Source: a virus. Taken from it: 64,000 nt of DNA. Numbering within the stretch: the stretch's first letter is position 1; every line of letters begins with the position of its first letter. Under the pieces are notes generated by a model. It saw only the letters and a list, made by a program, of their open reading frames with translations. It was not told the origin of the DNA and did no database searches. Location of the stretch: the IMG/VR virus record IMGVR_UViG_3300048997_000353, positions 32,001-96,000 of that record; one strand, 5' to 3'. Below are positions 1 through 64,000 of this stretch, piece after piece. The position numbers and the translations under genes are program-made.

Positions 1-1232
1 GCGCCGGTCTGCGACGCAGTTGCGCTCGCGGACTCGAGCGAGGCAATTTTTGACTCAGTTTCTAAAGTGAGGACCTGTTTCTTGGCTGTTGCCCATCTCT
101 CCGTGGCGGCTGTGACTGCATTCGAAGCAACGGCCTGCTCTTGGATCGAACCGGATACAGTCGCGTCCATTAAGGCTGTGTTTGCTTGCCGCACGGCGAC
201 TTCGGATGCTGTCACTTCCTCATTGGCAGCAACCAGCCGTTGTTTTACGGTCGTAGCTTCGTTCGTCGATTGCTGGAGAGTAGCTGACGCGGTCGTCGCC
301 GCTACCGCTGATTGTGCTGAAGTGTTTTGCGCGTCAGCCAGAGCCTGTTCTGCCGTTTGTAAATTGGCATCGGCATTGGCTTGATTGGCCCGTGCGACCG
401 CGAGTGCCTCTGCTGCGGGAGTGGCCGTAGCTCCAGTGCTTGGTGATTCCTGGCTCGGTGGTTGATTTTGCGGGAATATTTTAGCGAAATTGGTTGCTTC
501 CCAATCTTCCTTGGCCGCTTCGCCTGTCATCCACGCAGGCCTATTGGCGGACTCAGCTGCGGCTAGCTGTTCGGCTTCTGCCAATCTCGCATTCATTTCA
601 ACGAGTCGTTCCCTCGCAACCGTTACGTTATTCGTTAGGGTTTCGAGATTTACGAGTGTCGCTGTTTCCGCTGTTTCGGTAGTAACAAGAGACGATTCTG
701 CAAAGGCTTGGGCGTCAATATCCTCGGCCACACCGGGTCCGCCGCCAGCGAACACTGCTCTCGGACCTGCGGAGAATGGATCTCCACCGCCGCCACCGCC
801 GGGCGGAATGGGCGGAATGGATGGGATTACTGGCTTGACAATTTGCGGCGCGGCCGCAACCTGGTCGAGCAGAGCCCTATATTCTGCTACGGCTTCATTC
901 AGTTGTTTTTGGAGAACTGCGCCCCTCAGCCGTTCTTCGTTGTATTGCCTGAGCATCGAGGGGCTCGGCTCATCGGTTCCGATATTTTCTCTGCTTTGTC
1001 TTACGGCAAGCTTGGCGGCAGCAACCTGATTTTCCAGATCGAGTTGTTTGGCGGCGGCGAGTTCTAATTTTTCAACGAAAGCATCGGAGGCCAACCCGGC
1101 GGTGGCAAAGACATCGCCCATCCGTTCGGTGGCTTGTGTCGCGGCGTTAGCCAGCCGATCAAAGCCAGGAAGAATCTGGCTGAGATCAATGACGGCTCCG
1201 ACTTCAAGAATTTGTTGCGGATCTTCGGCCAT
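1..1232 (-). CDS. Tail tape measure protein, N-terminal part (runs off the window)
   Basis: Open frame from ATG 1232 (MAEDPQQILEVGAVIDLSQILPGFDRLANAATQ...). Ala/Gln-rich helical composition; lies directly after the tail chaperone pair. Confidence 0.75.
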   Translation of the reverse strand, partial: MAEDPQQILEVGAVIDLSQILPGFDRLANAATQATERMGDVFATAGLASDAFVEKLELAAAKQLDLENQVAAAKLAVRQSRENIGTDEPSPSMLRQYNEERLRGAVLQKQLNEAVAEYRALLDQVAAAPQIVKPVIPSIPPIPPGGGGGGDPFSAGPRAVFAGGGPGVAEDIDAQAFAESSLVTTETAETATLVNLETLTNNVTVARERLVEMNARLAEAEQLAAAESANRPAWMTGEAAKEDWEATNFAKIFPQNQPPSQESPSTGATATPAAEALAVARANQANADANLQTAEQALADAQNTSAQSAVAATTASATLQQSTNEATTVKQRLVAANEEVTASEVAVRQANTALMDATVSGSIQEQAVASNAVTAATERWATAKKQVLTLETESKIASLESASATASQTG

Positions 1233-1553
1233 TTATGATTTTCTGTTGAGCAATCCTTCCGCCCAGCGGATCTTTTCCCGGATCGACTCCGGCATATTGG
1301 AAGTTTCCATGCCAGGCATTTCCATCAATCCACTGAAGTTCTTTTCTGTATCTGCGGATTCTTCTTTTTCAGTTTCGGCTGTTTTCTTTGATCCCGTTGC
1401 CGCTTCCCGCCAATATTCCAAGAGATCAATGATTCGGCACAGGCTGGCATCATCGATTTGTTCGAAACTCCAGCCGACGCGCGTGATGATGAGCCCATAG
1501 ATTGTTCGCCAATCTATTGAGTTGGATTTTGCGTCGCGGTCGGCTGCCCCCCC
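1233..1553 (-). CDS. Tail assembly chaperone, -1 frameshift extension (gpT/GpE-like)
   Basis: The -1 frame after the G GGG GGG run at 1547-1553 reads ...IDWRTIYGLIITRVGWSFEQIDDASLCRIIDLLEYWRE...LNRKS. Its stop abuts the tape measure ATG. Confidence 0.75.
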   Translation of the reverse strand, partial: GGAADRDAKSNSIDWRTIYGLIITRVGWSFEQIDDASLCRIIDLLEYWREAATGSKKTAETEKEESADTEKNFSGLMEMPGMETSNMPESIREKIRWAEGLLNRKS

Positions 1554-1906
1554 GGGCGTGCGATAAATCCTGATTGCTCCGCAACCTTGACAACGAGATC
1601 TGCCAATTGCGAGACAGAAACCAGATCGGCCAATTCATCGACCGTCAGTTCTGGAACATTTCTTGAAATGGCTGCATGCAAAATTTGCAGCATCCGTTCA
1701 TTGCGCTCAGGCACGTTCTCGACGGTTACCCCTTGATTGATGGTGATCAGTTCCGGCCAAAGCTTTTTCGCCTGCGATGTCGAAAGTGATGGAATCACAA
1801 ATGTGCGATTTCCAATCTTAACTGGCTCGCCTTCATAGTTGGGTTGGCCGTTCCCATTTCCTTCTGACACTCGAAACCTCCTTTGAAATCTGCGTTCTTC
1901 CCGCAT
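1514..1906 (-). CDS. Tail assembly chaperone (gpG-like)
   Basis: Position between tail tube and tape measure; slippery G7 run near the 3' end. Confidence 0.75.
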   Translation of the reverse strand: MREERRFQRRFRVSEGNGNGQPNYEGEPVKIGNRTFVIPSLSTSQAKKLWPELITINQGVTVENVPERNERMLQILHAAISRNVPELTVDELADLVSVSQLADLVVKVAEQSGFIARPGGQPTATQNPTQ

Positions 1907-1955
1907 GCGCAGCCCGCGTCAATCAAGATCACTCACTTAGGGAGTGAGGAAGGTT

Positions 1956-2696
1956 TTAGAAAAGATCAGCCATGATTTTGCCGATGTTGCCGCTGGCATC
2001 GGCGTTCGCGGACCCGTCAAAATCAGAGATCCAAAAATCCTCGAGCTTCGTTGGAGCGCTGATTGTGCCCAGGGTGACATCGTTCAGCTCAATGGCTAGA
2101 TACTTGCTGCGGAACTTGTTGAAAAGCAACATTGACAGTTCCGGGGCATAACCCATGAGCTGGTTGATGATGGAGATGGTCGCGCCACTGTTGACGAAGT
2201 AGTTGTAGGAAATCGCAACCACGTTCGTGTTGTCACCAGCGTTGAAGGTGTAAACGCCAGTGCTGAGGTTGGGGCCGCTGTACTGACCCACACCAGGAGC
2301 GCCCGCTACATGGACCAGAGCCTGCCCGGTGGACTTGTATGTAACGCCCCAATCTTCAACGATGGGTACATTGCTTACCGTGGCGGCGGCGGTGGTGACG
2401 GTTTGCGATTCGCTGTCCACCTGCAGGTTGTATCCCTGCGTTTGGGTTTGCGCGAAGTAAAGCTGGTTGAGCATCGCAATGTCATAGACTGCGAGTTTTC
2501 CTTTGATGGTGCAGTCCAGCTTGCCGCGGGCCGTCGCGACAGCGAATTGGTTCTGCCCATAGAGCTTTTTCAAATCGCCCTTGAAGGTAACGTCGCATTC
2601 CTGCAGCACGTTGAACTTAAATGCGGACGGATTCGTAGGCTGATTTCCGGCGGATGGCTTTCCATAAAGCACACCAGACCCGAACTGAATATTCAC
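1956..2696 (-). CDS. Major tail (tube) protein
   Basis: 246 aa beta-rich protein (QFGSGVLYG...KKLYGQNQFAVATARGK); position upstream of the chaperones. Confidence 0.7.
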   Translation of the reverse strand: MNIQFGSGVLYGKPSAGNQPTNPSAFKFNVLQECDVTFKGDLKKLYGQNQFAVATARGKLDCTIKGKLAVYDIAMLNQLYFAQTQTQGYNLQVDSESQTVTTAAATVSNVPIVEDWGVTYKSTGQALVHVAGAPGVGQYSGPNLSTGVYTFNAGDNTNVVAISYNYFVNSGATISIINQLMGYAPELSMLLFNKFRSKYLAIELNDVTLGTISAPTKLEDFWISDFDGSANADASGNIGKIMADLF

Positions 2697-2756
2697 AAAT
2701 TCCTCCTGGCCGGCTTACGCCGGATTATTGCGGCCGGAAAACTTTCTGGCTCACGA

Positions 2757-3254
2757 TCATACACCGTACGGACCTGGCAAAATGAGAACAGGAATTGCGA
2801 TTGTGATCTGTTCGTTCACCACTTCCGTATGGACGTTGCCCTCGATCCACACATGATAGACAAGGCCGCCGAGCGTTTGCTTCTCATAGGGCGGAAAAGT
2901 GGTATCGAGCACTCTCGCAATTCCCCACACAAAATAATTGGCCGCTGTGGTGGGCAGCGGATTGGGATTGGCGCTGGCATCCGCTCTCAGATAAATGACG
3001 ACCAACGCGGAAAATAACCATTTGGTTGGCCCCAACAATGCATTCTGGGCAGAACCATGTTCGGCCAGAAGGGGTCCGGGTATCACACGAAGCGCTGGCT
3101 GATCCGAAACCGGAACGTCGTCGGGAGGATCCGCGAGCCGCTTCATTGACTTGAACGTTAGCCCGCTTGGGAAAGTGGCTTGTCCCAACAGCGCAAACAA
3201 CGCTTGATAGACGGCTTCCAGATATGTTGGATCTTCAAATGGAGTAACTGGCAT
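2757..3254 (-). CDS. Tail terminator/completion protein
   Basis: 165 aa with a C-terminal QTLGGLVYH motif typical of tail terminators; synteny. Confidence 0.6.
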   Translation of the reverse strand: MPVTPFEDPTYLEAVYQALFALLGQATFPSGLTFKSMKRLADPPDDVPVSDQPALRVIPGPLLAEHGSAQNALLGPTKWLFSALVVIYLRADASANPNPLPTTAANYFVWGIARVLDTTFPPYEKQTLGGLVYHVWIEGNVHTEVVNEQITIAIPVLILPGPYGV

Positions 3255-3257
3255 GGT

Positions 3258-3707
3258 TTAGCTACCGACGACTTCGTCTGTGCCCTCCCAAACAAATTCA
3301 GAAACCGGCAAGTGTTCACGGCAATGGCAGCAGAACGTAGCCCCGTAATAGGTATTGTCGCGCGCATAGGTTTCAGCGAGCGCGCGGCCCATGGTTGTGG
3401 TTGTGCCACACTTTGGTTTCAGTTGTTTCTCCGCCCAGAACCGACCTCGGATGGAATTGGGATTTTCCGGATAAGCTTCGAACGAAACGTACTGATATGC
3501 CGCGTACCGTACCTTTTCTTCTTCGGTGAGATCGCGAAGCGGATACTTTGGCCGATCGCCAACATGCCTATAGGATTGCCGGACTGGACGGATGAAGCCT
3601 TTGTCACGCTCGCTTTGCGGCAGCACAGCGTAGCTGCGGTATTGCCCGTCGGGACCAATGGGGCCATTGTCAAACGGTTCATGCTTCGGCTTTTCAACAG
3701 TGCTCAT
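3258..3707 (-). CDS. Hypothetical Cys/His (Zn-finger-like) protein
   Basis: YRH...KCG...FCCHCREH motifs; tightly packed in the operon. Confidence 0.55.
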   Translation of the reverse strand: MSTVEKPKHEPFDNGPIGPDGQYRSYAVLPQSERDKGFIRPVRQSYRHVGDRPKYPLRDLTEEEKVRYAAYQYVSFEAYPENPNSIRGRFWAEKQLKPKCGTTTTMGRALAETYARDNTYYGATFCCHCREHLPVSEFVWEGTDEVVGS

Positions 3708-3709
3708 AG

Positions 3710-4306
3710 TTACCCCGACAGCGCATCCGCTGCAGACCTGAAAATCCTCGACGTCATCATTGCTCTCATTTCGTTGAGCGCGCTCCGCATGTACGATCGC
3801 TGCGGCAACGGAGGATGAACGACATGCTTCACGACGATTCCGCCCAAGCCTGCAAAGGCGGAGCTCGTGCCAGGCTTCAATGTGCCCGCGCGCTGGCCCT
3901 GTTTGTAATACAAACGTCTGCCGAAAATCCGGCCCGCGCCGGCCCCTTCCGAACCGCCTGGGAAAAATGCCAGGGCCAATTTATTTTTCGGGTAGATGTC
4001 ATAGGTGCGCTTGCCGCCTTCCTCTTGTACCTGGGCGTAGGCTCCCGCAGCGCCTCCACCAGCCTGCACGCTTCCCGTGATCGTTGTGCCCGTGGCAACC
4101 GTGGGCCGCTTGTTCACTGACCGGAGAAGCGCGCTCCCGCGCGCCTGCAAGACTTCTCCTGAAAGTTTTTCCTGGATCCGCTTCATGAGAGCGAACATGA
4201 GCTCGTCCATCGTTTTAGTTAAGGTGGAAACAAGCTGCGGCCCCTTGGAACGGATGGCGGCGGCGACACGTTTATCCGACTGGCGAGGAAATGTAATTTT
4301 GATCAT
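3710..4306 (-). CDS. Neck/tail completion protein (HK97 gp10-like)
   Basis: Basic protein with YAQVQEEGG and HPPLPQRSYMRSAL motifs. Confidence 0.65.
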   Translation of the reverse strand: MIKITFPRQSDKRVAAAIRSKGPQLVSTLTKTMDELMFALMKRIQEKLSGEVLQARGSALLRSVNKRPTVATGTTITGSVQAGGGAAGAYAQVQEEGGKRTYDIYPKNKLALAFFPGGSEGAGAGRIFGRRLYYKQGQRAGTLKPGTSSAFAGLGGIVVKHVVHPPLPQRSYMRSALNEMRAMMTSRIFRSAADALSG

Positions 4307-5268
4307 TCGATGATCGCCTCACGCTTGTACATGAGAAAAATATTCCAATATTCTCGAGGAAAGTCCCAGGACTGATAGCTTGTGGTGGCCATGGACTCCT
4401 TGGCCGAGGTTGTCCTCGATCGCTGGTCCTGCCAGCCTTTCCGTTTGTAATTGAGGGCCACGATGCAACGTACTCCGTACTCCAGATCGGAAGGAACATC
4501 CGGATAGCCCGCCGTGTATTGAACTTCAATGTTCCCCTCACCGCGTTGAAACACAGGGCCCCGCGAAGAAGATCCGAACCGGTACGATAAAACTCCCCCT
4601 CCACCATTGCGGATCCCGATGTACCTTTTGGACTGGCCCACGTAGGCGCCAAGGCTGAGCGGTCCGGTAGACAAGGGAATCGCAAGTCCTGATTGCGTGA
4701 CAGCGATGAGGGAGCGGATGGGCCCACTTCTCAGCATGAGCCTGTTATTTCCGTTGCCGTTATAGATTTCATCCAGAGTGGCAATTGAATTCAGGCTGGC
4801 TTGACCAGACCAATTAAGAAGCCACTGGCTAAATCCCGTGACCGCACTTTGAATTTCAACATCGTCGCTATCGGATGCGATCTCGGCGCGGTTCTTGACG
4901 GCATCGACCGTTGTCAGGTCCACTGTCGATCCGGCCGTCTCAATGACGACTGCCTGTTCCTTGTGGTAAATAGGAGTCGAGCCAACTAGCCCATCAATGA
5001 CCAGCACATACCCTGTTCCATCTAATTGCGGATCGAGAGTGCCGGGCACGGTGGCTGAATACTGCCCAGCCGAAGCGGCGATGTACGGCAAAGGCAAATT
5101 GTTGATGGGAGAAACCGGTGTGCCCGGGATGTTGTCCGGGTCCCTCGTCGATCGGCCCGCATAGAGGGTTGCAGTGACGGTGGCGTTATTGATTGGAGAT
5201 CCTGATGTATCCGCCAACGTCCAGGCCAGCACAAATGAAGTGCGTACAGGAATGGTTAATGATGGCAT
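4303..5268 (-). CDS. Head-tail adaptor with an extra N-terminal beta domain
   Basis: C-terminal part DLTTVDAVK...NIEVQYTAGYPDVPSDL is gp6/gp15-like; about 115 extra N-terminal residues. Confidence 0.7.
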   Translation of the reverse strand: MPSLTIPVRTSFVLAWTLADTSGSPINNATVTATLYAGRSTRDPDNIPGTPVSPINNLPLPYIAASAGQYSATVPGTLDPQLDGTGYVLVIDGLVGSTPIYHKEQAVVIETAGSTVDLTTVDAVKNRAEIASDSDDVEIQSAVTGFSQWLLNWSGQASLNSIATLDEIYNGNGNNRLMLRSGPIRSLIAVTQSGLAIPLSTGPLSLGAYVGQSKRYIGIRNGGGGVLSYRFGSSSRGPVFQRGEGNIEVQYTAGYPDVPSDLEYGVRCIVALNYKRKGWQDQRSRTTSAKESMATTSYQSWDFPREYWNIFLMYKREAIIE

Positions 5269-6794
5269 CAGTTGATCTTTCCTTCGCCCGTAATGGGAAT
5301 TGCAATCCCACTTCCACTGTTCACGTACGCTCTCCCAGCGCCCGACGTGAAGAGTGCCACAAAACTTCCTTTGGTCCCATCTAATTTGACTATAGTTCCG
5401 AGGCTGGATGTCAAAGAAACACCCGACACGACAACCACTGCGTCGCCAGAGATCATTGCCGGATGGACCGAAGCGACAAGTTGACTTCCCGTTGCCTGGA
5501 CATTCACGTCCCCGGAAAGAGTGACGGTTCCCTGGCTCGCGCTGAGCGCCAAACCAGTCACATGAACGGTGACGTCGACGCCTTGACTGACGGTGACGTT
5601 GCCCACTGTGGCCGTCACGCTGTTTCCGGTCGATGCGACGGCGGCCGATCCGCTCACTGAAACTGTGCCGATGGATGAGGAAAGAGTCTGCGCCGGGGCC
5701 TGAACGCTCGCGCCCGCCGACGTTGAAACGTTTCCTGCTGTCGCGCTGGCCGAAAGTCCTGTGGCCTGGACGGAGGCAGAAGCAGAGACTGACGGATTGC
5801 CCACGCTTGCAGCGATGGCGACGCCGGTTGCAGCAACAGTGACACTGCCTCCCGCTTGAACGCCGACGGTGCCTTCTTGTGCTGACAACGAAAGCCCTGT
5901 TGCGGCCACGACTGCGCTGCCTGTTTCCGAAACGGTACCAACGGCCGCAGTGATCGAAACTCCGCCGGGAGAGACATTCGCGCTTCCTGCTTGAGTGGTC
6001 GAATGAACACTGGACGTGATGGCGTTGCCCGCTGTTGCAACACTGGCGCTTCCAGTTGTGGAGATTGAGCCTTCCTGCGCGGCCAGCGCATTGCCCGTGA
6101 CAGCAACGCTAGCGCCTGCAGATGGCGTGACCGTGCCTTCCTGCGTGGTGAGCGTATTCCCGGCTGCTGCGACGTTCGCGTCCCCGGTTACGCTCACAGA
6201 TCGGACCGAAGCGGCCAGAGAATTTCCCGTAGCCGCGACTCCCGCACCGGCCGTTGTCGTTACCGAACCCTGTTGCGCAGAGAGAGAGTTACCAGTGACG
6301 GATACAACCGCAGCCGCCGAGACTGTCGGCGTGCCCTCTTGCGCGGCCAGCGAGTTTCCCGTTGCTGCGATATTTGCTGTTCCGGTTACACTCAGGGACC
6401 CGACTGAAGAGGTGAGCGAATTCCCGGCAGCCGCGACGCCAACGCCAAGGCCGAGAGTTACGGATCCCTCTTGCGCGGCTAGAGTATTACCAGTGACCGA
6501 AAGACTCGCGGATGCCGCTACTGTTGCCGTGCCTTCCTGTGCGGCGAGAGCGTTGCCCGTTGCGGCCACGTTCGCGTCCCCGGTCGCCGAGATACTGCCA
6601 GCAGATGAAGTAATCGTATTCCCGGCAGCCGCCACACCGGCGCCTGCGGCTGGCGTGACAGTTCCAACGGATGAGGTGAGCGATACACCCGTCACAGCGA
6701 CAGAAATATTTATGATTTGGGCTGGTGTCAGTCCCGGATTAAAGAACTCCTGCGGCGGAAATACGTGACCGAGCGATTGTCGTGGGAAGGGCAT
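5268..6794 (-). CDS. Repetitive Ala/Ser/Thr/Gly/Val-rich virion protein (fibre/beta-solenoid-like)
   Basis: About 20 imperfect ~22-aa repeats such as VAATGNALAAQEGTATVAASASL. Confidence 0.7.
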   Translation of the reverse strand: MPFPRQSLGHVFPPQEFFNPGLTPAQIINISVAVTGVSLTSSVGTVTPAAGAGVAAAGNTITSSAGSISATGDANVAATGNALAAQEGTATVAASASLSVTGNTLAAQEGSVTLGLGVGVAAAGNSLTSSVGSLSVTGTANIAATGNSLAAQEGTPTVSAAAVVSVTGNSLSAQQGSVTTTAGAGVAATGNSLAASVRSVSVTGDANVAAAGNTLTTQEGTVTPSAGASVAVTGNALAAQEGSISTTGSASVATAGNAITSSVHSTTQAGSANVSPGGVSITAAVGTVSETGSAVVAATGLSLSAQEGTVGVQAGGSVTVAATGVAIAASVGNPSVSASASVQATGLSASATAGNVSTSAGASVQAPAQTLSSSIGTVSVSGSAAVASTGNSVTATVGNVTVSQGVDVTVHVTGLALSASQGTVTLSGDVNVQATGSQLVASVHPAMISGDAVVVVSGVSLTSSLGTIVKLDGTKGSFVALFTSGAGRAYVNSGSGIAIPITGEGKIN

Positions 6795-6829
6795 GGTTGG
6801 TTACTCCAGTGCTCGTGGAGCAACCTCCC

Positions 6830-7573
6830 TTAATTCAATGACTGCATCGCTGTCCATGTCACGGACAGTGACCCAGCCACTGAAAACGTGACAAAAAAGT
6901 TCAACGCACCGTAGGTTCCAAGGGTTCCGGCTCCGGTTGTATCGACCGAGACCGCGGCAGTGCTCCCAAACACTTGCGTCCAACCAGTGCTGGCCGTGGC
7001 TGCCGTTCCCTGCACGCTGAAGATTCCAGTGAGCCATGCCGTTGAAGTTGTGGCGACTTGAGAGATAGTGCGATAAATCAATTCGCCTTCTAGGCGCCAT
7101 GGGGCGTTCGTCAAGCTCGGAGTATAAGTTTGCGCGACGGACGTGCCCATGTCCGTACCGCCCGCCGTGGCACTGCTTCCAGGGCCGTGGATGGGATCGA
7201 TAATACACGTGCCAGTCAGCCCGGTCGTTAGAATCCCGCCCAAAGCAAAACGGAAAACCTGTGCAGCGTTCGGGCCGCTATTCACACCGTAAGGAAGAGG
7301 TAAACATTGGTTCGCTTGAGCCTGCGTCAACATCAACGTCTTCGTTGTCGTCGAGGAAATGTTGGCAGCGGTTACGATCAGTGGATCGGCAATGAGCGAG
7401 TTGAAATACTGCCGAGCCATCGCCTCCGCGCGTGGCCCCTTGTAAAATGGGTCCGCAATCGTTTTCTTTAGGAGTCGACCCGTCCTGATATCCCGCACAA
7501 CCTCGCTATAAACCGGTTGCCCGAGTTCTGGGTGCAAATACGGGTTTCTATCCCTGCCCGCTAATATCAGCAC
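6830..7573 (-). CDS. Putative virion structural protein
   Basis: Thr/Gly-rich beta protein within the structural block. Confidence 0.55.
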   Translation of the reverse strand: MLILAGRDRNPYLHPELGQPVYSEVVRDIRTGRLLKKTIADPFYKGPRAEAMARQYFNSLIADPLIVTAANISSTTTKTLMLTQAQANQCLPLPYGVNSGPNAAQVFRFALGGILTTGLTGTCIIDPIHGPGSSATAGGTDMGTSVAQTYTPSLTNAPWRLEGELIYRTISQVATTSTAWLTGIFSVQGTAATASTGWTQVFGSTAAVSVDTTGAGTLGTYGALNFFVTFSVAGSLSVTWTAMQSLN

Positions 7574-7582
7574 GGTGTCTCC

Positions 7583-8311
7583 TTATGCCAAGCCCAAGAT
7601 TGCGTTGCCAGCCGTTTGCGCGGGAAACGTAATTGAGAACGTACCGTTCGTTGAGGTCTGGTCCGAACCGAAGTTCAGGACAAAACAAGCCGCGCCGCCC
7701 GCCGCGTTCAACACTTTCGAGGAGTTGTAGATCAGCGCGCCACGAGCGGCGATCGTTGCGCTCGTGAATGAGAGCGTGTTGAACAGGCAACAGGATGTAT
7801 CCGTCGATAGCACTGGCGTCGTAGACACCAGCGCGCCCCCACCCGCCGCGTAGGAGCCGGAGTTTCCCACTTCGTTCGTCGCCGAATAATTCGTGGTCGT
7901 CTTGTCGAGCGAGGCTGAGGAAGTGTACAGGGCCAGCTTGAAGGTGTCACCAAGCGTGCAGGTCCCCATAGCGCCGGAGTTGGCACTGTTGGTATTCGTG
8001 GTTGTGACGGTCGTGGCGTTCGAAGCGGTAATCGAGTAGGTGCCATTATTGGCAGCAGTACCGAATCCGGCAGCGACCATCACCTGTCCAGCCAGTCCGT
8101 TGTTTGCCCCTCCGGTCAAGGTAACGGTATATACACCCGTGCCCGCCGCTACCGATCCGGCAGTCGCGGAGATATTCGAGAAATTGTGGACACCCTGAAG
8201 AATCTGGGTCTTGAAGCTATTGCAAACGGCTTGCGTGATGACGCCAACCACGGGGAGCACGTACCAACAGTGGTGAAGCAGGAACAAAACAAGCATGTGC
8301 GCGAGCTGCAT
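7583..8311 (-). CDS. Conserved phage virion protein (ITQAVCNSFK...FKLALYTSSA...ARGALIYN type) with an internal insertion
   Basis: Recognisable widespread phage structural family, usually next to the repeat protein seen at 5268-6794. Confidence 0.65.
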   Translation of the reverse strand: MQLAHMLVLFLLHHCWYVLPVVGVITQAVCNSFKTQILQGVHNFSNISATAGSVAAGTGVYTVTLTGGANNGLAGQVMVAAGFGTAANNGTYSITASNATTVTTTNTNSANSGAMGTCTLGDTFKLALYTSSASLDKTTTNYSATNEVGNSGSYAAGGGALVSTTPVLSTDTSCCLFNTLSFTSATIAARGALIYNSSKVLNAAGGAACFVLNFGSDQTSTNGTFSITFPAQTAGNAILGLA

Positions 8312-8322
8312 TTTTTATTCTC

Positions 8323-8622
8323 CTAGAGGCTCGTTTGGCCGGCGAGCATTTTTGCCATGTACTCTTCGCTGACCTGCACATTACAATCCCTGCGGACCAG
8401 AGTGCCGTCCTCAGAGAAATATTCAGTGGTAACGATTTTCCCGCACTCCGCGTCCTTAACAGTTTCGACTTTTCGGCATCCTGTGATATCGGCGACTTCA
8501 GACATTCTGGCTTGACTCCTGTCTCCGTGCATAAGGCAGCGAGAGATTCCCCGCTGCCCATACACACCCGAGAAGAGGTTCCCGTCCGGCCAACGAGTTG
8601 CCCCCTCAAGATCGTCGTTCAA
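8323..8622 (-). CDS. Hypothetical protein
   Basis: ATGA overlap with the upstream gene; operon packing. Confidence 0.5.
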   Translation of the reverse strand: MNDDLEGATRWPDGNLFSGVYGQRGISRCLMHGDRSQARMSEVADITGCRKVETVKDAECGKIVTTEYFSEDGTLVRRDCNVQVSEEYMAKMLAGQTSL

Positions 8623-9500
8623 ATTTCGCCAGCTACAACGGTCGCAGGCAAATCACCCTGGTAGACGTGGGCGCCCATGTGCGTCGTCCGCACCCATGGG
8701 CACATCCAGATCTTGAATCCTATCGCTTTGCAGTCCATGCAAAACCAATAGTCCTCGGAATCGTATTCCCGCGTGTCCGGATTGATACCTACCCGAAAAA
8801 AGTCGTGGATGGGACCTGGCAAGAATGATGGGTCGCTACGCGGTTCAAACCACCGGTCCGGGTATTCCTCTTTGAACTTCAAGAAGACTTCCCGTTTAAT
8901 CATGAGCATGCCCGTGCCCATGTTCCGCATTTCCTGCATCTCGCCCATATCAATCTGCCGGATACCGTCGAATTTTTCGAAGTTGAAAACGAAATCGCCG
9001 CCGATCCTGGCGAGCTCGTCCGCGGTGAATTCCTTGTTATGCTTTCGGATGGCACGTTGCACCCGGTCCCACCGGATGCTTTTCTTGGAGCACGGAACGC
9101 CGACGATATCCCGGTCCATTTCGAGCATGCCGAGCACATCGATCGGATCAAACCCGATGTCCGCATCGATAAACAGGGCGTGTGTGCAAGTGCAGGATTT
9201 AAGGAACTGGTCGACGAGCCTGTTGCGCGCGCGGGAAATCAGAGACTCGTTGTAATTCAGAGAATATTCAAACTCGACATTCAGGGCGGTACCGCGCGGC
9301 GGTGCGGGCGGCGGCGGAAGCTGGGCGCCGGCGGCGAGCGCGGCCTCGTGGAACTTGAGCAGTTCATCGTGGTGCTTTTTATTGAGATTAATCGCCTGCA
9401 TCCACAACAGCAAACGATTGAAAGATTGGAAGAAATTCTGGGTGTTCACGCCGCCGTACATGGGCGTGAGAATGTGAAGGCTCTTACCTTCGAGACTCAA
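8619..9500 (-). CDS. GT-A fold glycosyltransferase (phage type)
   Basis: ILTPMYGG, NESLISRARN, LFIDADI (DxD), GTGMLMIKR and SEDYWFC motifs. Confidence 0.85.
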   Translation of the reverse strand: MSLEGKSLHILTPMYGGVNTQNFFQSFNRLLLWMQAINLNKKHHDELLKFHEAALAAGAQLPPPPAPPRGTALNVEFEYSLNYNESLISRARNRLVDQFLKSCTCTHALFIDADIGFDPIDVLGMLEMDRDIVGVPCSKKSIRWDRVQRAIRKHNKEFTADELARIGGDFVFNFEKFDGIRQIDMGEMQEMRNMGTGMLMIKREVFLKFKEEYPDRWFEPRSDPSFLPGPIHDFFRVGINPDTREYDSEDYWFCMDCKAIGFKIWMCPWVRTTHMGAHVYQGDLPATVVAGEI

Positions 9501-9880
9501 CTATTCGATTCCGTGCCTTCCTGGTCCACTGCTAAGGATGTACTGACATTTTCTGCGGCCGGATCGCTGACTGAGTTTCCTTCCAGTAATTCGGGTGCTC
9601 TGTGCTTGAGCGCCCACCGAAGCGTGAGCGAACTCATGGCAAAGTCGTCCAAGGTTCCCTCCTGGGAAGATTCAGCGTGCTGCAACACATACTCGCCGCG
9701 CTCCATGCCATCGGCGAGTTTTCGGATGGCCTCGATTGCCAATTTCGTATTCAATCCAAACTTAAAGGATGTTTTGGCAGTTCCAATCGCGGTTGAAAAA
9801 TCATAGGACGTTACGTCTACGGGGAACTGGCTGTCCGGACCTCGAAGTTGCTTCATAGGTTCGCCTCTGAGTTGCTTCAC
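9497..9880 (-). CDS. Hypothetical protein
   Basis: ATGA-type overlaps on both sides. Confidence 0.5.
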   Translation of the reverse strand: MKQLRGEPMKQLRGPDSQFPVDVTSYDFSTAIGTAKTSFKFGLNTKLAIEAIRKLADGMERGEYVLQHAESSQEGTLDDFAMSSLTLRWALKHRAPELLEGNSVSDPAAENVSTSLAVDQEGTESNS

Positions 9881-11112
9881 AGGGCCGCGGCCCCTGCTTC
9901 CGTCGAAATTTGTTGGACGACTTCCTGCACAATGCCCATCGGATCGATCAAGACTGTATCATGAGAGATACAAATTTTGCGATACTCCGGCCAATCACAC
10001 GCCACAATAATTGTTGGACAATCCAGAACCTGAGCCATGCTGTGCGTGTGGACGGCCATCACATCATGCGCGCGCACGCGGCGCCCGCGGCTCTGCAGGG
10101 CTTGTTTCCACCATTGCCCGGGCGAATCATCGGAGATGGGCGTACCTGATTTGTAAGCCAAGCCCAGAATGCCCACATCGCCGTGCGGCTGGACCTGTTC
10201 GAGCACCGACCGGAGCATTCTCTTGTTCATGATGTCGGTGGCTTCGGCCATGGGAGACCGCTCGCCCACCATCGTTGCTACATACTGAAACATGCGGTTG
10301 TCGCGCGGAAAGCACGGACCGCCAAAGGGCAACCCCGCCCTGAGCGCGAGATGGCCCACGCGCGGATCCGCTCCGATCGCATCGAGAATCTTCTCCTGGC
10401 TCGCGCCCATCCTCTTCGCGACCAGTCCCACCTGGTTGGCAAAACTGATTTTCATGGTGATCGCGCAGTTGAGAGAGATCTTCGCGAGTTCTGCTTCGAC
10501 AAGAGACATATGCTTGGCCGGCGGATTGTGACAGACCATTTGCCGGTAAAGTTCTTCGACTTTCCGGCTGGCCGATTCACTGTCAGCGCCAATGAGCAAC
10601 AGCGACGGATGATGCAGATCCCGAATCACCGTGCCCAGCGCGATGAATTCAGGTTTGTACGCGAGGCCATAATGCTTGCCGAGCAGCCGGTCCAGGAGCG
10701 GTGCCGCCCGGCCCGCACAAAATCCTGGCGTGACCGTCGAATTCACGATGAACAAATAATTGCGTCGGCCCTGCCTGGCAACTTCCCGCGCCACGGCCGC
10801 AATTGCCGTGAGCAGGTGTCCGTGATCGAAACTGCCATCGCTCAAGCTGGGCGTGGCTGTGACGAACAAACATGCATCGCTCAACTGCACTGCGTCCTGT
10901 ACATTGATCGTAGCGGATAGATTATTTCTGACAGTGGATAGGTCCAGGTAATCCTGCAGATCAGGTTCCGCCACGGGAGCCTGGCGGGCGTTGACGAGCT
11001 GCACTTTCTGAATGTCCAGATCGAAGCCAACCGTCGGAACATCGGACGCCGCGAATACGGCCGCAATGGGTGCGCCCAATTTTCCCAAACCACACACTGC
11101 TATTCCGCGCAT
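9877..11112 (-). CDS. UDP-glucose/GDP-mannose dehydrogenase family nucleotide-sugar dehydrogenase
   Basis: GLGKLG Rossmann motif, STVTPG, PEFIALG, catalytic FGGPCFPRD, LGLAYK. Confidence 0.92.
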   Translation of the reverse strand: MRGIAVCGLGKLGAPIAAVFAASDVPTVGFDLDIQKVQLVNARQAPVAEPDLQDYLDLSTVRNNLSATINVQDAVQLSDACLFVTATPSLSDGSFDHGHLLTAIAAVAREVARQGRRNYLFIVNSTVTPGFCAGRAAPLLDRLLGKHYGLAYKPEFIALGTVIRDLHHPSLLLIGADSESASRKVEELYRQMVCHNPPAKHMSLVEAELAKISLNCAITMKISFANQVGLVAKRMGASQEKILDAIGADPRVGHLALRAGLPFGGPCFPRDNRMFQYVATMVGERSPMAEATDIMNKRMLRSVLEQVQPHGDVGILGLAYKSGTPISDDSPGQWWKQALQSRGRRVRAHDVMAVHTHSMAQVLDCPTIIVACDWPEYRKICISHDTVLIDPMGIVQEVVQQISTEAGAAAL

Positions 11113-11651
11113 TTTCGGCCGCCTGTCAAGAAGTTGAACGGCTTCCTTACACCGCCACTGTTATGTTCCGCAGCTTGGAGCGCGAGTTTTAAGCGATGGA
11201 TCGGTTTCATACGTCCGGTTGAGAACAGGGATCCGCGCGCCGCCATTTCAGCGCAGCCGCAGGCGTCGTAGCCATCCAGATTCTCGGCCACTTGATAATC
11301 AGAATCAATTCTAAACAGCCGGCCAGCGTATCCAACTAGGAACGTGCCGCCTGACTCTTGTTCCTTTTCCCTTGTTGCCCAACCTCCATCCTTAAAGACT
11401 TTGCGGATTTCTTCCACGACCACACAGACCATGTACGGAAAAACGCCCATGGCCGTCGGCCGCGGAGTGAAAGGCGGCGCGTAGCGAAGTAACTGGCCCA
11501 TCCTGAAACTCGACGTAAACCCCATAATGAATCGGCCCGCCACAAATATTTTTTCATCTGATCTCAGTGACAGATCGTAACCACCGAGAGCAGCGGAGTC
11601 GGCTCCCATATGAATACGGTCCTTGTCTATAATTCCTACAATGCAGGTCAT
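11100..11651 (-). CDS. HslV/proteasome-beta-like Ntn hydrolase
   Basis: Start at ATG 11651 (ATGA overlap): MTCIVG...MGADS...KIF...ACGCA...A.G, with an N-terminal Thr nucleophile position. Confidence 0.75.
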   Translation of the reverse strand: MTCIVGIIDKDRIHMGADSAALGGYDLSLRSDEKIFVAGRFIMGFTSSFRMGQLLRYAPPFTPRPTAMGVFPYMVCVVVEEIRKVFKDGGWATREKEQESGGTFLVGYAGRLFRIDSDYQVAENLDGYDACGCAEMAARGSLFSTGRMKPIHRLKLALQAAEHNSGGVRKPFNFLTGGRKCAE

Positions 11652-12454
11652 GCTCTCCTCGCAACGATGAGCAAATGCCAGCCCAACAGTTTCTCCAAAA
11701 GCTGGAATAGCGGCTTCGGCATCCAGCGGTAATACCAGCACTTTACATATCTGTGCTCGATGTAATCTGAAACCTTCCATGGGAAGATGTGTGTTTTTCT
11801 AATGCTCACAACTTCAAACCCGCAGGCCCGCAAAAGTTCTCGTGCTTGCCGTCCGGAATAAACGCGCGCGATCGGACAGCCGGCCTGCGCTTCGGGCTGG
11901 TGTTCCAAGAGATTTTTGATGGACCATTTCGCGTAGAGCATGATGCGCAGTTCGCCGTCATCGCGAAGGCAGGCTCTCATGTTCTTAAGGACGGCGCCTG
12001 GGTGGGGTGTGTGATGCAAAACTCCGAACGCGTAGGCCAGATCAAATCCTTCATTGCTGATTCGCGGTGGCAGCGGATCTTCTGCATTGGCACAGAGGAA
12101 TGCTGCGTTTTTATAACCTTTGTTGGCAACTCGATTGAACGCGAGCGTAATACTCTGCGAAGACAGATCAACGGCATCGATGTGAAACACGCCCGCCCGG
12201 CAGAACTCCAACGTGTCGGTTCCGATTCCGCAGCCGATTTCCAGCACGCGCTTATTTCTCCAGCGGGGATTGCGGCCGATACCGGACCAGGCTCCAAATT
12301 GAGCGAATATCGGAATATGCGGCTCGACTAAATATTTGCGGTTTGTTACCTCACGTGACCACAAATCGCTGCCGGTAGGGGCCTTGGAGTGGCGCACGTT
12401 GCACGGGCGCTTGTCCCAAAAGGCTTGGACCTGCTCGATCACGAACCGCCCCAA
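11648..12454 (-). CDS. Class I SAM-dependent methyltransferase
   Basis: VLEIGCGIG motif I; FDLAYAFGVLHH. Confidence 0.9.
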   Translation of the reverse strand: MGRFVIEQVQAFWDKRPCNVRHSKAPTGSDLWSREVTNRKYLVEPHIPIFAQFGAWSGIGRNPRWRNKRVLEIGCGIGTDTLEFCRAGVFHIDAVDLSSQSITLAFNRVANKGYKNAAFLCANAEDPLPPRISNEGFDLAYAFGVLHHTPHPGAVLKNMRACLRDDGELRIMLYAKWSIKNLLEHQPEAQAGCPIARVYSGRQARELLRACGFEVVSIRKTHIFPWKVSDYIEHRYVKCWYYRWMPKPLFQLLEKLLGWHLLIVARRA

Positions 12455-13833
12455 GTCTTACCGCACTGTTGGCATCTCCTGCCATTTGAAAAAATAATCG
12501 TGCACTCTGCGCTGCAATGGGGACAGATGGCGAGAGGCGCTGGCTGTGGAATGTCCGCCGCCGCCCGGATCCGGCGGTGCGTCACATCGTCCATCTTGTT
12601 GGACCTGTAATAATAGTGGTACATCACTTCGGGAACATAGTGTTCCAGTTTTACAACATTCAATTCCCGCAACGCATCGGACCAACGGTGATCCTCGCCG
12701 AAACCGCCGTCCATGGAAACCTTGAGTGCGAGCGACGTCAGGATCGGATTGACGTGCGAGATGTCCCGGTAGTGACCGTCCTGATCTGAATTCCAACCAT
12801 CGTATTTCAGGGAATGATAGGTAGGCTTCATCGCGTCGCCATCGATATAGCACTGCAATTGGAAGCCGACATAATCAATGCCATCAAGCAAGGGCAGAAT
12901 ACTTTCCACATAATCCGGAGCGACAATATCGTCGTCGTCGACGAAGCAGCTATATTCTCCGACCGCTTGCTCGCGCATGGCCTGGCGGTTTTCCCCGAGG
13001 CCCATATTTTCATCGAACAAGCGAATGTCGATTTCCACGCCGGGCGCGCGATCGACTTGCGGCTGCAGGACAGCCAGCAGCTTCTCCAGAAAATCGGCGC
13101 GCGACGGCTGCGTCAAAATCATGATTGTCCATTTTGTCGGCACTTTGACTTCTCCCCTGATTGCTTTTTTTAGTTTTTCCACGTCAGCCTTTCTTCGAAG
13201 AGTAAGCGCCTGATAGGTTCCTTCCACCCAATCGCCCTCGTGCCTTTCCAGCCGTTCCTGGGTGGTTTTGTCGATCTGCGCTTTACCGAAGACGTGATGC
13301 ATGTGCTCGATCACAACGGTGGGCAGATAGCGGCGGCGACCCAATTGATTTGCAAGAAAATTGATCCACGTATCGCCAAAGTCAGAGCTGAAATAGGGCG
13401 GCACGAAATACCCGACAGCTTCGACCCAGCGGCGGTGCACGAACGGATGGGCGCCGGCCTTGTCTGGAGCTGGCCCTCCATCGTTTCCATGGACCATCAG
13501 GATCCGGTCCAGGCAGGGAGAAAATGCTTCTTCGACGAGCCGATTCCAGCCTGGCGTGTGGAAGATCACGTCGTCATTGCATTGCATGACGATATCGCCC
13601 TTGGCTATTTTGAAAAGTTCATTCCAGGTCTGCGTGAGCAGAATTCGCGGACCCACGATATAGCGGATTCCGAGCTGCTCTGCCATCGTCGCAGATGGTT
13701 TGTCGTCATCGTCCACGTAGACAATAATTTCGACTGGATGAGTTGAATCCATCTCAACGGAGCGCCGGATTGACTCGACCGTGCGTGCTAGTCCGGCCGG
13801 CCGGCCGCGGGTGGGAAAGAGAACAGAGATCAT
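12439..13833 (-). CDS. Two-domain GT2 glycosyltransferase
   Basis: ISVLFPTRGR...VDDDD...NDDV first domain; second domain with CFVDDDD; C-terminal CPHC/CQQC Zn ribbon. Confidence 0.85.
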   Translation of the reverse strand: MISVLFPTRGRPAGLARTVESIRRSVEMDSTHPVEIIVYVDDDDKPSATMAEQLGIRYIVGPRILLTQTWNELFKIAKGDIVMQCNDDVIFHTPGWNRLVEEAFSPCLDRILMVHGNDGGPAPDKAGAHPFVHRRWVEAVGYFVPPYFSSDFGDTWINFLANQLGRRRYLPTVVIEHMHHVFGKAQIDKTTQERLERHEGDWVEGTYQALTLRRKADVEKLKKAIRGEVKVPTKWTIMILTQPSRADFLEKLLAVLQPQVDRAPGVEIDIRLFDENMGLGENRQAMREQAVGEYSCFVDDDDIVAPDYVESILPLLDGIDYVGFQLQCYIDGDAMKPTYHSLKYDGWNSDQDGHYRDISHVNPILTSLALKVSMDGGFGEDHRWSDALRELNVVKLEHYVPEVMYHYYYRSNKMDDVTHRRIRAAADIPQPAPLAICPHCSAECTIIFSNGRRCQQCGKTWGGS

Positions 13834-14036
13834 TCGCCTCTCCAGATTTGATTGACTCGATCCCTCGTGGTTTCCTTGAATAAAACAGCGCCACTCGGAA
13901 GATCGTCACAATGTTCAAACCAGAAGTTAGCTCCCTCCGGATCCGAGAGAATATTGAAAACATCGGGAACCAACTGGTTATCGCTAATTTCTAGAAACTG
14001 TTCCGCGCCGTTCGTGAATTTCAAAATCAGTTTCAT
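13830..14036 (-). CDS. Hypothetical protein
   Basis: ATG 14036 overlaps the upstream stop; its TGA overlaps the next start. Confidence 0.45.
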   Translation of the reverse strand: MKLILKFTNGAEQFLEISDNQLVPDVFNILSDPEGANFWFEHCDDLPSGAVLFKETTRDRVNQIWRGE

Positions 14037-14572
14037 GCAGGCCTCTGGAAAATGGCCAGCCCCACGATGCTGGGAAAGACCAGGTGTGGCCAATGGAGCT
14101 GCTGAAAATAATCGTAGAGTTCTGCGCAATCAAAACCCACGTCGTGCATGGCCACAATGCCAAGCGGGGCGACGTTGTGATTGCCCAGAAGTTCTAATTC
14201 TTCTAGACGGACTGGTTGTATTCCTGAATCGATAAAAACGAAATCAATGTCCGTGAGCGATACCGACTGAATCAAAACCTTGCCCTGTGATTCCATGACG
14301 GTTACTGGAAGGCCCTGCAGCCGGATCGAGGCGGCTTTGACAGTTTCCGGATCCACGTCGCAAGTCAACAGCCGTCCAAACCCATTTTTAAGCAGAGCCT
14401 TGCCGATCTGTTCCGCGCTATCCCCGACATACGTGCCGGTTTCGAGGCAGAGTCGCGGCTTCACCAGCCGCACCAGCCCATGCAGAAACTCACCAACCTC
14501 GACTTCCACTCCCTTCTGTCTTATGTATAGGTCTTTTCGATTACAGGCTGGGATCTGCGGGTAAAGTCTCAT
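14033..14572 (-). CDS. Class I SAM-dependent O-methyltransferase (Methyltransf_24-like)
   Basis: LETGTYVGDS, DFVFIDS, GIVAMHD motifs. Confidence 0.85.
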   Translation of the reverse strand: MRLYPQIPACNRKDLYIRQKGVEVEVGEFLHGLVRLVKPRLCLETGTYVGDSAEQIGKALLKNGFGRLLTCDVDPETVKAASIRLQGLPVTVMESQGKVLIQSVSLTDIDFVFIDSGIQPVRLEELELLGNHNVAPLGIVAMHDVGFDCAELYDYFQQLHWPHLVFPSIVGLAIFQRPA

Positions 14573-15615
14573 ACGCCAACTTTCGCTGTGACCGGGGCGA
14601 GTAATTTCTCAAGCATTTGCTCCAAGGTGAATTCCCGATGGACGAGTTCGCAGCCGGCGCGCGCGATCCGTTCGCGGTCCGCATCATCTTCCATGAAATG
14701 CAGAATGTCCTTGGCATTTTGTTTCAGGTAGCCCGGATCGTAATAGACCAGGTGCTCGTTATTTTTGAAGAGCACATTATTTTTCGAGGATCCACCCGGC
14801 ATCCTGGGATACATGACGAACGTTCCACAGGCCATCACTTCGAACACCTTGCAGACGAGCAGCCTCGACATGGGCGGCAGACAGAAAAACACTTTGATCT
14901 GGCGATAGTTTTCCGCGAGCAGTTCCGTGCTTTCGAGTTCCAGCACGCCGCCGATGTCCTGCACGAGAACTTGGCCGTGATGAAACGTCACCGAATCCGG
15001 TAAAAACGGTGCGAGCTTGGAGAGATATTCCTGCCGCAAGGGGTACAGTGAACCGATGAAACCAAGCGCGTACTTCTTTTCATTATACGCGCACGTTTTC
15101 AGCCATTCCTCGCTCGTGTCCGGAAAAGCATGTATCCCTGTGAGTTTTTTAAGTCCCGGCTTGAACATTGTTGTGTCGGCACCGAACGGTAGCCAATCAC
15201 CGCCATACTTGTCGGCATCCTGCGCCGCCGGAAAAGAATAAAAATTGGCCCAGCGTTTGAGCTCATCGAGCCGTGCCGGCAAACCCAGGTCCGTACGGTC
15301 CATCGTTTCATCGAACCTGGCAATCACTGGCACTTTCAAATCCTTCCAGCGACCCTCGTACACATCCGCAAGCCAAGCCTGCGTGTATTCATGAAACGCG
15401 CTGATCACCACGTCACAGGAATTCAGATCCTCGATCGACGGCATTTTGTTTCGAAGAAACTGGATCCCCGGAAGCTGCACACCCGGATGATTCCCAGGGA
15501 ACGGACAATCCAAAACTTCGTGTCCCATTCGTTCAAGTGTGAGGCGGTAGCCGCCCAGGGTAAACCAAGATGCTAAAACATTGCGGGGGTAGAACAGAGC
15601 AATTTTCACAGGCAA
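14569..15615 (-). CDS. GT-B glycosyltransferase (CgeB/Glyco_trans_1_2-like)
   Basis: WLPFGAD, LGFIGSLYPLR, KVFEVMACG, ERIARAG motifs. Confidence 0.85.
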   Translation of the reverse strand: MPVKIALFYPRNVLASWFTLGGYRLTLERMGHEVLDCPFPGNHPGVQLPGIQFLRNKMPSIEDLNSCDVVISAFHEYTQAWLADVYEGRWKDLKVPVIARFDETMDRTDLGLPARLDELKRWANFYSFPAAQDADKYGGDWLPFGADTTMFKPGLKKLTGIHAFPDTSEEWLKTCAYNEKKYALGFIGSLYPLRQEYLSKLAPFLPDSVTFHHGQVLVQDIGGVLELESTELLAENYRQIKVFFCLPPMSRLLVCKVFEVMACGTFVMYPRMPGGSSKNNVLFKNNEHLVYYDPGYLKQNAKDILHFMEDDADRERIARAGCELVHREFTLEQMLEKLLAPVTAKVGV

Positions 15616-15635
15616 GACTCTACCATCAAACGGGA

Positions 15636-15785
15636 TTATTTCTGTTTCGATTTTTGGGGTTGCTGTTTCTGCTGTTGTTCCTGCTGCTGCTTAGTAAGCT
15701 GTTTCTGTAATTCGATTTTCAGGATTTCGTTTTCAACATAGAGCTGCCCAATCTTCCCGTATAGAGTTGCAACCGTGATTTCCAT
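15636..15785 (-). CDS. Small coiled-coil protein
   Basis: MEITVATLYGKIGQLYVENEILK... after an AAGGA SD. Confidence 0.55.
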   Translation of the reverse strand: MEITVATLYGKIGQLYVENEILKIELQKQLTKQQQEQQQKQQPQKSKQK

Positions 15786-15795
15786 GATTTTCCTT

Positions 15796-16452
15796 TTAGG
15801 AAGTGCTGTCCGTGATGAGTCCGTATGCGGCGAGAGCGGTGAGCAAACTGGCGAGCGCGGCGTTCGCGCCCTTCGATCCGCTGACGGTTTGTTTCGCTGC
15901 GGGCGTTGTGGAGAAGAAGCCGACATCCCCATTTATCTGAAGAGCATTATCCGCTTGAAGATTACCTCCAAAACGCCACAGCGACGCTGATGCATTCCAT
16001 CCCAATGAACCGCCAGAAACAGCTTCGTCGGCGTAAATAGCGAAATCGCCTGACTGGAAAGCATTGATTGCTGCGAACCTGCTAGGGGCGGCCTTGTCAT
16101 AAAAAACTACGTTGAACACAGCGTTACTATTACTGTCCGTTCCCAAAGCTAGCAGCGCATGTTCGCCGTCAAAATTACCTACACCTTTCCCCGAGATGAC
16201 GATCTCGCACTCGTCAAATTCCAAAACATGCCCACCCATCGCAAACGTCTTATCCGCCGTGGGATCTAGGATCTGATCGAGCGTGGGAAAGCTTCCGCCC
16301 CCGCCACCACCGCCGATAGCTGCGCCAGCCGCATAAATCTGGCCTGTTACATCGTCGATTTCCAGCGATGGAATAATGGCTCCGTTAGATTGCTGTTCAA
16401 AAACTGGCGAGGAATTGCCAACAGGAATTGCGACCAATCTTCGCAGTGCCAT
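15796..16452 (-). CDS. Putative head fibre/decoration protein
   Basis: C-terminal GFFSTTPAAKQT...ALASLLTALAAYGLI resembles head-fibre ends; follows the capsid genes. Confidence 0.6.
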   Translation of the reverse strand: MALRRLVAIPVGNSSPVFEQQSNGAIIPSLEIDDVTGQIYAAGAAIGGGGGGGSFPTLDQILDPTADKTFAMGGHVLEFDECEIVISGKGVGNFDGEHALLALGTDSNSNAVFNVVFYDKAAPSRFAAINAFQSGDFAIYADEAVSGGSLGWNASASLWRFGGNLQADNALQINGDVGFFSTTPAAKQTVSGSKGANAALASLLTALAAYGLITDSTS

Positions 16453-16937
16453 TATTTTCCTACCCAGCCCGAAGAAGTAGATCCTCCGGATTCCTTGACA
16501 TAGAGCGTAGTGCCAGCTCCTCCACTCAAATTCAGATAGATCGATCCGACTGGTGCCGCCACCACGCCCGCGGGACTACCAATTCCGCTCATCGGGAGAA
16601 TCGTGCCACCTTGAAAACTTGCACCAGGCCCCGAGCTGCTCACGGTCACGCCAACGCTCACGCCCGCGCCGCCAGTCCACGTCGCAACCAAAATGAAATT
16701 GTCGTAGGTATCGCTGAGGGCAATGACCCGCTTGGCATTCGTCAGTCCCGCGTACGTGTCGAGGATCGCGACGTCGCCATTGTTCTTCACGCCCTGCACA
16801 ACCAGGTTCACCGTGGCGGGCGCGCCCTTAATTACGTAATCGAATTCGATGGAGGTGCTGTTCTGCAGAGCGTTTGAAATGGTGACGAGCTTGCCGGATT
16901 CATCGACCGTGAACTGCTGCTGCTGAACTTGGCTCAT
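16452..16937 (-). CDS. Putative virion decoration protein
   Basis: C-terminal GSPAGVVAAPVGSIYL...LYVKESG...GW motif, common in virion proteins. Confidence 0.6.
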   Translation of the reverse strand: MSQVQQQQFTVDESGKLVTISNALQNSTSIEFDYVIKGAPATVNLVVQGVKNNGDVAILDTYAGLTNAKRVIALSDTYDNFILVATWTGGAGVSVGVTVSSSGPGASFQGGTILPMSGIGSPAGVVAAPVGSIYLNLSGGAGTTLYVKESGGSTSSGWVGK

Positions 16938-16961
16938 GAAATCTCCTGTGGTACTCTGCTG

Positions 16962-17047
16962 CGCACATCACGTAGCGGCATGTTCCCACTGGTCATGACA
17001 CGACGCGACATGTCCGCACACGACGGGACGTTACGGAGCAGCAAAAC
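16962..17047 (+). repeat. Orphan pentamer-repeat unit
   Basis: AGCGGC(16974) ATGTT CCCAC TGGTC ATGAC ACGAC GCGAC ATGTC CGCAC ACGAC GGGAC GTTAC GG AGCAGC(17037) AAAAC; spacing 63 = 8+5x11. Confidence 0.85.
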
Positions 17048-17060
17048 TAAACCAAGACAA

Positions 17061-17091
17061 TGGCGGGAGCGATTCGTAGTCGCTCCCGCCA
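17061..17091. terminator. Intrinsic terminator after the capsid gene (possibly bidirectional)
   Basis: Perfect 12-bp hairpin TGGCGGGAGCGA/TCGCTCCCGCCA with T-rich flanks on both strands. Confidence 0.75.
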
Positions 17092-17102
17092 CCTTTGTTT
17101 CC

Positions 17103-19019
17103 TTAGCTTTGGACCGGACCGTACTTGGCTTCGGCCTTTTTCAAGATGCGGGAGAACAACGCTTTCACTCCGGCCTTGAGGAAGGAAGATTTCTCAACCA
17201 CACGCGCAGCGCGTTCGCCGTATGTGCGATAGAGATCCATAACCAACTTGGCAACTGGTCCCGACTTTTCGTAGTCGTTGACCAGCCAAGTGCGGCACTT
17301 GCTGACCCGAGGTCCGGTGAAGAAATTCTCATCGAACGCGACTGCTGCCAGCCAGCACGGAGCCACAAAAGGACCGATTCCGGTTCTCACAGCAGTAATC
17401 CACGGCATGTAGTGAGCCAATACTTGGTGGATGTACGTGCCGAAGGTCCACTGCCGGGAAACCGTGGGCCACTCGATCGCGTAGTAATCCCGTTGAGTCA
17501 GGAACTGCCGCACGGCCGGGATCCGGCTATGCGGGTAGGGATTGGTGTTGATGTCGTACACGATCGTGCCGGCGGGAAACATCGGATGGAGCCGGATGGG
17601 AATGACGGCGGAACCGGTGGGGCTGATGGAGTATTTGGATTTGTACCCCGTCACGGCGAAGCCGGCGGTCAAGCCGGAATCCTGGCCCGCTTTGTCGTAC
17701 CCGAACACGAAGCTGTTGGTGCCCGTCGACGAGTAGATCACTGCGGACTCGAGTGAGGCGCGGACGTCGGACGAAACCCAGATAGCATCGGGTTGGGCTT
17801 GGTAGTTATTCCACATGAAGGCGAGGTCGGCTTCGATTTCGGCGACTTGGCCATTGCCGGCGGGGGTCAAGCTTCCGCCGTTCATGTCGGTCCAGTTTCC
17901 GTTGAGGAAAGTGTAAGTACCGAGGCCATCGAAATCGGTGGTCTGGTAGCTGTTGTCAACGTTGAGGCCAGCGGCGGCACCGGTTTGTGTTCCTGCAGCG
18001 GCAGCGACGATGGTGTAGCTGGGCCATGCGGTGATGGCGCCGAGTTTCACGTTGGCGGCGGATGCGGATACGTTCACACCCCAGAACCAGGCATAGGCGA
18101 CAGCGCCCTTCATGGCGGGGATGGAGACGTTAACTTTTTGTGCCGCTGCGTTTGTGGTCACGAGGGCGGCCACGTTGGAAATGGCGCTGCAGCCGCAGGC
18201 CACGTTCGTGGTTGTGCCGTCCGCGTTGGTCCGAACGTAATTGGTGGTGAGACCGTTTACGACGGAAGGGGGAGCCGCATAGCCGGCCTGTCCGCCCGGG
18301 TTCATGCCCATGCCGGTGATGGCGACAACCGCCACAACGACGTTGGCCGAAGTTCCGAGCGCGCCCGTTCCTGTTGCCAGGGCAGACGTCACGTTCGTGG
18401 CTTGACCGAGAGCGAAACCCAAGTTGCCGGCGTTGAGCGAATTGGGACCGGAGTTGCCCCAGATCGTCATCATTTCCTCTTGGAGCCGGAGGCGCGCCAA
18501 GTTGCGGAAATGTTCGTCGGCCAGGTTATCGGTGTAGCCTTCCCCGGCAAACTGCGCCGTGAACGTTTCTCCACCGTCCATGCCCATTTCCTTGTAAGTC
18601 GCGAGGTAATCGACTTCGTTCGGCGTGGCGATGGCGTTGCGTTGCCCTTCGAGCAAACCGGAATAGACGAACGTGGAGTTCGGATTCCGCGTGGCCTTCC
18701 AGTGCGCCGAGGTGCCGACGCCGGCATTCACTTTTCCGGACTTGCCGATCATCTGGATGAACGGCGTGAGCAACGGGAAAATGAAATAGGCGGGCCCGCG
18801 CAGATCGTAAAAATTGAAGCCGAGGGCGGTGGTGACGCCGGCCTTGATCAGCGCGCGGCCGGCACGCTTAACCAGCGGATGTTCGGGCGACCAGTCCTTG
18901 AGGGGGATGGCTCGTGCCTGCTTGCAAAGGTCGGCAATTTGCGGATCCGACATCGCCTTTGCCATCTGCCCGCGGCTCATCATGGTAGCGGCCGCGTACA
19001 TTTCTTGCGGAACTTTCAT
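17103..19019 (-). CDS. Major capsid protein with a C-terminal CFI-box-CTERM-like domain
   Basis: Follows portal-protease-scaffold and is followed by a strong terminator. The last 84 aa start CWLAAVAF...LYRTYGERAA. Confidence 0.75.
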   Translation of the reverse strand: MKVPQEMYAAATMMSRGQMAKAMSDPQIADLCKQARAIPLKDWSPEHPLVKRAGRALIKAGVTTALGFNFYDLRGPAYFIFPLLTPFIQMIGKSGKVNAGVGTSAHWKATRNPNSTFVYSGLLEGQRNAIATPNEVDYLATYKEMGMDGGETFTAQFAGEGYTDNLADEHFRNLARLRLQEEMMTIWGNSGPNSLNAGNLGFALGQATNVTSALATGTGALGTSANVVVAVVAITGMGMNPGGQAGYAAPPSVVNGLTTNYVRTNADGTTTNVACGCSAISNVAALVTTNAAAQKVNVSIPAMKGAVAYAWFWGVNVSASAANVKLGAITAWPSYTIVAAAAGTQTGAAAGLNVDNSYQTTDFDGLGTYTFLNGNWTDMNGGSLTPAGNGQVAEIEADLAFMWNNYQAQPDAIWVSSDVRASLESAVIYSSTGTNSFVFGYDKAGQDSGLTAGFAVTGYKSKYSISPTGSAVIPIRLHPMFPAGTIVYDINTNPYPHSRIPAVRQFLTQRDYYAIEWPTVSRQWTFGTYIHQVLAHYMPWITAVRTGIGPFVAPCWLAAVAFDENFFTGPRVSKCRTWLVNDYEKSGPVAKLVMDLYRTYGERAARVVEKSSFLKAGVKALFSRILKKAEAKYGPVQS

Positions 19020-19114
19020 CGATTATCTCCAGTCAAAAAAGAAGTGCTCGCGCAGTGCGAGTGAAACTCTTCTTCGTCTGACCGGGAACGAAGGATGATT
19101 TTTGTTACTGCCGT

Positions 19115-19789
19115 TTAGACGCCGAGGGCGTCTGCGAATTCCGGGGGAACTTTGCTCGAATCGATCGGAGCACCGCCGGGACGCGGAACCATCGTGGGAC
19201 CCTTGGGCCCATCGGGCAACGCGCCGTGAACGGACGTGGGAACCAGTTTGTCGCCAAGCTGCTCGGCAACCTGGGCCATGACCGCTTTTTTGAACATCTC
19301 CTTGAATTCGGGAGAGTCCTTGATTTCCTTGACGGCCGATGTGAGTGCTTCTCCCATGAGACCGCCCACCGTCGCCTTCACGTCGGCACTCTCCAGGAGT
19401 TTTGCCGCATTCGATTCAGCCGGAGCTGCTGCTGGATCGGCCGTTGCGCCTGCGCCGGCAGCCGCTGCCTTTGCAGCCTTGCCGTCACCGTCCATCGCGG
19501 TCTGGCAAGCGCCCATGTGTTCGCTGTGTGCCTTGTGAAGAGTGGCTGCCTCTTCGTGATGTGCTGCCAACGCTTTGTGCATCTCGTGGGCGGCGCCGAA
19601 GTAAGCCTTATCCACATGATCGTTTTCCAACGCCTCGTGCTTGGCCTTGGCCAGAGCCGCGTGATCGGTGTGGGCCTTCGCCATGGCTGTGTTGCACTTG
19701 TGCAACGCCATGTGATGTTCGGCGGATTTGCCGAAGTGCGTTCCCATCCCGCCCATCGCTTTCACGATGGCTTCAACTGTCTTGTCCAT
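19115..19789 (-). CDS. Scaffold-position protein with a His/Met-rich helical region
   Basis: GGAGG SD before ATG 19789; lies between protease and capsid. Confidence 0.6.
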   Translation of the reverse strand: MDKTVEAIVKAMGGMGTHFGKSAEHHMALHKCNTAMAKAHTDHAALAKAKHEALENDHVDKAYFGAAHEMHKALAAHHEEAATLHKAHSEHMGACQTAMDGDGKAAKAAAAGAGATADPAAAPAESNAAKLLESADVKATVGGLMGEALTSAVKEIKDSPEFKEMFKKAVMAQVAEQLGDKLVPTSVHGALPDGPKGPTMVPRPGGAPIDSSKVPPEFADALGV

Positions 19790-19843
19790 GCCGTTCCTCC
19801 TGAGATACAGATGCCGCTTGACCGGAGCGGCTGATTCCAAAAA

Positions 19844-21334
19844 TTAGGCCGTGACGTGAATCCGTTCCTTGATATCTTCCTTGAGCTCCTGACTTTCCTC
19901 CTGGACCATTTCGACCAGGATGTCGACCAGGTCATTCACGTTTTCCTGTAGATGCGCTGGCAGCGGGGAATCGGTGTCCTCTTCCCATTCCTGTTCGGAC
20001 ACGACGCTGAACAGGATATAACTCAGGCCTTGCACATATTCCGCCAGGCGGGAGACTTCGTACATTCCCTTGGCCAGTTTTCCCAGATCGGAATCGAGAA
20101 ATGAAAGTGTGTGGCCGACGTCGCCTTTTTTTCGCGACAGCTTGTTGACGCTGATCCGCGCCTGCTTCCGCAGGTAGGAGTGGATGGAGGCTAGTTTTGC
20201 CTTATCCAAGGCCACATCGATTCCCTGTTGCTTCGCGGCGGCGACGACCCGCGCATACGTTTTATCTTTTTCGCCTGCCGGAATGGCCTTGGTTTGATTG
20301 AAGCGCGCCAGGGCTTTGCGGACATGCGATTTGGTTTTGCTGTCGCTCGAAAATTTAATGGGCAATTCCCAGGTCGCCGGATCGTTCTTGTTGCCGACGT
20401 AGGCGAACGCCGAGGAAGCGAGATCTTCGCTGGCCACCCGTTTCGTTTTCACCTTGGCGATATTGGGATCGGCGGCTTTCAGCAGGGCAACTTCCCTCTC
20501 GACTGCGGCGCGGACGAGTTTTTCAATCCGGCCCTCGTCTCTGAATGTTGGTTCCACTTTGGAGAACTTGCGCAATTCCAGAGCGCCATCGGATTTCACG
20601 TAGGCAAAGTGGGCTGAGGCCAAACAGGGATTATCGACGAGCGAACATTCGCTGGGATTGGCGACGTACCGCATGCAGTTCTTATAAACCGGATCTGGGA
20701 CCATCTCGCCCACCTTGCGGCCGCCCTGCGAAAATCCGGTGTACACATTCTTCTGCACTTTTTTCCAGGCATCGTCGTCGACCACTTCGAAACCCATAAA
20801 AATTTCGCGGTCATTATCGCGGAAATCGAATCCGATGCCCTTGCCCACAGCGTCGAGCTGGTGCATGGCACGAAGAGGAAAACAATTATCGCCGCCCGCC
20901 GGGTTGGCTTGGCTCGCTTTCTTCATTTCGGCAATGACAGCTTCGTAGTAGGGCTTGGAGCCAGCATAATCGCAGACTTCATCGTCTTTGTCCGGGACCT
21001 CGGCCGTGACGATGCCCCATACCTGTCGCTTGGCCTCGTCGATTTTGACGAAGGGAATGAATTTTCGAAATTCACTTGGCATCGCTTTCTCCTTTTTTGC
21101 TGGCTCGTACTCGTTGCAGCAATCGCCGGCCGCCACGGGAATCAGACCTGTATCATCAACGAAAACTTGCAAGTCTGGATCAGTAATCACATCAAGGTTT
21201 GAACAATGTGCCTTCTCCATAAACCTGCAATGACTACACCGGAACGGTCCATTCTTGGCTCGGGCAAACCCGGTTGCGGCAGTTCCAATCGCCTTCTGCA
21301 ACTGTTCCACCTCATCACACACACAAAAGCCCAC
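19844..21334 (-). CDS. Prohead maturation protease (XkdF-like) with accessory domains
   Basis: KIDEAKRQVWG, LRAMH, YTGFSQGG, ECSLVDNP motifs. Alternative start at ATG 21082 with a strong SD. Confidence 0.8.
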   Translation of the reverse strand: MGFCVCDEVEQLQKAIGTAATGFARAKNGPFRCSHCRFMEKAHCSNLDVITDPDLQVFVDDTGLIPVAAGDCCNEYEPAKKEKAMPSEFRKFIPFVKIDEAKRQVWGIVTAEVPDKDDEVCDYAGSKPYYEAVIAEMKKASQANPAGGDNCFPLRAMHQLDAVGKGIGFDFRDNDREIFMGFEVVDDDAWKKVQKNVYTGFSQGGRKVGEMVPDPVYKNCMRYVANPSECSLVDNPCLASAHFAYVKSDGALELRKFSKVEPTFRDEGRIEKLVRAAVEREVALLKAADPNIAKVKTKRVASEDLASSAFAYVGNKNDPATWELPIKFSSDSKTKSHVRKALARFNQTKAIPAGEKDKTYARVVAAAKQQGIDVALDKAKLASIHSYLRKQARISVNKLSRKKGDVGHTLSFLDSDLGKLAKGMYEVSRLAEYVQGLSYILFSVVSEQEWEEDTDSPLPAHLQENVNDLVDILVEMVQEESQELKEDIKERIHVTA

Positions 21335-21412
21335 CGGCGATTAACCACTGGCCGGTGGGCTATTTCAAGGCTCGTAATCGTGAGCAAAAGTACCTTGTTT
21401 CATTCTCATGCG

Positions 21413-23872
21413 TCAAGAAACTTCAGCCTCATCGCTAATGACTAGAGCACACAGGCAATTCACATGCGCTGGATAGGTGGGCACGGATGCGATCGAATAG
21501 GGCGAGCCCGCCTCGAGTTCGTCGCACTCATCATCCAGGTCGTGATTGGAACTCATTTGCCAATCCACGAATTTGACGATTCCTGATTTCCGCCAGGACT
21601 CTAAATTCCCGTTTACTTGCGCGCTCGAGATCTCCGTTCTGGCAATCATGGCGGCGCGCTGGTCGTTGAAGATTCCGGACTTGTCGATCCGCGCTTCGAT
21701 ATCCGCGAGCTTGGGCGTTTTTTCTTCCGCGAACAGTTCCGTCACGATGTCGTGGATTTTTGTTCTGGTGGTTTCACTGATGGCCCACTTCGCATCCGGA
21801 TTGGCAATGAGCTTGCCAGAATTGGTGACTTTCATTCCCACCATTTCGGCGGCGCGCGCCGAAGCCCATTCCTGCGCTGCTTCGTTCATTCCGGAAATCA
21901 TGTCCTCATCGGAAATGTCGAGCTGCAGGATCCCGTTGGACACGCCGGCAATGGCGGCGTCCTGAAAATATTCTTCCGTCTCTTCCGCAATTTTGCGCCA
22001 GTCATCCGCGATCGATCGCAAAATTGCTTTCACTGTATCGTCCGCGGCCGCTTTGTGCAGCGTGGGTTCCATCGTTGCGGCCATGTGTCTATCCGGAAGA
22101 CCGAGAGACTTGGCCAATTGCTTTTTGGTTTTCCGCTTCATGGTCGCAAAGTGATCCTTCACAACTTTTTCCACGGCGTTTTTGGCAATGATGGATTGTG
22201 GCGCCAATCGATCGGGCGTGATTTTGATGCGTGCGCTCTTGCCGAATTTGAGAGAACCGGCGGCTTTGCCTTTGCCTTCTTTGCCTTTACCCGGAGGCGT
22301 CTGCTGTGCGCCAGCGCCGCCCTTCCCAGGTTTCTCCCCTCCTTTGTCACCGCCGGTCTCTTCTTGACCAGGAAGTCCGATTTGTCTGCGCGCTGTACCG
22401 TTTACCGCAGTTGCTTGCTGGTGTCGCTGCAATTCCATCTTGGCCTGCGATTCCAGCGCGGCCTGGCCCAGCAAAACAAATCCAGTACCGGTAATGATGC
22501 CAAGTTGCGAGGCCTCCGGTTCGTTCCGATCGTCCTCACCCAGCCGTTCGCGGCCTTCGTTCGGCGTGATAATTCCGCCGCCCACCAAAATTTTAATCGT
22601 TTCCGCATTTTTTTGCGGATCAGGTTCGGTGAAGGGCTGGAACGCCATCTCATAATCCGGCAGATTGAATTTCTGCTGGATTATGTAATCGATCAAGCCT
22701 TTGATGAAATCGACCCAGGGCAGCGTGCCTTCTTCGACCGATGCTTCCTGCGATTGCTCGGCCGACGCGCGGTTCATCGCGCGGATCAGTCGTTGCGCCG
22801 ACGTGCCAAATCCGAAAGCAATCTTCCGGATATGCATGTCGTCGAATTCGTCCTTGAGCAAGGGCTCTTTGGTGAAAATAATTTGGTCGGGTTTTTCAGC
22901 ATCATTGAAGCCTTGTACCATCCGCCACTGCCGGCGCGCGGCTAGATTGCCCGCCAGTTCCGAATTCATCCAGGTCATCGCTTCCGCGATTTTGTCGGGC
23001 GGCGTGCCCTTGGGCACAACCTGCACAACGCCTGGCGTCGAGCCTTCCGTGTAATAGGCCAAGGTAAAAGCCAGCCGCTGCGCGCCAATTTCAATTTCCG
23101 TTGCGAGCTGCTCGACAGGGGACATTCCGTAGAGTTGGGAAGAAATCGTATTCCGCGGAACGATGTTGCGCGGCTTGTAAATGAGTTGGTCGGTAGTCAG
23201 ATTGACAAGCGGAATGCCCCACCAGTTTTGCGCGTAAGCAGGTTGCGGCGGCATCGGCGTCCAGCCATTCACGTCGATGTACCGCACAATGGAATCGCCG
23301 CGAAGAACGGGCAACTCCACAATTTCTCCCTTGAAGGTTTTGCGAATCAAAATGGCGACGGCATCGAGCACCAGCAGATCGTCCATCAGTGGCCGAAGCC
23401 ATTCCTGCCAGTTGTGTTCCCGGTCCGGGCGTTCGAAGAATTTACTGAGCTTGACGATTTGCGCATCGCCCTCAGCGCGCTTCTTCGCTTCTTTCTTGGT
23501 TTCTCCCGGTTTGCGGCGTAGTTGAACTTCCCAGGGAATTTTCGCGACGGAATCTTTGACATTCTCGATACAGATCCTCGCGAGGGGATACATCGCGAGC
23601 GCCTTGAGCGCCGCCGCCGAATATTCAGCATCCGCGCGCGGCGTATACAGCAAGTTCTGGCCAGCCCAATATTGAAACCCGCGTGGCTCGGTTCCTTCCG
23701 GCGCAATGGGTTTGACAGGTTGAAGGGGAGAATACCAAGTGCCGGCATCGATACCACGGATGGTTTCATCGGGCGGTTGATAGAGCTGACGGCCGTATTG
23801 CTGGAGCGCCTGGACAACAGGGCCAAGGTTGCGGACAGTGATCCCGGAACCGGACCCTGGAGAATTAGCCAT
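21413..23872 (-). CDS. Portal protein fused to a MuF-like head morphogenesis domain
   Basis: Portal motifs (YGMSPVE, ITPNEGRERLG) followed by RAAMIARTE...PAHVNCLC. Confidence 0.88.
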   Translation of the reverse strand: MANSPGSGSGITVRNLGPVVQALQQYGRQLYQPPDETIRGIDAGTWYSPLQPVKPIAPEGTEPRGFQYWAGQNLLYTPRADAEYSAAALKALAMYPLARICIENVKDSVAKIPWEVQLRRKPGETKKEAKKRAEGDAQIVKLSKFFERPDREHNWQEWLRPLMDDLLVLDAVAILIRKTFKGEIVELPVLRGDSIVRYIDVNGWTPMPPQPAYAQNWWGIPLVNLTTDQLIYKPRNIVPRNTISSQLYGMSPVEQLATEIEIGAQRLAFTLAYYTEGSTPGVVQVVPKGTPPDKIAEAMTWMNSELAGNLAARRQWRMVQGFNDAEKPDQIIFTKEPLLKDEFDDMHIRKIAFGFGTSAQRLIRAMNRASAEQSQEASVEEGTLPWVDFIKGLIDYIIQQKFNLPDYEMAFQPFTEPDPQKNAETIKILVGGGIITPNEGRERLGEDDRNEPEASQLGIITGTGFVLLGQAALESQAKMELQRHQQATAVNGTARRQIGLPGQEETGGDKGGEKPGKGGAGAQQTPPGKGKEGKGKAAGSLKFGKSARIKITPDRLAPQSIIAKNAVEKVVKDHFATMKRKTKKQLAKSLGLPDRHMAATMEPTLHKAAADDTVKAILRSIADDWRKIAEETEEYFQDAAIAGVSNGILQLDISDEDMISGMNEAAQEWASARAAEMVGMKVTNSGKLIANPDAKWAISETTRTKIHDIVTELFAEEKTPKLADIEARIDKSGIFNDQRAAMIARTEISSAQVNGNLESWRKSGIVKFVDWQMSSNHDLDDECDELEAGSPYSIASVPTYPAHVNCLCALVISDEAEVS

Positions 23873-24215
23873 TTACTTTTGCCGCCCCCTGCATCGCGCC
23901 CAACTTCAAAAGCTGATCTTCGGTCTTTTCGAGTTCGGTGCGGGGCGTTGCCGCTTCGGCCATGCCCGGCTTCTTGTTCACGTCCACGACAGGTTCCTCA
24001 TAAAACTTCGCACCACAAACACGGCAGGTGTGCTGACACAAAATTTTTATAGTTGTGCCAGAAGAGGCTCTTGCCACACATCTTAAATTTCCTTTGGACG
24101 CGCCGCAGACCGGGCAGCGCGAGTCAGGCCGGATTCGCGCGATGTCACGTTGAGTAACAGGCTTAACTAACCACAAAAGTTGTAGCAGTGCAAGCCTGAT
24201 CCAGTAGAAAAGCAC
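23865..24215 (-). CDS. Hypothetical Zn-ribbon protein
   Basis: CPVC and CRVC pairs. Confidence 0.5.
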   Translation of the reverse strand: MLFYWIRLALLQLLWLVKPVTQRDIARIRPDSRCPVCGASKGNLRCVARASSGTTIKILCQHTCRVCGAKFYEEPVVDVNKKPGMAEAATPRTELEKTEDQLLKLGAMQGAAKVNG

Positions 24216-24279
24216 GGACGGATTCTACGCGAGAAAAAAAGCAAATACTAGCGTGGGTGTTTGAAGCTGTACCAGAAGG

Positions 24280-24366
24280 TCAGGTTGTGTGCTTTGCTTT
24301 TTCCAGCAGCAACCAGGAAACAACACTGGAAAGAGCCATGAAAATGAGCCCGTCGACGTAAGCCAT
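24280..24366 (-). CDS. 28-aa hydrophobic peptide, type I toxin-like
   Basis: GGAGG SD, then MAYVDGLIFMALSSVVSWLLLEKAKHTT*. Confidence 0.5.
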   Translation of the reverse strand: MAYVDGLIFMALSSVVSWLLLEKAKHTT

Positions 24367-24491
24367 GATTCCTCCAAACCTCTGGTGGACGACTGAAAGC
24401 AACGTTGCCGCCCACCAGATCAGATGCTCGTGGAGAGTGGCCGGACTCTCCGATACGAGAATTGTCCGCCGCTGTAGGAATTAGGGGAATC
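24367..24491 (-). ncRNA. Structured leader that sequesters the SD of the small peptide
   Basis: 5' GATTCCCC can pair with GGAGGAATC; internal helices CTGGTGG/CCACCAG and GGAGAGT/ACTCTCC. Confidence 0.5.
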
Positions 24492-24800
24492 AGGCAAAAG
24501 CCGTATTTTATTATCGCTTAAAAGTTGGAGCGCCCGCATCGACGATCACACCAGGTTGCGGAAGGGGCGCGTGGTTTTCGTGGTATGGGACAAGGCTTCC
24601 ATCGGCGAGTCTTACGAACTTCTGGTAGCCCTGGCAGGTCTTGAGAACGATTACGTGTGTTTGGTTCATGCGAACCTCCTTGCTGTGATTGTGATTACGA
24701 ATGCGGAGTTTTCTACGATTCGGCGCGCCTGTCCATACCATTAACGCCTGAGTTAGAGAAAATATGGTAGTTTTTCACAGCTTGTCCACAGATTTTATTT

Positions 24801-24875
24801 TGGAGCGCCTGGCGCGATTCGAACGCGCGACCCGCCTCTTTAGAGAAGGCTACTCTACCGCTGAGTTACAGGCGC
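24801..24875 (-). tRNA. tRNA with CUA anticodon (amber suppressor), Gly-like acceptor
   Basis: GCGCCTG TA ACTC AGCGGTA GAGT A GCCTT CTCTAAA GAGGC GGGTC GCGCG TTCGAAT CGCGC CAGGCGC T CCA. Confidence 0.9.
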
Positions 24876-24908
24876 CCGGTGCAAAAACCATGTCAAATCG
24901 CGTGCATA

Positions 24909-25388
24909 TTATTCCAACGATTCGACCAAGCTGGTGCCCGGTCCGCACTCAAGCGCAGTGAGCTGCCGCCCACTACCGGGCAGAGAATTGGTGCGGACGG
25001 TAGGATTTTCACCCACACTTTCAGCTTTAGAGGCCGACGTGCCTGACACCGCGTCCGCAGTGTATTTCCAAAGTCGGTAGTTCTTCAGCGCCGCGCGCTG
25101 TTCCCCCGTGATCGGAGCCGTGGCAATCGCCGTAAATCCAAAGTTATTATCCGGTTCGGTCCAGAGGTAGTGCGGGATGTAGTTGGCTTGCAGCTTCGCC
25201 ACGACGCGGCGCAAAGCGGCCACACCGGGCAGGCCGACGACGATGATATTGGGAACGAGATCTTCGTTGGGGTGCTGGATGGCGGCGAGATGGAAAACTG
25301 CATGATTGGCTTGAACGATTTGGTGAGCGACAGGAATGTCCTGTCTAACGAAAACGTACACTGCATGGTCAGTGGGAATCTATGTCAT
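24909..25388 (-). CDS. PTH2-like peptidyl-tRNA hydrolase with an in-frame TAG at codon 3
   Basis: YVFVRQDI..AHQIVQANHA..WTEPD..TAIATAP is PTH2/PTRHD1-like. ATG ACA TAG at 25388-25380 is in frame with GTG 25361. Confidence 0.75.
24932..24981 (-). ncRNA. 50-nt mini tRNA-like element with acceptor stem and ACCA end
   Basis: GCCCGGT...ACCGGGC-A-CCA encloses the hairpin AGTGGGC-GGCA-GCTCACT and a short second hairpin. Confidence 0.6.
24989..25058 (-). tRNA. Atypical 70-nt CUA tRNA (small D-arm, tRNA-Pyl-like T-loop)
   Basis: GCGGACG CG GTGT CAG GCAC G TCGGC CTCTAAA GCTGA AAGT GTGGG TGAAAAT CCTAC CGTCCGC A CCA. Confidence 0.75.
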
Positions 25389-25395
25389 GGCGAGC

Positions 25396-25424
25396 ATTCT
25401 CTGCGTGAACGATGGTGAAGTCAA
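25396..25424 (-). promoter_or_regulatory. Sigma70-like promoter giving a leaderless transcript
   Basis: TTGACT-17 nt-GAGAAT-7 nt-ATG (25388). Confidence 0.55.
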
Positions 25425-25425
25425 C

Positions 25426-25458
25426 AAAAAAAAGGGCGAGCGTTTCTCGCGCCCGCCC
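25426..25458 (-). terminator. Intrinsic terminator
   Basis: GGGCGGGCG/CGCTCGCCC 9-bp stem followed by T8. Confidence 0.8.
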
Positions 25459-25483
25459 TAAACCAACACCCCATTTTCGAAAG

Positions 25484-25768
25484 TTATGCCGAGGCTCCCC
25501 TAGCCTTGGCTCGCAGTTCTTGCTCCGCGTGGATCGCTGGCTCCGCGTCCTGCAGTGGCCGAATAATCCAGAGCGTGCGCTGTCCGGCGGGAACGAAGCT
25601 CGCGATCGAATGGCCTTCCTTGCAGCCAACCGTGAAAGCCTGGCTGCCGTAGACAACTTCGAAATTGCCTTGTTCACCGTCCAGGATGTCGGCCAAGTTT
25701 GGATTGTTGCTGACGTAAATTCCTGTCCGTTGCTGCTGTTGTTGCAATGGGGTTTGTCGATCTAACAT
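25484..25768 (-). CDS. Hypothetical protein
   Basis: GAGGTG SD; ends just before the terminator. Confidence 0.55.
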   Translation of the reverse strand: MLDRQTPLQQQQQRTGIYVSNNPNLADILDGEQGNFEVVYGSQAFTVGCKEGHSIASFVPAGQRTLWIIRPLQDAEPAIHAEQELRAKARGASA

Positions 25769-25877
25769 TGGTGTTCACCTCTCAGTTTAGGCTGCGCAAC
25801 CCTCAAGGCTGCCTACGGGAAAGATGGCACAGTTCCATATGCAAGGGAATCGGGTGCCTGTTGAAACGCTGTGGAAA

Positions 25878-26240
25878 TCAGTGGAAAAGTTTTGCGGAAA
25901 GTTTAAGTGGCGGGAATAATTTTGGCGAGCGCAGTAGTTCGATGATTGGCTTGTCTGCCTCTAGCACGTGCCATGTATCAGGCACGACTCCGTAATTCTT
26001 CCATGCCTTTTCCACCATGATGTTCAAATCCCTGATCGTGATCGTGGCTACTTCAATCGGACTCTTTCCCCACTTCCCACCGGCAAAAGTATAAACACCT
26101 CCGGAATCCACCGAATAATTCCCAGGTTTTATTTCGCTCGGAAAACTGAAGATCCGAAACGGCCAGGAGCGCGCAGCGGCCGTAGCTGCCACGCCGCCTA
26201 CGATCATGCCCAAGAATCCGCGTCTTGAAAGATTACTCAT
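25878..26240 (-). CDS. Protein with a twin-arginine-like N-terminus
   Basis: MSNLSRRGFLGMIVGGVAATAAA. Confidence 0.55.
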   Translation of the reverse strand: MSNLSRRGFLGMIVGGVAATAAARSWPFRIFSFPSEIKPGNYSVDSGGVYTFAGGKWGKSPIEVATITIRDLNIMVEKAWKNYGVVPDTWHVLEADKPIIELLRSPKLFPPLKLSAKLFH

Positions 26241-26485
26241 AGAGTTTCTCCACGCGCCGCAAGCAGGCGACGATTTCAGGTTCAACTTGTTGCAGCTTGA
26301 GTGTGCCCATCACCACGCGTTCGATATGACGGTTGGCGACGCCCAGCTCCGTCCAACATCGCGCGCCATCGCCTCGCGTTTCGGCGCGCAACTGGATTGT
26401 GTTCCGTCGTTGAATGTAATCTTCAAGAATCATGAATTTTAATGGGACGGTTGGTCACCAGTTATTCCCCGGCAGGGGTGACTCC

Positions 26486-26533
26486 ACGGTACGCCTTCAC
26501 AAGCAGCGTTTCGTCTCACGACTCTTCAGCCGC
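26486..26533 (-). ncRNA. Hammerhead ribozyme (type I)
   Basis: GCGG CTGAAGA GTC-GTGA-GAC GAA ACGC...GCGT A CCGT: full catalytic core, three stems and a GUA cleavage triplet. Confidence 0.85.
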
Positions 26534-26609
26534 TAATAACGCCGGGCCAGATGTCAGCAAGACCGTCCCGTCGCTGACCCACGGATCGTACTGCAACATG
26601 CCTTAAATT

Positions 26610-26685
26610 TGGTGGACCTGACCGGCTATGATCCGGCTGCCTCCTGATTGCAAAACAGGCGCTCTCCCAATTGAGCTACAGGCCC
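26610..26685 (-). tRNA. tRNA-Ala(UGC)
   Basis: Cloverleaf with G3:U70, anticodon TGC and encoded CCA; non-canonical T-loop ATCATAG. Confidence 0.88.
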
Positions 26686-27561
26686 ACAAGAAATTCTACG
26701 CTACTTCCGGCAAATAGATGATCCATTGGTGGCCCTGACTGCACCGCGCCGTTTTGTTTCCGAGATCGACGGTGGTCGCGAGATCAAGTGCGTGGCAAGT
26801 TGGGCAAACAATTTGCTCGGCTGGAATATCCTTGCCGGCCACGGTCACATATTGAATTTCCCGGTCCATCGCTTCCTCCACTTTCTCGACTTCTTCCGGA
26901 TCACACAGAAATGCTGAGTCTCCAATGTAAATAATTTCACGGTCGGCATCAGCGGCGTCGAACGTGAAAACTCCGTAGCGATCTGCCACGACGATTTTCA
27001 TGTTTCGGTGAACACGATTCCCTTGTCTTGCTCGTACCTGCAACGAATTGTTTTGTCGTTGTGCACAAAAACGACTGACAGAATTGCGTATCGCCCGATT
27101 TTGGTTTCAAGTGGCGTTCCCTCTCCCCACACCGGGAGCGAACTCTTCACGAGCATATTGGCAGCCAGCTTGCAGCGGTCGAGATCATCGCCCGGCTCGC
27201 ACTCAAGACGTAAAATCATGTGATTTCTCTTTTCCACTGGACCGACGTTCCGGATTTTTCCGGCAATGGGCGGATGCCATTCGTTCCCGTAATAGGTGCC
27301 GTTGCACACGACTAGCTTGGTTCTCATGGCGACACATCCAGGTTGATTGCTCTTTTGGGAAGCGGCGGCACTTCTTTTCTGAACACGCGGTCCCAATATT
27401 TTTCTTCTGGGAATAACGGCCACCAGCCCCCTGGCGTTCTTTCCCCAACCACTTTCCAAACGATGCCGCACTCGCAGGTTATCGCATCGCCTTTTTCAAG
27501 GCGGGCATCATCGACTGGCATGAGCCGTATACAATCCGGGCATTGGATGTAGGTATTCATG

Positions 27562-28563
27562 TTAAACCTCGAAACCAAATTGCAGATCAGCCAGCCCGGT
27601 TGCTGGAGTTGCTGACCAGGGAAACGGCCACGGTATCCAGGTGATGCCATCCGCGCTGCACTCAGCCGCACCGTCTCTAAAAACGGAATCCGTGGGGAAT
27701 CCTTGCTGCAATCCTTTTCGCAATGGATAACACAAACCATCGCACTGGACGTGCACCACGTCACCTGGCGCCATCACCAGGGGGGTTGCAAACTCCATCC
27801 GTGGTAGCCAGCCGTCCTTGTCCGATATCCCCGAGAATGTGAAGAACTGCGCCACGCCATTGATTCCGACCGTGATCTTCGCGGGCGTGTTCCGGATGGC
27901 GCGGAACCAAAGCGCATACGCAGTGATCGGACTCGATGGCTTAATCACTTCGCGCCCGTGAAACAAGGGATTGCCGACCCACGCTTCCATGTAGCCGATG
28001 CCATCGGCGCATAGCGGCCCCGACAGTCCGAGAATGGGAACGTAGCCAAATCGTTCGGTGCGGTTACCCAATGGGCTGACATACACAACTTTTCCGTCCG
28101 AGGGAAGAATCAACGGTTGCGGCGCATCTTCGTTTGGCGCATTGATGTACAGAGAATCCAGAGAGCAAAAGTTTAGGTCGGGCGCAGGATCAATATTTGT
28201 GAACGACAGCACGTACTGCTTGCCAGCTTCAAACGTGAACAGGTAGGGCAGCCTGAGAACGGGCCAGTCACCAAGAGCCGTGCCCTGCAGGGTCCACGCG
28301 AGATTCGTTCCAATGAGGATGATTTTGATCTGGCCGTTGGTCCCAGCGGCGTACCCTGGCTTGCTGACGATCAGAAACGGCCGCATGGTATCGACCACTA
28401 AAGAATTCTTCAGCCGGAAATGCATTTCAACTGTTTTGTTGCCGTGACCAATCGTGGTGTTGGCGAGCCCATCGGCTGCGAGTGATCCGTAAAATCCGCT
28501 TCGTTGAATCATGGTCGGTTCGTTCTCCTTTGACAAATGGCAGAGCATGGAACTTACCTGCAT
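27562..28563 (-). CDS. Hypothetical beta-rich protein
   Basis: 333-aa ORF packed in the operon. Confidence 0.55.
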   Translation of the reverse strand: MQVSSMLCHLSKENEPTMIQRSGFYGSLAADGLANTTIGHGNKTVEMHFRLKNSLVVDTMRPFLIVSKPGYAAGTNGQIKIILIGTNLAWTLQGTALGDWPVLRLPYLFTFEAGKQYVLSFTNIDPAPDLNFCSLDSLYINAPNEDAPQPLILPSDGKVVYVSPLGNRTERFGYVPILGLSGPLCADGIGYMEAWVGNPLFHGREVIKPSSPITAYALWFRAIRNTPAKITVGINGVAQFFTFSGISDKDGWLPRMEFATPLVMAPGDVVHVQCDGLCYPLRKGLQQGFPTDSVFRDGAAECSADGITWIPWPFPWSATPATGLADLQFGFEV

Positions 28564-28584
28564 AGCAGGTTAAAGGTCAAGTTT

Positions 28585-28788
28585 TTATTTTTCGTCCTTC
28601 TCGTCCCGCGGGATGCAAACAATCCCCCGGGTCCTGCCAAAATCGTCTTTGATTCTATGGACGCGCAAGCCAGCCGCCTCGCACTTCTTGATTTCGGCGA
28701 TGGTTTCTTCGTTGGTAAAAACATGCGGACCTAATTCCTCGCAGCCCGCTAATAATACTAGCACCAGGAATAATAAAAGTAGCTTCAT
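28585..28788 (-). CDS. Small lipoprotein
   Basis: MKLLLLFLVLVLLAGC lipobox. Confidence 0.6.
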   Translation of the reverse strand: MKLLLLFLVLVLLAGCEELGPHVFTNEETIAEIKKCEAAGLRVHRIKDDFGRTRGIVCIPRDEKDEK

Positions 28789-29135
28789 GGTTTGTACTCC
28801 ACCAAAGCTGGCAGACGGCTCATGATCGACGGAAAAAATTGTGTGGCGAGCTCAAGGCCTTCGGCGAAAGTGTACGTTCCTTCGAGCAGGAATGTGCTGT
28901 TGGAACCGGGACGAGAATCTACACTTTGATCCCAGCACGAAATTGCCGTCCAACCGTCTTTGTGATGCAACGCGGCAACTCCTTGGCTTTGCCCTTTCGG
29001 AGCGAGTATCCCGTCCGGATACCGGCCCCATGGTGACACGAAATCGTGCGGCGCCGATCTCGGTCCCCACGCGCCGCCCGGCTCCCACATGTAATGGCCC
29101 GCTCGTTCGAAGCAGCCGAAATAATAGGCTTTCAT
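28785..29135 (-). CDS. Hypothetical phage protein
   Basis: ATGA overlaps on both sides; YYFGC...GWTAISCWDQSVDSRPGSNS. Confidence 0.55.
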   Translation of the reverse strand: MKAYYFGCFERAGHYMWEPGGAWGPRSAPHDFVSPWGRYPDGILAPKGQSQGVAALHHKDGWTAISCWDQSVDSRPGSNSTFLLEGTYTFAEGLELATQFFPSIMSRLPALVEYKP

Positions 29136-29962
29136 TTTGCCTCCTGCGAAGCTTCCGGGGTTGGCGGCTCTGGATACCTGCGTTTAATTTCCTCTTTCTG
29201 TTGCCGGATGCGCTCGTCCATCTCAGGCGTCCGAATGACAACATGGGGAGTGGACGCAGTAACTTTACTTGCCGACGAAGTTGGCTGCATTGCTTGCTGC
29301 ATTTCCTCGGCCGTCATCGGCGGTCGTGTGCGAATCGAGTTGGCTTCGGGCAACTGCCGAACTGGCTCATAAAAACGCTCGAGTATTTTCTGGGCTTCCG
29401 GTCCGCTGATTAAATTCTGGTCACGCTCGATCTCTTCCTGATGCGCGTAGTTCTCCAGGAAATCTTTTTTGCGCCACACGAGGTCGGCCGTTGGACACTC
29501 CCACAAGAAAGCCATCCCGCCGGCAGCCTTGATGGCGCGCACAATTTTTTCATCCAAGGCGGGCGCCCGACGATCGACTCCAAGATCCGGATGAAAATAC
29601 TGCCCGATCCACGCGAGTCCCTCTTGCCAGGATTTTTCAGCGAGAAGGGCCTGCGCGGCACCGTTGGCGGTATCCACGAATTCAAACAGGTGAGCTGGCG
29701 TGGGAAACTGGCAAGCCGATGTTGGCTTGAAGGTGCTTTTCAGTTTCGCGAAGGCTGTTCGCAATCCCTCTTCGGAGAGATCCTTCGTCCTGCGATCCGT
29801 GAACAGGGTTTCAATCCAAAGATCAAAAACTGGCGCGCCCACAATTTTTTCAGTGAGCGTTCCGATCTTTAAGAGTTCCGTCCGAATTAAGGCCTGAGTT
29901 TTCGAGGTTCTGTCGAAGGACTTCGTCTGCATCTGGTCTGCCATTGGTTCTCCTTTTGCCAT
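29132..29962 (-). CDS. Putative helicase loader/inhibitor following the replication initiator
   Basis: Position; FPTPAHL and RAIKAAGG motifs. Start uncertain. Confidence 0.5.
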   Translation of the reverse strand: MAKGEPMADQMQTKSFDRTSKTQALIRTELLKIGTLTEKIVGAPVFDLWIETLFTDRRTKDLSEEGLRTAFAKLKSTFKPTSACQFPTPAHLFEFVDTANGAAQALLAEKSWQEGLAWIGQYFHPDLGVDRRAPALDEKIVRAIKAAGGMAFLWECPTADLVWRKKDFLENYAHQEEIERDQNLISGPEAQKILERFYEPVRQLPEANSIRTRPPMTAEEMQQAMQPTSSASKVTASTPHVVIRTPEMDERIRQQKEEIKRRYPEPPTPEASQEAK

Positions 29963-30746
29963 TCGTTTGGGCGGGTGGTTTATCTTCCCATTGATGGCCG
30001 TTCAAAAAAGTGGTGGGATGTGGAATGAATTGGAGTGTGCCGTCCGCGATGCTACTCGACCATTGCTCGGTCTGGCACCAGAGCTCGACCGCTTCGACCA
30101 CCTCGGGCCAGCGGTCGTCGGCCTTTACCTGGGACAGCCAGGCCTTGAGTGCCCGGCCCCGGTGGACCTTCCTCGGGTAGCTGTGCCAGAAGATCGAGAA
30201 CCCTGGCAAGTCAGGCTCGTTTCGGACACTTCTGTCGCCCGGGTTTTGGGCAATGGTTTTAGATTCTAATTCTTCATTCTTACTTCTTAATTCTAGAATA
30301 GGTGCGTCCTCAGTACAGTCCACAGTGCGTCCTCCATGCGTCCTCAGTGTCACGTCAGTACCGTCCTCAGTACACGGCTCATAAATTGGGTACTGCCATG
30401 ACGTTGAAGCATCAGCATTTAGGCGTTGTCCGATGAGTGCGCCGAATTCCGGTTCATACTTGTTGACCAAACACCTGTAGTTCCCCCTACATCCCGGTGT
30501 CCTAAACCTTTTTATGTACGCTTTTTGTTCGATACTCTCAAGGCTCCTCTGGATGTCCCGGAGGGTCGTTCCTCGGGGTGCCGAGGCCAAAAGCTTACCG
30601 GCCGAACCGGTCCAAATCCCGGTCTTGAAGTCGGCCTGCAGGTGGATCACGGTGTACACACCCAGGTCAAAAAAACCCATCTCCCCCTCTTCTAAATGCT
30701 GTTGGATACCGCGGCGGATTTTAATGAAACCCCTGGGGTGTGCCAA
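29850..30746 (-). CDS. Phage replication initiator protein
   Basis: N-terminal GFIKIRR wHTH-like region; C-terminal FWHSYPRK...KAW...FIPHPTTFLNGHQWED. Confidence 0.8.
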   Translation of the reverse strand: MAHPRGFIKIRRGIQQHLEEGEMGFFDLGVYTVIHLQADFKTGIWTGSAGKLLASAPRGTTLRDIQRSLESIEQKAYIKRFRTPGCRGNYRCLVNKYEPEFGALIGQRLNADASTSWQYPIYEPCTEDGTDVTLRTHGGRTVDCTEDAPILELRSKNEELESKTIAQNPGDRSVRNEPDLPGFSIFWHSYPRKVHRGRALKAWLSQVKADDRWPEVVEAVELWCQTEQWSSSIADGTLQFIPHPTTFLNGHQWEDKPPAQTNGKRRTNGRPDADEVLRQNLENSGLNSDGTLKDRNAH

Positions 30747-30963
30747 ACGAACGCCCTCCCTTAAAGAGCGAGGCGAGAAAGGCCGGTGTTAAGGGCACCG
30801 GCCTGGGGCTCGCTTTGAAACCTGACATGGAACCGGACTGAACGATAACTGCGGCAGGGGAACAGGTCAAGTATGCATTGTTGACCAGATGGACAAACTC
30901 ACAACATTCTGCGGATTTCCTGTGAGTTTGCCCTGTGGAAATACTGTGAATGTGTGAATTAAC

Positions 30964-31401
30964 TCAAACAGAACCAGTTGACAAGCCTTCTTTGGCATTC
31001 GCCGAACCCTTACTTAACAGAGACGCTAGATCGTTTCTGTCGCGGTCGGCGATTTCTTTTTCGATCAATCGCTGAAAAATCGCCTCTGCTTCCGGGTGCA
31101 GTTCGAGCCAGGCAATATTTTCTTGCAATTGCTGGCCCTTGAGCTGGACCGCGCGCAATTCGTCATTCATCCGCTTCTGGATCTCGACGATTTGATCCTT
31201 CACGACATCCAGTTCCTGTTTCTGCTTTCCCAGAAATGTAACGGGAACTTTTGCCGTGAACGCGCCAGGCCAATTGCCAGAAGGCTGCGGCAGTCCGCGT
31301 CCTTCCGAAATACCGCCATCGGGCAACGGTTGTTTCTGTGTTGGTTTAACCACTGGTTTGATCCTCCATGTGTGAATGTGAAATAAATCAAGAATGCTCA
31401 T
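30964..31401 (-). CDS. Hypothetical coiled-coil protein
   Basis: ORF with heptad pattern; operon packing. Confidence 0.5.
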   Translation of the reverse strand: MSILDLFHIHTWRIKPVVKPTQKQPLPDGGISEGRGLPQPSGNWPGAFTAKVPVTFLGKQKQELDVVKDQIVEIQKRMNDELRAVQLKGQQLQENIAWLELHPEAEAIFQRLIEKEIADRDRNDLASLLSKGSANAKEGLSTGSV

Positions 31402-32095
31402 AGCACGATCCCGGTTTCCCTTTTGGGCGGCTCGGGAATGACAGGTTTGCGATCCACGGCGTCGGCCAGCTCGCGCAGAAGTTGCGAGAAGCCAGTCGTG
31501 CGATCGTGTTCATACACCTTGCCCGACCACACCACTTTATCGCTGATAAACACCGTGGCTTCGTAATCGGAAATGTTACTGGCGAGGGGCTGCTCGGAAA
31601 GATTCCGAACTCGGATGGTCATCATTGAATGATCTCGCGCGCGTGGTGCAACCGCCGAAACACATTGCCCGCCGCGACCCATCCGTAGGCCATGCCAGTG
31701 TCCCTTGTCAGGATCAGGACTGGCGTGAAGCAGTTCGAACATCCAAGAACCAATGCGTGACGGCCCTGCTGCTGTTGCCTGTAAACGTCAATCGCTTCCT
31801 CGATCGTCAGTCCGTACTTCCGGACGATGATCAGAGGTCCCGGCAGTTTTTGTTGGTTGTTCAAGTCGGGGCGCCCTATCGAAAATTTCCACGCTGATCA
31901 GGTCTGGCCTCAGTACATCGACGCCTTGACGCTCGCAACGCGGATTCGTGCAGCGGATCAAAGTTAAAATCCGCGGTGATCGTTCGAGTTTATTACCACA
32001 CAAAAGACAGTAGAAATTCCTGCCTTCCGTGATGAGCATGCGCGCTTCGGTGCCGTGTGATTCTAGGCCCATGGGCGCGATCACGATAACACGGA

Positions 32096-32548
32096 TTACA
32101 ATTTTGGTTTCAGAAATCCCCAGCACCAGTTGCCAACTTTGTAAATCTTCCGAATGCCTTCGCGCTCACTGAACAGTAACGGGTGAACGGCGGCTAGATC
32201 AGGCAGAACTGTCGCCGCGTCCGCCACGCGCAAGGGATGCTGGAATCTCTTCGCGTGGATGCCATACCCGTAAATCCGAAACCACCACAGCCCAGGCTCG
32301 CGATAGCCAGAGAATGGCCGGCGCAAGTTCCTGTCGAGATCCGCGCGGAGCTTGCCCTGTTCGATGTTGGCGAATAGCGGGACCGCTTTCGGTGGACCCT
32401 CATCATGAAGCGGGCAATTGACCAGGTCGTGTTCCTGGCAATAGGAATTTAGAGACGCCCACAGTGGACCGTGGTTGCAGAGTGTCCACTGTTCCGCGTC
32501 GTCATACAGCCGGTTGCAAACGGAACATGTGACGATCATTCTTCCCAT
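32096..32548 (-). CDS. Hypothetical Cys/His protein
   Basis: GGAGG SD; CSVC, CNH and CPLH motifs. Confidence 0.5.
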   Translation of the reverse strand: MGRMIVTCSVCNRLYDDAEQWTLCNHGPLWASLNSYCQEHDLVNCPLHDEGPPKAVPLFANIEQGKLRADLDRNLRRPFSGYREPGLWWFRIYGYGIHAKRFQHPLRVADAATVLPDLAAVHPLLFSEREGIRKIYKVGNWCWGFLKPKL

Positions 32549-33008
32549 TCCTCCAATTTTAATTCCATAGGTTCAGGAACACGAACACCCAATGTAACCG
32601 TAAGGCGCAAAATCACCCTGCGGAGAATGGCGTGCCCTGTACTCCACTGGAAATTGTTTGTCCTCAGCAGGAACGAGCCCGTATGTGTTACCCAGAGAAT
32701 CAGTCACGAACAAAACGGGATGATTCAACTTCACGCGGATCTGGTTGTCGACCGTGACCGCGTAAGGCAATGAAATCGAATAACACGTAGCATCCGTGGT
32801 TGTTACGTGCCATGTCATCCACTGTTTCAAGTTCATGTTTGCAGACTCCGTCCGACGGCCGCGATGACCTGTTTTTGAAGCATAGCCGTCAGTTCCGGGA
32901 TGGGCACAAAAACGCCACTGCACGAATCTATTTTTGGCTCTGGCATAAATTTTGCGGCCAGTGCGCCGCTGAATATGCCAGCGAGGCGCGCGAACAAGGC
33001 CCGCCGGT

Positions 33009-33227
33009 TCATGTGGGCTCCTTTACGTCGGACTTGGGTTTCCCCTTCACGGCTTGCGGCCGCTCAATGAGATCGGCCAGGATGCCGATCGCTTCGAGGA
33101 CGCGCAGTTGGCCGCGAACCATGTCGACCTGCAGATCCCGGTCATGCGTGCGCGGCATTGAGGAATTTTCCAACTTCGAGACTGTCTGCTGCTGTTGCTC
33201 GATCAGTTCTTGGATTGTTTCTGCCAT
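33009..33227 (-). CDS. Small helical protein directly downstream of array 1
   Basis: AAAAAGGAG SD; 72 aa. Confidence 0.6.
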   Translation of the reverse strand: MAETIQELIEQQQQTVSKLENSSMPRTHDRDLQVDMVRGQLRVLEAIGILADLIERPQAVKGKPKSDVKEPT

Positions 33228-33256
33228 TTCTTAGAGCTCCTTTTTAGATTTGTACT

Positions 33257-33999
33257 GCCGCTAGCTTCAGTCCTGGTTTCGTCGTGTAATATCTAGTGAT
33301 GCCGCCTCGTGCAGTCACGTGAAGTGTGGTGATGCCGCTGCATCCTGTTTTGCCTGACTCAGTTTCGCCGTTAGATGGTGCCGACCGGCTCCGCTTTGTC
33401 GTGCCGCTAAGTCGAGTCCGAAATTGTCTCGTCATGTCATGCCGCTACATTTCGTTTCGTCCGGTTTGCAAATTGCCGCCCCCGCGATGCTGCGTGATGC
33501 GATGTCCTGTCAAGCCGCTCGGTCTGGCGGTGCGAAGTGGAATCGAGTAACGCCGCTCTGTCCGGTCAGGTATGGTTCAGTGGGGTAAAGCCGTTTCGTT
33601 AAGTTTTGTCCTGTCACGAAATGTCCTATCAGGCCGCTGTGTTCAGTTCTGTTCTGTGGTGTCGCATACGGCCGCTGCATCGAATTTTGTAAGATTTAAT
33701 CTGGCGTTGCCGCTCCGTGGGATCCAGTAGTATCAAGTAAAGTCTGGTCAAGCCGCTGTGTATTTGTCATGTCACGTCCAGTCGGGCCGCTCGGTCAAGT
33801 TGTGCCGTGTGCGGTCTAGCCCGGCCGCTCCGTGGAGTTCAGTTTCGTTCAATTGCGTCCTGCCGCTACGTGACGTAAAGTTCGGTGAAGTGGTGCCGCT
33901 GAGTCACGCTTGGTGAAGCGGTGCCGCTCCGTGGTGTCATGCCGCGCCTGGTTGAGCAATGCCGCTATGTGGTGTGGCGTGATGTTAAGTGACGCCGCT
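33257..33999 (-). repeat. Pentamer-periodic repeat array 1 (21 motif copies)
   Basis: GCCGCT-like motif (+ strand) at spacings 44,33,33,36,38,34,39,38,38,43,38,38,43,34,38,38,33,28,38,33. The intervening DNA is made of GTNNN pentamers. Confidence 0.92.
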
Positions 34000-34179
34000 C
34001 GGTTTTTGGAAAATGAATGGGAACCGCTGAACATTGGAGTAACAGTCCAACTCTTTGCGGTTCCCCTTGAAACGGCCACGGCTCCGAGGCTAATCGCGGG
34101 TTGATCGTAAGCAGTTACGATGCTTCGTATCCCTATCGCCGTCCTCCGCCTATAGCTCCACTTGGTCACTAGGGCCGTT

Positions 34180-34371
34180 TCAATTACCAATCTTGGCGCG
34201 GACAAAGCAGTCTTTTGCCTCAAGCAGTTTGCGGAGTCCAGCCGATTTCTCAGGCCCATCAGGAAGTTGCGCGTCCATCGAGCAGGCGAGCGCGAATACA
34301 TCTCCGCTCACGCCCCTTAGGTGCTCTGGTAAGTGTGCGAAGTCGAAATATTTCATAATCGGTGATGGCAC
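34180..34371 (-). CDS. Small conserved phage helical-hairpin protein (possibly Acb2/Tad1-like)
   Basis: GGAGG SD and GTG start; YFDFAHLP...PDGPEKSAGLRKLLEAKDCFVRA. Confidence 0.65.
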   Translation of the reverse strand: MPSPIMKYFDFAHLPEHLRGVSGDVFALACSMDAQLPDGPEKSAGLRKLLEAKDCFVRAKIGN

Positions 34372-34439
34372 AGTGTTCCTCCATTTCGAGTTGCGATTAT
34401 AAGGGGCCGGATTCGGCGCTCCGGCCTGCGCTTCGTGAT

Positions 34440-35255
34440 TTAAGCCGTCGCCGCCTTGGCTGTTTCCGCGCCGTTCGCCTTGGCTGGTGCCTCGATCACT
34501 GGCTTCTCCCGCTTCTTCTGCCGGTCGCCCATCTCGATCTCGGCTTCGTCGACCCGGAAGCGGCCGCGGCCCAGCGATCGGCAACTGCCCAAACCGCACA
34601 TCATAATCATCGCAGTGACGTCGGTAAGATCAACCTCCTTCACGTTGGTGGTCAAGAATCGGAAGTTGAACGAAAATCTCGAGCCCGACGCCACACACTC
34701 GGAATGCTGGTAAATGCTCTTGGGTCCCTTCGGCGTATTCACCGAACCCATGAACGCACTCCAATAAGTTTTGGCCGGGCCTGTCATGTCCTCGTTCAGC
34801 ATGTACACCTTGTCCGGGGAATCAGCGTCGAGCAAACTAAATCCATCGGCCAAGACGCGCGCTGCTTCCGAGAAATCACCCTTCGTTCCCCGCAGATCGG
34901 AAAATATTTTGAGACGCGATGCGGCCTGCTTTATGCAGGCCTGCACCATCCAGTTGCCGATATACGCTCCGCGCTCCGTGCGCCGGAGAGCGTTGACTCC
35001 ATACACTTGCTCGGGCTGCAATTCCCCGGTTTCGCTCGGAAGTTCCTCCTGCCCAACCTCTTCGTGAAGGATTCTCTGGACAGCCTTCTCGGCATCATCG
35101 CCGGTCAGTTCCAAATGATGCTCCACGAACGCGCGAACACCACGTTCATCCGCTGGTTGCCCGCCCACAAACTCGGTTACGAAAGTGGCTTGCACTTTCA
35201 CAACTCCCGTTAGTTTCTGGTAAATCGCTTCTAGGTCTTTTGCGTTGAATTTCAT
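34440..35255 (-). CDS. Stand-alone RAMP (Cas7/Csm3-like) protein
   Basis: 271 aa. Beta1 followed by GG; YIGNWMVQACIKQAA helix; SE strand; C-terminal Gly-rich loop GLGSCRSLGRGRF. AAAGGAG SD. Confidence 0.8.
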   Translation of the reverse strand: MKFNAKDLEAIYQKLTGVVKVQATFVTEFVGGQPADERGVRAFVEHHLELTGDDAEKAVQRILHEEVGQEELPSETGELQPEQVYGVNALRRTERGAYIGNWMVQACIKQAASRLKIFSDLRGTKGDFSEAARVLADGFSLLDADSPDKVYMLNEDMTGPAKTYWSAFMGSVNTPKGPKSIYQHSECVASGSRFSFNFRFLTTNVKEVDLTDVTAMIMMCGLGSCRSLGRGRFRVDEAEIEMGDRQKKREKPVIEAPAKANGAETAKAATA

Positions 35256-35329
35256 TTTCTGTTCTCCTTTGTGATCTGCGAACGAATCGATCATTGCTCG
35301 CTAGATTTCGTGCCGAAAAGTTTCGTTTT

Positions 35330-36062
35330 GCCGCTATGTGGTGTCCAGTAGCGTGTGGTCATGCCAAGTACAGTAGCGCCGCTCTGTGCGGTCGAGTAAC
35401 TGTCGAATTGGGTCCGGTCTTGTCGTGCCGCTCTGTGACGTATAGTAAAGTCTTGTCTTGTCCCGCCGCTCTGAACGGTTGAATGGAGTTGGGTGCCGCC
35501 GCTGGGTCGCATCGTGTAATGTTCTGTCATGCTTCGCGACGCCGCTGGATACTGCGATGTCGAGTGTAGTCGAGCCGTTGCGTGGAATATGGTGAAGTGG
35601 CGTACTGCCGCAGTAGTGCCACGCGCTGTCCAATGCGGAATTGCCGCTCGGTCGAGTCCGGTGCAGTAGGGTCTTGTGGTATGGAGCCGCTGCGTAGAAT
35701 CGAGTCCTGTGACATCATGGGTTGCCGTTTTATTCTGCTCGGTTTGGTCGAAGTCAAGTTTGCCGCTCCGTCATGCCGCTCTGTCGTGTCGAGTTCAATG
35801 GTGTGCGGTCGTGTAAAGTCCTGCCGCTCCGTGCTGCCAGGTTGTGTCGTGTGAGATGGGGTATAGCCGCTCTGTTGCATAGAGTTATGTTGTGTCCAGC
35901 CGCTCAGTCTTGTCGTGTCTGGGCATGTGGAGTTTGGCCGCTGTGTAAAGCTCAGTTCGAGTGCGCTTTGCCGCCTGCGTGATGCCGTGCGCGATGGTGT
36001 AATGCCGCTGAATCGGGTGCCAACTTGTGAAGTGCTGTCAAATGGCATCTTGTCGAGCCGCT
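35330..36062 (-). repeat. Pentamer-periodic repeat array 2 (20 motif copies)
   Basis: Spacings 48,49,38,33,43,33,33,36,43,38,38,13,48,43,33,38,33,34,53. Confidence 0.92.
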
Positions 36063-36065
36063 AGA

Positions 36066-36398
36066 TTATTTCTTTCCGGTTGGAGTTCCGCAGTTCGAAC
36101 AGAACTTCGCACCTGCGATTTGCGTGTTACAGGTTCCGCAGATCAAGTCCTCCGGTGCAGGCCCCGAAATGAGACGGATCTCCTTCTCGGGCCGCTTACC
36201 GCGGTTTAATCGTTGGTTTTGAATCATCAAATCGCCAATTTTGCAAAATATTTTGGCATTGCCTTGTTTGATGCGCGCGACAGCTTCCGTCATGGAGCCA
36301 TCGTCGATCCCTTCTCCGATCTGGTTGACCAGGGCCACAACATCCCCTAGATTTTCAACCTTGATTGTCTTTCTTGCCGCCGGCGGTTGGTCGGTCAT
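36066..36398 (-). CDS. 110-aa protein with a C-terminal double Zn ribbon, between arrays 2 and 3
   Basis: AAAGGAG SD; CGTC...KFCSNCG. Confidence 0.7.
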   Translation of the reverse strand: MTDQPPAARKTIKVENLGDVVALVNQIGEGIDDGSMTEAVARIKQGNAKIFCKIGDLMIQNQRLNRGKRPEKEIRLISGPAPEDLICGTCNTQIAGAKFCSNCGTPTGKK

Positions 36399-36457
36399 CT
36401 TTTCTCCTTTAAGAGTTTAGTTCTCTCGCATTTTTGGGCTTCGTTTTGTTTTGTGTT

Positions 36458-36981
36458 GCCGCTTTATCGAGTAGAGTCACGTACAGTGCTGTCGAGTAAC
36501 GCCGCTGTGTCGCGTACCGTCGAGTCAGGTGACGGCCAGTAGCGCCGCTGAGTAAAGTCGAGTCGGATCGGGTCCCGTATTGCCGTTCCGTAAGGTCACG
36601 TTGGGTTGAGCCGCTGGGTAAAGTCCAGTCTTATCCCGTCGAGTCGCGGAGAATACTGCCGGGTCATGTGGCGCCGCTGCGTTGTGTAAGGTCAAGGATT
36701 GTCGGGTCGAGTGGGGAAAGGCCGCTCGGTGGTATAAAGTTGCGTGCAGTCGGAGCATGCCGCTGCGCAGAGCTGTGTGAGGGAATGTGGCAAATTGCCG
36801 TTCGGTGTGGATAGGTTTCGTCATGTCATGCCGCATTATCAAGTGGAGTCTGGTGGGATCGGGCCGCTTGTCTTGTTGAGTGCGGTGTCGGAGGGTCATG
36901 CCGCTATATTGAATTGGGTCGGGTCGGAGCATGGAAAGTGGGGCCGCTACGACTTGTGACGTTCTGGTTGGTATCGCCGCT
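36458..36981 (-). repeat. Pentamer-periodic repeat array 3 (14 motif copies)
   Basis: Spacings 43,43,38,28,63,48,38,38,33,33,37,43,33. Confidence 0.92.
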
Positions 36982-36999
36982 TGGTAAAGGTTATGTGTT

Positions 37000-37174
37000 G
37001 ACTGACCTGTTACAAGGACACCCGCAAGGATTGGCGTGTGCCGACGCCTACGTTTTATGCCCCACTCCTGCGTTAATTCGCGACCTTGGCTAGTGTCAGT
37101 CGCTCTTACGAGCGGGTTTTCCCCAGCGGCAACCTGTGGAGCCTCCCTGTGGGTGCCCATGTAACAGGTCAATC
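37000..37174 (-). ncRNA. Structured RNA leader upstream of array 3
   Basis: About 31-bp closing stem GATTGACCTGTTACA-TGGGCACCCACAGGGA / TCCTTGCGGGTGTCC-TTGTAACAGGTCAGTC with inner hairpins. Confidence 0.65.
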
Positions 37175-37180
37175 GTGTGT

Positions 37181-37321
37181 TCATATTTTCTTCTTCTTGG
37201 CTGCTGACTTAACAATGGACTCCAGGGTTTCGTACTGCCGCTTGCCCGCCATGGCGGCGAGAATCCGCAACAGCCGAAGCGTTTCTGGTGTGACTTTGGT
37301 GCTTACCAGAGGTTCCCGCAT
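37181..37321 (-). CDS. 46-aa ribbon-helix-helix-like regulator
   Basis: MREPLVSTKVTPETLRLLRILAAMAGKRQYETLESIV... Confidence 0.55.
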   Translation of the reverse strand: MREPLVSTKVTPETLRLLRILAAMAGKRQYETLESIVKSAAKKKKI

Positions 37322-37564
37322 TTATTTCCTTGGCGCGCGTGCCAAACCAATTTTGCGCTGGAGTGAACTAATATGAGATTGCGAGCAATCTAGAACGCTT
37401 GCAATCTCGGCCTGGGTAAATCCTTTGCGGCACAGTTCCCGCACTCGCTTATGAGTCACTGCAACCCTCCTGAGTTGTTCACTGTGGCTGTAGTAGGTTT
37501 TCCACATCTCCAAAATAACTAAGAGATTGTGCTGTAACCTTGTCACTTTTCGTTCGAGGGTCAT
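37322..37564 (-). CDS. HTH DNA-binding protein
   Basis: GFTQAEIASVLDCSQSHIS. Confidence 0.7.
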   Translation of the reverse strand: MTLERKVTRLQHNLLVILEMWKTYYSHSEQLRRVAVTHKRVRELCRKGFTQAEIASVLDCSQSHISSLQRKIGLARAPRK

Positions 37565-37574
37565 GGAGGCAAGT

Positions 37575-37603
37575 GTTATACGCCTAGACGTAAAAAGAGT
37601 CAA
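37575..37603 (-). promoter_or_regulatory. Sigma70 promoter driving the HTH-RHH-array-RAMP unit
   Basis: TTGACT-17 nt-TATAAC. Confidence 0.75.
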
Positions 37604-37638
37604 ATGCTATTATTCGCGCTCACACGGAGGACCGATTC

Positions 37639-38201
37639 GTGCCCAAGATCAAGTACAGAGAATTCAAGTTCCGGCCCGCCACGCTCGCGATGATTAAGAA
37701 GGCGAACGAAATTATTGCGGAGTACGCCGCGCAAGGCTTTGATTTGACGCTCCGGCAAATGTACTACCAGTTCGTTTCATGCAGAACACGCGCGGCGGGC
37801 AGAAGCCAATCGTGTTTCATTTCGGGGATATGGACCCAAGCGGACGAGATATGAGTCGAGATATTGTCGATCGACTGGAACTGTTCACGCGCAGCGAACT
37901 TAGGTTCGAACGCCTGGCGCTCAACATGGACCAGGTGCGGCAGTATAATCCTCCACCCAATCCTGCGAAGATCACTGATTCGCGGGCCAATGGCTATATC
38001 GCTGAATTCGGCGGTGAGTCCTGGGAACTGGATGCGCTGGAACCGGCCGTGCTCGAAGCTTTGGTGCGCAACGCGATCGAGTCCGTCGTCGATCAGGATT
38101 TAATGGATGAAGCGATGGAAGAACAAACCAAGCACCGGAAAACATTGGAGCTGATTGCTTCGAAATTCCAGAAGGTCGAAAGGTTGGTGAACCGGCCATG
38201 A
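37639..38201 (+). pseudogene. Topo VI-A/Toprim-like phage protein with internal deletion and frameshift
   Basis: The N-terminal LTLRQMYYQFVS joins out of frame to HFGDMDPSG...ERLALN...WELDAL; the central EK-containing Toprim segment is missing. Confidence 0.65.
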
Positions 38202-38947
38202 AAATTTACTTGGTAACGCAAGGCGAGTATTCGGACTATCAGATTCTTGGCGCGTTCAGCACTGAGGAAAAAGCTCAACAATTTGCTGCTGGCCACGGAA
38301 CCATCGAACCATTTGAAGTGGATGACCCAGAGAATGATCTTCGGGGATTCCGCACGATGTGGTGTATTAACATTTATTTGGAAACCGGGAACATGCATCA
38401 CCCGTTTGGTGGTCCACAACAAGGCGCATGGGAGAGAGTCTTTAGAGAAGTATAGTGCCCGTGGCATGGTGGAATTCTACATGGGTTGTCTTGCGCCAAA
38501 TGAACCCCCAATAGCTAAGGCCTATTCTTTTGTTTCGGCAGACCATGCCAAAAAACTTGCCGCAGAAGCAAGGCAAGCATGGCTGCGGATGGGTTCACCA
38601 AAAGCAGTCTGGGACAAGCACGACAATGGAACGACTGTTTACAACGGAGTAAAAACCCAGGCAATAACAGACGAACTCAGACAAGCCATGCTGCCAGTGA
38701 TTCTCACAGATTAGGCAGGATCAGGCGCAGGATCTGGCGCAGTAATATCGCGCACGTAGACAACCTCACTGCCATTGAACGACATTCTGCCGACTTCTTT
38801 TAGACACACCTGAAACTCTCGCATTGCGATTCTCCTTTGAAGGCTTCTTGCATTTGTGGGATTGGCCAGATGTGACGAGGACGCCACACAGCGGGCAGTT
38901 CATGTCCATACCGAGAATCGTGAGGACGCAGGTTGCGTACTTTATTT

Positions 38948-39373
38948 TTACTCGCATAATCCCAATTTTCGGATGGCCAGCTCGACATTGGCCGACGTGA
39001 GTCCCGTGGCCCATTTCGTGAGAACCAGGTGTCCCATGAGCGGCTCCATGCACTGATCATCGTCGAGGATGGCGAAGCGTTCGATCTCGAGCTTGGTTTC
39101 CAGTAGCCATTCGTGGATCTCGATCCCGCGCGCAAGGCCGTGAGGATAGCAGGTCTTGCCCATCACCGGAGCCGTCACGCCCCACTCGACAAGGATTTTC
39201 TCGATATCGTCGAACACGCGCCAGGTCGAGCTCACCACAATCTGGGCGCCGGTCGCATGTGTGATTTGATTGAGCAGCTTGACCAGTTCGGGATCGGCCT
39301 TGCGCACGCCGTACTTGCGCGCGGACGCATTACTGATGAGCACCCCGTCGATATCGAGAAATAGAATTTTCAC
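38948..39373 (-). CDS. HAD-superfamily protein (HAD_SAK_2-like)
   Basis: ILFLDIDGVL, VVSSTWR, RGIEI, AILDDD. Confidence 0.85.
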   Translation of the reverse strand: MKILFLDIDGVLISNASARKYGVRKADPELVKLLNQITHATGAQIVVSSTWRVFDDIEKILVEWGVTAPVMGKTCYPHGLARGIEIHEWLLETKLEIERFAILDDDQCMEPLMGHLVLTKWATGLTSANVELAIRKLGLCE

Positions 39374-41091
39374 GGCATGAACACCTCTGGATGATGCAAG
39401 GCAACCACTCTTCTTTTGTGGCCACAGCGCAGACACTTGGTTCCATCCATGTCGTGCCTGATGAAATTGCCCACCGCACTCATGCACCTGCGTCGCTTGG
39501 CGCGAAACTGTGCTTTGCCGCCAGGCAGCGGCCGGCGAGCCTTTCTTGCAGCGATTGCCATACGTTCAACGTAGCGCATCATTCCTCCCGAAAGTTAGAT
39601 CCACCGGCCGCGCGGGCCACGCGCAAACGCTTCCCATCTTCGGCGCTCCGCGACAGCCAAGGGCTCGTCATGATAAAACGCAAGCAATCCTCCACACTCC
39701 CCGCATTCCCAGCCCAACGCGGCAAAGCTGCCATGGAATTTCTGTTGCCATGTGTCGCACTGGCAGAAGCAACAAAGATGCCTGCGGCACTCTGTCCGGA
39801 ACGTCATGGTAAAGCGTACTCAAAAATAAGCCTCTGCATTTCCATGTAAATTGCGACTGGAACCAAAACGGCAAGCGGTTCCTGCCTGTATAAAATCAGC
39901 ATAGGTTCATCGAGTTGGCGAAGCCGCTGCGCGTTCATCACTTGCAGCACCGAAACAGGCAACGTCCGCTTGGGAATGAATCGGAGATGATCTTTGTCCG
40001 ATGATTCAGTTTGGTCCATTCAATCCCCGATCTCTGCGATGTGCTCGCAGAGCAGAGTATCATTATCGGCACGTCTGAAAACTCGCCCATTACAGAACCC
40101 GCTCAGTTCCGGAAAATCTTCTTGTCGGAGAGGTTCAGGAATAATAGGAACCAGCTTGCCAGCGTTGTGAATAGCCCAGCGCCTGGCATGGTCGTCAACG
40201 CTATCGTGGTGCTCGTGTTCGATGGCGTGCAAGATTTGTGTGGCAGAGCGGAGTTTCACAAGCACCGTTTTGATTACGGTGTTTCCCTCGGCATGGGCAT
40301 CCACGCAGGTCCGTCCTCTCCCACCGTTTGGACCATGGTGAACTGAATCCCGCCTCGATCGTTCTTGAAAATGGCTTTGGCGCCGCGGCCGCATTGCTTG
40401 CAGACCGCGCCGGCGGTGTACGCTGCTTCTGTTTCGAGCACGCGATGGACGAGGAAATCAGGCTCGGCGCAAAATGGACACGGCACATGACAAGTTGTCT
40501 CGGCACCGATGCCGGAGAGCTTCTGATTGCTAAAAAACTTGGCTTCGTATTCTTCCCTGGAGGTGCAATCGCTCATGGTTTCACCCGCTTGGTCTCTCGC
40601 TCCACGATCTTTGAAACGCACGCCTTCTCCCCGAGTTTCCTTAAGCAAAATTTGCAAGTTACCCCTTCTCCGATATTCATGCCGTCTGAACCCGTTTGCA
40701 TTCGACCACAGAGCGTGGTTGTAAGCGTCCCGCCGAACGGACCTTTTCTAACGATTGACTTGTGGAGCACTACTCGGCGCTTAGCATAGGTCATCATTTC
40801 ACAGCCTTCTCTCTGTCATCGGTTATGCACCTTGGGCGTTGTGAAGACCCGATACTGCCCCCAGCATTCGCGCGGCCACTCAATAAGTTCCCCTAGTTCG
40901 ACCATCCGGTCCACGCACGCGACTTGCTCCCATGCGCAAATGCCAGCCTCCTCCAATCTGAAGGCCCCCGCCTTTTTCAGCAGTTCGTTCACCTGATCGC
41001 GTACCCTGATAAATATTCTTTGGCCCGGCTCGGTGAAAAGATACTCGCGCTCTGCTTTGTAGTCGTAACTCATTTTCCCTCCACCTGTTTC

Positions 41092-41661
41092 TCATGATTG
41101 CGCCCTGACCGGCGACAGCTTGCCCCGCTGAAACGATTCAATCCACTCCCGCACTTTACTCTTGCCCGGCGGCAGAGGAACGACTGCAACAAAATAAAAG
41201 AAGATCACTACCCCAAGACACCACAGCACGTTCTCGGTAAATACAGCCAGCCTGTGCTCTGTTACCCAGATTAATTTCACGGTGTACCGTGCCGTGAAAG
41301 ATATCCACAGCAGCCGCCAAAACAATCCGTAGCGTATTGATGCTGCAATGCCTTTGGGTAGTGTGTCCGCTCCCGATTGGACATGCCGGTCGGCCTCATC
41401 GCAAAGCTTGCCGTCATGTGCCAGAAGAACAATCACAAAAGCAGTAAGCGCGGCATTAATGATGCTGGGCCGATCCGCCGACAGCTTTAGGAAATAATCG
41501 GCAAGATTGAACACGCCAGAACAAAACGTGATGAATCTTCCTTGCTTGGCGATGAAATAAGTTGTCCGTCCGGTCAACCGCTGAAACCAGTGCGCGAACG
41601 TGGTGCATCTGGCAAGGATCCAATTATCCGTAACACGGAAAGGATTCATCATTCGTCCCAC
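41092..41661 (-). CDS. Membrane protein
   Basis: Several hydrophobic segments. Confidence 0.55.
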   Translation of the reverse strand: MGRMMNPFRVTDNWILARCTTFAHWFQRLTGRTTYFIAKQGRFITFCSGVFNLADYFLKLSADRPSIINAALTAFVIVLLAHDGKLCDEADRHVQSGADTLPKGIAASIRYGLFWRLLWISFTARYTVKLIWVTEHRLAVFTENVLWCLGVVIFFYFVAVVPLPPGKSKVREWIESFQRGKLSPVRAQS

Positions 41662-42447
41662 TCATTCAGCTTTTTTGAGAGTTGGCGTTCGAGCTTTTGC
41701 ATTTGCGCGATTTCGGGAACCAAATCTTCTTCGTAATGAAGTTGAATTACTGAAGCTGCTGTTGACCATCCGTGAATCTTTGAATACTCTCGCGGTAGAA
41801 ATTCGGTCATTTTCATGATTCTCCTTGTGGAAATGCTGTTCCAATTCCTTGGGCTCAGGATTGGACGCGAAATAATGCCAGTTCGCTAGGACAGCGGCCG
41901 CGGTGATCAGATGGTGCATGAACTTGCCATCGTCGCCGGCGCGCTGCGCGTGCAATGCTTTCCCGGCAAGATAACCGATCACCCAGAACCATTCTTCCGG
42001 CCCTTTCGCGCGGTCCTGTTCGATCCCCCAGCGGGTGAGTTGGTGTGCGGCCTCGATCTTGACGCCTGCCAGGAAGTCGTTAATCTCCGGTCGGTTGAGT
42101 AACTCGCGAAGTGCCTGGCAATCTTCCCGGTCACAAGGATACTTGCCCAATTTTGGAATCATCTGGCGCCTGCGAGTGAGCGGGTCATTTCCCTCGTTAA
42201 TCGTATTCCGTAAATCGCTCGCCTCGTTACGCGCATCGGCAAGAGAAAGCTCGGGATATTTTCCGATGGTGTACCGGCGTTCGCGCTGGTTGATGCGATA
42301 GTTCAGCACGAAGGAGATGGCACCGCCGGCCGTCACTCGCACAGCGAATCCGCGCACAGAGTCCTTCCCGTCATAGAAATACAATTTATTTCCCTTCGCC
42401 GGACGCGGCAATTTCGGGATTGTTTTTTCACTTATGAGAACGCTCAT
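41662..42447 (-). CDS. Integrase Arm-type DNA-binding domain fused to an unrelated helical domain
   Basis: GFAVRVTAGGAISFVLNYR...RRYTIGKYPELSLADAR...GNDP; no tyrosine recombinase catalytic motifs follow. Confidence 0.75.
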   Translation of the reverse strand: MSVLISEKTIPKLPRPAKGNKLYFYDGKDSVRGFAVRVTAGGAISFVLNYRINQRERRYTIGKYPELSLADARNEASDLRNTINEGNDPLTRRRQMIPKLGKYPCDREDCQALRELLNRPEINDFLAGVKIEAAHQLTRWGIEQDRAKGPEEWFWVIGYLAGKALHAQRAGDDGKFMHHLITAAAVLANWHYFASNPEPKELEQHFHKENHENDRISTARVFKDSRMVNSSFSNSTSLRRRFGSRNRANAKARTPTLKKAE

Positions 42448-42713
42448 ACAACCTCCCGTCACGGACCGTTAGCATCGCGGCAAACCGGACACATCCCGTC
42501 CACGCCAGGCAGTAAATTCCGGGGCAAGATCGTCCATTCCGTGTGCGTCAAAAAGACAAAAGGGAAATGGGTTTGGGAGGTCCACCAGTGAGAGGGAGAC
42601 ACATCCCCATCTGTATCGAGCACAATCTTCCGTTGAAGGTCCGGCACCGCACCCGATACCAGCGACCGTCTGCCTCGCGGCCGGCCAGGGGAACGGTTCT
42701 CCGCTCATCCTGA

Positions 42714-43691
42714 TTATTCCTCCAGTTTCATCGCGCGCTTGCCGCCGATCACCGGCCCAGGCGCACTCGGTTGTGCTTTCTGTTGCGGTTCGGCCTTCGT
42801 AGCGCACACAACACACATGTACACCACGGCGGGATCTGTTCCAACTGGCACGTTCAGCATGACGCCACACTTGAAACAGTTGGCGTTATACTGCGGCACT
42901 GGCATTGGCCGGTTGTATGCCCCATTTTGCCAGGGATTCCACCGCTTCTGTTCGCATTCCGGGCATACGAAGTTCGCGCCCGAGGTCCACCAAGCCGGTG
43001 CGGGTTGCGGTCTCTTACATTCGACGCAGTAACAGTACTGTGGATAGACCGTAAAGTTTCCGCTGGTCGGATACACCGGATCGGTCGGACCAGGCCGGTT
43101 GTCAACGGTCACCGAACCGTCTGGGTTTATATACCATGTTCTGCTTGGGTACACTGGCTCACTTGCTACGACTGTAACAACTCCAGTGGACCTGGATAGC
43201 TCCTGCAGAAGATTACCGGTTTCACTCAGTTCCTCTGGATTCCAAAGAATTAAACATTTTGTTTCGAGGGACGCTATTGTTGGTAGAAGTCCCCAACCGG
43301 GAGACCTCAATTGTGGGCGCAAGAAATCCGAGATCACACTCGGGTCCATCCTTTGAGTTTCATCAAAAATCAGCAAACCGGGCGGCGCCGTGCGAATCAA
43401 ATCGCAGATATCACGTGCATTTTGGACCCCGACGAAACGGAATTGGTTGATCCAGTCGGTGGTACTGGACGCCAATTGCGAAAGCTGCCACTTCATTTGC
43501 TGCACCATGTTAAAGCCTGAAGGTAAATACCAAACGGGCAGACCATCAGAAATTCGGCTGAGAGTTTGAGCCGCGGCGACCCAAGTCTTTCCCGATCGAC
43601 GTGGGCCCACAAACATGCGTAGGGCAGACTGAGACACCAGGATCTCAGCTTGCTTGAGCGTGGCACTGCTTAAATTGAGATTGAACATCAC
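42714..43691 (-). CDS. P-loop NTPase with C-terminal Zn ribbons
   Basis: GPRRSGKT Walker A, LIFDE Walker B, four CxxC motifs. Confidence 0.7.
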   Translation of the reverse strand: MMFNLNLSSATLKQAEILVSQSALRMFVGPRRSGKTWVAAAQTLSRISDGLPVWYLPSGFNMVQQMKWQLSQLASSTTDWINQFRFVGVQNARDICDLIRTAPPGLLIFDETQRMDPSVISDFLRPQLRSPGWGLLPTIASLETKCLILWNPEELSETGNLLQELSRSTGVVTVVASEPVYPSRTWYINPDGSVTVDNRPGPTDPVYPTSGNFTVYPQYCYCVECKRPQPAPAWWTSGANFVCPECEQKRWNPWQNGAYNRPMPVPQYNANCFKCGVMLNVPVGTDPAVVYMCVVCATKAEPQQKAQPSAPGPVIGGKRAMKLEE

Positions 43692-43775
43692 TGGTCTGAT
43701 TCTCCGGTAGTCGTGGCGGCCGCAATGGGGGTAGAGACCGCCACGTTTATTCCCAGACGCGCCATTTGCGCGAGA

Positions 43776-44924
43776 CTAGCACATTTCTAAAACAACCGCG
43801 TGCATAACTCGTCCGTCCAGTTCCACGACTTCACCGACAAAGCGATCGGCCGTAACCCCGAAGATGCTGACATGCGGTTCGCCGTTGGACGATTTGTGGT
43901 TATAAATCAAATTGGATTTGAAGGGAAGCCCCAGAACTTTTTGCACGGCTGCGATGGCGTTGTCTGGCTTGTACTGGAACACACTCGCCTCATCCTTGCC
44001 CCGCAACAGTTCTGTTCCCATCCGTTTGACCGAATCCTTGTGAATGGCTTCCCAAGACAATGGCAGATCGAATAGCTCCACCGTCTTGCAGCCCTGTTCG
44101 GTAATGAGTGCCAGGCCCGCCTGATTTTCGTGCAACCGCGCCTTGGACAGCACGGCATCGAAACTCTTGGCGAACGCGTCGAAGTTCTGTTTGAGATTGT
44201 CTGATTGGAATGCAGACCCAGACGGCGGAATGGAATCTTCCACCGGAGGGATATATGGTTCGTCGCCAAACCGGATGCCGCGGTTGCTGCCCATGGCCAC
44301 GGGACGCGTATGGCCTGACAACGATCGCGTTGGAGTTGCATTCATCATTCTGGTTCGCATGCGTCCCGGAAGGTCCGGAAGGCGGGATTTCTGATAAACG
44401 CCCGTGGTTGATCCAAGAGGCATGGACACAGAACCCGTGTAGGTTTCCACGGCGTCCCACATGGTTCGTTGATCGGAAGAGGCGTAGCCACTCGTGTAGG
44501 TTCTCGAGTCCAAGTCGAGCGGCGTGATCCCACCGTATTTGAACTCGGCGCCCGGATGAATTCCATGCGTGGCATGAATGCACCGCACGTTCAGGCCAAC
44601 TTCCATTCCAGGATACAGAATGGCAGAACGGGTAAGCGCACGCGTCTGTGTGCCCTTACCTTCAAAGATGGTGCCGGAACGGACAAACACGTTTTTCTTT
44701 GACGTGTTTTTGAGATTCACTTTGTTGATGCTGCCAGAGTCATGAATCAGGACTTCTTCAGTTTCCGGCATGGTGATGTACTGCCGTTCCTGGGACGTGA
44801 CCCGCAGAATGGGAAGGATGCAAACGAGTGAATTATCGGACGGCCGGTCCGGTTCACCGAATTTGAATCCAAACTCTTGTTCAGAAACAGTTTTGAAAAT
44901 GGAATCGACAGAAAGGGTGAGCAT
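43776..44924 (-). CDS. DUF6569/ARPP-1-like protein
   Basis: N.SKKNVFVRSG.IFEG..QTR...VRC and QRTMWDAV motifs. Confidence 0.65.
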   Translation of the reverse strand: MLTLSVDSIFKTVSEQEFGFKFGEPDRPSDNSLVCILPILRVTSQERQYITMPETEEVLIHDSGSINKVNLKNTSKKNVFVRSGTIFEGKGTQTRALTRSAILYPGMEVGLNVRCIHATHGIHPGAEFKYGGITPLDLDSRTYTSGYASSDQRTMWDAVETYTGSVSMPLGSTTGVYQKSRLPDLPGRMRTRMMNATPTRSLSGHTRPVAMGSNRGIRFGDEPYIPPVEDSIPPSGSAFQSDNLKQNFDAFAKSFDAVLSKARLHENQAGLALITEQGCKTVELFDLPLSWEAIHKDSVKRMGTELLRGKDEASVFQYKPDNAIAAVQKVLGLPFKSNLIYNHKSSNGEPHVSIFGVTADRFVGEVVELDGRVMHAVVLEMC

Positions 44925-45288
44925 CAGGTTCTCCTGTTCCGAGGATTCTTCCCCGGTTAAATTTGAGTACGCCGCGCAGCGTATCAGGCTTTGACAGCTT
45001 TGTCAGTAGGAAATAATTCGGGATGGGCTAGGCGCACCTTGGCAACCTGAATGGCCAGCGCTGCAATAAATTCTTCGAGCGGCCGTTCAAAATCCTTCTT
45101 ATCCAAGAAAAATGTTTGGCAGAAGTCCAGATTCGGATCAATCCACAGGTGTAACCCGAGCCGGTCCTGCCATCCGTCATGGTCATTGCCGTACTGATTA
45201 TAGGTAATGGAATGATGACGAGTTTCGAGGCGTTCACCGGGCGGAAATGCCAGTTCAATTCTTTTCATGAATTCCAACAGCTTGTCTC

Positions 45289-45621
45289 TCATCGGTCTCC
45301 TTGTGTGATCCAGTGTTTGATTCCTACAGCGTCGTGGATACCCAGCTTTGCAAAAATGTTTTGCTTGTGATTCCGGACGGTCTGATAGGCGATGCCCAGC
45401 GTTTCTGCGATATGTTTTTCCTGCATCCCATCGGCCACAAGCTGAGCCACCTGCAACTCGCGCGCGGTCAGTTTCCGGTTGGATTGGACTTCGCCATGAT
45501 TCTGGTGATTCCGTATAGTTTCAAACGTGGTATCCAGCAACTGGTTGAATTCACCAATCCCACGCGCCCGGGACCGACGATCCTCCGTGGCGCGTGTCTT
45601 GGCGCGACGACCGCTACTCAA
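45289..45621 (-). CDS. LuxR-type HTH regulator
   Basis: LTARELQVAQLVADG...IAETLGIAYQTVRNHKQNIFAKLG. Confidence 0.85.
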   Translation of the reverse strand: MSSGRRAKTRATEDRRSRARGIGEFNQLLDTTFETIRNHQNHGEVQSNRKLTARELQVAQLVADGMQEKHIAETLGIAYQTVRNHKQNIFAKLGIHDAVGIKHWITQGDR

Positions 45622-46001
45622 TTAAGCCGCCGTCGTTGTCTGTGCGACGCATTCACCGCACATCGCATCTGGTTCCTGTGGACAGTTCTCTGTGTGACAC
45701 GGCAAACGCCGGCAACAGCGCGGGCAGTGGTGATAATGGGTTTCAGGTGGAGCGGCGTGTAGATCGGGAGTGAGATTCACGTCCCCTCCAATCGCTAAAC
45801 CCGTTGCGGCAACGCTGACATCCTTTTGATCTTCCATCTCTTCCTCCTTTTAGTGGTACTATCCGGACCGTCGATTGTTGAACAAAACTTGGCAGTTCTG
45901 GACAACAAAAAAAACGACAAAACACCATTCGCATTGCCGAAAGCTGCCTAACAACAGCGAGAGGGGCCGGATTCAAACCGGCCTCTTCGGTTTCCCACAG
46001 T

Positions 46002-46077
46002 GCTGCCGTAGCTCAATTGGTAGAGCCGACGATCTGTAATCGTCCTGTTTGGGGTTCAAGTCCTCACGGCAGCCCCA
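46002..46077 (+). tRNA. tRNA-Thr(UGU), atypical anticodon loop, opposite strand to its neighbours
   Basis: GCTGCCG...GACGA TCTGTAA TCGTC...TGGGG TTCAAGT CCTCA CGGCAGC C CCA. Confidence 0.8.
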
Positions 46078-46566
46078 CTTCATTGAGACACCTTGATTTC
46101 CTTTTGGAATCCGCACTCGTTGCAACGGTAAACCGTACCGATAAAAACCGTGCAACTCGAACTGCATTCCGGGCAAGCGGGCAGCAGGACAACCGGAATA
46201 TCTGACACCATCGGTGCGCTGGCCATCCAGGCAGTGCGTGCTTTCCATGCTCGCACAGCCTCGAGATGTTCTTCCTTCTTTCGGATTTGGCTGCGCGCCC
46301 ACCGCATTTTCTTGAGACAAGCTGGCGAACAATATTTGCGACGATTATCTTTCCGCTTATCGCAGATGGGACACAGACTGACCCAGATGGCATCCGGCGC
46401 CGGAACGTGCGGTTCCCATTCTGGCCAGAGTGGTTCGCCGCCCAGGAGCGAACGATCCGTTTTCAGCTCCCACATTTTTACCGGACAGTCGCTCAAGGTT
46501 TCATGCGGAAAGATTTGACCCCTTCGATCTCGTGGATGGCGGTGGCGAGCCGTTCGTATTCTTGGA

Positions 46567-48390
46567 TCATTTGCGTAGCTCGTGCGCAGCGCGGCCGCCG
46601 ACAGGATGCGTGCCATTTGATTTGGCCTTATTCCACTGCAGACCGCACTGCCGGCACTTGAACTGTGAGCCCAGGTCCGCGAGCAACACGGATTTGCATT
46701 CTGGACACTTCGGCGTGTTGTCCGACAGCATGATCTTCGCCAGTTCCAGTGGGTCCATATCCTTGGCTTTCTCTGCGGCGATGAGTGCTGGCGATTTCGG
46801 CGGTGTGTTTAGAATCTTCATCTGTCTCTCGATTCCCCCGGCTTTGTAAAACTCAACTAAACCCAGGACTCCCGGCTTGGCGCCTAACGCATCTTCGGCC
46901 AGACAATAGGCCCAAAAGTGATCGGCATGACCATACGTCGCGTCGTGATCGGCGTCAAATCTACTTTGTCCGGTAAGCGATGTGCTTTTCTTGACGGAGC
47001 GGAACGCATACCGAATCTTGTCGGCATCAGGGATGCGAACCTTCCCTTCGAGCATGCGGTTCTTGGCATGAACGGCTAGGGCTTCTTTGGATTTGAGCGT
47101 GAAGTCCACGCCCTCGATGCGGCTACCGAATTCCTCGTGCAAATCTTCGTACACAGCCAGGCCCATGCCGGTTTTATCAATGCTCATCCGGGCGCACATG
47201 GGCATCAGCGCACGCGCCTGGCGTTTCTGTTCCGGTAGCGGCAAGTTTTCAAACTCAATGACTCCGCGTGTCCAACTGACGTCGCCCACCTCTTCGATAA
47301 TCCACAACACCGAAAGGTCTCGATTGCGGGCCACGTCCCAGCCGGCATACAGCTTTTGATTCCACTGACCCATGGGCGGGCCTGTCACCGCGCCGGCATC
47401 TACGCAGGCCTGAAACAGTTCTGGCGGAATCCACTGCGCATTAATGGCCACAAATGCGCACATGTATTCCTGCATCCACGTATCTTCGTCGAGACAATCC
47501 GCGCGAATCTCGGCCAGATCAAGCACTTTGCCAAAACGGTCTGTGCAGCCCTGCGCGATGGCTTCGACGAGCGTACAGCGATGCGGGGACCAGGCCGGAT
47601 TCCGGACAACCCCGTCCACCAGCCCGGCATCATTCGCAAGTTCGTAATAGGTGCCCTGCTGGCCATTCGGCGTGGAAATAATCTTGATGCGATATCCGCG
47701 CGTGATCGACGGTGTAATGGCAGCGTAAATTTCTTTGGGACTTAACTGGAATCCAAATTCGTCCAGCGTTACATCCCCCTCATATGAACGCGCGGTATCC
47801 GGATTGGCCGGCAGCGCAATAATCCGGAAGTTGTCCCCAAAGCGGACTTCGTGCGTCATGATCGACGTGCCTGGCATGTAGGCATCCACGTATTGAGCAA
47901 TTACGCCCAGGGCTCGTACATGCGGCGCAACCGAATCTGTGATGAACTCTTTGGCCTGGCGCTCTCCGCGAGACAGCACAATGCCCATACTCTTGGACAA
48001 GCCGTTTTGTTTTTCTTGCAGACGACTGAGGATTTGATCGAAGCCTTCCGCGAACGAGAAACCAATACGCCGGGATTTATTCGCTATCTTCCGACGGCTC
48101 CGGTCCTCGATCCACCGTTTCTGGTAAGGATAAAGTTGCAGAAGATTCTTCGGCAGTTCCCGCGCCGGCTTCACTTCCACTTTCGGCGCAGTCGGCGTCG
48201 GGGGTAACTTCGATGACTTTGTTGTCCCGCTGGTCGTAGATGCGGATTCCGTAGATGGTGGAGATGGCGGCGACGAGATCGCCGGATCCCCCGAGCTTCG
48301 CTGAGATTTCGAGTTGCTCTTGTCCGTCCGGACTTTGGAAGCTGCGGATGACGGGCGGTCCTTCGACTCGGTCGGTGATTTCTCGGGCAA
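46567..48390 (-). CDS. terL: Terminase large subunit (Mu gp28-like); true start probably near GTG 48180
   Basis: LYPYQ, KSRRIGFS Walker A, LDEFG Walker B, ISTPNG, GWDVAR nuclease, HADHFWA. Confidence 0.93.
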   Translation of the reverse strand: MPEKSPTESKDRPSSAASKVRTDKSNSKSQRSSGDPAISSPPSPPSTESASTTSGTTKSSKLPPTPTAPKVEVKPARELPKNLLQLYPYQKRWIEDRSRRKIANKSRRIGFSFAEGFDQILSRLQEKQNGLSKSMGIVLSRGERQAKEFITDSVAPHVRALGVIAQYVDAYMPGTSIMTHEVRFGDNFRIIALPANPDTARSYEGDVTLDEFGFQLSPKEIYAAITPSITRGYRIKIISTPNGQQGTYYELANDAGLVDGVVRNPAWSPHRCTLVEAIAQGCTDRFGKVLDLAEIRADCLDEDTWMQEYMCAFVAINAQWIPPELFQACVDAGAVTGPPMGQWNQKLYAGWDVARNRDLSVLWIIEEVGDVSWTRGVIEFENLPLPEQKRQARALMPMCARMSIDKTGMGLAVYEDLHEEFGSRIEGVDFTLKSKEALAVHAKNRMLEGKVRIPDADKIRYAFRSVKKSTSLTGQSRFDADHDATYGHADHFWAYCLAEDALGAKPGVLGLVEFYKAGGIERQMKILNTPPKSPALIAAEKAKDMDPLELAKIMLSDNTPKCPECKSVLLADLGSQFKCRQCGLQWNKAKSNGTHPVGGRAAHELRK

Positions 48391-48613
48391 ACGCTATGTT
48401 TCCCTTCTGAATCGCCTGGATCAACCCAGCCTTTGCAAAAGCCACGGCGATTGTATCCCGATTTAAGTCGATTTTCAGCGCACTCAGTTTCTTTTTGAGC
48501 AACCGATGATACTGCTTTGTAATGGGCCGGCCCTTCAGGTTACCCGATTGACCTGGCTTCCACATACGCGCTGGATTTGCTGATTTACCCTTCGTCCAAT
48601 CGGGATTCGCCAT
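48077..48613 (-). CDS. terS: Terminase small subunit
   Basis: WKPGQSGNLKGRP, GNIAFAREITDRVEG; upstream of terL. Confidence 0.8.
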   Translation of the reverse strand: MANPDWTKGKSANPARMWKPGQSGNLKGRPITKQYHRLLKKKLSALKIDLNRDTIAVAFAKAGLIQAIQKGNIAFAREITDRVEGPPVIRSFQSPDGQEQLEISAKLGGSGDLVAAISTIYGIRIYDQRDNKVIEVTPDADCAESGSEAGAGTAEESSATLSLPETVDRGPEPSEDSE

Positions 48614-48733
48614 GGCCCTGTTCTCCGCAACAAGAATTCCTGATGCTATTCCTGTTCAAATTTGAGTCTAACCGAAAAAAAGCGGGCGACCCATACTAAG
48701 ATCGCCCGCGTGGACCAGCGTGTGTGGAAGCGA

Positions 48734-48835
48734 CTACCCGCCCCCTCCGCCTCCGCCGCCCTTGCCTTTCTTGCCGCCACCAGACTTCTTGGCACCGCGG
48801 GCTTTCAGTTTCTTCGCTGCTTTCCTCTTGGCCAT
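48734..48835 (-). CDS. 33-aa Lys-rich peptide ending in poly-Gly
   Basis: GGAAAGGTG SD; MAKRKAAKKLKARGAKKSGGGKKGKGGGGGGGG*; followed by a hairpin plus T-tract at about 48675-48708. Confidence 0.6.
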   Translation of the reverse strand: MAKRKAAKKLKARGAKKSGGGKKGKGGGGGGGG

Positions 48836-49015
48836 AATCACACCTTTCCTCTGATCAGAGCTTCAAGGCCGGAACGCTGAGCGAAATCATACGCTGGCAC
48901 ACTCACACTCACAACGAAAAACACGCGCAGAGGTACACAGGCGTGCAAGGTTTAGGCTGCGTTGACTCACATACATTGTTGTGCTTTCATTTACACGCGC
49001 AAGGAGCGCACAAGG

Positions 49016-49390
49016 ATGCTTTGCTTATCACTGCGAGAACCGTGGGTCACAGCGATTTTCAAGCTGGGCAAAAACGTAGAGAACCGGACGTGGCGCACGA
49101 ATTTTCGCGGACAATTAGGTATTCACGTTTCGAGCACAATCGACACAGAACAGATGATGCGGCTCGGCCTAAAACGCGCTGACCTGTTTCCCCTGGGCCA
49201 CGTGGTGGGATTCGTGGAACTGTACGATATCGTGTCGGCCGCCAATAGCAAATGGGCAATAGAAGATCAATGGCATTGGCTGATTCGCACGCCCATCAAG
49301 ATTCGGCCGGTCCGCTGGCGGGGACAGTTGAATTTATTTCAGGCGCAGGTAGCGGCGATTCCGTTGCGCTTAAACGGCCCTTTGCAATAA
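49016..49390 (+). CDS. ASCH domain protein
   Basis: LSLREPW...GKNVENRTW..RGQLGIH...RGQLNLF. Confidence 0.85.
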   Translation: MLCLSLREPWVTAIFKLGKNVENRTWRTNFRGQLGIHVSSTIDTEQMMRLGLKRADLFPLGHVVGFVELYDIVSAANSKWAIEDQWHWLIRTPIKIRPVRWRGQLNLFQAQVAAIPLRLNGPLQ

Positions 49391-50081
49391 GCTGCCTGAA
49401 ATCCACCCCACTCTGATAGCGATTCTCCGGCAAGCAATTCTCCTTCAAGAAATTGTCACAGTCCTGGGCATTGCGAAACACGACAACCACATAATAATCC
49501 TCGCGACTGGCCTCCTTGATCTTGGCATCGAGCGCCGTGTAGGAGTCGGCGAGCATACGTGCTTTGTCGGCGAGCTCGTCCAGGCGGTCGGTGCCATCGA
49601 GCCAGATATCTTCGCCGAAGGTGTGGAACATATCGTCGCGCTCAAATCCGGCTGATTCCAGATCGAAACCCTCGGTGAGCAACAGGCCTTTTAATTCGGG
49701 CAAGAGCCAGTCGCCCTGGGCATTGGGATTGTTGAGCAGGACGTTTAATTCCTTCTCGCGCAACTCTTCGACGTCGATGGCAGCGACGCGCAAGCGATAT
49801 TTAGACGTGCCGGCCAGGGTATCCAGCGCAATCAGGCGCTGATGCCCGCCTACAACGCGGCCGGTCCGACGATTCCAGGTGATAGGAGAGACCATGCCGT
49901 GCCGTTTGAGTCCTTCGCGCAGCTTCCGCTTTTCCTGATCGGTCATGACGCGCGGATTGTACTCAGCGTTGGAGATGGCGGAGCGGTCCACTTCCACGAT
50001 TTCATAATTCTCTAATCCCAGGCTAGCGAGAGTCTTGACCTGCTCTTGCTCGGATTCGGCAGACTTTTTCTTTTTCGACAT
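49296..50081 (-). CDS. ParB/Srx-like protein
   Basis: YNPR, GMVSPITWN, VVGGHQRL, EKELNVLLN. Confidence 0.85.
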   Translation of the reverse strand: MSKKKKSAESEQEQVKTLASLGLENYEIVEVDRSAISNAEYNPRVMTDQEKRKLREGLKRHGMVSPITWNRRTGRVVGGHQRLIALDTLAGTSKYRLRVAAIDVEELREKELNVLLNNPNAQGDWLLPELKGLLLTEGFDLESAGFERDDMFHTFGEDIWLDGTDRLDELADKARMLADSYTALDAKIKEASREDYYVVVVFRNAQDCDNFLKENCLPENRYQSGVDFRQLIAKGRLSATESPLPAPEINSTVPASGPAES

Positions 50082-50770
50082 CACGGGCGCCCTCCTGGGC
50101 TTGGCACACTGTAAAACTTGCGTTTCCAAATGGCCGCTTCCGCAAACGGAAAATACTGGCACAGCTTTCTGAAATCGTTGGGGAACGTGTCATGGAGCCA
50201 GAACAAGGACCGGTCCGTGAGATCGATCCCACTCGTATCGCCGGCGGACGGCGGCAACGGAATATTGTGCAGCCGTAGATAATTGAGCACATCGAAACGA
50301 TTCCAGTCGGCCAGGGGATGCACAACATCGCTGTTGCGGGCGATGGTCATGAGCCAGCGGCGTGACGCGGAATCCGATTTTTTCTGGCCGGTCATAATCA
50401 GGCGCGTGTTCGTGTCCGACATGGCCAGCACGTACACGTCCCGCAACTTGTATTCCTTAATGGCATCGCGGCGAAAGCTGGGATGGCAATAGATGCCGTT
50501 GCTGATAAACCGCGAAGCATTCCAGTGCGGATACAGGCGAATCTTGATGCCCCACTTCTGCTCGGCTTGCTGCATGGCCACGTCCACGCATTCGAGTCCG
50601 GGAATCAAATACATGAAAAAGGCCTCGACCCGCTTAAATGAACGCAGGCACAGATCCATGACGGCGCGGCTGTCCTTGCCGTCACTATAGGAAATCAGGA
50701 CGGACTCGTAGCGGTCGGCATAGCTTTTGACGTTTGCAATTGCATCGTTAATGACGGTGGTGGTGGCCAT
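50081..50770 (-). CDS. PAPS-reductase-family PP-loop protein
   Basis: SYSDGKDS PP-loop, GQKKSDSASRR, HPLADW. Confidence 0.85.
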   Translation of the reverse strand: MATTTVINDAIANVKSYADRYESVLISYSDGKDSRAVMDLCLRSFKRVEAFFMYLIPGLECVDVAMQQAEQKWGIKIRLYPHWNASRFISNGIYCHPSFRRDAIKEYKLRDVYVLAMSDTNTRLIMTGQKKSDSASRRWLMTIARNSDVVHPLADWNRFDVLNYLRLHNIPLPPSAGDTSGIDLTDRSLFWLHDTFPNDFRKLCQYFPFAEAAIWKRKFYSVPSPGGRP

Positions 50771-50991
50771 GCGGGCAGTCTACCTGAAATTAAAACGCCC
50801 TGCGATGGTCAAACCACCGAAGGCAGGGCGTTTGGGTTGTGTCCTAAACTGAGGGTTCTCTCTGGAACGCCGGAAGTATCACACGAATATTTAAGCAAAG
50901 AAGAGAATATTTCCGGGGCGGTTCCCAGTCCGATACCTCATTCCGCCCCGGCTCGGCAATCCCTCTAGCTAAGTGCACCGGACTATACAGC

Positions 50992-51309
50992 ATGGTTGAG
51001 ATGAAAACAACTCAACGGGAAACTGATATATTCTGTCCGCAAATGGACCTACACATTTTGCAAGCGCAGTTAAGACGCACCAGACAAGCAGGCGCAAAAT
51101 GGAGGGCACACCACCCTCAACTCGCCTTCTCTGCTCGAAATGCTGTCCGACGTGCCCGCGATTCCGGGCGATTGAAACCTAAACTGTGCGCTGTTTGTGG
51201 CGAACAAGGCACGGTTGCCCACCATGCCGACTATTCGAAGCCACTAAAGATCGTTTGGCTGTGCGTCAAAGACCATACACAGGTTCATCACGCCGTATCA
51301 AAAAGATAA
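50992..51309 (+). CDS. Small HNH-like protein
   Basis: CAVCG...AHHADYSKPL..WLC..DH...H. Confidence 0.7.
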   Translation: MVEMKTTQRETDIFCPQMDLHILQAQLRRTRQAGAKWRAHHPQLAFSARNAVRRARDSGRLKPKLCAVCGEQGTVAHHADYSKPLKIVWLCVKDHTQVHHAVSKR

Positions 51310-51407
51310 CAATTTCAGCCATTTGGCCGTACATAGTTAAGCAACGAAACAAAGGCGAAGGCTTGGCTAGACAGTGCTCCAAAACATGCTTGGCAGGAAA
51401 ATAAGAC

Positions 51408-51436
51408 TTGCTCCGTAACATGGCCTGTAGGATAAT
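51408..51436 (+). promoter_or_regulatory. Sigma70-like promoter of the rightward (early) region
   Basis: TTGCTC-17 nt-GATAAT. Confidence 0.6.
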
Positions 51437-51480
51437 TACGTTAATGATATGCGTTAACTATATGAGAGAAAACATATAGG

Positions 51481-51920
51481 GACTTAAGCCGGACGCCAGC
51501 AGGGACCGGAACAGGGGTTCAACGCATTAGATTCCAGAGCAAAGTTAGGATGTGGCCTTGAGCCGATGATTCCTACTAACTTCCGCGATGTGGCCCCGCG
51601 CCGAATTCGGGATGGTCCTCTGGAGTTGATTAGGTTCCTACAGAATAGCTCTATGGTTTGTTGTCCTATCGCTGACCATAGTGAAGGAAAGCCAATTCCT
51701 CTACCTGTACACAATCCACGGACGAAAGAAGATGCCTAAGTCAGATGAAGCGCAATCGGATAGCGCGGAATTATCCGTCCGACGCGTAGAACGGTAAGTC
51801 TACGCCACAACAGATTTTGCAGATGGACTCCGGTCAGGACCGCCGAGAAAGCGGAACCCGCAGGCTACACGCTAGGCAAACCGGAGTTAATGCACACGGT
51901 CCGTCCAAAGTCGGACCAAA
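51481..51920 (+). ncRNA. Long structured non-coding leader
   Basis: No credible ORF; at least seven visible helices (e.g. GACTTAAGC/GCCTAAGTC, ACTCCGGT/ACCGGAGT, GCGTAGA/TCTACGC). Confidence 0.5.
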
Positions 51921-51952
51921 TTTTGGTGGTGGACGCCAAGGAGAATCAGACC

Positions 51953-52354
51953 ATGCAATCGCGACACGTCAAGGATCAAGGTATGAACTGGATTCGCAAG
52001 GAAAAGCGCCTGGCTATTTATCTGCGTGACGGTCTGGCCTGCGTGTATTGCGGCCAGAGTGTTGAGGATGGCGTGCAATTAACGCTCGATCATCTGATCT
52101 GCTACAAGCACCGCGGCACCAATCACGAATCCAATCTCGTGACGGCTTGCCTTCAGTGCAATTCCTCGCGCGGTGCACGGCCCTGGAAACTGTTTGCCAA
52201 GAAAGTGGCCGGATACATCAACCACGGCGTCACAGCCAAGCAAATCGTTAGCTTCATTAGCAAAACGATTGCGCGGCCGCTGGACGTGAAAGCGGCCCAG
52301 AAACTAATTGCAAGGCGCGGGGGATTCGTCAAGGCTGTGTACGGCAAGCGGTAG
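51953..52354 (+). CDS. HNH endonuclease
   Basis: RDGLACVYCG...LTLDHL...NHESNLVTACLQCNSSRG; AAGGAG SD. Confidence 0.85.
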   Translation: MQSRHVKDQGMNWIRKEKRLAIYLRDGLACVYCGQSVEDGVQLTLDHLICYKHRGTNHESNLVTACLQCNSSRGARPWKLFAKKVAGYINHGVTAKQIVSFISKTIARPLDVKAAQKLIARRGGFVKAVYGKR

Positions 52355-52792
52355 GGTTGACAACGTAACTCAAATCTGATTTAAAGGAGCTACGCCAATG
52401 CACAACGAAACGCAACGGCAATACCGGGAGCACCGCCGACAACTGACGATGGCGGCAATCCTGATTCTGACTGCCGGATTTTCCCTCTTCATTACCGTGC
52501 ACCATTCGCAGGACGCAGTAATGCAGCACATCGCAAAAATCCTCAAGTAACCAGTCTGCCCGTAACTGGCACGGCGAAGCCAGTTCAATAGGAGAATGAC
52601 CATGACCGCGACCATGACCGCGAGCACTGGTGTGACCGTGAACGGAATGCCGCTCCAGCAATATCTCGGAATTGCCGAACGGGCCGAAGTGGATTTTGGC
52701 GATGGCAAGAGCCGTGAGATTCAGAAGTTTTTCCGCGACGAAATCAGGATGATGCGGCGCCCTGGGCTGCGGCTCCAGAAGGCGGTGCAATC

Positions 52793-53230
52793 GTGACACC
52801 TGAACTGCCGAAAGACATACTGGCTTCCGATCTGGAACGCGTGAAGGCGCCACAGTCTGTGTACAAAACAAACCGGGCCTACAAAGCATTCTTCGGCAAA
52901 CCGGAACACAAGATCGTGGCCGAATTCGAAATGTGGTATTGCAACGGCATGGGCTGGGTGATCCCGACGCTGTTGATCCGCACGACGCGGCGAATGGACC
53001 GCGCAAACCGAACCTACGCCACTTCCCTTAACGGCCATCAGTGCCGCGTGGGAATGGGGCCGCATGTGCTCCGGCAAGTGACGGTGTATGTCCGCGCAAC
53101 ACGGCAATCTGCCTTGCAAAAGTATCTGGACCTGAAACTGAAAGGCGAGCAAGACTCCAATCAGATCAGGGACAGAATCTCTACCCGCCGTGCGATGGGG
53201 ACGATGCGGCGTTCAATCTACGGTTTCTAG
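52793..53230 (+). CDS. Hypothetical protein
   Basis: GTGA overlap with the upstream 66-aa ORF (52596-52796). Confidence 0.55.
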   Translation: MTPELPKDILASDLERVKAPQSVYKTNRAYKAFFGKPEHKIVAEFEMWYCNGMGWVIPTLLIRTTRRMDRANRTYATSLNGHQCRVGMGPHVLRQVTVYVRATRQSALQKYLDLKLKGEQDSNQIRDRISTRRAMGTMRRSIYGF

Positions 53231-53615
53231 GGTACAGGCTAGACGTTAGGCGCTTGGGACACTCTCAAAACAGGCTCAAAACACAGTAAAAACCCAATGA
53301 ATTAGGGCTGTTTTTGAGGGTATAGGGCAAAGGTAGCAGGATTGCTGCAAGATGGCTGTAATAGGCTGCAAACGGGCATAGCTACAGGCTAGGTTATGGC
53401 ACACGACAAGGAGAATACATGCAGACTACAGGCAAGGCGAGCAAGAAGCCAGTCGGACAGAGGGTCCGCGAGACGCTGATTCAAATTCAAATCCTCTGCG
53501 CACGCGGCGCACCGCTCGACAAGATCTGGGAAGTGGCAGAGCAAGGCATCGAGAAAAGCAATTCGCGACACTGAAAGTCGTGGTGGACGAACATTCGCAA
53601 AAGGAGAATGGACCA

Positions 53616-54125
53616 ATGGCTATCGGAACGTGGGACGACTTCACCGACAAGTTTGGATTCCAAGATGGCGCTGGCGTAGAGGATACCGACTTCCGCGCTC
53701 GCGCCGTGCTGGTCAAGAAGCTGAACGATCACCCGGTCATGCAGAAAGCGAAAATCACGGCGGTCGAATATGATCGGCCTGGAATGCACAACCCCTGCAT
53801 GATCCTACTGTTCAAGAATCCGAATCGACTCACAGCCAAGCAATTGCTAAAGAAATTCCTAGTGGAAGCGGACTTCATCGAGACTGAACTTCCCGAGGAC
53901 GACGTGGACGTGAACGAAATGATTTCGGAAGCCTACGCTTCGGTCATGCCTACCAACCCTCAACTTTCCGGCCGCGAACTGGCAACGGTCCTCGCGGCGC
54001 TCCGCGCTTGGCAGCGGATTAAGGATTGCAATTACACCGTGAAAGATTTCGCGGATTATTTCCACGATCACAAGCCGCTGTCGCCAAAACAGATTGACCG
54101 CCTCTGCGAACGCATCAACCGATAA
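53616..54125 (+). CDS. Hypothetical protein
   Basis: Extended SD AAAAGGAGAATGGACC before the ATG. Confidence 0.6.
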   Translation: MAIGTWDDFTDKFGFQDGAGVEDTDFRARAVLVKKLNDHPVMQKAKITAVEYDRPGMHNPCMILLFKNPNRLTAKQLLKKFLVEADFIETELPEDDVDVNEMISEAYASVMPTNPQLSGRELATVLAALRAWQRIKDCNYTVKDFADYFHDHKPLSPKQIDRLCERINR

Positions 54126-54180
54126 CCGATACGCAACGGACCGCGTGGAAGGGCCGGGGACAAAAAGGAGAATCGAGACC

Positions 54181-55314
54181 ATGAAAAGCATAAGCCTGTA
54201 CTACTCTGACCTAGCGATGGGTGGGAGTTCAGACAAGGAATATCACCTACAGATCGAATTGATTTTGGGAAGCGGCTATATGGTGAACTTCCAATATGGC
54301 CGGCGGGGCGGCACCATGCAGCCGGGCACGAAAACTCCGAGACCTGTCCCCGAGGCCGAGGCCAGGCGCATCTTCGATCGACTCGTGGCCGAGAAAACCG
54401 GAAAGGGTTACGCTCCGGGTCAATCAAGGAACACAGCCGTGCAGCCGTCGCCCAGCCGTCTCAAGGATGATCCCGACGCAATGGAAGCGGCAATTACAAC
54501 TGCGCAAGCGATCCGCACAAAGTATCCCGTCGAGAAGCTGGGCGAGATTGGCCTGAACGACGTGGAGCGGTTCTTGACGTCTGCCAATTACTTCATGCAG
54601 CGGAAAGAAGATGGCGAACGCAGGCAGATTGCCAAGACCGAAGCGGGCGTCGTCGGCTACAACAAGCTGGGCAACGCCGTTGAACTGCCGCGCGTTCTCG
54701 TGGCGGAAATTAATCGCCTCAACATGCGGACACTGTTTCTGGATGGCGAGATCATCGGAGATCGGTACATCGCGTGGGACCTGCTCATGGCCGATGGCGT
54801 CAGCATCGCGTCACAGGCCTACGAAACCCGGCTCGCCAAACTCACGAAGCTGATTCCCGCGAAAAATAAACTGCTGTCCATCGTGCCGACCTGGGACAAG
54901 ACAGCGCAGAAGCAAGGTGCCCTCGCATTGCTCAAGAAAAACCGTGGCGAAGGCGTGGCCTTCAAACTCAAAACAGCGCCGTATCGCGCTGGGATTGGTT
55001 CCCACAAGAAATTCAAGTTTCTCAAATCCGCAAGCTGCTACGTGTCCGCGGTTGGCATCAACGGCAAAAGCAACGCGGAACTTTCCTTGCTGGACGACCG
55101 CACCGGCGAGTGGGTGGAAGTGGCGCACGCATCCACGATCGGCAAAGGCAAAATCGAGAAGGGCATGATCGTTGAAGTAATTTTCCTCAACGCTACAGCC
55201 GGCAGGCGGCTCTACCAACCTCGGATTAAAGAAGTCCGGGAAGACGTGGACCTATATGACTGCACCATATCCCGTCAACTCAAACCGGAAGTATTCAAAG
55301 AAGGCGTGCAGTGA
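54181..55314 (+). CDS. WGR domain + ATP-dependent ligase-like nucleotidyltransferase
   Basis: SDKEY..YGRRG..EKTGKGY (WGR); KEDGER motif I, LDGE, AWDLL, EGVAFK, K.K; OB-like YQPRIKEVRED. Confidence 0.85.
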   Translation: MKSISLYYSDLAMGGSSDKEYHLQIELILGSGYMVNFQYGRRGGTMQPGTKTPRPVPEAEARRIFDRLVAEKTGKGYAPGQSRNTAVQPSPSRLKDDPDAMEAAITTAQAIRTKYPVEKLGEIGLNDVERFLTSANYFMQRKEDGERRQIAKTEAGVVGYNKLGNAVELPRVLVAEINRLNMRTLFLDGEIIGDRYIAWDLLMADGVSIASQAYETRLAKLTKLIPAKNKLLSIVPTWDKTAQKQGALALLKKNRGEGVAFKLKTAPYRAGIGSHKKFKFLKSASCYVSAVGINGKSNAELSLLDDRTGEWVEVAHASTIGKGKIEKGMIVEVIFLNATAGRRLYQPRIKEVREDVDLYDCTISRQLKPEVFKEGVQ

Positions 55315-55438
55315 AGGCCGTCCTTCTACTTCTCGTGCTCACGCCAGCCGATGATGTGATCGTGCTGGCCCTGCTGTGGCTCGCCAAACATTTTTTGCAT
55401 CACTGAAAGTCGTGGTGGACCAAAAAGGAGAATCGACC

Positions 55439-55726
55439 ATGTGCAGCAACTGCGATTACGATTGGGAGCCAGACTTCGATAGCCAAGTCGAAGAGGAACG
55501 GTTGGTCGTGCTCGACCAGCAAAATCTGTGCGTCTGCGAACAGCCCGGACACTTTAATTCCGGTGTCCCCGGCGTGCTGGCGCATCTTGAGAATGGGAAA
55601 CTGGCGGGCCGCGTCGAGCGGTGCGACCAGTGCAAAAGATATGACACCGATCAGGATGCGCGGTATGCTTTCTTCTCCGCGTACAACAATCCCCTGTTCT
55701 ACGGACATAACAAGGAGGCCGCATGA
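55439..55726 (+). CDS. Small Cys-rich protein
   Basis: Extended SD; CSNC, CVC and CDQC motifs. Confidence 0.55.
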   Translation: MCSNCDYDWEPDFDSQVEEERLVVLDQQNLCVCEQPGHFNSGVPGVLAHLENGKLAGRVERCDQCKRYDTDQDARYAFFSAYNNPLFYGHNKEAA

Positions 55727-56094
55727 CATTTCGGGACCCGCTATCGCAGAAAGCCGAATTGCACTGCGACTTCTGCGATGTACCGAACCCTGAACCCAGC
55801 AAAACCTACGCGTGTCAATCCTTCGACACGATGGCGGTGCTTACTGGCGCACGCGTGATTGAGCCGGCAAGGTTCGCCGGAACGCCAATCAAACTCATGT
55901 CGAGCGTTGGCTCATGGCTCGCGTGCCAGACCTGCGCCGCCTTGATCGACGCCAACGATATAGACGGACTCACAGACCGCGCCGTCGAGCACCTGTCGAG
56001 TCCAACCGAAACGCCGGAGCAAACTGAATTCCTCCGGCAGTTCATGCGGCGTCAGAATGAACAGTTCATGAAACTCAGACTCGCGATTCAGTAA
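55723..56094 (+). CDS. Zn-binding hypothetical protein
   Basis: CDFC...WLACQTCAALI. Confidence 0.6.
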   Translation: MTFRDPLSQKAELHCDFCDVPNPEPSKTYACQSFDTMAVLTGARVIEPARFAGTPIKLMSSVGSWLACQTCAALIDANDIDGLTDRAVEHLSSPTETPEQTEFLRQFMRRQNEQFMKLRLAIQ

Positions 56095-56136
56095 AAACGG
56101 GCCGGTACGTCAAAACTAAAAAGGAGAATCAAGACC

Positions 56137-57630
56137 ATGACCATGACATTCCTCGACCAGTTCAAGGCAGCACGCAGAGTATCTACTCCACTGATTGTTG
56201 TTCGAACCCCAGATCCAGCAGCCACGATTGGTGCCATCGGTTCCCTTGCAAATGGCGTTCGTCCTCCCCTCTTGCTGTGGGATATCGTTCGCGGCTTGGT
56301 CGGAGTTGGCAGGGAAGGCGAAGAAGTCGTGCGGCAAATCTGCGGACAAGAAGATCCTTCGATGATGACCAATCCAGTGGAGGCACTCAGCAAGGTAACG
56401 CGGATGCCGAAGAATTCCATCCTGCTGTTTGCGAACGCCCAGCGGTACATGGGTGAGGCGTCCGTGATTCAGGCGGTGTGGAATCTGCGGGACCTGTTCA
56501 AACAGGACTACCGGGCACTCGTCATGCTGTGCCCCATGATTACACTGCCGCCTGAGCTAGCGAATGACGTGCTCATTCTGGACGAGCCGTTACCCGACCT
56601 GGCTCAACTGACGGTGATCGTGAACGACACGTACACGGCGGTGAATCTGCCGCTGCCGAAGCCTGATATTGCCGCGCGGGCGGTGGACGCAATCTCTGGC
56701 CTTGCGGCGTTTCCAGCCGAGCAAGTCTGCGCCATGAGCATCACGAAACAAGGTCTCGATCTCGAAGCGCTCTGGGAACGCAAGCGCCAACAGATCGAAC
56801 AAACCCCGGGCCTGTCGGTGTGGCGCGGCGGCGAACGGTTCTCCGACATTGGCGGATGCAAAAACATCAAATCGTTTTCCTCCCGCGTCCTCAATGGCGA
56901 AGAACGGCCCCGGTCTATCGTCTTTATCGACGAAATCGAGAAGGCTCTGGCCGGAGCGGGCGGCGATACCAGCGGCACGTCACAGGAAATGCTGGGCACG
57001 CTGCTTACCTTCATGCAGGACAAGAACGCGACGGGCATGCTGTTCATCGGGCCCCCAGGCGCAGCCAAAACTGCGATGGCCAAAGCGGCTGGCAATGAAG
57101 CGGGCATTCCGACCATCGCGTTCGATATGTCCGGGATGAAGGGTTCCCTCGTTGGCGAATCCGGCGCAAACATGCGGACCGCGCTCAAGGTGGTCGAAGC
57201 GGTTTCGCAAAACCGGGCGCTGTTCATCGCAACCTGCAATTCCATCAGCGCACTGCCGCCGGAACTGCGGCGTCGGTTCTCCTTCGGCACATTCTTTTTT
57301 GATCTGCCGGACACAGAAGAACGCGAAGCCATCTGGAAGATTTATCTCGCCAAGTACAATCTGACCAACGGCAAGGCGCGACGCCCAGCCGATGAAGATT
57401 GGACGGGCGCGGAAATCAAACAGTGCTGCAACTTGGCCTACCGGCTCAAAACGTCGCTCGAAGATGCAGCGACCTACATTGTGCCCGTTGCCAAGAGCGC
57501 GGCCGAACAAATCTCCACCCTCCGCAAACAAGCGTCTGGCCGATTTATTTCTGCCAGCTATTCCGGTATCTACCAGGGCGCTTCCACCCTCCCGGCATCG
57601 GACGGCAAGCGGAAAGTGTCAGTCCAATGA
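56137..57630 (+). CDS. Ycf46-like AAA+ ATPase with permuted-looking motifs
   Basis: FIDEIEKA precedes GPPGAAKT; ATCNSISALPPELRRR; WTGAEI. Confidence 0.85.
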   Translation: MTMTFLDQFKAARRVSTPLIVVRTPDPAATIGAIGSLANGVRPPLLLWDIVRGLVGVGREGEEVVRQICGQEDPSMMTNPVEALSKVTRMPKNSILLFANAQRYMGEASVIQAVWNLRDLFKQDYRALVMLCPMITLPPELANDVLILDEPLPDLAQLTVIVNDTYTAVNLPLPKPDIAARAVDAISGLAAFPAEQVCAMSITKQGLDLEALWERKRQQIEQTPGLSVWRGGERFSDIGGCKNIKSFSSRVLNGEERPRSIVFIDEIEKALAGAGGDTSGTSQEMLGTLLTFMQDKNATGMLFIGPPGAAKTAMAKAAGNEAGIPTIAFDMSGMKGSLVGESGANMRTALKVVEAVSQNRALFIATCNSISALPPELRRRFSFGTFFFDLPDTEEREAIWKIYLAKYNLTNGKARRPADEDWTGAEIKQCCNLAYRLKTSLEDAATYIVPVAKSAAEQISTLRKQASGRFISASYSGIYQGASTLPASDGKRKVSVQ

Positions 57631-58112
57631 GTCCCAGCAGGCTCCTTCCGGCGAAAGCCGGATGGGATAACCGATGGGAAATCATCAGCGACGCCAGCGG
57701 TGAGAAATACACCGTTGGCCAGCGGTCGTTCGGCACGTGGTCCTGCTCGTGCAAGAAGTGGATTTTTTCGAAGGCGCCGAAGCCAGATTGCAAGCACATT
57801 CTCGAACTGAAAACCGAACGCGCCCGAACGGACCGCACGCCCACACCAACCATTGACCGCGATATTCCACGCGACTCAATCCGCCTTCTCTACCACTGTT
57901 TCGGGTGCGACAACGACGTCGAGCCTGAAATGCGACGTGACGGCGCAGCGTTTTGCCCGCTCTGCGGCTCATTCGCCCTTGGCGGCGGAGGCAGCGAGAG
58001 ATTCCGAACCAAACCGGCCGAGTACATGGCTGAACTCAACAAACCAAAACCGGAACCCAAACCGTCGCCGTTTCCCAGCAAGACGCGGCGCGCAATTCGA
58101 CTGGAGGATTGA
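57627..58112 (+). CDS. SWIM Zn-finger protein
   Basis: WSCSC...CKHI plus CFGC/CPLC. Confidence 0.75.
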   Translation: MSPSRLLPAKAGWDNRWEIISDASGEKYTVGQRSFGTWSCSCKKWIFSKAPKPDCKHILELKTERARTDRTPTPTIDRDIPRDSIRLLYHCFGCDNDVEPEMRRDGAAFCPLCGSFALGGGGSERFRTKPAEYMAELNKPKPEPKPSPFPSKTRRAIRLED

Positions 58113-58151
58113 AAATGGCCGCACAACAACTCAGAAAAAAGGTGGTGGACG

Positions 58152-58493
58152 ATGCCCTGTGACACAATCCAGCGCAGCAGTATTAGTCTCGAACTGAAAG
58201 CCGACAACAAGACGTTTTTAATTGCGGCTCTCAAGGCCCTCGGCTACACAGTGAGCGAATCGGGCGAAGTGGTCCGGTTCGTCGTCAGAGAAAATTACGA
58301 AACGCTCACTGGCAGCTTCATCAACGGCAAACTCAGACTCGAAGGCGATACCAGCACGGTCAATCGCTTCAACGTCAACGCCGTCAAACGCGCTTACTCA
58401 TTCCAAGTCGTGCAGTCCCAGGCCAAAAAACACGGCTGGACACTGAAACAGACGAAAGACAATAAATTCGTCGTCCAGAAAAGAGGAATGTAG
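58152..58493 (+). CDS. DUF1257-like protein
   Basis: LIAALKALGY...VKRAYS..VQSQAKKHGW; next to the Ycf46-like AAA gene. Confidence 0.65.
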   Translation: MPCDTIQRSSISLELKADNKTFLIAALKALGYTVSESGEVVRFVVRENYETLTGSFINGKLRLEGDTSTVNRFNVNAVKRAYSFQVVQSQAKKHGWTLKQTKDNKFVVQKRGM

Positions 58494-58496
58494 ACC

Positions 58497-58703
58497 ATGA
58501 AAAACGACGAAATGACTATCGAAATCCTCGAAGATGGCACGATCAAAACCACGACCAACCCGATCTCTGGAGCCAATCACCAGAACGCCGAAGAATTCTT
58601 GAAGTCCATGGCGCGTCTGGCGGGCGGCGAGACAACCCGCGTGCGGCGCAACGATCGCCACGAACACGGCCACACGCATACCGACGAACGGATCAAGCAA
58701 TGA
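58497..58703 (+). CDS. DUF2997-like protein
   Basis: IEILEDGTIK; standard partner of DUF1257. Confidence 0.6.
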   Translation: MKNDEMTIEILEDGTIKTTTNPISGANHQNAEEFLKSMARLAGGETTRVRRNDRHEHGHTHTDERIKQ

Positions 58704-58954
58704 AGGTCCGGTACCACAAAGCGGAAGAGATTATCGCCAACATCCGGAAGTATCACGGCTTCCGCTCTGCGAGTATCACGCACATGGCCCGGCTGAATTC
58801 AGAAACAGAACTCGAGATCGTGCCGGTGCCACATCCGCCCGATCCTGAATCAGCCGGAAAATGCAGTTTGCCCCGGTTCCAATCCGTAGACGGTTTGCGT
58901 TGGGTATGCGGCCACTTTGCCGAGATCGACTAATTCAAAAGGAGAATCAAGACC

Positions 58955-59878
58955 ATGGCAACCAAAGCTACTATCGTAGAACAATCCCTCGGAGATCAGC
59001 TACAGGAACGCGCAGTCGGATTGATCCTCACATTCTCCGGCATCGGCAACCGCCGGAAAGTGAGCATGTCCGATGTGGAAGTGGACGCCGACAAGGAACT
59101 CTTGGCGATGTCGAAAAAACTAATCGACGCGGAAGAGTTTGAGGCCATCCAATCGCTCGACGGCGAAGCGCGCCGCTATATCGAAACCCGCGCTCTGCCC
59201 TCGCAATTAAAGAAGGGAATCTATTTACTTCCCAACGCGCTCGTCACCGAAGTGGAAGAAAAACTGTCCGAGTTTGCTGCCAAGCGCGGCACGCTGGTCG
59301 AAGCCTTGCTGCTGCGCTACAGCGAACTGGTTGCCGAATCCCGCCGGCGACTCAAATCACTCTTCGATGCCACTGACTATCCCAACGCTGACTACATCCG
59401 CAACGCGTTCAAGCTGTCCTGGCGCATCATCGGATTCACAACGCCGACCAGCCTCAAGGAACTCGACCGGGCGCTCTACGACCGCGAATGCAAGAAGGCC
59501 GCGGAACAGTGGGCCGAATCGTGGAAAAACATTGAGCAACTTCTCGCGTGGAATCTGGCCGATCTGGTCGAACATTTGATCGGCCGCCTCGAACCCGACG
59601 AGAAAACCGGGAAAAAGAAAACGTTTAAGGACTCCGCCGTGACTAAAATTCAAGATTTCCTCAACACGTTCGACGCGCGGAACATCGGCAATTCAACCGA
59701 ACTCAAGGCGCTGGTCGACAAAACCAGAGTTTTGATTGCGGATGTAAACCCCGAGCAACTCCGCACCAGTCCCCGCACGCGGGATACGGTTGCCAAGGGT
59801 TTCGAGAAGATTGCCGACCTACTCGATCCAATGCTCGTCGAAAAACCAACTCGCGCTATTTCGTTTGAAGAGGATTGA
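58955..59878 (+). CDS. DUF3150-like protein
   Basis: SKKLID, GIYLLP, FDATDYP, LRTSPRTR motifs. Confidence 0.6.
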   Translation: MATKATIVEQSLGDQLQERAVGLILTFSGIGNRRKVSMSDVEVDADKELLAMSKKLIDAEEFEAIQSLDGEARRYIETRALPSQLKKGIYLLPNALVTEVEEKLSEFAAKRGTLVEALLLRYSELVAESRRRLKSLFDATDYPNADYIRNAFKLSWRIIGFTTPTSLKELDRALYDRECKKAAEQWAESWKNIEQLLAWNLADLVEHLIGRLEPDEKTGKKKTFKDSAVTKIQDFLNTFDARNIGNSTELKALVDKTRVLIADVNPEQLRTSPRTRDTVAKGFEKIADLLDPMLVEKPTRAISFEED

Positions 59879-59914
59879 GTTTGGCGGAGTCACCGGCCAC
59901 TTGGCTTCGCCAGG

Positions 59915-59961
59915 CAGGGCGCGCAGTACGTCATGGTCCTGCGCGCCCTGTTCTAACTTTT
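59915..59961 (+). terminator. Intrinsic terminator-like hairpin
   Basis: CAGGGCGCGCAG/CTGCGCGCCCTG followed by TTCTAACTTTT. Confidence 0.7.
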
Positions 59962-59967
59962 CGGTTT

Positions 59968-60022
59968 GTTTTTGCCGCTGGATTTTGTCTCGTGATGTCA
60001 GGTCATGCGGGGTGTCGCCGCA
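59968..60022 (-). repeat. Orphan pentamer-repeat unit
   Basis: + strand: GCCGCT(59974) GG ATTTT GTCTC GTGAT GTCAG GTCAT GCGGG GTGTC GCCGCA(60017); spacing 43. Confidence 0.85.
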
Positions 60023-60034
60023 AAGGAGAATATC

Positions 60035-60700
60035 ATGCTACCGATTATTTGCTTGGGATTTTTGTTAGGCATGAGGCACGCGACTGATGTGGACCATGTG
60101 TTTGCCGTAACGACGCTGGTTTCCCGCTATCGCAGCGCGGCGCGTGCGGCCATCGTCGGCGCGTTGTGGGGTGTTGGACATACGGTCATGGTGATGATCG
60201 TCGGCACTGGAATCATTTTATTCCAGTGGGTGATTCCAGTCCGGGCCGGTTTGGGAATGGAATTTTCGGTTGCCTTGATGCTGGTCGTTCTTGGGATTCT
60301 GAATTTAACCGGAGTCCCAGGCCGACAGGTTGAAGTGTACGATCACGCGACCGATGAATTCGTTCCACGTCCGCAACCACGGCTTGTGGCAACAATCAGG
60401 CCGGTGGTGGTCGGATTAGTTCACGGCTTGGCAGGGTCCGCAGCAATCGCGCTCATGGTTCTCAGTACAATCCACGAACCGCGCTTGGCTGTCGCGTATC
60501 TTGCATTGTTTGGGACCGGAACACTGGCCGGGATGATGCTGATTACAGCGGCGCTCGCGTATTCCTTCACGAAGATGCCAGCGCAGTTACTCCGCATTGG
60601 TTCTGGCATCCTGTCTCTCGGCTTCGGTCTTTTCTTGATCTATCAAATCGGAATCGTCGGTGGGCTCTTTACAAGCCATCCGGTCTGGAGTCCACGATGA
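60035..60700 (+). CDS. NiCoT/HoxN/HupN-type nickel/cobalt transporter
   Basis: LGMRHATDVDH signature, WGVGHT, GLVHGLAGS; about six TM segments. Confidence 0.88.
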   Translation: MLPIICLGFLLGMRHATDVDHVFAVTTLVSRYRSAARAAIVGALWGVGHTVMVMIVGTGIILFQWVIPVRAGLGMEFSVALMLVVLGILNLTGVPGRQVEVYDHATDEFVPRPQPRLVATIRPVVVGLVHGLAGSAAIALMVLSTIHEPRLAVAYLALFGTGTLAGMMLITAALAYSFTKMPAQLLRIGSGILSLGFGLFLIYQIGIVGGLFTSHPVWSPR

Positions 60701-61909
60701 AACTACAAAAGATCATTTACGTGCCGGAAGCAAGAGTAGAATTTTCCGCCGAGGACGTGAACGCGCTGTTCGCGGCATCGAGGGAGCACTACGATACGCT
60801 GTGTCGGCAACAGTCGGAGCCAGGTGGAATGCTTTGGGGACTCCGTAACCGGATTGAATATCCGCCTGTTGAACGGTGTCTGACGACTCACGACATTGAC
60901 TTGCTTTCGAAGATTTCCGAACGCATCAAAAACGTCCTAAATGACGACCGTCGCGATGCGGTCATTTCCGGAATCCGTTCTGAGTTACATAGGATTTTCA
61001 GAACGCTCAACGATGAATACAAGAGGCTAAACCCATGAAACTCAACTGCGGCGAGTGCCTCGACAAACACGTAACGGTGATTCGGCTGTGGCAAGACGGA
61101 ACTTGTCCATGCTGCCTCAGCGGGCACGATCTGGTGACGTGGACAACTTCAAACGGAGAAAAACGCCACGGAGTGCGGAAATTCGCGAAGGCTGGCTCCG
61201 ACACGTATGTCCTGTGGATAAATCCAAGCGGAGCCGTCAACGGCGGCGGTTGGGTGGACCCGGCGCAACTCACCGAGGGCCACACATGAAATCCAAACAG
61301 GATTGGGTTGTCATTCGTGATGCCGGCGCGACGGCGCTGTGCTTGCGGTGCGGCAAAATGGCGTCCGTCAAATTGCCGATGCCGTTGATGATGTATGTCG
61401 CGGCGATGAAAAGAATTCTGCAAACTTCACCGCAGGTGCAAACCGAAATGACGCGTCTATTCGTGGTGCCCACAAAGCAAACTTTCCAAAAGCGCCGAGC
61501 GACCACAGTGCAACTCACACTGGCACAGCGCATCCTGCTATCCGAACTCCAGTTGAAGCGCATGACGGCTGGCAAACGGAAGCCGACTATCACGCAGATG
61601 GTTAGCGAAGGCCTCGCGTTGCTGTTCCGGCGAGAGAAAATCAAGGAGAACCCATGAAGGAATTCATCGTCAAAGTGCAATGGCCCATTTCGACCAATGA
61701 GCCGCAACCGCTTGTTCTGGTTTACAACCGAGATCGGTCAATCCATCAAAAGTTTCCTGCAACCACGGAACTTCGAGAGCGGATGAACAATCGCCCGAAG
61801 GTTTATTTTTGGGCGGTTGTCAATCAACTCAATGGCAAGCTGGAACTCGGGAGAAACGCTCCCGATCAAAACTGGTAGGAAAGGCCGGGAATTGCTCCCC
61901 GGCCCGAAT

Positions 61910-61958
61910 GTTTTGCCGCTGTGTGACGTAATGATCCGTGGTGTCTAGTCCTGCCGCT
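61910..61958 (-). repeat. Orphan pentamer-repeat unit
   Basis: + strand: GCCGCT(61915) GT GTGAC GTAAT GATCC GTGGT GTCTA GTCCT GCCGCT(61953); spacing 38. Confidence 0.85.
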
Positions 61959-62014
61959 TTGCAAAAGCATATCACGCAACCGACGCGTAGAAGTCGCAAA
62001 AGGAGAATCGACCA

Positions 62015-62857
62015 ATGGCCACAAAAGTTTGGAAGGGATTTTTGAACTTCGGCCTTGTAACCATTCCAGTATATTTGAATACAGGCGCACGCGGCGAGAG
62101 CGTGAGCCTCAACACGTTCCACGAACCCTGCGGCTCCCGCGTTCGGATGCCGAAGTTCTGCGACACCTGCAACAAACAGATTCCCCCGGAAGAGATCGTG
62201 AAGGGCTACGCGAACGGCGATTCGTATGTGCCCATCACAAAAGAAGAATTGGAATCCATCGCGCCGGCTTCGGACAGGACGATGGAAATTCGCGAATGCG
62301 TCGAAGCCGACAAAGTTGATCCGATTTATTTGGCTGAATCCTTCTACTTGCTCCCGGACGATGCGGGCAGGAAAGCCTATTCCCTGCTGGTCCAGGCGCT
62401 CGCGGATTCCGGGCGCTGTGCCATCGCACAACTCACAAAGAGTAATCGCGAACACATCGTCCTGCTCAGGCCGCGCGAGAATGGCCTCGTGGCGCATTTC
62501 CTTTACTTCGAAAACGAAGTCAACCGCGTGCCTGAGTTTGAATCTCTCAAACAGATCGAGCTGTCGAAGGCGGAGCACAAGATGGCCGCGCAGTTGGTGG
62601 ACGATCTAGCCGCGCCGTTCGAACCTGGCCAGTACGAGGATGGATACTCGATGCGACTCAACGCCTTAATCGCGTCCAAACTCGACAAGAACACACCAGC
62701 ACCGAAACCCATCAAGTCCCAGGCACCTGCGTCAATGGATCTATCGGCGGCGCTGGCGGCTTCGCTGGGCCGACCGAAGCGGAAAATCACGCTCGACGAA
62801 GAACCGGCTGCCCCGAAAAAAGCTGGAGCTGGCAAGAAGGGACGCCGAGTAGCGTAA
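62015..62857 (+). CDS. ku: Ku DNA end-binding protein
   Basis: WKGFLNFGLVTIPV, EIVKGY, IYLAESFYLLP, FEPGQYEDGY, DLSAALAASL. Confidence 0.93.
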   Translation: MATKVWKGFLNFGLVTIPVYLNTGARGESVSLNTFHEPCGSRVRMPKFCDTCNKQIPPEEIVKGYANGDSYVPITKEELESIAPASDRTMEIRECVEADKVDPIYLAESFYLLPDDAGRKAYSLLVQALADSGRCAIAQLTKSNREHIVLLRPRENGLVAHFLYFENEVNRVPEFESLKQIELSKAEHKMAAQLVDDLAAPFEPGQYEDGYSMRLNALIASKLDKNTPAPKPIKSQAPASMDLSAALAASLGRPKRKITLDEEPAAPKKAGAGKKGRRVA

Positions 62858-62868
62858 GGAGAATCGAA

Positions 62869-63306
62869 ATGTCGTGGGAAACTGCAAAAGATAAGCTGAT
62901 CTGTTTCATGCTGGTTGACGATTCCCTTGGCATAAAAGTGTGTGGACCCAGCGCCAAGGGAATCGCCTTCTGGCGAGCGTTCATTCTTGAGGATCGTCAA
63001 ACCGGGGAAATCCATGCGGTTTGGCGATTCAAATATCCGGACGGCAATACTAGCTGGACGGAAATCACATGCACGAACGGACTATCGGGGGACGCGGCAA
63101 AGAACCATCTGCGCTGTGCCCTTGAAGATGTAATCAACAAGGCCAATGACGTTTTTGGATTGCCGCAGAAGGTCGAGTGCTTCTATCCACCGGACGACGG
63201 CGGTGATCCAGGAAAAACTTTGCTGTGGCTCGACGAGCACGACTTGATTGAATTCAGGGTTGAGAAAATCGATCCCAAGAAAGGAGATGGCGGACATGGA
63301 TCGTGA
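62869..63306 (+). CDS. Hypothetical protein
   Basis: TAAGGAG SD. Confidence 0.55.
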   Translation: MSWETAKDKLICFMLVDDSLGIKVCGPSAKGIAFWRAFILEDRQTGEIHAVWRFKYPDGNTSWTEITCTNGLSGDAAKNHLRCALEDVINKANDVFGLPQKVECFYPPDDGGDPGKTLLWLDEHDLIEFRVEKIDPKKGDGGHGS

Positions 63307-63508
63307 AGGAGACCAAACTACATGGCATATTCGCCTGTCTAGAAAAGTGGGTGATATTGAAGTGTGGAGATTATGGAAAGGAGACGAACCACAATCCAGC
63401 GAAATGCCTAAGTCTGTAGTTCAGAAATGGCTTGGTGAAGAGATTGCAAAAAAGACAGGCCTAGATTTCCCGCAGCACAAATCAAAACTAAAAAGGAGAA
63501 TCGACCGC

Positions 63509-64000
63509 ATGACTCAGAAAAAGTATGTAATTCATCCTCTCGCATTGCTGTTCCCGGCTGTGGCGGGCAAGGCGTTCAACGATCTGGTCGCCGATATCAA
63601 GGCGCACGGCTTGCTGAATCCCATTGTCCGACAGGGCCACACGATCATCGACGGCCGCACGCGCTTGGAAGCATGTAAGCAAGCGCGTGTGACGCCGAAG
63701 TTCGTGGAGTTTTCTTCGCTGGGCCAGAAGTGCACAGTCGAGAACTACATTTGGTCCTCGAATGTGGAACGCCGTCACCTGACCGAAGATCAGCGGGCCG
63801 TTGTGGCGCACGAATGGGCCAACGCGCTCGCGGAACAGGCTCGGGCCCGGCAAGTCGCGGCGCTCAAGAAGGGCAAGGTCGTGCAGATGAAATCAAAATC
63901 TGCAGGACCGGCAAAACCCAACGCGACCCGGCGTGCTGTGGCCGAACAGGGCCAGGTATCGGTGCATAAGATTCAACAGGTCGAAATGACCAAAAAGCAT
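63509..64000 (+). CDS. ParB-like N-terminal domain protein (runs off the window)
   Basis: HPLALLFP...LVADIKAHGLLNPI...IIDGRTRLEAC...NVERRHLT.DQRA. Confidence 0.8.
   Translation, partial: MTQKKYVIHPLALLFPAVAGKAFNDLVADIKAHGLLNPIVRQGHTIIDGRTRLEACKQARVTPKFVEFSSLGQKCTVENYIWSSNVERRHLTEDQRAVVAHEWANALAEQARARQVAALKKGKVVQMKSKSAGPAKPNATRRAVAEQGQVSVHKIQQVEMTKKH

Follow-up and report, generated by a model that had tools for sequence, protein, structure and literature searches.

The virus genome analyzed here (IMG/VR record IMGVR_UViG_3300048997_000353) is 108,441 bp long and comes from a soil metagenome. Positions 32001-96000 of the record form the window, the whole stretch of 64,000 nucleotides to which the coordinates below refer unless another locus is named. 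Near the right end of the window, a short unit built like the guides of the phage's own repeat arrays stands by itself between two genes. The features of this locus are as follows.

58955-59878, + strand: gene carrying the predicted target; 307 aa, DUF3150-like (PF11348, E = 1.1e-5; 28 homologues).
59825-59847, + strand: predicted DNA target of the solo guide, GAtCCaATgCTcGTcGAaAAaCC; 15/16 read bases match, at codons 291-298 (DPMLVEKP) of the upstream gene.
59915-59950, + strand: G+C-rich hairpin (RNA fold), 12 bp in its outer stem, with a T-rich tract after it.
59968-59979, - strand: 3' delimiter AGCGGC with the terminal motif AAAAAC, a motif confined to array ends and the three orphan units.
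59974-60022, - strand: putative solo vrRNA unit; the grammar matches the array logo, and the RNA strand is assigned from related loci.
60017-60022, - strand: 5' delimiter TGCGGC, which is AGCGGC with one mismatch (+ strand, GCCGCA, abutting the Shine-Dalgarno (SD) sequence).
60023-60700, + strand: SD sequence AAGGAG and gene for a NicO-like membrane protein (PF03824, 29.5 bits against a cut-off of 27.7).

On the + strand, the 49 bases of 59974-60022 are GCCGCT (59974-59979), GG, seven 5-nt steps (ATTTT, GTCTC, GTGAT, GTCAG, GTCAT, GCGGG, and GTGTC), and GCCGCA (60017-60022), with a delimiter spacing of 43 (8 + 5 × 7). The steps begin with GT (5/7), AT (1/7), or GC (1/7), and thus all seven with a purine-pyrimidine pair; the mix is that of the arrays (GT 130, AT 24, and GC 15 of 182). 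AAGGAG (60023-60028) follows GCCGCA directly, and the ATG of the NicO-like gene is at 60035. The first-pass annotation had described a 43-nt unit whose second delimiter, GCCGCA, touches AAGGAG, and the letters at 59974-60028 agree with it. The - strand reads TGCGGC, GA, (CAC CC), (CGC AT), (GAC CT), (GAC AT), (CAC GA), (GAC AA), (AAT CC), and AGCGGC, which gives eight guide dinucleotides (NN): GA, CC, AT, CT, AT, GA, AA, and CC. The same annotation had this strand end with AGCGGC and AAAAAC and then meet a hairpin; it does so, the 12-bp hairpin of 59915-59950 starting 17 nt past the AAAAAC end. The hairpin is likely the intrinsic terminator of the gene at 58955-59878; a consensus terminator scan did not list it among its calls. 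Being 3' of the unit on the - strand, it could also cap a small RNA. The unit thus lies between a terminator hairpin and a ribosome-binding site (RBS), 24.7 kb away from the vipr gene described below. No RNA run with matches to 59000-62000 was found, no sigma-70-like promoter was obtained by a promoter scan of both strands in 59500-62300, and hand-picked -10-like motifs upstream of the solo units were dropped, as they were inconsistent among the solos. When the unit RNAs and their pairing with the flanks were folded, they did no better than shuffled sequences.

Membership in the array grammar was evaluated with two scans. The motif-free scan (GT in a 5-nt register, at least 5/7) was applied to both strands of the whole 108,441-bp genome; it returned the arrays and four clusters outside them, including the 59974 unit, with about 1.1 outside clusters expected by chance. 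The fourth periodic-GT cluster (24259-24293, + strand, 5/7) has no delimiter and is probably the roughly one chance cluster per genome. The strict caller, with which two delimiters in register and the periodicity were both required, returned two orphans, those at 59974 and 61915, besides 26 array units; zero calls were made on the reversed sequences of six phage genomes (536 kb, both strands). Within this genome, AGC[AG]GC with AAAAC-like letters after it is confined to the three orphans and the ends of arrays 2 and 3, and it marks array ends in two related phages as well. The 59974 unit is a real, isolated unit of the array grammar. On the related phage contigs (G001-G005), the strict caller gave no solos, and there were no self matches. 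The first-pass annotation had also likened the 3' end of the unit to those of arrays 2 and 3: the AAAAC ending is indeed common to both, but there is no clear hairpin after either array. The order of hairpin, unit, and RBS, with the AGCGGC strand antisense to the local mRNA, holds at 3/3 orphans as it had proposed, the RBS at 61915 being about 40 nt beyond the unit. Since the inferred RNA strand of all three solos is antisense to the flanking genes, each solo would need its own, putative promoter.

The arrays and the protein encoded among them were identified as follows.

33257-36981, - strand: three xAC/NN arrays punctuated by AGCGGC; vipr, a Zn-ribbon gene, and a small phrog_1761 gene lie among them.
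34440-35255, - strand: vipr-like gene for a 271-aa RAMP with the Cas7 fold (AF2 model, Foldseek, hhalign).

The arrays extend over 33257-34000, 35330-36062, and 36458-36981, with vipr between arrays 1 and 2. Their grammar on the + strand is GCCGCT, NN, and GT at each 5 nt, with a delimiter spacing of 8 + 5n; about 50 short abutting guides of 4-11 steps are separated by AGC|GGC. That the orphan belongs with a RAMP protein, as had been proposed, fits the fold of the 271-aa product, which is Cas7/Csm3-like: the AF2 model (pLDDT 87.8) gave Csm3, Cmr4, and type VII Cas7 as the best PDB folds in Foldseek (E = 6e-8), and a phage 'RAMP superfamily protein' as the best viral fold (E = 8e-13). Near the C-terminus, a conserved motif G-L-G-S-x-K-S-L-E-R-G-K-F is present. 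Aligned with hhalign, the 271-aa protein and the SUSP1 Vipr are collinear between helix 1 and the G-loop, although the match is weak (E = 0.018, probability 2.6%). The product of 34440-35255 matched no family of Pfam or PHROG, no cas genes were found nearby, no solved Vipr relative was obtained by the PDB sequence search, and tblastn against GenBank phages gave no relative. In a large protein set, 61 relatives were found (157 cluster representatives), none of them functionally named.

The loci of these relatives (six from IMG/VR and 26 from metagenomes) carry AGCGGC-punctuated arrays beside the protein gene. All of the strictly called units (141/141, in 31 related loci) are on the vipr strand, and the unit spacing is 3 mod 5 in 116/142. 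The pentamer logo of the vipr strand is x (G 0.41-0.54), R (A 0.85), Y (C or T, 0 purines), N, and N. No CRISPR was found with TRF and Rfam, and a CRISPR array or orphan repeat was rejected as an assignment: the delimiter is 6 nt as against repeats of 23-50 nt, and the 'spacers' have a fixed dinucleotide at each 5 nt.

The known system closest to this arrangement is VIPR (Viral Interference Programmable Repeat), a CRISPR relative first described in 2026 (bioRxiv 10.64898/2026.04.26.720920, 10.64898/2026.04.26.720927, 10.64898/2026.10.15.759431). In VIPR, a lone phage RAMP (Vipr) polymerizes on the vrRNA with one protomer per 5-nt repeat, as in the published structure; the GGY scaffold is hidden and NN is exposed, the NN pairs read double-stranded DNA with every third base skipped, and binding silences transcription (VIPR preprints). 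'Staggered' arrays of abutting vrRNAs and alternative repeats have been reported in two of these (10.64898/2026.04.26.720920, 10.64898/2026.04.26.720927), and GAC/NN and CAC/NN repeats adjoining Vipr-like folds in another (10.64898/2026.10.21.760802). For type II VIPR, a block to RNA polymerase has been shown, and the 3' tail of the vrRNA is a pseudoknot (VIPR preprints). In the practice of these preprints, matches are counted from 80% of NN, and natural targets average 89%; the natural targets are other mobile elements, and self-targeting is not reported. In the SUSP1 Vipr, D177 and W178 hold the two G's of the scaffold.

The present locus shares with VIPR generally a phage-borne lone RAMP, 5-nt repeats in which 2 variable bases follow a 3-nt scaffold, arrays encoded on the same strand as vipr (also the strand of the GGYNN tracts in SUSP1, KT454805), and target sites that keep codon phase, the wobble base being the one skipped. 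The xAC/NN pentamer parallels GGY/NN, and the AGCGGC delimiter may parse as AGC plus a canonical GGC-NN step. We conclude that the arrays and the 271-aa Cas7-fold protein are a non-canonical VIPR system with xAC/NN instead of GGY/NN. The differences are as follows: published VIPR RNAs are about 100 nt long with 9-16 repeats and a tail, whereas here the guides are short, abutting, and of 4-11 steps, and a structured 3' tail like the published pseudoknot is absent, the array ends and solos carrying AGCGGC-AAAAC. The G-loop is GLGS-x-(K/R)S as against GVGDWR in SUSP1, and thus the scaffold-reading residues would differ.

The locus contains no nuclease gene; the accessory genes encode Zn-ribbon, small phrog_1761, and HTH/RHH proteins. 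Two of these between the arrays, a 110-aa protein with a C-terminal zinc ribbon (36066-36398, - strand; weak Pfam match) and the 60-aa phrog_1761 protein (34180-34362, - strand), are candidate vap genes. An inverted repeat (GGGAACCGC ... GCGGTTCCC) occupies 34020-34065; on the - strand it is followed by ATTCATTTTCC, 8 nt, and the first AGCGGC of array 1. With this terminator-like hairpin ahead of it, array 1 may require a promoter of its own. A 1318-aa protein (P0160, '11 stretches') was considered as a fused Vipr and rejected, because it is an fn3-repeat protein.

The 59974 guide was decoded with the published rule, in which NN pairs are read and one target base between pairs is skipped (a wildcard). 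Among 216,882 positions (the genome, both strands), the guide GA.CC.AT.CT.AT.GA.AA.CC has a unique best match at 59825-59847, with 15/16 read bases identical. The unit had been called guide-like in the first-pass annotation, and its variable dinucleotides do spell a nearby DNA site: this site is 127 bp from the unit, within the upstream gene, 10 codons ahead of its stop and just before the terminator, and all skipped bases are codon third positions. A score of 15/16 was reached by shuffled guides in 1% of 200 trials; by uniform-base arithmetic, chance matches of at least 15/16 are expected 2.5e-3 times genome-wide and 1.8e-5 times within 400 bp. Only scattered background matches were obtained when 0, 2, or 3 bases were skipped, when the register was shifted or the order reversed, and when three variable bases per step were taken as the code. 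The x base does not track the skipped base (12/38). The gapped match is strand-symmetric and cannot tell which strand is the RNA. The single self mismatch is ATN in the guide as against GTC in the genome (Ile/Met against Val); in 23 homologues of the product of 58955-59878, this column most often has Ile.

IMG/VR was scanned with the 16-base gapped pattern (GANCCNATNCTNATNGANAANCC), and 23 exact matches were found (L031-L053), about the number expected by chance. All 23 are in ORFs with the skip on the wobble position (0 in other frames); no homologue of the gene at 58955-59878 is among them, and the hosts look unrelated (AT-rich). Six of the 23 are at N-termini resembling the ribonucleotide-reductase small subunit (MEPILIENPNRFVIFPI). 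The contiguous 21-mer reading of the guide had no match in IMG/VR. Searches of sequence collections for siblings of the target gene and of ku gave only relatives of 32-39% identity or nothing, and when three soil DNA runs were compared to 58900-62900, only the source contig was recovered, with no sibling alleles.

The other two solos, and one unit at the end of array 2, were decoded under the same rule.

16974-17042, + strand: third solo unit; best genome-wide match at 17374-17408, 21/24.
35330-35383, - strand: array 2, final unit, located directly upstream of vipr; nine NN, 18/18 identical to vipr codons 103-111 (34924-34949).
61915-61958, - strand: second solo unit; best genome-wide match at 62057-62076, 13/14.

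The site of the 61915 solo covers codons 15-21 (VTIPVYL) of ku, about 100 bp away, the solo being upstream of ku; its only mismatch, CTN against TTG, is synonymous (Leu). The site of the 16974 solo covers codons 538-549 of the gene at 17103-19019 (- strand, 638 aa, phrog_13692), about 330 bp away, the solo coming after that gene, and the mismatches are CGN against AGA (Arg/Arg) and two Ile/Val exchanges. The self matches of the three solos are thus 94%, 93%, and 88%, and each is the unique best match genome-wide and is in codon phase. By arithmetic (1,600 of 216,882 positions each), the probability is about 4e-7 that the unique best matches of three guides would each be no more than 400 bp away. 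In all three solos, the mismatches are synonymous or Ile/Val exchanges that preserve the protein, and 5/6 mismatches are A/G transitions; they look like allelic variation.

The array-2 guide spells MVQACIKQA, in the most conserved helix of Vipr, with the skips on the wobble bases. About 3e-6 matches of 18/18 are expected by arithmetic; the match is so improbable by chance that it calibrates the strand-independent details of the decoding rule, and it shows that self-matching guides exist in this phage. At the homologous site in the vipr genes of relatives, the same guide matches 14-16/18, below the 18/18 of its own vipr. This guide could serve autoregulation, use against rivals, or both. In a metagenome relative (L061, vipr 52% identical), unit 1347-1405, which lies directly downstream of vipr, matches its own vipr at 1122-1150 (17/20, locus E = 4e-4); vipr-spelling guides are therefore not unique to this phage. 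None of the other 37 array units had a significant self match, which fits external targets, as published. A 13/14 match of an array-1 unit (33633-33676) in vipr is out of codon phase and was rejected as probably due to chance.

The grammar membership of the 59974 unit, the Cas7 fold of its partner, the conserved pairing of the protein with the arrays, and the near-perfect gapped match next door were computed here. Taken together, they suggest that the unit is probably a solo vrRNA gene belonging to the non-canonical VIPR system of this phage, with 59825-59847 as its target. The - strand of the unit would be transcribed, and about eight protomers of Vipr (the product of 34440-35255) would coat the eight 5-nt steps, each holding the xAC (purine-pyrimidine) scaffold and exposing the NN pair. 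The filament would then read double-stranded DNA, two bases read and one skipped, and settle on 59825-59847 in the last codons of the upstream gene, where it may block RNA polymerase, as with type II VIPR, and so cut off the gene end and the read-through into the NicO block. Both the binding and the block are proposed by analogy with the published systems. Since only 10 codons separate the site from the stop, with the terminator close behind, the phage's own genome would be affected mainly in the read-through into the NicO-like block and not at the RBS; for silencing the upstream gene itself, this is a poor place. We lean slightly to the view that the DNA acted on is that of sibling phages carrying the spelled allele (Ile/Met for Val), the phage's own linked copy being an escape allele, over repression of its own operon. 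Two of the three solo sites are the conserved codons nearest to the guide, as tight linkage would favor. Against an escape allele, the 15/16 match is within the published 80% cut-off and above the 89% mean, so that the phage's own copy would be unprotected. For the genome as a whole, we give about even chances to a scheme in which cassettes of linked weapon and escape allele (RNA-guided marker exclusion between siblings) are combined with perfectly self-matching guides that form a repressor circuit for the phage's own genes, vipr included.

Regulation in cis of the phage's own genes is possible, though we consider it rather doubtful. Here the complex of Vipr and the solo would sit on the phage's own DNA at the end of 58955-59878, reinforce the terminator, and shut off read-through into the NicO block once Vipr accumulates; ku would be turned off by the 61915 solo, the genes beyond 17103 by the 16974-17042 solo, and vipr itself by the array-2 unit, and together these guides would make an RNA-guided timing circuit. 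The 18/18 guide speaks for this, as relatives' vipr genes reach 16/18 at most, and so does the match of the L061 relative to its own vipr. The self matches of the solos also compare well with the 80% threshold and the 89% natural mean of the preprints, and the guides lie 100-400 bp from their sites inside long co-directional operons. On the other side, all three solos carry at least one self mismatch with the protein preserved, which a foreign allele fits better than a maintained operator would; two of the three sites are at the 3' ends of genes, a complex that acts in trans has no need to be encoded nearby, and the VIPR preprints found no self-targeting in the systems tested. The first-pass annotation had placed the effect at the RBS of the downstream gene, which it called a Ni transporter, through an antisense RNA. 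We consider an antisense RNA or a RAMP-bound leader acting there, by contiguous pairing or SD occlusion, highly unlikely. The delimiter does abut AAGGAG, and in a fold of the whole region on the + strand the U-rich tract pairs with the SD region; without the terminator hairpin, however, this pairing is gone and the fold is no better than shuffles (z = 0.11), and the other two solos do not touch an SD sequence. Moreover, VIPR uses a gapped code to read DNA, and here it leads to the 3' end of the upstream gene (59825-59847) and not to the RBS. The units of the 31 loci are on the strand that is antisense here, and Vipr would thus not coat the mRNA strand. An effect on the NicO-like gene is possible only indirectly, through the block to read-through transcription.

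Two further explanations deny the unit a function. A decaying or inert copy, moved from the arrays by recombination into a tolerant intergenic gap and neither expressed nor used, seems very improbable. It would agree with the negative results of the RNA search and the promoter scan, with the lack of solos in five related phage contigs, and with a distant relative of the upstream gene that has a hairpin and then an RBS with nothing between. Such a copy, however, would not spell its neighbor, and the unique best matches of 3/3 solos lie within 400 bp and in codon phase; the grammar is also intact: the two delimiters and the end motif are present, and 7/7 steps are purine-pyrimidine. Chance resemblance to the array grammar has almost nothing to recommend it: periodic GT by itself does give about one false cluster per genome, like the delimiter-free one at 24259, but the strict caller made 0 calls in the 536 kb of reversed controls, the end motif is specific, and the gapped match next door does not depend on the grammar.

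Free-standing homing endonucleases of phages cut the neighboring gene of relatives, with their own copy immune. By analogy, the preferred reading, a solo guide directed at siblings, shares with them a weapon beside the locus it recognizes, a carrier copy that differs by a few protein-preserving changes, and a tight linkage that keeps weapon and immunity together; homing endonucleases cut and copy, whereas here the locus has no nuclease and the effect would be silencing. In CreTA (with creA next to creT), and in the repression of the cas9 promoter by the long form of the tracrRNA, guide-like RNAs direct CRISPR effectors to host genes nearby. Shared with these are a degenerate or solitary guide beside the bound gene and an outcome of repression instead of cleavage; they act by contiguous partial pairing at promoters with CRISPR effectors, whereas the code here is gapped and the sites are inside coding sequence, and the toxin-antitoxin logic of CreTA is not evident at the 59974 solo.

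Solo vrRNAs have been published from F5 satellites and VIPR-null SUSP1-like phages, where their targets are host REP decoys, the vipr genes and vrRNAs of rivals, and satellites (Lopez et al., 10.64898/2026.10.15.759431). Like these, the 59974 solo is a lone guide unit with an end motif in non-coding DNA of a mobile element, far from vipr; its NN would be read with a one-base skip, and it would borrow Vipr made elsewhere. The published solos are on elements without vipr, whereas the present one is in a genome that encodes vipr and three arrays; they target other elements, whereas the best match found for it anywhere is the carrier's own neighboring gene (15/16). The repeat is xAC/NN as against GGY/NN, and only AGCGGC and AAAAC stand in place of the 40-nt pseudoknot tail. 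The kind of system is already published; a solo VIPR guide with a near-self neighboring target is not described in the VIPR preprints.

In one soil phage, three dispersed solos each lie beside a gene that they nearly spell, and an array guide spells vipr perfectly. This offers an internal, experiment-free check that the gapped code extends to xAC/NN guides that are AGCGGC-punctuated, very short, and abutting. If the proposed reading is true, a self-timing circuit or linked allele-specific warfare would be at work, either of which goes beyond the published inter-element targets. The phage's own allele and the spelled allele, one base apart, give a concrete handle on mismatch tolerance, and 8-step guides with 6-nt punctuation would be of practical interest for compact programmable repressors.

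As for ribozymes, hammerhead-interspersed VIPR arrays have been published. In the present genome, at 15 kb from the arrays and with no link to them seen, a twister-P5 ribozyme was called with Rfam at 51818-51915 (+ strand; 39.5 bits as against a gathering score of 37.6 bits).
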